Shown piece after piece: positions 1 to 42,210 of a stretch of DNA of 42,210 nucleotides. This DNA is from Thermodesulfobacteriota bacterium (GTDB lineage: Bacteria; Desulfobacterota_D; UBA1144; Nemesobacterales; N074bin48): NCBI GenBank assembly GCA_041572575.1, contig JBFFSH010000019.1, forward strand, positions 1 to 42,210, read 5' to 3'. The notes beneath the pieces are model-generated. The model searched no databases and was not told the origin of the DNA. It worked only from the letters and a program-made list of their open reading frames with translations. Position 1 is the first letter of the stretch. Each line of letters opens with the position of its first letter. A program made the translations under genes and the position numbers.

Positions 1-114
1 AATGGAATTGACAGAAAACACTTTGTTTTGTATCTAAAAGAGATGGAATTTAGATTTAATAACAGAAATGTAGATTTAGTTAATAAAATAAAGGAGATTC
101 TGCATTACTTATAG
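1..114 (+). mobile_element. 3' end of IS1595-family (IS1016-like) DDE transposase, truncated by the window edge
   Basis: Frame +1 reads NGIDRKHFVLYLKEMEFRFNNRNVDLVNKIKEILHYL*. This matches the C-terminal 'GI...F.LYLKE.EFRFN.R' motif of IS1595/IS1016 transposases. Confidence 0.8.
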
Positions 115-134
115 CTCTGTTCTATGCGAGCTCC
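115..134. repeat. Putative right terminal inverted repeat of the IS1595-like element
   Basis: The minus strand from 134 reads GGAGCTCGCATAGAACAG, resembling IS1016-type GGGGCTG... ends. An AT-rich 8-mer (TTATTTTT, 135-142) lies just outside. The left end is outside the window. Confidence 0.45.
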
Positions 135-397
135 TTATTTTTTTTAAGATCACTAATAAAACTTTGCAAATCAGTGCTAAGGGTGTCTTTTTCTACTTCA
201 TAAGTATTATGTATCTTTTGCAATGCTTTATTTATATTTAGTGAATTTATTAGGTTATTATAAAATATTGTCCCAGTTTCATCGAGTCCAAAATAATTTT
301 CAGTTCTTGTATTGAGCATTATACTCTGCCCATCAGCAGTTTGCTGAATAATTACTTCAGATGGAAATTTAATAGTACTATTGAAATTGATATTCAT
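122..397 (-). CDS. PqqD-family / RiPP recognition element (lasso B1-like) protein
   Basis: 91 aa with 'DGQSIMLNTRTENYFGLDETGT...YEVEKDTLSTDLQSFISDL', the typical PqqD/RRE pattern. The last codons lie inside the putative IS end. Confidence 0.8.
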   Translation of the reverse strand: MNINFNSTIKFPSEVIIQQTADGQSIMLNTRTENYFGLDETGTIFYNNLINSLNINKALQKIHNTYEVEKDTLSTDLQSFISDLKKNKELA

Positions 398-466
398 TTT
401 CTAATATTATTCGACCTTAGTCGTAAATTATGTCATAGTTAATATAAAAATGCAAGTAATAAATAC

Positions 467-495
467 TTGACAACTGTAATAAAAAGACTAATAAT
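467..495 (+). promoter_or_regulatory. Probable sigma70 promoter for rpsT
   Basis: TTGACA (467-472), 17 bp spacer, AATAAT (490-495), about 40 bp upstream of rpsT. Confidence 0.5.
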
Positions 496-535
496 TGCTC
501 CCTTTAATTATAACTAAATTTTAAAGCGGGTAAAC

Positions 536-817
536 ATGGCACTAAGATCAAAATCAGGAATCAAAAGAGACCGTCAGAGCAAGGTAAGAAGAGAGAGGAA
601 CTTGCATATTAAATCTACTCTTCGATCCAAGGTTAAAACCCTGCTTTCTACAATAGAGAGTAAGGATCTGGAAAAATCCAAAGAGCTTTTGAAAGACACC
701 ACCGTAGCTTTTGATAAGGCTGCAACAAAGGGTGTAATTCATAAGAGAACAGCTTCAAGGAACATTTCCAACTTCTCAAAGAAAGTTCATAAACTGGAAG
801 CTGCCGCTCAGGCATAA
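536..817 (+). CDS. rpsT: 30S ribosomal protein S20
   Basis: KSGIKRDRQ...RN...KSTLRS...DKAATKGVIHKRTASR; convergent with holA as commonly seen. Confidence 0.96.
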   Translation: MALRSKSGIKRDRQSKVRRERNLHIKSTLRSKVKTLLSTIESKDLEKSKELLKDTTVAFDKAATKGVIHKRTASRNISNFSKKVHKLEAAAQA

Positions 818-839
818 TCTTTAAACATAACAAACTATT

Positions 840-1835
840 CTATCTGCACATCTGCATCACTGAGCTTGTAAGAAGGTCAAATCTGGGTGTCGCAGTGGAT
901 TTTAGCTTAAGCTCCGTATTATAGATAGTATCCAAAATCCTTATATATTCTTCATTTCTGAAATTTTTCATCTGTTTTTGCATATAATAGAGGTTTCCAG
1001 ATGAAATTTTGAGTGTCTTTAGTATCTCATCCTTGGATTTTTTTTCATTTACCAGTTGATTTACCTGCCATAGCTGCCTTATTCGCCAGGAAATTCTGTT
1101 TATAACAGCAATGGGTTCTTCGCCATTTTGCTCAAGCTCTGATAATATTTCATAGGCTTTGCTTTTATCTTTATTGCAAATTGCATTTATAAGCTCGAAG
1201 ACATCCTTAAACTTTGATTTTTTTATATAGTTTTCAACATCGGACTTTTCAATTATATCACCGCTCTGATTTATGGAGAGTTTTTTTATTTCACCTAAAA
1301 TATCAATCAAATTTTCCCCAACAAGCTCCGTAAGCCTCAAAATAGCATCGTTTTTAATATGATAACCCTGCTTTTCTGATTCTTTTTTTACTTTTAAGAT
1401 GATATTTTTGGAGTCTGAGGGGATATTTACGCTTATGAAATTGTCATTTGGCTTGATTTTGAACTTCTTAAGATTTTCAAACACCAAAACCATAAATGTC
1501 TGCTTGTTTGGGTTATCAATATATTCCATCAAATAGCCGGCATCGTCTTTTAGAAGTTTCTCACATTGTTTTATAACAATAATCTTAGCTGCAGAAAATA
1601 GTCCCATAGAGTTTGCAGAATCCAGAATCTCGGTGATATTTACTGAATCTGCATAATAAGAGAGATAATCGGCATCAGGATTTTTTTGCTCGACAGACTG
1701 TTTAATTTCATTTATAGACTGTTCTATAAGATACTCATCGTCTCCATGTAATATAAAAACAGGATCTAGCAGTTCTTTTTGAAGCCTGTCTTTAAGCTCA
1801 GAATATGTAAGACTGTTTTTGGTTGTTTTTGCCAT
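840..1835 (-). CDS. holA: DNA polymerase III delta subunit
   Basis: PVFILHGDDEYLI, SMGLFSAAKIIVIK, VFELINAI, ELKLKS motifs; adjacent to rpsT. Confidence 0.92.
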   Translation of the reverse strand: MAKTTKNSLTYSELKDRLQKELLDPVFILHGDDEYLIEQSINEIKQSVEQKNPDADYLSYYADSVNITEILDSANSMGLFSAAKIIVIKQCEKLLKDDAGYLMEYIDNPNKQTFMVLVFENLKKFKIKPNDNFISVNIPSDSKNIILKVKKESEKQGYHIKNDAILRLTELVGENLIDILGEIKKLSINQSGDIIEKSDVENYIKKSKFKDVFELINAICNKDKSKAYEILSELEQNGEEPIAVINRISWRIRQLWQVNQLVNEKKSKDEILKTLKISSGNLYYMQKQMKNFRNEEYIRILDTIYNTELKLKSTATPRFDLLTSSVMQMCR

Positions 1836-1880
1836 TTTGATTAATATAACCTGATTAATAAATAATCTAAATTAAAAAAT

Positions 1881-2534
1881 ATGAATAAAAATGTAAGCTG
1901 GTCACTGCTTGGAAGGATATCATATTCGGACTGTCTGGATATTCAGAATAGACTGCAAAATGATATTGTTTCCGGTAAAGATTGCTCATATGGTCATATA
2001 CTGATGCTGGAGCATGAACCAGTAATTACAGTCGGCAAATTTGGAAGTAACCAGAATTTGCTTGCAAGCCAAAAAGTGTTAAAAGAGCGGGGTATAGAGC
2101 TATTCGAAACAAACAGGGGAGGGGACTTCACATACCACGGCCCCGGGCAGCTTGTTTGTTATCCTGTTTTGAATCTTAAAGAGCTTGGCCTGGGGGTGAA
2201 GAAATATGTAAATTTACTCGAAGAGGTGATTATTCAATCTTTGAGTTCCCTGGAAATTGGTGCATGTAGGAGAGATAAATATCCAGGTGTATGGGTTGGT
2301 AATTCCAAAATTGCCTTTATAGGAATTTATGTAAAAAAGCACATTACCATGCACGGTTTTTCTTTAAATATTACTAAACAGGATGATGCATTCTCACATA
2401 TAGTTCCATGTGGTATTACCGATTTACAAATAACTTCCATATCTGAAATTTTAAAAAGAGAAGTAGAATTGAAAGAAATTATTAATATAGTGAAAGATAA
2501 CTTTGAAAATATTTTTGAAATAGAATTTGATTAA
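1881..2534 (+). CDS. lipB: Lipoyl(octanoyl) transferase
   Basis: LEHEPVITVG, RGGDFTYHGPGQLVCYP, KIAFIG, HGFSLN and IVPCG motifs. Confidence 0.95.
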   Translation: MNKNVSWSLLGRISYSDCLDIQNRLQNDIVSGKDCSYGHILMLEHEPVITVGKFGSNQNLLASQKVLKERGIELFETNRGGDFTYHGPGQLVCYPVLNLKELGLGVKKYVNLLEEVIIQSLSSLEIGACRRDKYPGVWVGNSKIAFIGIYVKKHITMHGFSLNITKQDDAFSHIVPCGITDLQITSISEILKREVELKEIINIVKDNFENIFEIEFD

Positions 2535-3181
2535 ATTTTCTTCCTATCAACAAAAAAATGATGCAAAAGCTTTTGATATTCAAACAATGTCTGCCTGAGT
2601 GAGCTCCTGTCTTTCCACCAGTTTTTAGGGTCGTAACTGTCGTAATTTGTGTATCTGACAATTCCCTTTATTTTACCCTCAGATATATCTGTGAATATTT
2701 TAGAGATTCTTTTGGTATGGGATTTGGTGCTTACCAGGATGACTTTATTAAAGTTATTGTTCTTACAAAACTTGTTTAATCTTACCAGTTCTTCAAATGT
2801 GCTCGTGTTCCTGTCTTTTGTTATGACTATACTCTTCTTTGGTATTCCAAGCTTCTGAGCAATCGATTTATTAATATCATGGCCCTCCGGGTAGGAGATT
2901 CCTTTATTTTTCAGATACTCATAACCCCCGGGCCTTGGATATTTTGAAATTATTATAAGCGGGGCATATCCTTTTTTATATATCTCGGCAGCCTCAATTA
3001 TCCTGTTTGGAACCGATCCTCCAAACACAAAGATGGCATCTGCTTTTTCCAGGTCATCCTGAATAACTAGATAGTTTCCTGCTGCCGGAAGGTAGCTGTT
3101 TCGGAATAGGTATAGACAAAGAACGGCTAAAAAAATAAAGAGGGCTGTAGAATAAGCCCTTTTATTTTTTCTGTTAGCCAT
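2531..3181 (-). CDS. YdcF/DUF218 family membrane-anchored protein
   Basis: N-terminal TM helix, ADAIFVFGG, STFEE, VILVST..HTKR, WW...R...FEY.K. Confidence 0.85.
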   Translation of the reverse strand: MANRKNKRAYSTALFIFLAVLCLYLFRNSYLPAAGNYLVIQDDLEKADAIFVFGGSVPNRIIEAAEIYKKGYAPLIIISKYPRPGGYEYLKNKGISYPEGHDINKSIAQKLGIPKKSIVITKDRNTSTFEELVRLNKFCKNNNFNKVILVSTKSHTKRISKIFTDISEGKIKGIVRYTNYDSYDPKNWWKDRSSLRQTLFEYQKLLHHFFVDRKKI

Positions 3182-3202
3182 AGTTAAACTTTAAACAAAT
3201 TC

Positions 3203-3631
3203 TTAGGCAAGTTCCAGGTCATTAAAGAAATAAACGATTTCATAGTCGGCAGATTCTGTGGAATCTGAGCCGTGTACAATATTATGCTCAATATCTGAAG
3301 CAAAGTCTTTTCTGATTGTTCCGTTATCTGCTTCAGCAGGGTTTGTTGCACCCATGGTTGTTCTTACAGTCTTTATTGCATTTTCACCCTGAAGTACCAT
3401 TAGTACGCACGGGCCTGATGACATAAAATCTGTAAGGCTGTCAAAAAATGGTCTTTCTTTGTGTACTGCATAAAAACCCTGCGCCTGTTCCTTTGAGAGT
3501 TTTACCATTTTAAGGCCTATTACCTTCATTCCTTCGCTTTCGAATCTTCTTATTACCTCTCCGATCACATTTTTTTCTACTCCGTCTGGTTTAACAATTG
3601 ATAGTGTCTTTTCCAACTTTTGTTCCTCCAC
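3203..3631 (-). CDS. ndk: Nucleoside diphosphate kinase
   Basis: [34 protein letters not shown] catalytic motif; GTG start. Confidence 0.97.
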
Positions 3632-3736
3632 AAATAAATTTGGCCTATATTTTTATGTTAATTGCCTTTGTGTCAACATATAATGTTTAATTAACTGTTT
3701 AATTTTGAGTAGATTTAAAACAATTAGCTTAGTTAA

Positions 3737-4759
3737 ATGATAATTAAAAAGTATATAGTTAGATTTCTAGTTTTTATTTCAGTTCTATTAACTGTTCTGA
3801 TTCCCTGCGAGTTTGGGATAAGAACTATGTATCCAAAATACGACCCGTCGGGAAGGATTAAATTTGATTATAACGAGCAATTTAATATAAGGATTGGAAA
3901 GAAAAATTATTCGGGCAGTCAGATTAAGAACACAGGGGATTATGATACATATGTAGAGTTTAACAAATATGGGTTTAGGGATAAGAAGGATATTGCAGAA
4001 ATTAAACCGGATGAACTGGCAGTTGTTGGAGATTCATTTTCCCTAGGCTGGGGGGTTGATGAGCATAAAAGATATTCTGATCAGCTTCAAAAACTTATCA
4101 ATAAACCTGTATACAATATCAGTATCTCAAATAATTTAAACGGTTACCGTGAACTACTAAATTATGCAGAGTCGACAGGAGCTAAAATTAAAAATGTAAT
4201 ACTTGGGCTTTGCATGGAAAATGATTTGCTGGATTATGGAAATCGAAATAGTAATAGAATTGTCAATCCTTCAAAATATAACAAAATAAAACATTTTCTA
4301 TATAATTTTGCTCTATTTAACCTTTTTGCAACATATGTACATTCCAATTCAGAACTAAGAGATTTAGCTGTTAGATATGGTCTTATTATTGATAACCTCG
4401 ATGGAATCCCTAAAAATGAGATTGATAAAAATGTATTAAATAGCTCTGTTCATATATTAAGTGACCTCGACAAAAAATATAATCTGCTCGTTGTAATTAT
4501 TCCTTCACGCGGACTTTGGGTAGGTAAGAATAAGCAAATTGAAAGTGAGGTTCATAATAAACTCATCTCTATGCTAAGCGATAAGGAAATTGAGTTTATT
4601 GATTTAAGAAGTGAATTCGAGAAAGGTAGAAATCCTCTTGGATATCATTTTGAAAACGACGGTCACTGGAATGTACATGGGCATTCACTTGCCGCAAAGC
4701 AAATTTATGATTATTTAATTGATTGTGAGCATTCGACCTGTATACCCTGCCTGAATTAA
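3737..4759 (+). CDS. SGNH/GDSL hydrolase-family protein (AlgX/AlgJ-like, membrane-anchored)
   Basis: N-terminal TM helix, N.YGFRD, GDSF block I, END, DGHWN..GH (DxH) motifs. Confidence 0.8.
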   Translation: MIIKKYIVRFLVFISVLLTVLIPCEFGIRTMYPKYDPSGRIKFDYNEQFNIRIGKKNYSGSQIKNTGDYDTYVEFNKYGFRDKKDIAEIKPDELAVVGDSFSLGWGVDEHKRYSDQLQKLINKPVYNISISNNLNGYRELLNYAESTGAKIKNVILGLCMENDLLDYGNRNSNRIVNPSKYNKIKHFLYNFALFNLFATYVHSNSELRDLAVRYGLIIDNLDGIPKNEIDKNVLNSSVHILSDLDKKYNLLVVIIPSRGLWVGKNKQIESEVHNKLISMLSDKEIEFIDLRSEFEKGRNPLGYHFENDGHWNVHGHSLAAKQIYDYLIDCEHSTCIPCLN

Positions 4760-4766
4760 TATAATC

Positions 4767-5633
4767 CTATTCCACATTCTGTATCTGCTCTCTTATTTTT
4801 TCAAGGTCTGATCTGAGTTCGATAATAAAGTGAGATATCTTTGCGTCTTTTGATTTTGCAGAAATTGTTCCGGCTTCCCTGTTCATTTCCTGAATAAGAA
4901 AATCAAGTTCTCTTCCAACGGGAGTGTTCTTATTCATCGTGTCTTTAAATCTTTTTATGTGGGCATTTAACCTTACGGTTTCTTCAGTGAAATCGCTTTT
5001 TTCAGCGAGTATTGCGATTTCCTGAACAAGCCTTGAGTTTTCGATCTGAGAATCTTCTAATAACAGGTTTACTCTTTCTTTGAGCTTTTCTTTTGTCTCT
5101 TTTGGATAGTTCTTTCTTCTAGTTTTTATTTTAGCTAGCAGCTTTTCAATTTTATTTATTCTTTTTAGAAGCTCAGATTTAAGATATTTACCTTCAGCCT
5201 TTCTTGCATCATGAACTTTTTTAATTACTGATTTAAGGCTATTTAGTACTTTGTTGATATCAGCTTTTGTTAGTTCCTCTTTCGATTCAGTGGTAAAGAG
5301 GTCTTTTAACATCAAAAGGTGTTCAAGCTTCCTATCCCCATTTAACTTCAGGTCTTTTTTAAGTTTTTCAAGATTATTTAAAGAGTCCTTTGCAAGGCTG
5401 TAGTCCAGATGGCTGCTTTTGTTATTTAGCTTTGCTGATATATATATTCTAAACTTGCCTCTTGATATATGCTTTTTTACTATTTCCTGAATGTCGTTTT
5501 CTATCTCAGAAAGTATATCCGGCAGCTGCGTGGTTACATCAAGATATCTGTGGTTTTCTGATCTTGCTTCAATTGCAACAGTGCCAAGCGATGTCTGCAG
5601 CTCTGTTCTGCCAAATCCTGTCATACTAATCAT
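4767..5633 (-). CDS. yicC: YicC/YloC family endoribonuclease
   Basis: MISMTGFGR, RSENHRYLD, GRELDFLIQEMNREAGTISAK, EKIREQIQNVE. Confidence 0.95.
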   Translation of the reverse strand: MISMTGFGRTELQTSLGTVAIEARSENHRYLDVTTQLPDILSEIENDIQEIVKKHISRGKFRIYISAKLNNKSSHLDYSLAKDSLNNLEKLKKDLKLNGDRKLEHLLMLKDLFTTESKEELTKADINKVLNSLKSVIKKVHDARKAEGKYLKSELLKRINKIEKLLAKIKTRRKNYPKETKEKLKERVNLLLEDSQIENSRLVQEIAILAEKSDFTEETVRLNAHIKRFKDTMNKNTPVGRELDFLIQEMNREAGTISAKSKDAKISHFIIELRSDLEKIREQIQNVE

Positions 5634-6165
5634 ACATTTTTTCCTCTCTTAAATTTTTAATGTAATTTACTCTAATTTCTTTTAGAATATTCTGCAGTTC
5701 TGATGATTTGTAATCCGGATAAGTCCATTCCAATTCACTGAAATTCTTATCTCTGTAAATCAGGGTTAAATCAGCATATACTCCTTTTCCCAGGTAGGGA
5801 CGATGAGCATAACCTTTTGCTGTTGATAATACAAAATGTTCTGTTGCTAAATACCCGGGATCAATGTTAAAAACTCTTTTATTATTTACAGATGTTTGTT
5901 CTTCTATATCATTTGCTTTAATTTTAATATCTATAATTTGCTCGCGCTTTACAACTTCTTTTTTACTATATATTTTTCTAAAAAGCTCAGCACCCATCTC
6001 CTCAGTGTAATAACCTGTTTTATCAAAATTTATTATCTGACTTTCAAAATCCAGCTGTCCAAAGTTTTCTATTAATATTTGTTTTAAAAAATCCGTATCA
6101 GCGCCCCGTGCAAAGATTACAGAGAATATAATTTTAACCGGTGCTGGCTCGGTAAGCTTACTCAT
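5626..6165 (-). CDS. DUF4416 family protein
   Basis: YY..EMG..L.R, R.FNIDPGY, HRPYLGKGVYADLTL, WTYPDY; overlaps the yicC start. Confidence 0.85.
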   Translation of the reverse strand: MSKLTEPAPVKIIFSVIFARGADTDFLKQILIENFGQLDFESQIINFDKTGYYTEEMGAELFRKIYSKKEVVKREQIIDIKIKANDIEEQTSVNNKRVFNIDPGYLATEHFVLSTAKGYAHRPYLGKGVYADLTLIYRDKNFSELEWTYPDYKSSELQNILKEIRVNYIKNLREEKMYD

Positions 6166-6200
6166 TTAGTAGATGTATTAATGGTTCTGAATGGTTATTA

Positions 6201-6434
6201 TCAGGTGATTTTATCTTTTTCCTTGTCAGGTTTCTCTTCTTTCTTCTTTTGCTCAGACTGTTCATACTGTTCAAATTCGGTATCTACACTTTGCCTTAAA
6301 TCATTTTTGAACCTGTTTATGTCTTTCATGGTCTTTCCAATAGTTCTTGCGACTTTTGGTATTTCATTTGGTCCAAGCACTAGAAGCGCCACAACCAGAA
6401 TAACCAATATTTCACCCGTTCCGATTCCAAACAT
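6201..6434 (-). CDS. Twin-arginine translocase TatA/TatB subunit
   Basis: MFGIGTGEILVILVVALLVLGP.EIP..AR.IGK followed by a charged tail. Confidence 0.9.
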   Translation of the reverse strand: MFGIGTGEILVILVVALLVLGPNEIPKVARTIGKTMKDINRFKNDLRQSVDTEFEQYEQSEQKKKEEKPDKEKDKIT

Positions 6435-6519
6435 ATAATTTTTTATAAACAGACCTTTTTAATTTTTAAAAACTATATAATATATCACTTTTAAATTTAA
6501 TAAAGCTTGGAGGAATCTT

Positions 6520-7518
6520 ATGAAGGCAGCCATATACCATGAATTTGGAGAAGCAGATGTAATTAAACTTGAAGAGTATGATAAGCCTCAAATTTCTGAT
6601 GATGAAGTGCTTATAAATGTTAAATCAGTTTCACTTAATGCTCTTGATCTGAGGTTAAGATCGGGAAAATCACCAAGACCGGTTGATCTGCCACATATTG
6701 GAGGAATAGATATTGCAGGAGAGATAGCCGAGGTAGGCGGCAATGCAGGGGACTTGAATGTTGGGGATAGGGTAGTGGTAGACCCAACAGTAAGGCTTGA
6801 AAAAGGGTTTGAAGTAATTGGGGTAAACAGGCACGGCGGCCTTGCTGAGTTTGTTAAGGTGCCTGCTGTGAATGTTATCACAATTCCAGAAGGTCTGTCG
6901 TTTGACGATGCTGCTGCGGCTCCCATTTGTACAGTAACAGCTTGGTATGGGCTTGTTGAAAGGGCAGGGCTTAAAGAGGGAGAGAGAGTGCTTGTACATG
7001 CAGCAGGAAGCGGAACCGGTTGTATGGCAGTTCAGATTGCTAAACATCTTGGTGCAAGCCAGGTAATAGCTACCGCCGGGTCTGATGAAAAACTGCAAAA
7101 AGCTAAAGAGCTTGGCGCCGATGAGATAATCAATTACAACACGCAGGATTTTGCTGAAGAAGTAAAAAATATGACAGGCGGTAAGGGTGTAAACGTCATA
7201 TTTGATCAGATCGGAGCCTCTGTATATGAAAAAAATATTCAGTCACTTTCAGCAAAGGGCAGGCTTCTTCTTGTTGGAGTAGTTGGCGGGGTAAAAGCTG
7301 AGCTAATGTTCGGACCGCTTATAATGAAGGACTTGGAAGTGTTGGGAGTTACGGTGTTCAATGCACCAAGATCAAATCTTGAAAAGGCTTTAAAGCTTAC
7401 ATTAAACGGATATATAAAGTCAGTTATTGATAAGAAGTTTCCACTATCAGAGACTGCAGCAGCCCATAAGCATATTGAAAACAGAGCTCAGTTTGGAAAG
7501 GTGATTGTGAATCCGTAA
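6520..7518 (+). CDS. MDR-family zinc-independent NADPH:quinone oxidoreductase-like dehydrogenase
   Basis: PHIGGIDIAG, VLVHAAGSGTG, AHKHIENRAQFGKVIV; GGAGG RBS upstream. Confidence 0.88.
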   Translation: MKAAIYHEFGEADVIKLEEYDKPQISDDEVLINVKSVSLNALDLRLRSGKSPRPVDLPHIGGIDIAGEIAEVGGNAGDLNVGDRVVVDPTVRLEKGFEVIGVNRHGGLAEFVKVPAVNVITIPEGLSFDDAAAAPICTVTAWYGLVERAGLKEGERVLVHAAGSGTGCMAVQIAKHLGASQVIATAGSDEKLQKAKELGADEIINYNTQDFAEEVKNMTGGKGVNVIFDQIGASVYEKNIQSLSAKGRLLLVGVVGGVKAELMFGPLIMKDLEVLGVTVFNAPRSNLEKALKLTLNGYIKSVIDKKFPLSETAAAHKHIENRAQFGKVIVNP

Positions 7519-7566
7519 ATTTAAATCATAGGAATTTTATTAACACCGGCAAATCGACTAGACTAC

Positions 7567-7592
7567 AGGGTTTTTATATTATTAAAAACCCT
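7567..7592. terminator. Hairpin between convergent genes (possible terminator)
   Basis: AGGGTTTTTA (7567-7576) pairs with TAAAAACCCT (7583-7592). Confidence 0.45.
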
Positions 7593-7732
7593 AGAAATTT
7601 GTATACCGCATGCCAGATCTCGGTAAACCTTGAAAATCCCTGCAGGTAATGACCAATCATATAGTAAAGGTGTACCGATGTTATAAGTGTAATAAATATA
7701 AACAAAATGTGATGCTCAAACTTTCTAATCAT
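7574..7732 (-). CDS. Small (52 aa) putative membrane protein, translationally coupled to the GT-C gene; not in the ORF track
   Basis: ATG (7732-7730) overlaps the upstream TGA (ATGA). Translation: MIRKFEHHILFIFITLITSVHLYYMIGHYLQGFSRFTEIWHAVYKFLGFLII*. Confidence 0.55.
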   Translation of the reverse strand: MIRKFEHHILFIFITLITSVHLYYMIGHYLQGFSRFTEIWHAVYKFLGFLII

Positions 7733-9924
7733 TTTTTTGAGTTTAAATATAATATTACATTTTCATCCTTATTAATTCTTATTTTATAAACTAGTTTAGA
7801 GTTATAGCCTTTATACTTTTTATTAACACTATAGAAACTTCCTGTAACATTTTCACCTAAAAACTTATTTTCTTTACCCTCCGGAAGCATAAGGACTGAA
7901 TTTCTTATGTTCTCTGTCATAGAGAGATACTGTAATCCTATACCATAATAATCTGATGCAATTATTGGAGTATCTGTGTTAATTTTATTCCTAAGTGTCG
8001 ATGCTACTTTGATTTCTTTATTATAGTAGTTTTCATAGTGTTTTATAAGTGATTTTTGTATCTCACTGTCTTTATCCAAAAAATCCTTGTTCAGATACAA
8101 ATACGCTTTTTGAGCAATATCTATCAATACATAGTCTATATTATTTATAACCTCATCAATTGTTATTTTCTTTCCGTAATACTTAACCTTGTCTTCCTCG
8201 TGAATAAGAAATATAAGAGCATCAGGCGAAGAGGATTTATCTTCTTTAAAGTTCCACACCCTGTTTTGAAGTTTGCTGCCATAAATTGGCCCTACGTAAT
8301 CAAGAAGACTGCTTGCAAAGTAACAGTCTAATCCTGTCTCATTATTTAGAGTTATGAAGTCTAATGTTTCCCAAAGAAAAGATGCACTTGTCGATGCTAC
8401 TCGCAGGTACCTGATATTTGAATAGTTCTTTTTGTTTATATAATCATAAATGGGTGCATCAATTGCATGTGACGGGAGCTTTGCCCTTGCAAGCTGAAAT
8501 GTTGAAACAAAACAAAAAATACAGATGCAAAAAAGTACAGCGTTTTTATAAATCTGGTTTTTATTAAACTTTTCAATAACCATACCAAAAGCAATTAATC
8601 CAATAGAAATCATGAATATGGAAAATCTGGGATATAGATGAAATTCGTCGATTGGAACGATAAGAAAGAATGTAAATCCAACAGGTATCTGTATCCACAT
8701 AAATAGATTAATCAGCCTGTTTTCACTTTTTGATATGATTGATTTAACAAACAAATATATCCAGCTTGGAAAAGCCAGTCCCCAAAATATTATTCCATAT
8801 CCTCCGTTGTAAGAGCCAATTCCCCAGTCTTTGGTGAAAAACAGTTTTAGAATGGTTAAGTATTTAGAAATTATATTCAAAACGCTCAGGTCAGAGAAGC
8901 TTGTGTAGGTACTCTCAAGACCCGATATATTAAAAGGATAAAACGGATGTCCAAGTATTAAAAAATTTCTTAAATACCAGTATGAGCAGAAAATAGTTAT
9001 TATGAATAAATAAAGTCCTGCTTGCTTGAGCTTTTTTCTTGATAAACCAGGAAGGATGAGAACTTGCAAAACTAATGCGCAAAGGAGCATCGTATATTTC
9101 ATCCCTACTATTAGACCAATTGATACAGCGCATAAATATAAATATATTGGTCTTTGTGTTCTATAAAATCTGACCGAGAAGAAAATGGCAGTTAAATAGA
9201 ACACACTTACTATTAAATCAATATATCCTACTCCGGCCTGAGCCAATACAACAGGGCTAAAGAAGAAGCATAAACCAATAAACATGGAGGTTTGTGTTTT
9301 TAGTCTCATCTCTTTGGAGAGTGCGTAAATAACTACTACTGCATAAAGACCATAAAAATATTGTACCAAGCCTATTGGAATGAGATTTTTTATGAATATC
9401 ACGGGCCAAAGGAATAACAGCTCGGCATTCATAGGAAAAGCAAAATGACCTCTATAATTTATTGCCACCAGAAATATTTTTTCATGATTAATAAATTCAT
9501 AAACTGCCGGAAGATGATATGTAAGGTCGTCAATTCCCCTTGGAGGAAGAAGCAAGGCAGATAAAAACAACCAAAAACTAACTAAGCATAGCAATATCAA
9601 AAGGAATATAATGTAGGGTGAATTGAGTGACTTAAGAAATTGTGAGATCTTATTTACATCATTAGCAAAAAGGCCAACTATATTATTTTGTTTTTTATAA
9701 ACTAAGATTATTAATGCTAAAGAAATAGATGAGTTAATGAAGACTAAATAGCCGGCAGTTAGTATTTTCATTATACCAAGAAGCGTCTCAGTTAATATTA
9801 TTTGAGCCGATATAATAAGCACTGCCGCTACAATCTTTTCAGATGTTGATGTTAATTTACATAGAGTTAATAGTGCATATAAAGATAGGCAAATTAATAG
9901 AGTCGTTGTGAATAAAAGTATCAT
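7729..9924 (-). CDS. Multi-pass membrane glycosyltransferase, GT-C fold (ArnT/PMT_2-like)
   Basis: More than 10 hydrophobic segments; 'DDLTYHLP', 'FPMNAELL', 'YIDL', 'GMKYT', 'WYLRNF..GHPFYP' motifs; soluble C-terminal domain. Confidence 0.7.
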   Translation of the reverse strand: MILLFTTTLLICLSLYALLTLCKLTSTSEKIVAAVLIISAQIILTETLLGIMKILTAGYLVFINSSISLALIILVYKKQNNIVGLFANDVNKISQFLKSLNSPYIIFLLILLCLVSFWLFLSALLLPPRGIDDLTYHLPAVYEFINHEKIFLVAINYRGHFAFPMNAELLFLWPVIFIKNLIPIGLVQYFYGLYAVVVIYALSKEMRLKTQTSMFIGLCFFFSPVVLAQAGVGYIDLIVSVFYLTAIFFSVRFYRTQRPIYLYLCAVSIGLIVGMKYTMLLCALVLQVLILPGLSRKKLKQAGLYLFIITIFCSYWYLRNFLILGHPFYPFNISGLESTYTSFSDLSVLNIISKYLTILKLFFTKDWGIGSYNGGYGIIFWGLAFPSWIYLFVKSIISKSENRLINLFMWIQIPVGFTFFLIVPIDEFHLYPRFSIFMISIGLIAFGMVIEKFNKNQIYKNAVLFCICIFCFVSTFQLARAKLPSHAIDAPIYDYINKKNYSNIRYLRVASTSASFLWETLDFITLNNETGLDCYFASSLLDYVGPIYGSKLQNRVWNFKEDKSSSPDALIFLIHEEDKVKYYGKKITIDEVINNIDYVLIDIAQKAYLYLNKDFLDKDSEIQKSLIKHYENYYNKEIKVASTLRNKINTDTPIIASDYYGIGLQYLSMTENIRNSVLMLPEGKENKFLGENVTGSFYSVNKKYKGYNSKLVYKIRINKDENVILYLNSKK

Positions 9925-9945
9925 ATGTTTAAAAAAGCATATACG

Positions 9946-11421
9946 CTAAAACGCTTTTTCGAAATACTTGATTAGTTTTTTAATATTGAGTGGGCCAGTT
10001 TCTATTTCTTGCTCCAAAAAACCGGTTGTTAATCCTGAGTTTTGATTCCACCATTTTATCAACTGTCTGCCTGCATCTATTTCTCTCCACCACTGTTCAT
10101 CAAAACGGCTAATAAGATATTCCCTTAAGTATGATTCTAGTAAACATGCTCTAAAACTGTAATACGGAGTATCTTTGTCCAGAATTAAATTAAGCAGCAC
10201 CATATGTTCATTTGGTTTTATAAAAGAACTTTTTTGATATAACTCAGATATTTGCTCTAATGCTTGGTGTAAGTTGTTTTCGTATATCAGCCTGTATGAC
10301 AGCACATTTAAGCATAGATTTCTTATCTGAAACAGTTTTTTTAAATATAGAAATTCTAAAAAGTTTTTGTCAGTATCAAGTCTTAAATATCTCTGCAGCC
10401 AGTTTTGTTCAAAGATCAGATCTTCGAAGAGAAATTTGAATATTTCTAGAGTAGTAGGATCAATTAACCTCTTTTTCTCAAATGAATCGTCTATATTTAT
10501 TGAACCAAGGAGCAGTGATTTGCCAATTTGCCCCAATATAGAGTCATAGTCCTCAGCAGTTTTTATTCTGTTTACTGATATTAAGATATTATCCGGTACT
10601 GATACAGGATAGGTTCGCGCATCAGGGTTTTTTGTGAGTCTATTATTCAGGTCAAATTTGATAGAACCAGGTAAATTTATTCCCATTTCATCCAGAAACC
10701 TGGTGGATAGTTTGTCTGCCGATGTTTGTTTGAAATAATCCTTAAGCTCATATGAGTTAAATAAGAATAGTATGTCTTCGTGCCTAGCATCATCTATTCT
10801 TATTTCCAGCTTGTTTTTTAGTTGCCAGCCAAGCAAGTCCTTGTATATATATTCAGTATCGCTTAAAAAATCATTGCATAATTTTTCGGTGCTTTCTACA
10901 TCCAGGCTGCATAAACTTCTAGTTTGATCTATATAATCATTACATCCAAGCAGGGTTGAAGTTTCATTTCTTTTCTCGATAACAAGCTCAAGATTATGGT
11001 ACAGCTCCTTGCTAAGCTCACTATATTGTTTGCCTAATTTGTTTCTCTTTTCTCTTTTTCTCTCGGTCTTAATTGCTGGAATTAGATTTAAAAGGTTTTT
11101 GCCTTTATTCTCAGGATTTTGAGCTTGTTTGATAAATTCATTATTTAATCTATCAATGTGCTCTGAACCATAATAGGTTTGTATCATGTTTGAGACGAAG
11201 ACCTTAAAGAGCTCTATTTTTTCATGGTCATTTTCGTTATATATAGACCTGTCTAGATCTGCAAGAACGTCGGGGCTGAATAACTCGCGGTGATCATCCA
11301 GGATGTCTTTACAATTACTTTGCAGGCTGATGCCTGAATCAAAGAAATACTTGTGGTAATTAAGTCTACCCAGTAGTTTTTCTGCTGACTCCGTAAAGTC
11401 TTTATCTACTTTGAATTCCAT
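9946..11421 (-). CDS. M3/gluzincin-like peptidase homologue, apparently lacking HExxH
   Basis: 'R..KNP....PVSVP..I', 'WLQRYL' and 'FDEQWWREIDAGRQLIKWW' resemble M3-like oligopeptidases. The expected HExGH position reads GQIGK. Confidence 0.55.
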   Translation of the reverse strand: MEFKVDKDFTESAEKLLGRLNYHKYFFDSGISLQSNCKDILDDHRELFSPDVLADLDRSIYNENDHEKIELFKVFVSNMIQTYYGSEHIDRLNNEFIKQAQNPENKGKNLLNLIPAIKTERKREKRNKLGKQYSELSKELYHNLELVIEKRNETSTLLGCNDYIDQTRSLCSLDVESTEKLCNDFLSDTEYIYKDLLGWQLKNKLEIRIDDARHEDILFLFNSYELKDYFKQTSADKLSTRFLDEMGINLPGSIKFDLNNRLTKNPDARTYPVSVPDNILISVNRIKTAEDYDSILGQIGKSLLLGSINIDDSFEKKRLIDPTTLEIFKFLFEDLIFEQNWLQRYLRLDTDKNFLEFLYLKKLFQIRNLCLNVLSYRLIYENNLHQALEQISELYQKSSFIKPNEHMVLLNLILDKDTPYYSFRACLLESYLREYLISRFDEQWWREIDAGRQLIKWWNQNSGLTTGFLEQEIETGPLNIKKLIKYFEKAF

Positions 11422-11440
11422 GTTTAGTCCTAAGTGGAGA

Positions 11441-12682
11441 TCAGGCGGTGATCTTTCGTTCGGGTTTTTTTATGAAAAATGTAAGAAGTGCTGCTAGATA
11501 GCAAATAATTATTGCTATAAGAAACGGATAGAAATAACTGCCTGTTCTGTCAAAAAGGTAGCCCGCCAGAATTGGACCGATAATTGCCGCAATTGAAAAT
11601 GAGGTTCCAAAAAAACCGTATATTGCACCAAGTGCTTTTAGGCCAAAAAAATCTCCCAGAATCATAGGAAATATCGGCACCCAGCCGCTGTAGAAAAATC
11701 CGAATAAAAGTCCGAAAATAAAGTAGTACTCTATATCTTTAAAAAGTAGCAAAATAATTATCGAACTGCTCTGCACAAAAAAGCATATAAATAAAATTCG
11801 CTCGCTTCGCATTCGTTCTGTTAAAAACCCAGAGAGCACAATTCTTCCAAAAATGCTTCCAAGCCCGATTGCTGCCGGAGCGCCTGATGCTAAAAGCTCC
11901 GGGATGCCTACATGAATTTCATAATTGAACAGGTGAGTGATTATGATAAGAAAAGTGATAAAACCAAAAAGCCACATTACGTATAAGAGCCAAAACGCCG
12001 GGGTCTTGATAGCTTCCTTAGCTTCCCAGTCTTTAGATTCTTCAGGAGATTTAAGTGTGTTATTGCCGTCTTTGCCAATATCCTCTGCACCATATGGCTT
12101 CATGTTCATGTCAGCAGGGCTTTTTCTTAAGAAAAGTGCGGCAAAAATAGCGATGAATACAAATGCGGCTAGACCAAAAAATGCATTCGATAATCCGTGA
12201 TTGATTATTAACCAGGTTGTAATCGGGGGGACAAAAAGACCGCTAAGCGGTACTCCTGTTGTTATTATTCCAATTGCAAGCGATCTTTTCTTAACAAACC
12301 ATCTGCTTATGAGAGTTACACAGGTTATATATAAAACCCCGTCACCAATACCAATAAGAACACCAAAATACAAGAACAGCTCAAACTTGGTTTCGGCAAA
12401 CCCGCAGAGCAGAAGACCAATTGCACAGATAAGCCCGCCAGAGAATATAATTATCCTTGGATCATACTTATCTACCAGTCTTCCGGAGATAGCCAGGGAA
12501 AAAGCAAGCACAAATGACCTGAGTGCATATATAGATGATCCGCCTGCTTCAGACAGTCCAAATTTATCGTTCAGGCCCGGAAGGAAAATACCAAATGAGT
12601 ACAGAAGAAGTCCATCAAGAACAATAAGAATGAGTGATGCGGCTACTATGTACCAGCCGTAGAATAAATTGTTATTAGCCAT
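11441..12682 (-). CDS. MFS transporter (OFA/MCT-like)
   Basis: 12 TM segments, FYGWYIV, GRLVDKYDPR motif A, WFVKKRSLAIGI, GYLFDRTGSY. Confidence 0.9.
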   Translation of the reverse strand: MANNNLFYGWYIVAASLILIVLDGLLLYSFGIFLPGLNDKFGLSEAGGSSIYALRSFVLAFSLAISGRLVDKYDPRIIIFSGGLICAIGLLLCGFAETKFELFLYFGVLIGIGDGVLYITCVTLISRWFVKKRSLAIGIITTGVPLSGLFVPPITTWLIINHGLSNAFFGLAAFVFIAIFAALFLRKSPADMNMKPYGAEDIGKDGNNTLKSPEESKDWEAKEAIKTPAFWLLYVMWLFGFITFLIIITHLFNYEIHVGIPELLASGAPAAIGLGSIFGRIVLSGFLTERMRSERILFICFFVQSSSIIILLLFKDIEYYFIFGLLFGFFYSGWVPIFPMILGDFFGLKALGAIYGFFGTSFSIAAIIGPILAGYLFDRTGSYFYPFLIAIIICYLAALLTFFIKKPERKITA

Positions 12683-12881
12683 TTAGTAGTTGTGATTCCA
12701 AATAATAAAGAAGAATAAGCCCTCAGATTTTAAGTGAGTATGTCTTAAGAGGCAAGATTTATTTAACTATTATATAAATAAATAAATTAAATAAGCAGTT
12801 TTTTTTTGATTTTTAATCAATAATCCTTAACAATGATAATATATAAAATTCAACATACGTATATATAAAAAGGAATATAAA

Positions 12882-13250
12882 ATGGACAACCAGGAAGATA
12901 TATTAGATAAATTTAGAGCAGGCCTTAACAGAGGGCTTAGAATCGTAAATGTACGCTCAAAAGAGGCATATGATGTACTCAAAACCAAAAATAATATCCA
13001 GGGTAAAAACAGGAATAAAAGAAAACTAGTAGAAGAGCTTGGAAATGCTGTATTCAGGACCTATAAACATAAAGGCAATATTAGTGAAGATAGTATAAAA
13101 AATAAATGTGAAGATATATTAAAAATGGAATCAGAAATTGATGATTTAAATGAGCAGATACAAAATATACATGAAAATGCATTAAAAGAGCTTGGTAAAT
13201 TAAAGGCTATTACAAAGCCAAATGATGATAGCGATGATGGTAAAGAGTGA
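12882..13250 (+). CDS. Hypothetical coiled-coil protein
   Basis: 122-aa ORF with AAGGA RBS; helical and charged composition. Confidence 0.7.
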   Translation: MDNQEDILDKFRAGLNRGLRIVNVRSKEAYDVLKTKNNIQGKNRNKRKLVEELGNAVFRTYKHKGNISEDSIKNKCEDILKMESEIDDLNEQIQNIHENALKELGKLKAITKPNDDSDDGKE

Positions 13251-13350
13251 TTTCATACCTTATTATTAGTTGGCAGATAATTATGCTTGGACATGAATCA
13301 GAGTTTGAAAATAAGTTAAATAAATATTAGTAATAAAGGGAGAAATAATT

Positions 13351-13875
13351 ATGAAAATTGCAATCTTATCTATTTTATCATTTTGTGTTCTTGGAATTCA
13401 GGGCGTAATAGCAGAAATTCCTATCATGGCAAAGTCTAAGTTAAAAAACAGCGCTGGTGAAGTTGTAGGTGTTGCCACTTTTTTAGAGAGCAATGATGGG
13501 GTAAACATAGCAGTGCAGGTAAGGAGCTTAACCCCGGGACTTCATGGTATCCATATTCATGAGACTGGAAAGTGCAAAGCTCCGGATTTTAAATCAGCCG
13601 GTGGACATTTTAATCCATTTGCTGTAAGTCACGGCCTTAGAAACCCCAAGGGCTATCATGTCGGAGATTTGGGAAATATCCTTATTAAAGAAGACGGCAC
13701 AGGCACAATGCTTACACTTTCAAGCCTTGCAACACTGCAAGGCAGCAAAAATTCTCTATTTAGAAAAGGCGGTACGGCATTGGTAATACACTCCGGCCCA
13801 GATGACCTTATTTCTGATCCTACCGGCAATGCAGGCAGCAGAGTTGCTTGTGGAGTAATTAAAATGATTAAGTAA
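13351..13875 (+). CDS. sodC: Periplasmic Cu/Zn superoxide dismutase
   Basis: Signal peptide; HGIHIHE, GGHFNP, SHG, HVGDLGN, VIHSGPDD, GNAGSRVACG (all metal ligands present). Confidence 0.93.
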   Translation: MKIAILSILSFCVLGIQGVIAEIPIMAKSKLKNSAGEVVGVATFLESNDGVNIAVQVRSLTPGLHGIHIHETGKCKAPDFKSAGGHFNPFAVSHGLRNPKGYHVGDLGNILIKEDGTGTMLTLSSLATLQGSKNSLFRKGGTALVIHSGPDDLISDPTGNAGSRVACGVIKMIK

Positions 13876-14189
13876 ATAGTTGTAGACAATATTTACTTTG
13901 GCTGTCTTGGCATACTCTAAAGCATACATCTTCTAACCAAAAAAGAGTGGAGTCCCCTTTTACTTAAATGTCTTTGTTATCAAAAAGAGTGAAGTGTCCG
14001 CACATTTAAGGAACTTATACAATATTGGTGCTATCCTGAGAAAGTGATTTTTACATCCTGTTGGGCCTCAGAGCTAGATATTCCTTTTGCAACAGAATTA
14101 TGCAACAGTAAGAATATAATAATTTCAGGAACTTATACGGGATCAATTAACTATTGCAAAAACGTTCCTTTTTGCAACACTACGGTATG

Positions 14190-14600
14190 TTAACTCTGGT
14201 CAGGCACACCAAGCTGACAAACTTCCCCTAACTCATCAAAATTCTTTTGTTCTATAAGTTGCTCAATATCATTGTCCTGTATACCACCAAGAACCTGACA
14301 TATCTGTGAGCACTGTACATCGGCACAATTGCTAGTTCTTCTTTCTTAGATTGCTGATGAATTACAAACAGCATCACAAAGTCCAGGTACAGTTTCGGGC
14401 GGCACACTCAGCGCACTATTTATTATTGAAGCTGTGAGAGCCTTATCTGTATAACATGCAAAGAACTTCTTCTCACAGCTGTGAATTATTGCATTAAATA
14501 AATTCTGCTGTGGAGGAGTTAGTCCTGCCCTAGCTTCGTCTATCCCCCCCCAGCTAAGAAACATTGTTCCCAGCATAAGTCCTAATATTGTGTTTTTCAT
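14190..14600 (-). pseudogene. Secreted Cys-rich protein with an internal in-frame TAA (14346-14348)
   Basis: GAGG RBS, ATG at 14600, signal peptide ending EARA. The frame continues 51 codons past TAA (ERRTSNCADVQCSQICQVLGG...EVCQLGVPDQS*). 8 Cys in total. Confidence 0.6.
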
Positions 14601-14814
14601 ATCCAAGCCTCTTTCGTCCTTCATAGATTTAAGTCCTACCACTACATAAGATGACAAAACAGGACTTAAGTTTCATTCTCTCTTCAAACTCTATTAGTTT
14701 TATTATGTAAAGTCAATGACTTATTATAAAAGGACAAAATAATGGGGGACATGATGTTTTACATATATTCAATTATCACACAATTGATTTTACATATCTG
14801 GCGTTTATTACTCT

Positions 14815-14842
14815 AAATCCGATAAGATAACTTATGTTAATA
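14815..14842 (+). other. XerC/XerD dif-like recombination site
   Basis: AAATCCGATAA-GATAAC-TTATGTTAATA has the 11-6-11 layout. Compare E. coli dif GGTGCGCATAA-TGTATA-TTATGTTAAAT. Confidence 0.55.
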
Positions 14843-15051
14843 AATATTCTAAGTGTATTTTTTTATTAATCCTCTGCTGAAAACCTTCCTAATTAGTGAC
14901 ATAAAAAGGGGACTGAATAAAAGGGGGCACTTGTAAATGCTCAGTAATTAAGTAACCAAATTTGTATATATTAATAACTATTATTTTGATTAATATTAGG
15001 CTCTATGAGCACAGTAGACTTCTGTAATAGAAATATGAAGAGAAATACGAA

Positions 15052-16152
15052 TTAGTATCCGCTGTAGGATTCGAATATTTCTCCAAAATCCTTGTTTATT
15101 TCTATAAAAGCCTTAATGATGTCCGGGTCAAAGTGATCGGGGCTTGTTCTTCCATCACCCTCGGTAATTATCTTCAAAGCCTCATCATGGGTAAATGGCT
15201 TTTTATACGGCCTTGTACTTCTTAGTGCATCGTACTGATCTGCTATAATCGTTATCCTGGCTGAAATTGGTATCTGTGTTTTGCTAAGGCCGTTTGGATA
15301 CCCTGAGCCATCCCATGTTTCATGATGGTTTCTGGCAATTTCCTGACCCATTTTCAGGAATGTAGATTCTGATCCTTCTAAAATCTTTGCCCCAATTGTA
15401 GTATGAGTTTTCATTATTTCCCATTCCTCGGCATTTAATGCACCGGGTTTTAAAAGAATACTGTCAGGTATTCCAACCTTTCCTATATCGTGCATAGGAG
15501 AAGCATGGAATATATTTTCAATAAATTCAGTGTTCATTGAAAGCGTTTCAGCTATCTTCCTGGTATATAAACTTATTCTTTTTATGTGAGAGCCTGTGGC
15601 CTGATCTTTAAACTCAGTAGCAAGAGTGAGTCTGTAAATAGTCTCAAGATAGGCAGCCTTGGTGCTATCATGTGCTAGGTTTAGTTCAAAAAGGGCTTTT
15701 TGCAGTTCTTGCGTTCTTTGTTGAACCTTTTCTTCCAATATGTCATTATTCTCTTTTAGAAGGTCATTGTATTTTTTGATCTTGAGGTTATTTTTTATCC
15801 TCATTGCAAGCTCTTCAAAATCATAGGGCTTTGTGAGGAAGTCATCGGCCCCTTTGGAAATACCCGTAAGAAGGTCCTCTCTCGAGCCTAGGGCTGTTAC
15901 TATGATTACCGGAATCTGTTTGGTTCTATCATCGGCTTTGATTTTTTCTGTTGAATCAAATCCATTCATTTTTGGCATGATAACATCCATAATTATAAGG
16001 TCGGGACTGTTATCTACCGCATAGTCTATTGCCTCTTCGCCGTTTGTTGCCTGAAACGTTTTGTATCCCATGTTTTCGCACATATTATTGAGAAGCAGTC
16101 TGTTTCTGGGTTCATCGTCTACTATGAGTATCTTTGATTTATGATTGTCCAT
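15052..16152 (-). CDS. Response regulator with HD-GYP c-di-GMP phosphodiesterase domain (RpfG-like)
   Basis: REC (ILIVDD, MDVIMP, FLTKP), a coiled coil, then TGSHIKR, HDIGK, HHETWDGSGYP, RPYK. Likely start MDNHK at 16152 (the ORF track gives 16185). Confidence 0.93.
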   Translation of the reverse strand: MDNHKSKILIVDDEPRNRLLLNNMCENMGYKTFQATNGEEAIDYAVDNSPDLIIMDVIMPKMNGFDSTEKIKADDRTKQIPVIIVTALGSREDLLTGISKGADDFLTKPYDFEELAMRIKNNLKIKKYNDLLKENNDILEEKVQQRTQELQKALFELNLAHDSTKAAYLETIYRLTLATEFKDQATGSHIKRISLYTRKIAETLSMNTEFIENIFHASPMHDIGKVGIPDSILLKPGALNAEEWEIMKTHTTIGAKILEGSESTFLKMGQEIARNHHETWDGSGYPNGLSKTQIPISARITIIADQYDALRSTRPYKKPFTHDEALKIITEGDGRTSPDHFDPDIIKAFIEINKDFGEIFESYSGY

Positions 16153-16381
16153 AAGAATATTCTTTAGGTTATATATATATAACATTTTATAATTTATAAA
16201 TTTTATTTCAATTGTACAATAATTTTTATAATGTTTTATAATATCAGTTATTTTTTATATAACTGTTTTAATAACCCGATATCAGGTTTATAATTAATAT
16301 TTACATTCTTACGGGGTTAGTATAAGTATTACTAAAGTATTAATATGCGTAGTAATATAAAATTATAATAAATTATATTAA

Positions 16382-19300
16382 ATGAGTGAATCCAGGATAG
16401 AAAATAAGCTGTTAAACGATCACGCCGACTGCTTGGAAAGGGTCTACATTGAAGGTCAGGTACCGTGTGTAGTTTTTTATAAGGGTGATAGTCCCGATGA
16501 ATATACTCTTAAGTTATATAATATCTTTTCAAACCGGGGGTTTAAGTCATATCTTGTACCAGAAGATTTTCTTATTAAAGACAAGCAGGATTTAAAAGTA
16601 TATGAAGAGATTATTAACAGCGCTTGTCTGTTTATTTTTTACATTGATGAAAACAGATCAAGTTTTCTGTATTGTCTTGGTCATATAAGGGCAAAGAGCC
16701 GTCCTATCCTCACTATTACTCGTGAAAAGCTCTTAGAAGACATAAGTTCTGATTATAGCAGTGAATTTAAATACGATTCAGGATTTTACGAAATCGACTA
16801 CGGAAAGCTAAGCGAAATTGGGCAAGAAAGCAATTCTCTTGTTAATTTCATAGCATCGGTAGATCATTCTAAAAACTTTGTATTGAGCAGTAAGGATAGT
16901 GATAACGAAATAAGTGATATATATGCAAGCTTTGATCAAATCATTGAATATATTAAGCCTGACCTACAGTCGTTATTCACTGAAGATCTGAACGATAAAC
17001 TGTCTGGTGACTTGGAACCGGAGTATAAAGATATTATTGATACATACTTTGGATTAAACAATACTGATTCGGATAAATTAATAAAATATCTGGATATAAA
17101 GCCCAAGGATAAATCACTTAAGAATAGTTCTGCCTATTTATTATTTTTAAACATTGTTCTTACTAACATAATTAACTATCTAAGCAATAAATACTCCGAT
17201 AAAAACTATAAGCTTGTATTGGATAAGTATGAAGAGATTATAAAAAATACAGAAATTACTGATGAGAAAAAACACACAGTGCATAGCATTATAGGCCTTG
17301 AAAACAAGGGTGCGGCATGCTTAATCCTCAGTTGTTTAAAACATGATGACAGTTTCTTAGAAGAATCGGAAAAGCTATTCGAAAAGTCCTCTAAGCTAAA
17401 AAAGACTAATCTTCTAAAAGATATTTTTTCTGGAGCTAAGATCAACTATGCTCTTTTGCAAGAATATCTTGCAGATTCAACCGGCTCGGTAGATAGCTTC
17501 AATAACACATTGGAGCTCTTAAAGGATGCAGATATTGCAAATGATGGGTTTGATCCAGCCTTTAAAGACGGTCTGGCTTTGAATAATAAAGCCATATGCC
17601 TTAGAAAACTCTCCCCCGTAACCAAGAATCAGTCTGAGCTGCAACTGGCCGCAGAGCAGAGTGAAAAGGCTTTTAAAATATTTGAGTCAAGTAATAGAAC
17701 GCTTCACAAAATATCTGCCCTATTTAATATCTCGGCCTCGCTTTTATATGAATCAAAGCTTGCAAATGAAAAGAAATTTTGTACTGAGGCCCTTGAAAAA
17801 TTAGATCAGGCATTTGACTTATTGGATAAAAATACGGATGTAAGATTGTATAAAAAAGCCCTTATTATTAAAGCTTTGATCTTTGAGCATCTTTTTGAAT
17901 TTGATAATAGTACCGACAACTTGCAAAATGCTATTGAGCACTATACTCAGGCTCTTGACTGTGTAAGTGATCAGGTTGATTCAATAAATGTGGCGCTAAT
18001 AAAGAATCAAATTGGTGTGAATTACAACATCCTGGCAGAGACAGCAGACAAGACTGAAAACTCCAAGAAATCAGTCAAGTTTCATGGTGAAGCATTAACT
18101 TCTATTTCCAAAGAGACCCACTTATATGAATATTCCTATATTAAAATGTGTGAGGGAAACTCCTACAGGCTTTTGGCAGAGGAAGAAGAATCACAGGATA
18201 ACTGTCTGCTTGCGCAGCGGTGTTATGAGGCATCTCTTGGACATTTTTCTGCCGACGAGTATCCAAGGGAGTATGCAATTGTAAACAACAACATAGGTTC
18301 CACATTTGAATTTCTTGCAGCTATTACAGATGATAAAAATTATCTAGAAAAAGCAATTGCTGCCTATGAACAGACCTTAAAAATTTATAATATTAAGGAT
18401 AATCCCTATGAATATGCAGCAGTTCAAAATAACCTTGGTAATTCTTTCGGGGCTCGTTCTGAGTTTGAAGATCCTGCGGAAAATGGCTCAAAAGCAATAA
18501 CTGCATACACAGAGGCGCTTAAGGTAAGAACTCTTAGTGACTATCCCAAAGAGTATGCAATGACCCAGAACAATCTCGGTGTTGTTTATGACATTATTTC
18601 AGAGCATGAAGATAAAGAGGCTAACAGTAAAAGTGCTATAGAGTGTTATAAGGAATCGATTAAGTTTTATGATGAAGAGTCATTTGCAGAAAACTATGCG
18701 ATGATCCAAAAGAACCTTGGGGGAGCATACAGAAGGCTATCTGAGGTAAGCAATGCAAAAGATAACAGCCTGCTTGCAAAAGACGCATACGAAAAAGCTC
18801 TTAGATTCTACACCAAGGATGATTTTGCTGAAGACTACAGCTTAATTCAAAAAAACATATCGTCTCTTCTCACAAATGTAGCAAGATATTCAAAAGATAA
18901 AGGCGAGTTGATAAAATCAATTGAACAGCACAATGCTACTCTAAAAGAGCTTGATCAAAATACAGATTCAGATGAATATGCATTTGTTTTAAATGATATT
19001 TGTATCCTAAAATCAGCACTTTTTGATCTGGAGCATACTGAATCAAACCTAAAAAGTTTATCAGAAAGCTGCAATCGTGCGCTTGAGGTTATTACACCTG
19101 AAGATAATAGCTCTGAATTTGCATCTATAAACAAAATGCTTTCTGATGCATTTATAAGTTATCTCGAAACAAATAGTAGTGAAGATTACTGCCTTGATGC
19201 CATTGGTTTTGGAAAGCAGGCGCTAAAGGTTTATAAATCAAAAGATTATCCCGCAGATAATGCAAAACTAAATGAAAATATTGGTATAGCCCAAAGCAGC

Positions 19301-22300
19301 CTTGCTGATTTTAAGGACAAAGATACAAATTATAAAGAATCGGTTAAATCATTTAAAGAAGCACTGAAGTATTATGATGCAAATAATCACCCTATAGATA
19401 ATGCAAGGATTAATAATAATCTTGGAAATGTTTATAAATCTTTATCTGAGGTTGAAGGTACTGAAAAAAACCTTAAGAATGCGATTGATTCATATGATAA
19501 AGCTCTTGGCGCTTATACTGAAAATGATTTTCCATATGAATACAGCAAAGTTAAAAATAATTTAGCCATTGCATATTCTGCTCTTGGTCTGCTAAAAAAT
19601 GATTCAGAAATTCTTAATAAATCTATTGATGCACTTAAAAAAGCTCTTAGTATTAGAGATAAGGAACAATATCCCGAAGAATACGCCGCAAGCTGCTACA
19701 ATTTGGGGTCTACATATAGCAAGTGTTATGAATTAAGCGGAGAAACTGAAAATTTAAAGCAATGTATAGAATCATATAAGGATTCTCTTGACCTTAGAAA
19801 AGCGGATAAATATCCAAACGAGTTTGCTGCAACATCAAATAGCCTTGGAAATGCTTACAGGGCGCTTTCACTTGTAGAAGATACTGCCGTTAACCTTGGC
19901 CTTGCAAAAGATTGTTATACAAGCTGCCTTGAAATTTATACTGAAAAAGATTTTCCAGAACAATATGCCGCTGTACAAAATAATTTGGGAGTGGTCTATT
20001 CATCAATCGGGGAGATAAATAATGATCTTTCAAGCTATGAAAAAGCAATCGAACACTACGGTAAGTCCCTTGTAATAAGGGATAAGAAAAATTATCCCAA
20101 GCATTATGCAAATATAAATTCCGGGCTTGGGTCAAACTACTTTCTTCTGTCTCAAAGTAAAGACACAGTGGACAACTTAAAAAAGGCTCTTGAGTGTTAT
20201 ACAGAGTCAATGGATTATTACACATCCAAGGACTTTCCATTTGATCATTATTTCCTGCAGCATAGATTGGGAAATATACACTTTGAACTATCTGAAGTTG
20301 AAAACATCAACGAAAATGCGACAAAAGCTCAGCAATACTTCATAAATTCACTCAAGTACTTCAGTGCCAAGGAATATAAGGCTGAAAATACTCAGATAAA
20401 CAAGAATCTTGGAGAGATTTACTATCTCTTGGCTGAAGAGGGTGATCATAAAAAAAATGTTGCAAGCTCAATTAAACACTTAGAGCAGGCTGTTAATAAC
20501 ATCACCCCAGAAGATGATAAAGATCTTTATTCATCTGTACAGTTTTTGTTGGGCAGGTCATATGAAGACTACTCCAATATAGAAAAAACTGAGGAATATT
20601 TACAAAAGGCAAGGGATTCATTCAGTCAGGCGGTGGAACTGATTGACCCGGAAAATAAGCCATATGAGTATAGCCAAATAAGCTCAACGCTTGGTGGTAT
20701 TTATACCAAACTTTCTGCATACGGAGATAAACTTGCAAACATTTTAAAATCCATTGAGCTATATGAACAGGCCCTCTCACCAAATGCTATTGGCAGAGAT
20801 GACTTTGAATATGGCTATATTTCTAAGGATATAGGCGTAAGCTATACACTTCTTGCAAAAGAAGAAGACAAACTTGAAAACTGCAAAAAAGCAATAGAAT
20901 CATTTAACAATGCTCTAAAAGTTGAAGATATAAAAAATGATCCATATCAGTTTGGTACAGTAAATAAAGAGCTTGCGTCTGCATACGATACTATTTCTCA
21001 AGAGGAACAAAAAATTGAAAACTCGAGACTTGCAGCAGAGGCCTACAAAAAGGCATTGCAAGTATTTAGTTATGATGACTACCCCGAAGATTTCGGTTTA
21101 ATTAATTATAGACTTGGAAGACTTCTTGGAACACTTTCCAAAGCTGCAGATAAAGATTCAAACCTAAATGAAGCTTTGCAATATTTACAGAGCGCTTGTG
21201 AATATTATGATGAGAAATCATATCCTCGGCAATATGCAGATATTCAGTCTGAAATGGGTTCATGTCATAGGGCTCTTGCTGATATCAGTTCTGAGCCTCA
21301 AAAAACTGAGCTTATAAATAAATCTATAGATTGTCTTAAAAACAGTTTAAAAATATATGACGTTAAATCTCATCCTGCAGATTTTGCAAGTATAAGCAAC
21401 GAACTTGGAAACAATTATTTGGTATTGTCTGATTTGCATAAAGATGCCCTAAGCTGCAAAAACGCCATCAAGGCATATGAGGACTCACTTAATATCAGAA
21501 CTTCTGATAACTACCCCGTACAGCATGCACTTACAAGTAACAACCTTGGGGTAGCCTATATCAGTTTATCAGAAATTGAAGATAAGATTAAAAATTGTGA
21601 GGCTTCAATTAAGGCATATAGTGACAGTTTAAGAGTTTATACAGAAGATAATTATCCACTTCAGTTTGCTTCAATTAATTGCAACATGGGCTCGGCGTAC
21701 AGTATACTTGCAATTGAGGAACAGGATGTAGAGCAAAACCTGGAAAACTCTATAAAGTCCTACGAGCAAAGCCTCAAAATTTATAATAATGATGAGTTCC
21801 CTCATGAATTTGCAACTGTACAAAAAGGCATAGCAGATTTATATTACCAGAAGTATCTGCTGAACCAGATTGAAGAAGATTTAACCAAGGCTGTGCAGCT
21901 GTATGAGCAAATCGTTGAAACTAAAGCTTTTGATAATGATTCTGAAGAATTTGCTCAGCTAAACAAAAATCTTGGCAGCACTTGTTTATCCCTATCCGAA
22001 ATCACTAAGAGTGATAAATCTTTACTTGAGAAGGCTTCCGGGTGTTTTGAAATTGCACTAAAGTATTATACTCAGGATGACTTTGAGAATGAATACTATG
22101 AAATTACGAAGAACATCGCCGAGATTGGATTAAAACTGTATTTAGAATCTGGCAGTACTGAGTTGTTTGACAAGGCAAGCAAACAATTTGAGAATTGCAT
22201 CGATTATTATAATCCAACTGATTTTACAGAAGAACACAAAAATATTCAGATAAGTCTTGGAAGGCTTTTAAGTTCAAAATATGAAAGGAAAAACGATCTT

Positions 22301-25300
22301 GATACGCTAAAACTTGCCATAGATCATTTTGAAGCAGCAGCGGATCTTATAAATTTTAAGGATAGTCCAAGCGACTTTGGTTTTGTTAATTTTGAGCTTG
22401 GAAAACTTCATAAATACAGGGCAGAACTAGAAGATAACATTGATATTCTAAATGTTTCACTGATACACATTAACCATGCCCTCAAGTTTTATCATCCTAA
22501 TGAATATAAAAAAGAATATGAGCAGTTGCAGGATATCATCTCAGATATTAAGCCCCAGCTCCTTGAGCTTGAAGAAAAAGACTATGGGGATTCAAAAGAA
22601 GAATTGACAGAAGCTCTGCATTATTACAATGAAATGTTGCAGTCCCTTGATAAATCTAAATCTGAAGACCGTTATTACTCTTTTAAAAATAAACTGGCAA
22701 CTACATTTCTTTCACTTTATGAAAAAGAAGATAATAAGGACCATCTTCAAAAAGCCCTGGATAATTTTAAAGATGTTTTAGAAAACTACAGTTCAATTAC
22801 TGCTGAAGATAAAGCCATACTCAATACAAACATTGCGTCAGCATATTATCTCATTGGAGATATGGGTAAGGATAAAGATACTCTTGAGCACGCTATTTCT
22901 CATAATAAGGATGCTCTAGAATATTTTGTTGCTGGGGATTATCCATTTGAAAATTCAAAGATTCATGATATTAACGGAAAGATATATTTGAGCTTATCCG
23001 AGTCTGAGAATTTTATAGATAACATTATAAGCGCCATTGATAGTTTTGATAAATCCTGTGTGATTGACAGGGAAGAATATCCACAGGAATACAAGAACAT
23101 TGAAAATAACTTTAATAAATTGTATGACCTGCTTGAATCAAAAGAAGACGAACTTACAGGTGAAGAGGAATACTGTAATAAGCTTATCACCATTTATGAA
23201 CAGCTTCTTAACATCAGCTTCATTAAGGAATATTTACCGAAATATTCCGAAACTAAAAAAAGGATAGGCCACCTGTACTCAGTGGTTGCTGATATAGGAA
23301 AAGAGGCTGAAAACTACGATAAATCCATAGATAAATACACTGAAGCTTTAGAGTTTTTTAGTGCAAAGGACAATCCTCAGGAATATGCCTATTTAAACAG
23401 GTCACTTGCAAAGGCTTATAGCTATTCATATATAGAGTCTGCAGAACAAAGTAAAATAGATAATGCCATAGATGCTTATAACAAATGCATAGATTATTAT
23501 GAAAAAAACGACTATGGGCGCGAACATGCAGAGGTTCAGACAGAGCTTGGTGACCTGTTTGTAAAATTACAGGAAAAAAGCCCGGGTGATGAAAACCTGA
23601 TGCAGGCCCTTGAATATTATAAAACCGCAATTGAAATCTATTCAAAAGGCGGATTCGAACAAGACCTGGGCACAGTAGTGAAAAAGTGTGAGAGTGCTTG
23701 CAGTGATTATTTAGATGTTTTAGACACAATGTTGAAAGAAGAATTACTTGATCCAGTTGCTGAAAGTCTAAAGACACTAAAAAACAAATATGAGCAATTT
23801 TTAGAATTGCAAATTAACAAACTGCCTGATACGAATTTTGGAATTGCACATTTAAAAATTGGGCAGATATTCATGCAGCTTTCCAATATGGAAAGTGAGG
23901 ATGATAATTTGCAAGCCTGCATAAAATCTTTTGAAAAAGCAATAAGTATTCTGGATTCCAAGACAAATAAGGATCAGTATTCATTAACTCTTAAAAATCT
24001 AAGTGATCTATATCTGAGGATTTCCGAAGAGTCCAGAAATGAAAAAGATATAAATAAATGTATAAATTATTCAAAGGAATACCAGAGCCTTTTTCCGGGA
24101 AGTTATGCAGAGACCAATTACAATGAAGTATCTCAGAATTTAAATACAGCTACTAAACTTCTGGATGATGTTAACAAGGGTTATGAGGCGCTCGAAGAAA
24201 AACTTAGCATCAAAGACACTAAAGAAGAAAAACAAGATAAACCTAAAGAACAAGCGGATAGTAAAAGCGAAGAGGCAGAAAAGGTTGAAGAACCTATACA
24301 AGAGGATCAAGGAGAGGAAGAAAAGCAGGCTGAACCACAAAGTATTACCGAAGACAGTGTTGAGACAGATGAAGAAATTGAAGAGCTAGATGAAATAGAA
24401 ATACTCGATGTTGAACATATAATTGATGAAGATGAACAGATTGTTGATGAAGAGGATATTCAACAACCCATACAATTTAGCGAGTCTGCCAAGGATGAGC
24501 CGAAAATAGAAAATGTAGAAGATGAGATTAAAAATTATGAAAACAAGCTAAGAACCACTAGTAAAAAAGACAACCCCGAAGATTATGCAGACAGCCTTTA
24601 TATACTCGGAAATGCTTATCTGCAGTTAGCTAAAAATGATAATGACCTGGATGCATATTCCAAGGCAGCAGAGGCGTTTAGAGAATCATTATCGTATTAT
24701 ACAAAGACAGTTGATAAGCAGCGTTACGGGCTTATAAAAAAATCTCTGGGCGACATATTTACAAAGTATGCCGAGGTAGAAGATAAAGTAAAAAACCTTA
24801 GAGAAGGCATCAAGCTTCTCGAAGAATCGTATGAAATACTAAAAGAGTCGGGTACAAAAGATTCAGTAAAAGATAATCTATTAATTCTTGCAAGGGCACA
24901 TTTTTCAATTTCGGAACAAGAAGGGCAGAACGATGATTATAAGACCTCGCTTGGCTATTCTACTAAAGCGCTTACTCTTATGGATGATAGCGAAAAACTG
25001 TCCAGTGCGCAGACAAGCAGACTTATAGCTGATACTTATAGAGCAATTAATGAACAATCTTCTCTCACTTCCAATTTTAAAAATTCGGTTGAGCACTACA
25101 AAAAAACATTAATATACTATACTAAAACAGATTTTCCTGATGATTATGCAAACATATACGACAGCATGGGTTCTTGTTATAAAGTACTGGCGGAATTAGA
25201 GGACAGCAGTAAAAACCTTGCCGAATCAATTAACTGCTATAATGAAATCCTGGGCGTTTATGATCTGGAGAAATCTCCACAGCAGTATGCGGCTACAGAG

Positions 25301-27025
25301 AATAACCTTGGCATAATTTACCGGGCGCTTTCCGAAGTTGAAAATAAAGCTGAAAACTGCAAAAAAGCAATCGACTCTTATGAAAAGACGCTAAAAGTTT
25401 ATAATATAGGTGACTACCCACAGCAGTATGGTGCAATACAAAACAATCTGGGTGCTGCATACAGAAGCCTTTCTGAAGTAGAGAACAAGGCTCCAAATTG
25501 TAAAAAAGCCATTAATTCTTTTAGAGAGGCTCTTAAGGTAAGAACAATTGACGAATATCCTGCCTACCATGCATCTACTCAAAACAATCTCGCCGCTACT
25601 TACCTAACTCTTGCAGAGGCCGAAGATTCCAAGGCAAATAACAAGAATGCTATTAATGCATATGAGGACTCCCTTAAGGTTTTTACATTTAAAGAATTTC
25701 CACTCGAGCACGGTATTATCCAAAAGAACATCGGAGATATTTATTTTGATAACTCTGCCGGTGATGATAAAAAGGATATCAAAAAGGCGCTTAGCTGTTA
25801 TGAGAGTGCGATTATTAGCTATGATAAGGATGCATATGCCGAGGAATATAGCGAGCTTAGCAACAAGGTAGGAGAAATTTATCTTACCTTTACCGAAAAA
25901 GATGAAAGGATAAAAAATCTAAACGAAGCCATAAAATATTTTGAAGGAGCTCATAGCTGTCTAAGTAAGGATGATCATAAATATGAGTATATAGTTACAT
26001 GTAAAAACCTGAGTGTAGGTTATCTTGAGCTTGGTGAAGAGCAAGATGATGTAGAAAAATATAAGAAGGCAAGGGAGTTTGGAGAAGAGGCGCTTTCGCA
26101 TATAAATGATAAAGATTCTAAAGAGTTTGGTGAGACCACTAAATGTCTGGGTAGTGTTTACTATGATATAGGGGCAGAAACGGGTGACCTTGAGAGCTAT
26201 CATAAATGCCTGGAATCATTTAACTCAAGCCTTAAATATTTTACAAAAGAAGATCATGAAGAGGACTATGCAACTATAAAAGACAATCTAGCTACATGCT
26301 ATAAGACTCTTTCCGAATATGAAAATGAAGCAGCTAACTGCAACAAGGCAATAGAATGTTATATGGATGTACTAAAAGTTTACAGCTCGGAAGAAAGCCC
26401 AATACAATATGCGGCTACACAAAATAATCTCGGGGTAACATACAGAACGCTTGCAGAATACGAAAATCAGGCTGAGAATTGCAAAAAGGCCATCGATTCA
26501 TATGAACAAACTCTAAAAGTGTATGACTTTGATAACTTCCCGCTTCAGTATGGAGCAATAAAAAATAACCTGGGTGCAGCTTACAAAACACTAGCTGATG
26601 TTGAAAATAAAGTCGGAAACAGCAATAAAGCCATCGACTGTTATAATGAGGCTTTGAAAGTTAGAACCTTTGATGCATTCCCTATGCATTTTGCCGCTAC
26701 TCAAAACAATCTTGGGGTTGCCTACAGGACTCTTGCAGAGGAAGAGGGCAGGGCGGAAAACTCAAAGAACGCTATTAGGGCCTATGAGAGCGCGCTTGAG
26801 GTCTATACCTACAGAAACTTCCCGGTACAGTTTGCATCTGTACAGAACAACATCGGTATGACATACAGGACTCTTGCCGAGATTGAAGATAAGCTTGGCA
26901 GCTGCCAAAAAGGAATCAAGGCATTTGAAGAAGCGCTTAGCGTATTCACTGCGGACGAACACCCCGATACCTATGAGCTTGTAAAAGCTAATTTGGATGA
27001 TATCACAAAGTTTGAGATGAGTTAA
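16382..27025 (+). CDS. Giant TPR-like solenoid protein (3547 aa, 47-aa repeats) with an N-terminal TIR/NDT-like alpha/beta domain
   Basis: Uninterrupted ORF. Repeat consensus (Y/F)PxxYAxxQNNLGxAYxxLxExEDxxENxxKAIxxYExALKVYT, with a P-to-P spacing of 47 aa where counted. Acidic linker at about 24210-24530. Confidence 0.9.
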   Translation: MSESRIENKLLNDHADCLERVYIEGQVPCVVFYKGDSPDEYTLKLYNIFSNRGFKSYLVPEDFLIKDKQDLKVYEEIINSACLFIFYIDENRSSFLYCLGHIRAKSRPILTITREKLLEDISSDYSSEFKYDSGFYEIDYGKLSEIGQESNSLVNFIASVDHSKNFVLSSKDSDNEISDIYASFDQIIEYIKPDLQSLFTEDLNDKLSGDLEPEYKDIIDTYFGLNNTDSDKLIKYLDIKPKDKSLKNSSAYLLFLNIVLTNIINYLSNKYSDKNYKLVLDKYEEIIKNTEITDEKKHTVHSIIGLENKGAACLILSCLKHDDSFLEESEKLFEKSSKLKKTNLLKDIFSGAKINYALLQEYLADSTGSVDSFNNTLELLKDADIANDGFDPAFKDGLALNNKAICLRKLSPVTKNQSELQLAAEQSEKAFKIFESSNRTLHKISALFNISASLLYESKLANEKKFCTEALEKLDQAFDLLDKNTDVRLYKKALIIKALIFEHLFEFDNSTDNLQNAIEHYTQALDCVSDQVDSINVALIKNQIGVNYNILAETADKTENSKKSVKFHGEALTSISKETHLYEYSYIKMCEGNSYRLLAEEEESQDNCLLAQRCYEASLGHFSADEYPREYAIVNNNIGSTFEFLAAITDDKNYLEKAIAAYEQTLKIYNIKDNPYEYAAVQNNLGNSFGARSEFEDPAENGSKAITAYTEALKVRTLSDYPKEYAMTQNNLGVVYDIISEHEDKEANSKSAIECYKESIKFYDEESFAENYAMIQKNLGGAYRRLSEVSNAKDNSLLAKDAYEKALRFYTKDDFAEDYSLIQKNISSLLTNVARYSKDKGELIKSIEQHNATLKELDQNTDSDEYAFVLNDICILKSALFDLEHTESNLKSLSESCNRALEVITPEDNSSEFASINKMLSDAFISYLETNSSEDYCLDAIGFGKQALKVYKSKDYPADNAKLNENIGIAQSSLADFKDKDTNYKESVKSFKEALKYYDANNHPIDNARINNNLGNVYKSLSEVEGTEKNLKNAIDSYDKALGAYTENDFPYEYSKVKNNLAIAYSALGLLKNDSEILNKSIDALKKALSIRDKEQYPEEYAASCYNLGSTYSKCYELSGETENLKQCIESYKDSLDLRKADKYPNEFAATSNSLGNAYRALSLVEDTAVNLGLAKDCYTSCLEIYTEKDFPEQYAAVQNNLGVVYSSIGEINNDLSSYEKAIEHYGKSLVIRDKKNYPKHYANINSGLGSNYFLLSQSKDTVDNLKKALECYTESMDYYTSKDFPFDHYFLQHRLGNIHFELSEVENINENATKAQQYFINSLKYFSAKEYKAENTQINKNLGEIYYLLAEEGDHKKNVASSIKHLEQAVNNITPEDDKDLYSSVQFLLGRSYEDYSNIEKTEEYLQKARDSFSQAVELIDPENKPYEYSQISSTLGGIYTKLSAYGDKLANILKSIELYEQALSPNAIGRDDFEYGYISKDIGVSYTLLAKEEDKLENCKKAIESFNNALKVEDIKNDPYQFGTVNKELASAYDTISQEEQKIENSRLAAEAYKKALQVFSYDDYPEDFGLINYRLGRLLGTLSKAADKDSNLNEALQYLQSACEYYDEKSYPRQYADIQSEMGSCHRALADISSEPQKTELINKSIDCLKNSLKIYDVKSHPADFASISNELGNNYLVLSDLHKDALSCKNAIKAYEDSLNIRTSDNYPVQHALTSNNLGVAYISLSEIEDKIKNCEASIKAYSDSLRVYTEDNYPLQFASINCNMGSAYSILAIEEQDVEQNLENSIKSYEQSLKIYNNDEFPHEFATVQKGIADLYYQKYLLNQIEEDLTKAVQLYEQIVETKAFDNDSEEFAQLNKNLGSTCLSLSEITKSDKSLLEKASGCFEIALKYYTQDDFENEYYEITKNIAEIGLKLYLESGSTELFDKASKQFENCIDYYNPTDFTEEHKNIQISLGRLLSSKYERKNDLDTLKLAIDHFEAAADLINFKDSPSDFGFVNFELGKLHKYRAELEDNIDILNVSLIHINHALKFYHPNEYKKEYEQLQDIISDIKPQLLELEEKDYGDSKEELTEALHYYNEMLQSLDKSKSEDRYYSFKNKLATTFLSLYEKEDNKDHLQKALDNFKDVLENYSSITAEDKAILNTNIASAYYLIGDMGKDKDTLEHAISHNKDALEYFVAGDYPFENSKIHDINGKIYLSLSESENFIDNIISAIDSFDKSCVIDREEYPQEYKNIENNFNKLYDLLESKEDELTGEEEYCNKLITIYEQLLNISFIKEYLPKYSETKKRIGHLYSVVADIGKEAENYDKSIDKYTEALEFFSAKDNPQEYAYLNRSLAKAYSYSYIESAEQSKIDNAIDAYNKCIDYYEKNDYGREHAEVQTELGDLFVKLQEKSPGDENLMQALEYYKTAIEIYSKGGFEQDLGTVVKKCESACSDYLDVLDTMLKEELLDPVAESLKTLKNKYEQFLELQINKLPDTNFGIAHLKIGQIFMQLSNMESEDDNLQACIKSFEKAISILDSKTNKDQYSLTLKNLSDLYLRISEESRNEKDINKCINYSKEYQSLFPGSYAETNYNEVSQNLNTATKLLDDVNKGYEALEEKLSIKDTKEEKQDKPKEQADSKSEEAEKVEEPIQEDQGEEEKQAEPQSITEDSVETDEEIEELDEIEILDVEHIIDEDEQIVDEEDIQQPIQFSESAKDEPKIENVEDEIKNYENKLRTTSKKDNPEDYADSLYILGNAYLQLAKNDNDLDAYSKAAEAFRESLSYYTKTVDKQRYGLIKKSLGDIFTKYAEVEDKVKNLREGIKLLEESYEILKESGTKDSVKDNLLILARAHFSISEQEGQNDDYKTSLGYSTKALTLMDDSEKLSSAQTSRLIADTYRAINEQSSLTSNFKNSVEHYKKTLIYYTKTDFPDDYANIYDSMGSCYKVLAELEDSSKNLAESINCYNEILGVYDLEKSPQQYAATENNLGIIYRALSEVENKAENCKKAIDSYEKTLKVYNIGDYPQQYGAIQNNLGAAYRSLSEVENKAPNCKKAINSFREALKVRTIDEYPAYHASTQNNLAATYLTLAEAEDSKANNKNAINAYEDSLKVFTFKEFPLEHGIIQKNIGDIYFDNSAGDDKKDIKKALSCYESAIISYDKDAYAEEYSELSNKVGEIYLTFTEKDERIKNLNEAIKYFEGAHSCLSKDDHKYEYIVTCKNLSVGYLELGEEQDDVEKYKKAREFGEEALSHINDKDSKEFGETTKCLGSVYYDIGAETGDLESYHKCLESFNSSLKYFTKEDHEEDYATIKDNLATCYKTLSEYENEAANCNKAIECYMDVLKVYSSEESPIQYAATQNNLGVTYRTLAEYENQAENCKKAIDSYEQTLKVYDFDNFPLQYGAIKNNLGAAYKTLADVENKVGNSNKAIDCYNEALKVRTFDAFPMHFAATQNNLGVAYRTLAEEEGRAENSKNAIRAYESALEVYTYRNFPVQFASVQNNIGMTYRTLAEIEDKLGSCQKGIKAFEEALSVFTADEHPDTYELVKANLDDITKFEMS

Positions 27026-27049
27026 GCTTTATATGATTTGTAAATCAAT

Positions 27050-28306
27050 CTATTGATTGAATTCAAATTTCTGAATCGCAGTTAAATCCACCTCTTCTTC
27101 ACTGCTCGACTGCATATCTCTTATTTTTACTTTGCCTCGCTCAAACTCCTCTTCCCCAACAATGACAGTATATTTTGCCTCAAGCTTGTTCGCTCTTTTA
27201 AGCTTGCTCTTAAGGCTCCTGTCATTGTAGTCCACTTCTACTGTTAAACCTTTTTGCCTGAGATCAAAAGCAGTCTTCATGGCAAAGTCTTCGTACTTAT
27301 TATCAAGATAGGCAATATATATATCTGTCCTTTTATTAAAACCTGCCGGATGCAGTTTTTCATGCAGCAGTATCATCCTTTCTATACCGGTAGCAAAACC
27401 AATGGCAGGGGTGTCCTGTCCTCCAAGCTGTTTTACAAGCCCGTCGTATCTGCCGCCGGCAGCGACGGCGTTTTGTGATCCAAGTGCATCGGTTGTCACT
27501 TCAAACACGGTTCTGTTATAGTAATCAAGCCCTCTCACTATTTTAGGATTAATCACATATTCGACTTCCATCCTATCAAGGAGCTCTCTTACTCTTTTAA
27601 AATGGATGTCACACTCCTCACACAGAAAATCAAGAATCGAAGGTAGATCGGCTGTAGCTTTACTGCAAGACTCTTTCTTGCAGTCAAGAATTCTAAGCGG
27701 GTTAGTGCTTAGTCTCCTCTTGCAGTCATCACAGAGCTCATTTTCTTTTGCCTTAAGTACTTTTGTAATTTCCTCTTTATAATGCGGTCTGCACTTGTCA
27801 TCCCCAAGACTGCTGAGCTCAATTTGCAATGCAGAGCCTATGCTGCTTTTTTCAAAAATTTCCCATAGCATTATTATTGCCTCAGCATCATACTGAGGGT
27901 CATAAGAGCCAAATAACTCAGCACCAATCTGGCTGAAGCTTCTATAACGGCCTTTTTGCGGCCTTTCATGCCTGAACATAGGCCCAAGATAATATAGTTT
28001 ATTGATAGGAGACTTTAGATGCATCGAGTTTTCTATATAAGAACGCACTACGCTTGCCGTGCCTTCTGGCCGCAGCGTAATGGAAGAGCCGTCGCGGTCT
28101 TCAAATGTGTACATCTCTTTTTCGACTATGTCTGTTGTATTCCCTATTCCTCTTGTAAATACCTCGGTAAATTCCAATAAAGGAGGCCTGATTTCTGAAA
28201 AGCCATATAGCTCGAGAATTTGCTTTGCCGTGTCTTCGATAAAATGCCATCTTTTAATGTTCTCCGGCAGAGTATCTTTAAAACCTCTTATCGTTTGTGT
28301 TTTCAT
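27050..28306 (-). CDS. hisS: Histidine--tRNA ligase
   Basis: TDIVEKEMYTF, LRPEGTA, FRHERPQKGRYR, VRGLDYY, GGRYDGL, GFATGIER. Confidence 0.98.
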   Translation of the reverse strand: MKTQTIRGFKDTLPENIKRWHFIEDTAKQILELYGFSEIRPPLLEFTEVFTRGIGNTTDIVEKEMYTFEDRDGSSITLRPEGTASVVRSYIENSMHLKSPINKLYYLGPMFRHERPQKGRYRSFSQIGAELFGSYDPQYDAEAIIMLWEIFEKSSIGSALQIELSSLGDDKCRPHYKEEITKVLKAKENELCDDCKRRLSTNPLRILDCKKESCSKATADLPSILDFLCEECDIHFKRVRELLDRMEVEYVINPKIVRGLDYYNRTVFEVTTDALGSQNAVAAGGRYDGLVKQLGGQDTPAIGFATGIERMILLHEKLHPAGFNKRTDIYIAYLDNKYEDFAMKTAFDLRQKGLTVEVDYNDRSLKSKLKRANKLEAKYTVIVGEEEFERGKVKIRDMQSSSEEEVDLTAIQKFEFNQ

Positions 28307-28426
28307 ATTTTATATAATCCCTGCTGTCTTGAGTATGAATAAATCAGCTATAAACTAATTCTATTTTGTAATAAATACAATATAAAGGTTAAATTATATC
28401 TTTTAAATTAAACAGGGACTATAAAA

Positions 28427-29551
28427 TTGAAAATAATTTATGTAGGAAGTCCTCCACTTCTCACCAGAGGTGCAAGCGCAATTCATATGTTTAAGATGTG
28501 CCAGGCTTTTGGCCAATTGGGACATGATATTACTCTGTTCCTTCCACCTTATGACAACAAGGTCAATATTTATTCCTATTATGGAGTAGAGAAAAACTTT
28601 GATATTAAAACCATTTTATCTACAAAAAATTTTTTATGTCAGATAATCCATGGTCTCTCATGTATTATCCATTTTGCTGTAAACAAGCCAGAATACGATA
28701 TTGTGATTACCAGAAACATAATATTTACATTTTTTTCTACAGTGTTCTTAAGAATCCCGACAATCTATGATGCTCACCATCCCCTTGTAAACAGGGCTGC
28801 CGAATTTATGTTTAATACATTCAAAGATTCTCGGTACCTTGTGCGGTTTATGACTAATTCAGGCGGCCTGGCAGATTACTATATTGATAAGGGGCTTCCA
28901 ACTGCAAAACTGAAGGTTCTTCACAATGGCGTAGAGCTTGATAAGTATAAAAGGGGTAAAACTATTAAACAGGCAAGGAAGTTAACTAAATTGCCGGAAG
29001 ATAAACAAGTAGTTCTTTACTCAGGCAATATTTATAAGGGCAGAGGAATTGAGCAATTAATCGAGGCTTCTGAGAGTTTTAAACAAGCGCTATTTTATGT
29101 TTTAGGCGGTGAGCAGCAGGATATTGATCGCTATGAGAAACTTTTAACAGACAAAAAGGTTAATAACTTTAAGTTTCTTGGGTTTGTGGATCAGGACAAA
29201 GTGAAAGATTATCTATACTCGGCAGATGTATTGGTAATGCCATATGGAAAAAGTATGACAATAGGACCTGGTACACAAGCAGCGGAATTTACTTCGCCAA
29301 TAAAGCTTTTTGAATATATGGCATCAAAGAGAGTTATTGTAGCAACCATGATAAACAGTGTAATGGAAATATTGGAGGATGGAAAAAATGCAATATTGGT
29401 TGAACCGGATGATACAAAATCTCTTGCAAAGGGGATTAGAAAAGCTCTGGGTAACACTGAAAATTCTGCTAAACTTTCGGGACAGGCTTTTTCAGATGTT
29501 CAAAATTATTCATGGCAGCAAAGGGCACAGAGGATGATAGAAAATGTATAA
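28427..29551 (+). CDS. Glycosyltransferase family 4
   Basis: HNGV, YSGNIYKGRG, SPIKLFEYMAS, YSWQQRA; TTG start. Confidence 0.9.
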   Translation: MKIIYVGSPPLLTRGASAIHMFKMCQAFGQLGHDITLFLPPYDNKVNIYSYYGVEKNFDIKTILSTKNFLCQIIHGLSCIIHFAVNKPEYDIVITRNIIFTFFSTVFLRIPTIYDAHHPLVNRAAEFMFNTFKDSRYLVRFMTNSGGLADYYIDKGLPTAKLKVLHNGVELDKYKRGKTIKQARKLTKLPEDKQVVLYSGNIYKGRGIEQLIEASESFKQALFYVLGGEQQDIDRYEKLLTDKKVNNFKFLGFVDQDKVKDYLYSADVLVMPYGKSMTIGPGTQAAEFTSPIKLFEYMASKRVIVATMINSVMEILEDGKNAILVEPDDTKSLAKGIRKALGNTENSAKLSGQAFSDVQNYSWQQRAQRMIENV

Positions 29552-29629
29552 TTTCCATTTTTGTAAACTTCTAGGTATCTTTTCTGGAATTTTTAATATC
29601 TTATACATATTGTAATAATATATTTGGCT

Positions 29630-31135
29630 ATGGGAAGAAAGTGGTTTTTAATATTACTGGCAGCAATTATGGCGCTTGGCAGCTTTAGCTCACCAAATTT
29701 AGCGCTACATGCAGAAGAACTTTCTGAGCAGGATTCACACATAGAATCAGACCATGAGTCTCAAACTGACACTGATAATCAGACTGAGTATGACGATAAA
29801 TATCCAAGTGAGCCTTCAAACAAGGATTTCTTAAAAGACACTGCATATATGTATGGAGGTCTATGGGCCGGAAGGTTCTTCTATGTAAGAAACAAAAATA
29901 GCAGGATTTTTGATACATCATTTTCAAAGTGGATAGATCATATCACTGAATGGCCGGAAACTGATGATGGCGATGAGTTCTTTACAAATTTTGTTACTCA
30001 CCCTTATATCGGTTCTATGTATTATCTATACTACAGAGAACGCGGGCACTCAAGACTAAAATCTGCGTTTGGCTCTGTAGTACAAAGCACGCTTTTCGAA
30101 TATACTATTGAGGGTCTTGTAGAGACTCCATCGCTCCCTGATCTTATTTTTACCCCTCTTGTTGGAACACCCTTGGGAATAATCTTCGAAGAAACCTCTA
30201 AGTGGTTGTCTGGCAGGGATAATGCAGCAGTAAGAAGCCTTGCTTATGTAGTAAACCCAATGAAAATTATAATAAATGACAGAAAGTTCGGATTTGTAAA
30301 TCCGCTTTCGGGAACATTTGGCTTTCATGGTACCTTTGAGCCAAAGGAAAACAAAGAACATGCTCTAAGACTTGCGTACTCCACATTTCTTGAATCACCA
30401 ATTCCGGTTGGAAGAGTAATGACCGCAACTGAGGTAGTAAACGTAAGACAGAACTTTGGCGGCGAGTTTATAATGTATTACATTAGGGCAGATCTTCCAA
30501 ATGATTCAAACACTGCTGCAGTATATTTTCGTCTTTCCCAGGCAGGGATTAATAGTATTAATATTAATGGAAACGACCCGGTCAGTGATGGGTTTGAGCT
30601 TGCAAACCTGCTTTTGGGAGCTAAGCAATTAATTTATAATAGTAGCAACAAAGCCCTTTCCATGGGGTTTGAGTTTATAGTTCCTACAGCTTATAAGGAC
30701 AATGTAGACAGGCTCCAAACACTTATAAATTTTCAGCGTGATCTGCCATATTATCTCGAAAGCGCATTTACTACAAGCCCATATGTTTCAGGTGCTGTTT
30801 GGAATGAGCATTTAGCTTTACAGGCAAATGTAGGGACTGATATCATTATAAATTCCGATAAGTTTGAAGATGATAACGTAGAATGGAGAATTAAATATGC
30901 AGCCTCCCTAGCTGCTGAGCTTCCAATTGAGTACGACCCCACTTTCCATATAGACTTCCTGGGTATTTATATCCCTACTGCTGATTCTATAAAGAACAAT
31001 GATCTATTCTTTGCCCCCGGATTTAGAATAGGTAAGAAGTATGATGCCGGATTTAGTATGCAGTTTCCGCTTACAGGGCCTACAGATGATGTTGCCAAAT
31101 TTAGCTTTGTCTTTGATCTGCAGGCAAGATTCTAA
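29630..31135 (+). CDS. DUF3943-domain secreted/outer-membrane protein
   Basis: Signal peptide; D.D.F.TN...HPY.G..YY...R...S.LFEY..E....PS..DLI.TP..G DUF3943 pattern. The beta-rich C-terminus ends FVFDLQARF. Start is ATG 29630 or TTG 29624. Confidence 0.75.
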   Translation: MGRKWFLILLAAIMALGSFSSPNLALHAEELSEQDSHIESDHESQTDTDNQTEYDDKYPSEPSNKDFLKDTAYMYGGLWAGRFFYVRNKNSRIFDTSFSKWIDHITEWPETDDGDEFFTNFVTHPYIGSMYYLYYRERGHSRLKSAFGSVVQSTLFEYTIEGLVETPSLPDLIFTPLVGTPLGIIFEETSKWLSGRDNAAVRSLAYVVNPMKIIINDRKFGFVNPLSGTFGFHGTFEPKENKEHALRLAYSTFLESPIPVGRVMTATEVVNVRQNFGGEFIMYYIRADLPNDSNTAAVYFRLSQAGINSININGNDPVSDGFELANLLLGAKQLIYNSSNKALSMGFEFIVPTAYKDNVDRLQTLINFQRDLPYYLESAFTTSPYVSGAVWNEHLALQANVGTDIIINSDKFEDDNVEWRIKYAASLAAELPIEYDPTFHIDFLGIYIPTADSIKNNDLFFAPGFRIGKKYDAGFSMQFPLTGPTDDVAKFSFVFDLQARF

Positions 31136-31147
31136 ATACTTTCTATA

Positions 31148-31726
31148 TCAGTAATTTAGCTCGTCATTTACCCAGTACTTTGATGCACCAAAGTTTACTC
31201 TAAGCGATATGCCTTTTTCTGTCATCTGGTATACAACCACATCTGCGTCCAGATTGGCCTCTCCTGCAGCGGAAGCTCCGTCACTTTCATACTTGGCCTC
31301 AGCACTTGCCTGAGCCGTTCCAACATTCCAGCCTGAGGTAACAAAGTTATTAAGCTTTGCTCTGTTATTAAAAATTATGACTTCCCTAAAATCCTTAAGA
31401 CCTACGCCAATGCCGACCCCTGCCTCACCCATACTCATATATGTTTTCTTTCCTGTTCTGTTATCAACTACCACACCATAGCCGTTTCCTGCACCAAACC
31501 ATAATAGCTGAGTATTAATATTACTGAACACTCCGTAGCCAGCTGCGTTTTGAACCAGGCTTCTTGTCTCGGGTTTTCTCCTGTAAAGATCCTGGAGAGT
31601 ATCGCTTTTCATATCCTGTGTATATTGTCTTTTCTGAGCAGGACTATGACCCTGAGCCCTGGCACATGCCATAACAGTTACAGCTACAATAATAATTGAT
31701 AATCCAATTGCAGTATTTTTCATCAT
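31148..31726 (-). CDS. Ysc84/SYLF lipid-binding domain lipoprotein
   Basis: Signal peptide with VMAC lipobox-like site; AAGYGVF, GAGNGYGVV, G.G.G.KDFREVIIF, VYQMTEKG. Confidence 0.8.
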   Translation of the reverse strand: MMKNTAIGLSIIIVAVTVMACARAQGHSPAQKRQYTQDMKSDTLQDLYRRKPETRSLVQNAAGYGVFSNINTQLLWFGAGNGYGVVVDNRTGKKTYMSMGEAGVGIGVGLKDFREVIIFNNRAKLNNFVTSGWNVGTAQASAEAKYESDGASAAGEANLDADVVVYQMTEKGISLRVNFGASKYWVNDELNY

Positions 31727-31745
31727 TATTCCCCCTGTTAATTAA

Positions 31746-31770
31746 TAGACGGGCTTAAAAAGCCCGTCTA
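31746..31770. terminator. Intrinsic terminator-like hairpin downstream of the LLM gene
   Basis: TAGACGGGCT-N5-AGCCCGTCTA perfect 10-bp stem. Confidence 0.65.
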
Positions 31771-31790
31771 AAATTATATGCTTTATTTTT

Positions 31791-32729
31791 TTAACCTGCG
31801 TATGCTTTAACCGTGTTTTCCATAACCTCTACATTGCTCTGTTTTCCAACAGGGCCTGGAACAATAATAGCAAGATCAACCCCTGCATTATAGAAGTCCT
31901 GTAGTCTGGCTTTGCATTTATCGGCCGGGCCAACAAGTGCAAATGCTTCAACCAGTTCGTCAGAAAATACATCGGCAGGGTTTGCTCCACCCTGAATTTG
32001 ATCAACCACATCGCCAAACCCAATGTTTCTGATTAGCCTCTGATAGAATGGAAATCTTGCATAGCCAGAAAGCCCTCTCTTCGCAGATTTTATAGCAGCA
32101 TCGAGGTCATCTGAAACAAAAGACGGAATACCATTTGTTATATCAATTTCAGATGGATCTCTACCTGCACTTTTTGCACCATCTGCGACATAGCCTTTTA
32201 AGGTGGAAATATACTCCGGGGTCGCCATATATGGCATAAGCCCGTCGGCAACTTCACCCGCTACTGTGGCTGCTCCTTTTGTAAGACCTGCAGTATATAC
32301 CGGAAGCTTTGGCAGCTCTCTTTTTAGAGTAAGCGCGGGGTTACTTCCATCAGCAAAAGACTTAACAGCTGTTACAAAATCTCTCATCGATTCCATGGGA
32401 TCGCCCATATCGATTTCGTAGCGGTCGTTTACGGGTTTGTGGCTTACTCCAAGCCCAAGTATCATCCTTCCGCCAGAGATTTCCTGAATAGTGAGTGCTG
32501 TTGCAGCAGCCATAACAGGCTGACGCATATATATATTGGCAATCCACGTGCCGACTTTTATTTTAGATGTAGCCTCTGCAAAAACCTGCGCGTTTGATAT
32601 TGCACTCCATGGCGGAACCTCGGGTGAGAATATTCCTTCAAAACCCCCGTCTTCAGCTATTTTTGCTAGCGCCCTAAGGTCATCTACGCTGCATCCCCAA
32701 ACTGGTGAAATTGTTGCTAATCTAGACAT
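31791..32729 (-). CDS. LLM-class flavin/F420-dependent oxidoreductase
   Basis: AEDGGF, TSKIKVGT.IANIY.R.P, GRMILGLGVSH, AGEVADG, LVGPADKC. Confidence 0.88.
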   Translation of the reverse strand: MSRLATISPVWGCSVDDLRALAKIAEDGGFEGIFSPEVPPWSAISNAQVFAEATSKIKVGTWIANIYMRQPVMAAATALTIQEISGGRMILGLGVSHKPVNDRYEIDMGDPMESMRDFVTAVKSFADGSNPALTLKRELPKLPVYTAGLTKGAATVAGEVADGLMPYMATPEYISTLKGYVADGAKSAGRDPSEIDITNGIPSFVSDDLDAAIKSAKRGLSGYARFPFYQRLIRNIGFGDVVDQIQGGANPADVFSDELVEAFALVGPADKCKARLQDFYNAGVDLAIIVPGPVGKQSNVEVMENTVKAYAG

Positions 32730-32756
32730 ATTTGTGCTCCTTTTAAATAATTGATT

Positions 32757-33653
32757 TTAATATTGATTTATTACATCCCGGTAAAAATCAGGACGCAGTA
32801 ATGATTCGTCTTCGGTTTTAAGTACTTTATTTATCTCTTCTAAAACTTTTTCTTTATCCCTTGGAAACTGTGCCTTGATCGGTAGGTAATTGGAAATATG
32901 GTTTGCAAAAAAATAGCCACCGGTAAGTTCTGTATTTTCCACAATAATCTTAAGCTCACGTATCATCTGAAATTTATCAGGTAGCTCAAAATTGCCCTCA
33001 TCCCACTCTTTGTATAAGGGTGCTCCTTTTCTAAGCTGCAAAGAAAGTGCACCTACATATTCCGGATCACAACCGGTAAGCAGCCTGCCGGTTTCTCTGG
33101 CATGTATTTCACTCCTTTCCTTGCCGCCCATTCCAAGAAGTACCATAGCCGAGTTTTCTATACCCGCTTCTTTTAGAATCTTAGATGCCTGTACGGTTTG
33201 CACATGACTAGCACCCTTTTTTATTCTCTCAAGCACCACATCGTCGCCGCTTTCAAAGCCTATATACACCATATCTAGCCCAAGCTCCTTAAGCTCTTTA
33301 AGATTATCTACCCCCTTCCTGAGTATATCTCCTACATTGGCGTACATTCTAATTCTGGTAAGCTGTGGACATTTTTCTCCAAGATACTGCATTATTTCTA
33401 CAAGCTTTTTTTGAGCAAGAACAAGAGCATTACCATCTGCTATAAAAACCCTGTCTTCAATTAGGCCGGACGAGCTGGCTTCGTCTATAATGGCTATAAT
33501 CTCATACATTGGACGGATACGAAATTTCTGCTCGTCCTTTCTGTACATTGCACAGTAAGTACAGTTGTTATGGGAACATCCAATGGTTGCCTGAAGCAGA
33601 AAACTCTTACCCTCGCTGGGTGGTCTGAATATTGGCTGGATATATTCTATCAC
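32757..33653 (-). CDS. Radical SAM protein
   Basis: IFRPPSE..S.LLQATIGCSHNNCTYC (CxxxCxxC), GFESGDD, FANH.SNYL; GTG start. Confidence 0.9.
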   Translation of the reverse strand: MIEYIQPIFRPPSEGKSFLLQATIGCSHNNCTYCAMYRKDEQKFRIRPMYEIIAIIDEASSSGLIEDRVFIADGNALVLAQKKLVEIMQYLGEKCPQLTRIRMYANVGDILRKGVDNLKELKELGLDMVYIGFESGDDVVLERIKKGASHVQTVQASKILKEAGIENSAMVLLGMGGKERSEIHARETGRLLTGCDPEYVGALSLQLRKGAPLYKEWDEGNFELPDKFQMIRELKIIVENTELTGGYFFANHISNYLPIKAQFPRDKEKVLEEINKVLKTEDESLLRPDFYRDVINQY

Positions 33654-33748
33654 CCCTACAAAATAACAAAATTAGGGGGTTCTTGCAAGAAGAATTAATC
33701 TATTAAATCTGCTTTGTTTATAGCAAAAATATTACTATAATAAATTAG

Positions 33749-34294
33749 ATGTCTCAGGACCTAAAAATAATAACAGTTCTATTCATTTTAATAATGTCTG
33801 CAGTCTTTGTTCTTTTCGGTGAAAAGAAGCAGGTGGAACAAGAAATCTCCAATTTGTCAGACAAAGTAAATGATCTAAAAGAGATTAATGATAACGAAAA
33901 TGAGAATGAGAAGGAGAATTATATTCAGAGTACTTCCAGAGAATTACCTTCTAAACCTGATAACTTAACCAGACCTAAACCACCCGATTATCAAAGAACT
34001 GTGAATAAGGACAGGAAACTTGTTGCAAGGGGTTATATAATGTTAGATGAAAATAACCTGTGTGATATTACAAACAAAGAGCCTGAAGTGCAAATAATCC
34101 CTTACCATGACAGTAGCGGAACATTAAATAACAATTCTGAATATGTAGACTGTGTATTAAATATATATGATCTTGAAAATGGTTATCATACTCTTGCCAT
34201 AACTGTTGACCATTTGAGTGATTTAACTACAAAAAAGCAATTATATATAAGGCAGGACCTAATAAGCTATATAGATATTCAGCTTAAGTATTAA
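33749..34294 (+). CDS. Hypothetical membrane-anchored protein
   Basis: N-terminal TM helix, short coiled coil, Pro-rich linker, beta-rich C-terminus with two Cys. Confidence 0.7.
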   Translation: MSQDLKIITVLFILIMSAVFVLFGEKKQVEQEISNLSDKVNDLKEINDNENENEKENYIQSTSRELPSKPDNLTRPKPPDYQRTVNKDRKLVARGYIMLDENNLCDITNKEPEVQIIPYHDSSGTLNNNSEYVDCVLNIYDLENGYHTLAITVDHLSDLTTKKQLYIRQDLISYIDIQLKY

Positions 34295-34390
34295 TTAATC
34301 TTATACAGTCGCAGCACAGTTTAGTAATTTTTATATAGGTAGCGTGCAATTCTTTACAAAACACAATTATTATTTATAATTCGTACCGTT

Positions 34391-34492
34391 ATGGAAGAAC
34401 ATGAATTTATAGGATTTATATATATACTTGGTATAATTGGTTTTATTGGATTAATCCTCGTTTTAGTTTCTCTAACCCACGTAGTCCTGTAG
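34391..34492 (+). CDS. Small (33 aa) single-TM protein; not in the ORF track
   Basis: MEEHEFIGFIYILGIIGFIGLILVLVSLTHVVL*, preceded by TTTACA-16bp-TATAAT (34353-34380). Confidence 0.5.
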   Translation: MEEHEFIGFIYILGIIGFIGLILVLVSLTHVVL

Positions 34493-34676
34493 GTTATTTA
34501 AGCTTTGAGTAATACTTCATTGTTAATACCTTAATACCACAGTAATAGCACCCGGAATTTTATCTATTTCAGCACAGTTTTATTCAATTCATACTGACAA
34601 TCGCATTCCAGCCTGTTTGAATTTAATGTTTTATGACTTATATTTAACTATCATCTAACATCAGGGGTTGTAAGAT

Positions 34677-36347
34677 ATAGAAAAAATACTAGGCAATTTA
34701 AAAGGACTAAAAAAGAGTGACCTTAAGAATCTCTCAAGACTTGCAAAGAGAAAAGTCCCTCCAAAAGAAATTATAACCCTCGAGCTTGGAAGAACGCTTG
34801 CTGCAGTATCTGGGGAACTTAAAAGAAACATCACCCTCATAATAAGCAGAAGTGGTAAAATCGAGCATATATATCTGGGGCTTCCAGAAGATATAGATTT
34901 TACATACATTCTCGGCCGGTCAAGAGAATCCAACTACAGGCTAAGGGGTTACAGAGCCATATATTCAAGCCTTAAGCACGATGAGCTTACTGCAAACGAC
35001 CTTTCCACTTTATTAACTGAGAGGCTTGATTTAATTGGTCTTCTAAGAGTAAATGACGGCATGCCGGGCAGATTTTGTATAGCTCATGTCCTTCCTCCAA
35101 ATCCCCAAAAAATACAGGAGCAGATGTGGAATAGAGAGAGTTATAACGATCTGGGACGGGTTGATACGGACTTTGAGCAGTTTGTGCTTGATCTGGAAAC
35201 TGAGCTTGAAAGAAAATATGTCGATCTTGGAGGAAAACAGAACCGTCACGGGATTGTGCTTGTGGGGGTTTCAACTACAGGCAGGGTGGATGCCGAAACA
35301 TCACTTAGTGAGCTGGAGCTTTTGGCACAGTCTGCAAATAAAATCATCTTAGATAAATTTATACAGACTTCAAAAAAGATAGACCCCAGATATCTGGTGG
35401 GAAAGGGAAAGCTAAAAGAGATTACACTGCGGGCACGGCACATTGGAGCCGACACTCTCGTATTTAATAAAGAGCTTACCCCGGCCCAGGTGCGGGCAAT
35501 AAATAAAGAGACTGATCTGGAAATTGTAGACCGCACTCAGATCATACTTGAAATCTTTGCAGCAAGGGCTACTACAAGTGAAGGAAAGCTCCAGGTACAG
35601 CTTGCCCAGGCACAGTATGAGCTTCCAAGGCTTGTGGGAAAAGGAGTAGAATTTTCTCAGCTTGGAGGTGGTATTGGTACAAGGGGGCCTGGAGAAAAGA
35701 AACTGGAAGAGCAGAGAAGAACGCTTAGAAAACAGATTGATATTCTGGAAAAAAAGATTGATGAGCTTTCTTTGCGCAGAAGTCATACAAGAAAGCAGAG
35801 AATGTCGCACGGCATTTCTACTGTAACCTTCATCGGATACACCAATGCCGGCAAGTCAACGCTTTTTAATTCACTTACAAAAGGGCATGTGCTTGCAGAG
35901 AACAAACTGTTTTCAACGCTAAATCCTACTACAAGAAAACTTATGCTTCCATCGGGAAGGCAGATACTCATAACAGACACCGTAGGATTTATAAGTGAGC
36001 TTCCTGCTGAACTTGTAAATGCTTTCAGGGCAACGCTTGAAGAGCTTGGGGAGTCATCTGTGCTTATCCATGTTGCAGATATAAGCGATCCCATGCTGGA
36101 TGAAAAAATAGAGTCGGTTGAGAAAATACTGCAGGATACAGGATATAACACCATTCCCAGGATAAATATCTTAAACAAGTCAGACAAAGTAACTAAAGAA
36201 ATCGCAGAAAACATAAGCAAACGCTACGGAGCAATCGCAGTTTCAGCCAAGCAAAAAGATACTGCGGGGTTTTATGAGCTTTTGGAAACTAAGTTATCTG
36301 AACTAGATAATGGGCAAATTGTTGTTAGTAAAGAGATTGCACTCTAA
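34677..36347 (+). CDS. hflX: GTPase HflX, long form (556 aa), non-canonical ATA start
   Basis: The frame is open from 34674 with IEKILGNLKGLKKSD...RLRG, the long-HflX N-terminus. Core motifs GTRGPGE, GYTNAGKST, DTVGFI, NKSD are present. AGGGG RBS-like sequence at 34663-34667. Confidence 0.9.
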   Translation: MEKILGNLKGLKKSDLKNLSRLAKRKVPPKEIITLELGRTLAAVSGELKRNITLIISRSGKIEHIYLGLPEDIDFTYILGRSRESNYRLRGYRAIYSSLKHDELTANDLSTLLTERLDLIGLLRVNDGMPGRFCIAHVLPPNPQKIQEQMWNRESYNDLGRVDTDFEQFVLDLETELERKYVDLGGKQNRHGIVLVGVSTTGRVDAETSLSELELLAQSANKIILDKFIQTSKKIDPRYLVGKGKLKEITLRARHIGADTLVFNKELTPAQVRAINKETDLEIVDRTQIILEIFAARATTSEGKLQVQLAQAQYELPRLVGKGVEFSQLGGGIGTRGPGEKKLEEQRRTLRKQIDILEKKIDELSLRRSHTRKQRMSHGISTVTFIGYTNAGKSTLFNSLTKGHVLAENKLFSTLNPTTRKLMLPSGRQILITDTVGFISELPAELVNAFRATLEELGESSVLIHVADISDPMLDEKIESVEKILQDTGYNTIPRINILNKSDKVTKEIAENISKRYGAIAVSAKQKDTAGFYELLETKLSELDNGQIVVSKEIAL

Positions 36348-36425
36348 GAAATTCCATCATGTGATCATGACTAATACATACTTCGACTGTGCTCAGTGTG
36401 TTGTGTATTCTTTTCAATAATTATT

Positions 36426-36511
36426 TTATCTCGAACGAATGTGAGAGATCTTTTTTTACATCACTTAACCAAAGCAGAGTAAAAAGAATTTCTCATATGC
36501 ATTCGAAATGA
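36426..36511. repeat. Degenerate REP-like inverted repeat pair
   Basis: 36426-36449 versus the reverse complement of 36488-36511 match at 18/24 positions. Confidence 0.5.
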
Positions 36512-36529
36512 ATTAACAAAAGAGTACAA

Positions 36530-36567
36530 AAAAAGGCGAGCTACCCAAAAAGATAACCCGCCTTTTT
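36530..36567. terminator. Bidirectional intrinsic terminator between hflX and etfA
   Basis: AAAAAGGCG...CGCCTTTTT stem with A and T tracts on both sides. Confidence 0.7.
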
Positions 36568-36593
36568 ATCCTTAAAGTTTTTTTAGTTAATAA

Positions 36594-37583
36594 TTATTGT
36601 TGTGAAAGAAGTTTTTTGAACTCTTCGGTAAGAGCAGGGGTAACTTCAAAAAGATCACCGCAGATGCCGTAGTCGCATTTCTGGAAAATTGGAGCATCGG
36701 GGTCTTTGTTTACTGCTACAATAACCTTTGATGAACCCATGCCAGCAAAATGCTGAATAGCACCTGAAATTCCTACTGCTACATAAAGAGTAGGTGATAC
36801 AACCTTTCCGGTCTGACCTATCTGCATCTCATAAGGTACAAACCCTGAGTCTACTGCTGCACGTGAAGCACCGGCTGCAGCACCCATGGAGTCTGCAAGA
36901 TCATAGATAATAGAAAAGTTATCACCGTTGCCCATCCCTCTTCCGCCAGAAACGATTCTGTCTGCTTCTGTAAGCTCCGGTCTTGTGGATTCTACTCTGT
37001 CTACTGAGATAATCTTGGTTTTAATATCGTCTGCGCTAAGACCCACTGTAGCGTTTACTACCGTACCTGCGCCACCTGATTCCTCTGCCTTAAACACGTT
37101 TGGTCTTAGAGTTGCCATCATTGGTTTGTTGTCTAAAAACTCTACTGTGGCAATTGATTTGTTTGAATATTTTGTTCTTTTAACAATTAATCTTCCGTCA
37201 CCTGTAAGGTCAAAATCGCTGGCGTCTAGTGTTAGTCCGGCGTTTACTGCAGCAGCAGCTCTTGGAAAAAAATCCTGCCCAGCGGCTGAGTTTCCTGTGA
37301 TAACGATATCGGGGTTGTGCTGGCCGATAAGATCAGCAAGCGCTGCCGAATAACCCTCGGCTGTGTAGTCTTTTAGAAGATCACTGTCAACTACATAAAC
37401 TTTTTCAGCTCCGTATTTTCCCAGTTCTCCTGCAAGACCCGATACACCAGAGCCCAAAAGCACTCCGCAAACTGTGCCGCCGCCTCCTGAAAGCTTGGTC
37501 TTTGCAACTGTAAGCCCCTCGGCTGTAACGCTTTTTACTTTGCCGTCCAGTGTTAGATCTGCTACTACCCAAATTTCACTCAT
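36594..37583 (-). CDS. etfA: Electron transfer flavoprotein alpha subunit
   Basis: LTEADRIVSGGRG, GASRAAVD, QIGQTGKVV.P.LY.A.GISGAIQH.AGM. Confidence 0.96.
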   Translation of the reverse strand: MSEIWVVADLTLDGKVKSVTAEGLTVAKTKLSGGGGTVCGVLLGSGVSGLAGELGKYGAEKVYVVDSDLLKDYTAEGYSAALADLIGQHNPDIVITGNSAAGQDFFPRAAAAVNAGLTLDASDFDLTGDGRLIVKRTKYSNKSIATVEFLDNKPMMATLRPNVFKAEESGGAGTVVNATVGLSADDIKTKIISVDRVESTRPELTEADRIVSGGRGMGNGDNFSIIYDLADSMGAAAGASRAAVDSGFVPYEMQIGQTGKVVSPTLYVAVGISGAIQHFAGMGSSKVIVAVNKDPDAPIFQKCDYGICGDLFEVTPALTEEFKKLLSQQ

Positions 37584-37617
37584 TGTATTCCTCCTGATAA
37601 ATACCTTTTATTCAAAA

Positions 37618-38454
37618 TTAGATAACCTTGGCTTCTTCTCTTAGAAGTTTTACTACCTCGGCAGCTGTGCTCTGAACCTCTGCGTCTTTTACCATATCTG
37701 CCTGTGAGCCCTTGAGCACCGTGAGCTTCCTTTCGATTGATGGAACCTCGTATTTAGTGTTAACGATTCTTGCACCTGCTTTTCCAAGTGCTTCAGCGGA
37801 AAGTCCGAGAGCGCCTGTATCTATGTCGCCTGCAGCAACTTCTTTTACAGGTTTCTTTTTGGCTTTCATAATTCCTGGGAGTGAAGCATATCTGGGTTCA
37901 TTTAACCCTTTTTCACATGTAATTAGAGAAGGTAGTGGTACCTCAACTGTCATTGTTCCGCCTTCTATATCTTTAACAGCTGTGGCTGTTTTAGCATCGG
38001 CGTTGATGTCCAGTTTTGTTACAATGGATACATGAGGAATTCCAAGCTCCTGAGCTACCTGAATTCCAACCTGTCCTGTTTCTTCGTCGATCATTTTCTT
38101 TCCGGTAAGGATAAGGTCATATTCTCCGATGTTTTTGATTTCCTGAGCTATTACTTTTCCAATTGCAAATGGATCGGAAAATGCAAAGTCGTCGTCTTTA
38201 ATATGAACAGCAGAATCTGCTCCCATAGCAAGACCTGTTCTTAGACATTCAAGAGATCTTGCAGGACCCATTGTGATAAGAACTACTTCGCCTCCGTTTT
38301 TCTCTTTGTTCCTAATGGCTTCTTCAACTGCGAATTCATCGTATGGGTTCAGTACCCATTTAATCCCTTCGGGATCAATTGAATCTCCACTGGAAGCAAC
38401 ATTGATTTTGGCTTCTGTGTCAGGTGTTTGTCTGACGATTACAATACTTTTCAA
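37618..38454 (-). CDS. etfB: Electron transfer flavoprotein beta subunit
   Basis: QTPDTE, NPYDEFAVEEA, LAMGAD, LNEPRYASLPGIMKAKKKP; TTG start with GGAGG RBS. Confidence 0.96.
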   Translation of the reverse strand: MKSIVIVRQTPDTEAKINVASSGDSIDPEGIKWVLNPYDEFAVEEAIRNKEKNGGEVVLITMGPARSLECLRTGLAMGADSAVHIKDDDFAFSDPFAIGKVIAQEIKNIGEYDLILTGKKMIDEETGQVGIQVAQELGIPHVSIVTKLDINADAKTATAVKDIEGGTMTVEVPLPSLITCEKGLNEPRYASLPGIMKAKKKPVKEVAAGDIDTGALGLSAEALGKAGARIVNTKYEVPSIERKLTVLKGSQADMVKDAEVQSTAAEVVKLLREEAKVI

Positions 38455-38616
38455 CTTCCATTACCTCCTACTTTTTTGATAATCCCTAAGAAAAATTATT
38501 TTAGAAATTTGATCTTCAGGACAAAAAACCGCATTATTGTAGCATCTACTTGAATCTTTTCAATATAGAGAGTAATAAATCTTTAATAACCTAAAAACAG
38601 CCAAAAAGGGAGTAAT

Positions 38617-39363
38617 ATGAAAGAAAGTGCTACGGAAAATAAAATAGATATTTATTCTAAGGATATTCCTTTTATTGAAGGCCCACGGAGAAGAGAGAGT
38701 GAGCTGTATACGGTCATTCAGATTATGACCGAATTTATCAAGGGTTTTAGAACATTCCATTTTGTTGGCCCTTGTATTACTGTGTTTGGCTCTGCGCGCA
38801 TTGCTGAAGACCATCCATACTATAAGATGACAATGGATATTGGGGCAAGGCTTGCAGAAATGGGACTTACCGTAATGACAGGAGGCGGCCCTGGGCTTAT
38901 GGAGGCTGCAAACAGGGGGGCAAAGGAAGCCGGAGGAAGGTCTGTAGGGTGTAATATTCTGCTTCCCTTTGAACAGAAGCCAAATCCATATATGGATAAA
39001 TGGATGGACTTTCAGTTCTTTTTTGTAAGAAAAGTGATGTTAATAAAGTATTCTTACGGTTTTGTCGTTATGCCCGGAGGAGTGGGCACGATGGACGAGC
39101 TTTTTCAGGCGCTCACATTAATACAGACAAAAAAAGTGATTAATTTCCCGATTGTTCTGATAGGTAAGGATTATTACAAGGATGTTACCGAACTGTTTGA
39201 TAAAATGTGTGAAGAGCAAACTATAAGCAATAATGATAGAGACCTGTTTTTAGTTACTGACTCTATGGACCAGGCCTGTGAGCATATACATGTTCATGCT
39301 GTGGAAAAATTTAATCTTAAGACCAAAAAACTTCCCGGAAGATCAAAACTGCTTTTTGAGTAA
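38617..39363 (+). CDS. LOG-family (TIGR00730 Rossmann-fold) phosphoribohydrolase
   Basis: VFGSAR, TGGGPGLMEAANRGA, FFVRKVM, PGGVGTMDE. Confidence 0.92.
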   Translation: MKESATENKIDIYSKDIPFIEGPRRRESELYTVIQIMTEFIKGFRTFHFVGPCITVFGSARIAEDHPYYKMTMDIGARLAEMGLTVMTGGGPGLMEAANRGAKEAGGRSVGCNILLPFEQKPNPYMDKWMDFQFFFVRKVMLIKYSYGFVVMPGGVGTMDELFQALTLIQTKKVINFPIVLIGKDYYKDVTELFDKMCEEQTISNNDRDLFLVTDSMDQACEHIHVHAVEKFNLKTKKLPGRSKLLFE

Positions 39364-39607
39364 ATTTTTGTACCATTTAGGGAATACGTTTCCAAATAGT
39401 TAACAAAAATTTTCCTGATTTCATTCTTATATTCTCTTTGATGTCTTAAACCCCTTATCGTATCAATGTGATTTTGTATGAAATTTGTACTACCAAGGTT
39501 TGAAATTTGATTGAAATAGCCCTTTTTTGATCCATAAATGCCAAATAACCTGCTTTTGGCACACTCATTGCTATATTCTATGTAAAACATATTTTAGGAG
39601 AGCAAGT

Positions 39608-40174
39608 ATGGAAACAAAAACCAATAAATCATTTTTCAGAAAATTTTCAAAATATTTTCTAGTATATTTCCTGTTCATTTTTGTAGCAGCGAATTTCTAT
39701 CTCAAACATTCTAATATTTTGATTTATTCAAATGCTACCGATGATGTTGCTATGCTTAATATTAAATGGGGAATGTCACCGACTGAGATACTTTTTGTTA
39801 CCGACACTGATTTCAATCATATAATTGCTGAAGACCCTAACCATAAAAGTATTTCACAGCATCTTCCATTAATAGATGAGACAAATAAATCTGAGATTAA
39901 TTACTATTTTGTAAATAACCAGCTGTATAAAGTAAGAATAAAAGAAAACATTGCAACGGATACTCATGATAAAGTGGCAAAGTTTATTGAAAAAATAGGC
40001 GTTAATAAAAATGAAAAAAATATTATCTCGGATCTATATGAGGGTGAAAAAATTAGAACCGAGAATGGTAGACAGAAAATGTCGGTATATATTGGATTTG
40101 ATGCCAAGGACAAGCCGGTAAATACCTATGTAACAATGTACTACAAACCAATAGCTAATAAATATGAGATATAA
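39608..40174 (+). CDS. Hypothetical membrane-anchored protein
   Basis: AGGAG RBS before ATG 39608 (METKTNK); one TM helix followed by 'IKWGMSPTEI'. Confidence 0.7.
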   Translation: METKTNKSFFRKFSKYFLVYFLFIFVAANFYLKHSNILIYSNATDDVAMLNIKWGMSPTEILFVTDTDFNHIIAEDPNHKSISQHLPLIDETNKSEINYYFVNNQLYKVRIKENIATDTHDKVAKFIEKIGVNKNEKNIISDLYEGEKIRTENGRQKMSVYIGFDAKDKPVNTYVTMYYKPIANKYEI

Positions 40175-40217
40175 CCAATAATAAATAAAGTTACCATATC
40201 AACTCGTATCTTTAATC

Positions 40218-40254
40218 AAAAGAGGGTTTCAGAAATGTAACCCACTTTTTTTTT
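40218..40254 (+). terminator. Probable intrinsic terminator
   Basis: Imperfect stem AAAAG-A-GGGTT / AACCC-A-CTTTT followed by a T run. Confidence 0.5.
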
Positions 40255-40357
40255 ATTTTCTTCCCAGGTATTAAACCCGTAATAAAACTTTCCAAGCAAT
40301 TAGTTTGTCTTTAGAATATAGTTAAACTAGAAATTGTTGAAAAAGTGGAGAATTGCT

Positions 40358-40774
40358 ATGAAAAGTTATAGAAAAGAGCTATGGTTTAATGTTCCAAGCA
40401 GACGTGGATTTATTAACATAACCCCTGAAGTTGATAAATGCTTAAAAGAGAGCGGCATTTCTGAGGGATTTGTGCTTGTAAATGCGATGCATATAACAGC
40501 CTCGGTTTTTATTAATGATGATGAGTCCGGCCTTCACCATGACTATGACGTGTGGCTTGAAAAGCTTGCCCCGCATGAGCCTGTATCACAGTATAAGCAC
40601 AATTATTCTGAGGATAATGCCGATGCTCATATGAAAAGACAGATTATGGGAAGAGAGGTAGTGGTTGCTATTACAGATGGGAGGCTCGATTTTGGCCCAT
40701 GGGAGCAGATATTCTATGGCGAGTTTGACGGTAGAAGGAAAAAGAGGGCGCTTATTAAAATTATTGGCGAATAA
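40358..40774 (+). CDS. yjbQ: YjbQ/UPF0047 family protein (secondary thiamine-phosphate synthase)
   Basis: [44 protein letters not shown] before ATG 40358. Confidence 0.92.
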
Positions 40775-40824
40775 ATTGTCATCTAAATTAAATTTAGAGT
40801 TTTAACGATAGTCTATTGATTAAT

Positions 40825-41313
40825 TTAATTAATATTATTCTCAATCCACTGACCGATTCTTGTAAGAAACTGTTCAGGTAGTTCGGTTTCAACATCCTTT
40901 GCTAAATCTGCAATCGTAGTTTTTTTAAGAACCTGCCTCCATGCCTCATCAGCCTCATACATGATTCTTGCAACCTGACATGGCTTTGCCAATGCTGATA
41001 TTGGTGTATCGCATGGAGAATTTTGTCTTATCTCGGTGCATATGAAAGTCGATTTCTTGCCTTCAATAGCTTCAATTACATCCAGGAAAGTTATCTCGCC
41101 GGGATGTCTGGCCAACTTGTAGCCTCCTTTCTGACCAATGCTTCCATCCACAATTCCGGCCTTTGATAGTTCCTGCAGTGCCTTAAGAAGATATTCTTTG
41201 GGCACACCATGAAATTTGGCCAGATCCGTTGCCGAGAGTCTTTTTTCGGCAGGCAGAGCTGCCAGCAAAGAAACGCAGTGTAAAGCCCATTCTACTTGAT
41301 TTCTTAATATCAA
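40825..41313 (-). CDS. Rrf2-family transcriptional regulator
   Basis: VEWALHC, LA.FHGVPKEYL.K.LQ.L, GGYKLAR, ITFLDVIEAIEG, F.CTEIRQ..PC...PC. Confidence 0.92.
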   Translation of the reverse strand: MILRNQVEWALHCVSLLAALPAEKRLSATDLAKFHGVPKEYLLKALQELSKAGIVDGSIGQKGGYKLARHPGEITFLDVIEAIEGKKSTFICTEIRQNSPCDTPISALAKPCQVARIMYEADEAWRQVLKKTTIADLAKDVETELPEQFLTRIGQWIENNIN

Positions 41314-41314
41314 T

Positions 41315-41803
41315 TTAGTTTAGTCCTGCACGGTCCAGTCCATACAAGTAATCGACAGCACCATGCTGAGATGATAGGGCAGTTGCAAGACGGTTCCATG
41401 CATTAATAATGGCAATAGCAAACGTAAGATCGGAGATTTCCTGCTGGGACAGATGTGTACCTATTCTTTCATACTGCTCTTCGCTTGGTGAGGTAGACGA
41501 GATATTGGTAACCGCCTCGGTCCACTCTAGTACGGCTTTTTCTTTATCGGTAAACAGGTTTGAGTCTTTCCAGGTTGATAAATGATAAATTCTAAGCTCC
41601 CTTTCACCCTCAATCTTTGCTTCTTTAACGTGCATGTCGTTGCAAAATGTACACCCGTTAATTTGCGAAGCTCTGATATTTATAAGATTAATCATTCGAT
41701 TGTCCAGACTGCTTTTGTTAAGTATCTGGCTGATCTCGGCTAACTTCTTTGTGAGCTTACCGGATAGCTCCATATAATTTGGACGATTTTTTGGTGTTTT
41801 CAT
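41315..41803 (-). CDS. Carboxymuconolactone decarboxylase / AhpD-like protein
   Basis: RASQINGCTFCNDMH (CxxC), FTDKEKAVLEWTEAVT, INAWNRL. Confidence 0.92.
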   Translation of the reverse strand: MKTPKNRPNYMELSGKLTKKLAEISQILNKSSLDNRMINLINIRASQINGCTFCNDMHVKEAKIEGERELRIYHLSTWKDSNLFTDKEKAVLEWTEAVTNISSTSPSEEQYERIGTHLSQQEISDLTFAIAIINAWNRLATALSSQHGAVDYLYGLDRAGLN

Positions 41804-41827
41804 TTTGTGATCCTTAATTTGTGTTTC

Positions 41828-41868
41828 TCAATACAGATATATTATATCTGTATTGAAATTGTTGTCAA
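41828..41868 (-). promoter_or_regulatory. Sigma70 promoter overlapped by a perfect palindromic operator
   Basis: Minus strand: TTGACA (41868-41863), 16 bp, TATAAT (41846-41841). Palindrome TCAATACAGATATA-T-TATATCTGTATTGA spans 41828-41856. Confidence 0.8.
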
Positions 41869-42071
41869 TGGAATCTGACTAAGAAGAATACTGAAATGAT
41901 AAAACGCTACAGTATGTTAGTGAAGTAGTAGCTATACAGATTATGAAAAAGCATATTAATAGATGAAAATTAAAATAGTTATGACTTTTAAGCTTTGTTT
42001 GAAAGTTCTCATAGGTGGGACAGCTTTCTGATAATGGATACAGAAGCAATTCTGGTTATAGCATTTAATAA

Positions 42072-42149
42072 TGGCGTCCCCGAGGGGATTTGAACCCCTG
42101 TTGCCGGCGTGAAAGGCCGGTGTCCTGGGCCAAGCTAGACGACGGGGAC
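42072..42149 (-). tRNA. tRNA-Glu (TTC)
   Basis: GTCCCCG/CGGGGAC acceptor stem, anticodon loop CTTTCAC, GGTTCAAATCC T-arm, encoded CCA. Confidence 0.96.
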
Positions 42150-42157
42150 ACACAATA

Positions 42158-42210
42158 TGAGCCGTGCAGGATTCGAACCTGCGACCCACTGCTTAAAAGG
42201 CAGTTGCTCT
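42158..42210 (-). tRNA. tRNA-Lys (TTT), 5' part outside the window
   Basis: Anticodon arm CTGC-CTTTTAA-GCAG, GGTTCGAATCC T-arm; no encoded CCA. Confidence 0.9.

Follow-up and report, generated by a model that had tools for sequence, protein, structure and literature searches.

The window, meaning the whole stretch of DNA analysed here, is an entire contig (C19) of 42,210 bases with zero N. In mid-contig, on the forward strand, lies a single stop-free open reading frame (16382..27025) encoding a protein of 3547 amino acids (405 kDa, pI 4.7). The gene is single copy in its genome, where a search recovered one other ORF (259 aa) with a weak score. Upstream on the same strand are a gene for a 122-aa protein of unassigned function (12882..13250), placed by synteny, and sodC (13351..13875), and these are followed on the reverse strand by a response regulator–HD-GYP gene for a predicted c-di-GMP phosphodiesterase (15052..16185). 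The convergent hisS gene (27050..28306, reverse strand) lies downstream; like sodC and the HD-GYP gene, it was assigned by Pfam. The 1.2 kb between sodC and the HD-GYP gene (13876-15051) carries a 103-aa ORF without a Pfam match and amounts to about 120 bases in genome G001. Ordinary features elsewhere in the window include a LOG/SLOG-cluster-4 family gene (38617-39363) and, at the contig end, a tRNA-Glu with a cut tRNA (42072-42210).

An initial annotation, made from the same DNA, had described one intact 10.6-kb frame composed of roughly 60 copies of a 47-aa TPR-like repeat, and on both points it was accurate. A profile iterated on the giant protein's own repeats delimits 64 repeat domains, 61 of them at E<0.01, spanning aa 397-3526, and 54 of 60 spacings measure 46-48 aa. 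The array is divided 44 + 17 by an acidic low-complexity spacer (aa 2571-2730; 24092..24571) with a D+E content of 34%; this and the segments that follow are all on the forward strand. In the first array, which covers aa 397-2570 (17570..24091) with 44 of the 47-aa repeats, the copy number of the middle part differs among genomes, and in the second (17 repeats, aa 2731-3526; 24572..26959) repeats 50-52 are similar to repeats 58-60. The protein closes with a conserved C-terminal module comprising the last five repeats and a tail (26255..27022), in which an Asn ladder and three invariant Arg residues form a predicted ligand-binding groove. The statement that the protein consists almost entirely of repeats is apt for aa 397-3526 but neglects the acidic spacer and some 400 non-repeat N-terminal residues, which include a TIR/NDT-like domain.

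No transmembrane or signal-like segment was found in the giant protein, for which the top 19-residue hydropathy is 1.36, and the sole Walker-A-like match (aa 1222) falls within a repeat helix; both results agree with the initial annotation. Pfam and motif scans of the protein likewise revealed no P-loop NTPase domain of the STAND/NLR-like kind (Avs, NB-ARC, NACHT). CHAT and NB-ARC, the two domains against which that annotation had staked its reading, were found neither among the five listed of eight matching Pfam families nor in a separate scan of the non-repeat segments. Outside the repeats the protein has no sizeable part other than the head, linker and acidic spacer, and a CHAT His/Cys dyad was not found. 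NCBIfam matches of the giant protein were far under the cut-offs.

The source assembly comprises 137 contigs and the exact protein is absent from a collection of 15 billion proteins, both of which could be taken to mean that the ORF is an assembly artefact or a functionless, decaying repeat expansion. We consider this explanation highly improbable. The repeats are indeed strongly diverged at the DNA level, as first annotated, with the 20 direct-repeat families listed being only 25-55 nt long at 60-84% identity, and such divergence is too great for collapse. Moreover, 0.99 of sampled words from the stretch are present in 14 DNA sequencing runs from nine studies (all 14 are marked as possible sources). 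Orthologues of 2822 and 3092 aa are encoded by genomes of one and three contigs, respectively, and a same-genus copy is collinear with the window's protein. Misassembly is therefore unlikely, and decay is countered by dN/dS values below 1 (see below). RNA-labelled runs holding 0.97, 0.92 and 0.34 of the sampled words were considered as evidence of expression and rejected, because they may hold the stretch as DNA. Three runs with small word shares (0.08-0.15) were disregarded.

The domain overlooked by the initial annotation is a TIR/NDT-like head at aa ~25-125 (16454..16756), recognised by profile and alignment and joined to the array by a non-repeat linker without a Pfam match (aa 126-396; 16757..17569). 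By itself the window's head has no Pfam match, and the heads of relatives match CAP12-PCTIR_TIR (PF10137) or Nuc_deoxyrib_tr (PF05014) weakly. An hhalign comparison of the head alignment with the NDT-like protein P0125 gave a probability of 95.9 (E 6e-9). Matches in the PDB were limited to weak TIR hits (7xoz, E 0.03; 7uxr, E 0.08), and in a protein atlas the head falls near TIR/NDT clusters at 0.86-0.89, which is a lead only. Searching 1.84 billion proteins with a profile built from five heads yielded 135, with the shared consensus LDGxRPNVLxExG. In the window the corresponding motif, YIDENRSSFLYCLG (aa 87-100), departs from the family consensus ILDGxRPNVLxExG at two positions, with Asn replaced by Ser94 and Glu by Cys98. 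The Glu of DGxRPNxxxE is the putative catalytic residue, by analogy with TIR and NDT enzymes. Because the motif is degenerate, the head of the window's protein is likely disabled as an enzyme, to judge from the alignment. The earlier claim that the array lacks catalytic partners consequently fails in form, given the N-terminal fusion, and probably holds in effect.

Relatives of the head fall into giant-type proteins and compact members, mostly of 600-755 aa, that consist of a head plus 47-aa TPRs and whose named representatives come from Nitrosarchaeum and Hodarchaeota. In 18 of 18 aligned compact members the His, Asp, Arg, Asn and Glu residues and a Ser-Asp pair are invariant. With groups defined by the tree, which replaced circular motif-defined groups, 101 of 104 compact rows retain the motif Glu; the corresponding counts are 15 of 42 for giant-type rows (including three duplicates) and 12 of 24 for the giant copies located in genomes. 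The full DGxRPNxxxE motif survives in just one of those 24 copies (G038). Eight different residues substitute for Glu in giant-type heads, which indicates that it was lost repeatedly. Giant heads are nested on long branches among compact ones in a 146-row tree, although this tree has few columns and many open forks, and the placement of the window's own head is prone to long-branch attraction. Two further proteins of 3473 and 3530 aa (P0094 and P0128) combine the same head (Glu replaced by Lys) with 47-aa repeats and possibly represent another lineage.

Eighty metagenome loci of compact relatives were collected by a pattern requiring the intact motif, and 25 long ones were examined. An ORF was obtained from 23. 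In 22 loci there were 115 neighbours, of which eight were dropped as duplicates or TPR halves and the other 107 scanned. Defence or mobile genes occur within three genes in 11 of the 22 loci, a raw count with no background control; they include integrase, Cas1/NYN, GmrSD/HEPN, SLATT (twice), PIN, REase, Panacea, HEPN/NERD, AlbA_2 and type III RM genes. No c-di-GMP riboswitch was detected in the 11 compact loci scanned for one (0/11), and the compact family had no match in viral contigs. Related 47-aa arrays are elsewhere fused to TIR_2, DUF4062, CHAT or a membrane anchor, in keeping with the earlier remark that CHAT or TIR effectors are the usual partners of such repeats. On account of these neighbourhoods and fusions the ancestor looks like a mobile sensor-effector, and the giant protein appears to behave otherwise.

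Two observations on related loci are recorded here in their own right. In 7 of 23 compact loci (L161, L175, L176, L179, L183, L185 and L188) the head forms an ORF of its own (250-345 aa) next to a second, downstream ORF, often with an overlap of a few bases. The four such downstream ORFs that were scanned are TPR arrays. The arrangement could be that of a two-gene system or the product of a programmed frameshift, or simply an error. In other Thermodesulfobacteriota (L097:5462-8645 and L098:9317-12282), a membrane-anchored protein with ten 47-aa repeats is encoded convergently with a gene judged by eye to be PilT-like.

The same compact loci invite the alternative that the giant protein is still an innate-immune pattern sensor, with an array that recognises several phage proteins, signalling through the head or a partner, and expression switched on in the biofilm state. 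Compact relatives with an intact motif occupy varied sites in bacteria and archaea, half of the loci scanned have the defence or mobile neighbours listed above, the repeat type is fused to known effector domains, and half of the giant copies retain Glu. Yet the motif as a whole is broken in the window and in 23 of 24 copies, neither the giant protein nor any of three heads matched a family among the PADLOC models (0 families), no conserved effector partner accompanies the gene, and the viral contigs lack a relative. We therefore regard continued immune function as rather unlikely, and the chromosomal setting and the pattern of selection described below bear on it as well.

The closest named relatives of the giant protein belong to Ca. 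Dadabacteria. A single-sequence scan of genome contigs returned no match and an alignment-based scan found relatives; the family is thus not confined to the window. Among 120 genomes of the class the head profile matches 23 and the C-terminal module 31. The shortest complete copy has 782 aa and the longest 3771, with between 12 and 61 repeats per copy. The gene is single copy at a fixed site: 23 of 24 related main loci have the 122-aa gene on the upstream side, and hisS is downstream in 15 of the 16 loci that have enough DNA. sodC is found upstream in families f1 and f7 only. The 122-aa neighbour was considered as a partner and rejected, since it has a match in 49 of 120 genomes, many of them without the giant gene, and it probably lies outside the giant-protein system. 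A divergent upstream gene for an exported HEAT-like repeat protein of ~825 aa marks the f2 loci (L044:2151-4628 and equivalents) and is present also where the giant gene is missing.

Loss of the gene is frequent. The flanks are closed up in five of seven sampled genomes without the giant gene (L057, L058, L062, L066 and L069), the remaining two (L059 and L061) have a helicase and restriction-modification-like pair at the site, and two more gene-less loci (L060 and L067) were uninformative. In genus g16 the flanking genes are present and both the giant gene and PilT are absent. The same helicase and restriction-modification-like pair sits at the giant-gene site in G046, G010 and G003. A second copy of 1571-1573 aa, without the C-terminal tail and without a riboswitch, occurs in G082 and G084 (L052:5365-10086 and L053:5659-10374) near tRNA-Pro, with an integrase in G082. 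The defence-like pair, the second copies, the frequent loss and the range in repeat number all favour an immune role, against which stands the fixation of the main locus among housekeeping genes. An HKD+Snf2 helicase gene is found at this chromosomal site in three genomes (L037:14154-20000, L059:5996-12631 and L061:3955-9802), and the next gene in L059 encodes a type IIG restriction-modification enzyme.

Sequence comparisons are consistent with long-term maintenance of the gene. A 17-row tree of the C-terminal module agrees with a 20-row hisS tree on f3+f8 and on nested f2 groups, although the deep forks are weak, and on this evidence the giant gene follows the hisS tree by vertical inheritance at a fixed locus. 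Across families, identity is 45-57% in the last five repeats, compared with ~23-30% over the whole length for most, and the invariant or near-invariant Asn ladder and the three invariant Arg residues are seen in 15 of 15 rows. For five pairs of one genus, dN/dS was 0.26-0.39 for the whole gene, 0.14-0.25 for the last five repeats, 0.19-0.47 for the head and 0.31-1.37 for the linker. These values come from our own Nei-Gojobori script, with hisS rows dropped because of miscalled start codons and with dS for G000-G001 near saturation. The region matching the linker (aa 125-300) is the fastest-evolving in four of the five pairs, and only 1 of 25 region-by-pair values exceeds 1 (linker, dS 0.05). 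By these estimates purifying selection acts on the giant gene, most strongly on its last five repeats. No part of the protein is more conserved than this putative binding end, a pattern opposite to that of an arms race and one that counts further against immune recognition. The fixed locus, the agreement with hisS and the low dN/dS bear out the initial description of the protein as old, maintained and cytoplasmic.

A link to c-di-GMP, also missed at first, emerges from the relatives. A c-di-GMP-I riboswitch lies upstream of the giant gene in 17 of 23 main loci, including all f2, f3, f4 and f8 loci, and is also found beside the G040 and G037 copies. It is absent from five f7 loci, from both second copies and from the window, where no match reached the gathering score and none appeared at E<=10. 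Terminator-like hairpins were flagged in 2 of the 14 relatives' riboswitch loci examined, and within the window neither promoter-like sites (41 versus 44.2 in shuffled sequence) nor terminator-like sites (6 versus 6.5) were above chance. The HD-GYP gene is divergent from the giant gene at a distance of 196 bases and adjoins it in just 3 of the 25 main loci, those of G000, G001 and G038, so its adjacency may be chance. Elsewhere the window's genome has 16 c-di-GMP-I riboswitches. Fourteen of these sites were inspected, and at many of them the riboswitch stands in front of a gene for an exported, adhesin-like or PilY1-like protein or ahead of a run of glycosyltransferase genes, classes that were judged by eye from N-termini. 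One site (G000:C87:7818-8472) has three tandem matches on one strand within 650 bases, before a gene for an exported protein.

The gene also keeps company with type IV pilus and c-di-GMP functions at the genome level. It is carried by 31 of 46 PilT-positive genomes versus 0 of 74 PilT-negative ones, GGDEF domains are present in 31 of 31 carriers (55/120 genomes overall) and the riboswitch class in 30 of 31 (44/120 overall); the PilT and GGDEF co-occurrence rests on few related, often genome-reduced lineages that are not independent. Fifteen PilT-positive genomes lack the giant gene, and hence its product is not core pilus machinery. FlhA was found in 0 of 5 genomes.

Because the head is likely disabled and a c-di-GMP riboswitch precedes the gene in most relatives, the giant protein is likely a repurposed immune-type sensor. 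The explanation that we favour, at somewhat short of even odds, is that a TIR/TPR sensor of this type was domesticated into a c-di-GMP-linked, non-catalytic cytoplasmic scaffold for surface-attached life. This proposal draws on the observed architecture, motif decay, fixed locus, purifying selection, riboswitches of relatives, and the presence of PilT and GGDEF in all carriers. It is weakened by the lack of a riboswitch in the window and the five f7 loci, by an HD-GYP neighbour in no more than 3 of 25 loci, by the PilT-positive genomes without the gene, by the absence of MglB/Roadblock from all 120 genomes, and by the finding that no pilus gene adjoins the giant gene. Under the scaffold proposal, the protein would descend from the compact head plus 47-aa-TPR family with an intact enzyme motif and would serve the likely c-di-GMP-controlled, surface-attached lifestyle of Dadabacteria. 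The Asn/Arg groove of the last five repeats may bind one conserved host partner, probably a component of type IV pili, adhesin export or EPS. The middle array, with its variable length, would serve as a spacer or as a platform with several sites and would measure about 50 nm if the usual TPR geometry holds. The head may be retained only as a docking or oligomerising module. In a more specific version, which we hold only tentatively, the sensor was captured early in Dadabacteria and then repeatedly disarmed; it grew into a giant solenoid and became an output of c-di-GMP signalling, organising type IV pili or the export of adhesins in bacteria without MglA/MglB.

Some of the same features would suit a secretion chaperone for large unfolded adhesins or pilus-tip proteins, or a ruler that sets the length of a structure by repeat number. 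The solenoid is acidic, its length varies about five-fold between lineages (782-3771 aa), its relatives share their riboswitch class with genes for exported proteins, and the closest solved TPR structure is that of a bacterial kinesin-light-chain-like protein (BKLC; 5o09, E 3e-8). However, no structure or substrate that scales with protein length was identified, the gene is cleanly lost in close relatives and no secretion gene adjoins it. We judge this explanation to be improbable, and the molecular ruler suggested in the initial annotation found no support.

In the literature searched (titles and abstract starts, with most subscription journals outside its scope) the giant protein is not described, and the main text of the Dadabacteria genome paper does not contain the words 'pili', 'repeat' or 'biofilm' (PMC8115339). 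It is a real, conserved protein, undescribed in that literature, whose two domains were already known. The analysis adds its order-wide history, with compact ancestors, repeated loss of the catalytic motif and a lineage without the riboswitch. If the scaffold proposal is true, the family offers a traceable case of the domestication of a bacterial immune-type protein, in which a defence gene was exapted as lifestyle machinery, and adds a c-di-GMP signalling output in an uncultured lineage. Intact, half-decayed and dead heads all occur within this one family, as do arrays of 12-61 repeats, so that enzyme loss and repeat expansion become testable together; G038, whose copy has an intact motif, and G007, with a copy of 782 aa, supply natural controls.

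Several known systems resemble the giant protein in part. TPR-CHAT and TIR-(NTPase)-TPR proteins have the same repeat type, and such fusions occur among related loci, but the giant protein carries no CHAT or NTPase domain. TPR-S (PF20308) is matched weakly, scoring 29.4 bits where the cut-off is 27.6 and with its best stretch at aa 3367-3474, although no single stretch passes alone and the conserved neighbourhood has no SLOG partner. BKLC (5o09/5o01), also a weak match, is ~240 aa long with shorter repeats. A possible functional analogue, likened by description, is provided by SgmX and Bd2492, which regulate type IV pili, since each is a large cytoplasmic TPR protein in a piliated bacterium. 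SgmX is a 1060-aa protein with 5+3 TPRs that acts via MglA-GTP, independently of c-di-GMP (PMC7519303). MglB/Roadblock, searched for as PF03259, is found in 0 of 120 genomes of the giant protein's class, and so this component of the known TPR-pilus circuit is missing there. The nearest counterparts are compact TIR/NDT-like-TPR fusions such as Nitrosarchaeum koreense EGP94038.1 (755 aa), in which a homologous head is likewise followed by 47-aa repeats of the same kind. Compared with these fusions, whose scanned loci are free of the riboswitch that precedes the giant's relatives, the giant protein is about five times longer, its motif is degenerate, and its locus is fixed and vertically inherited.
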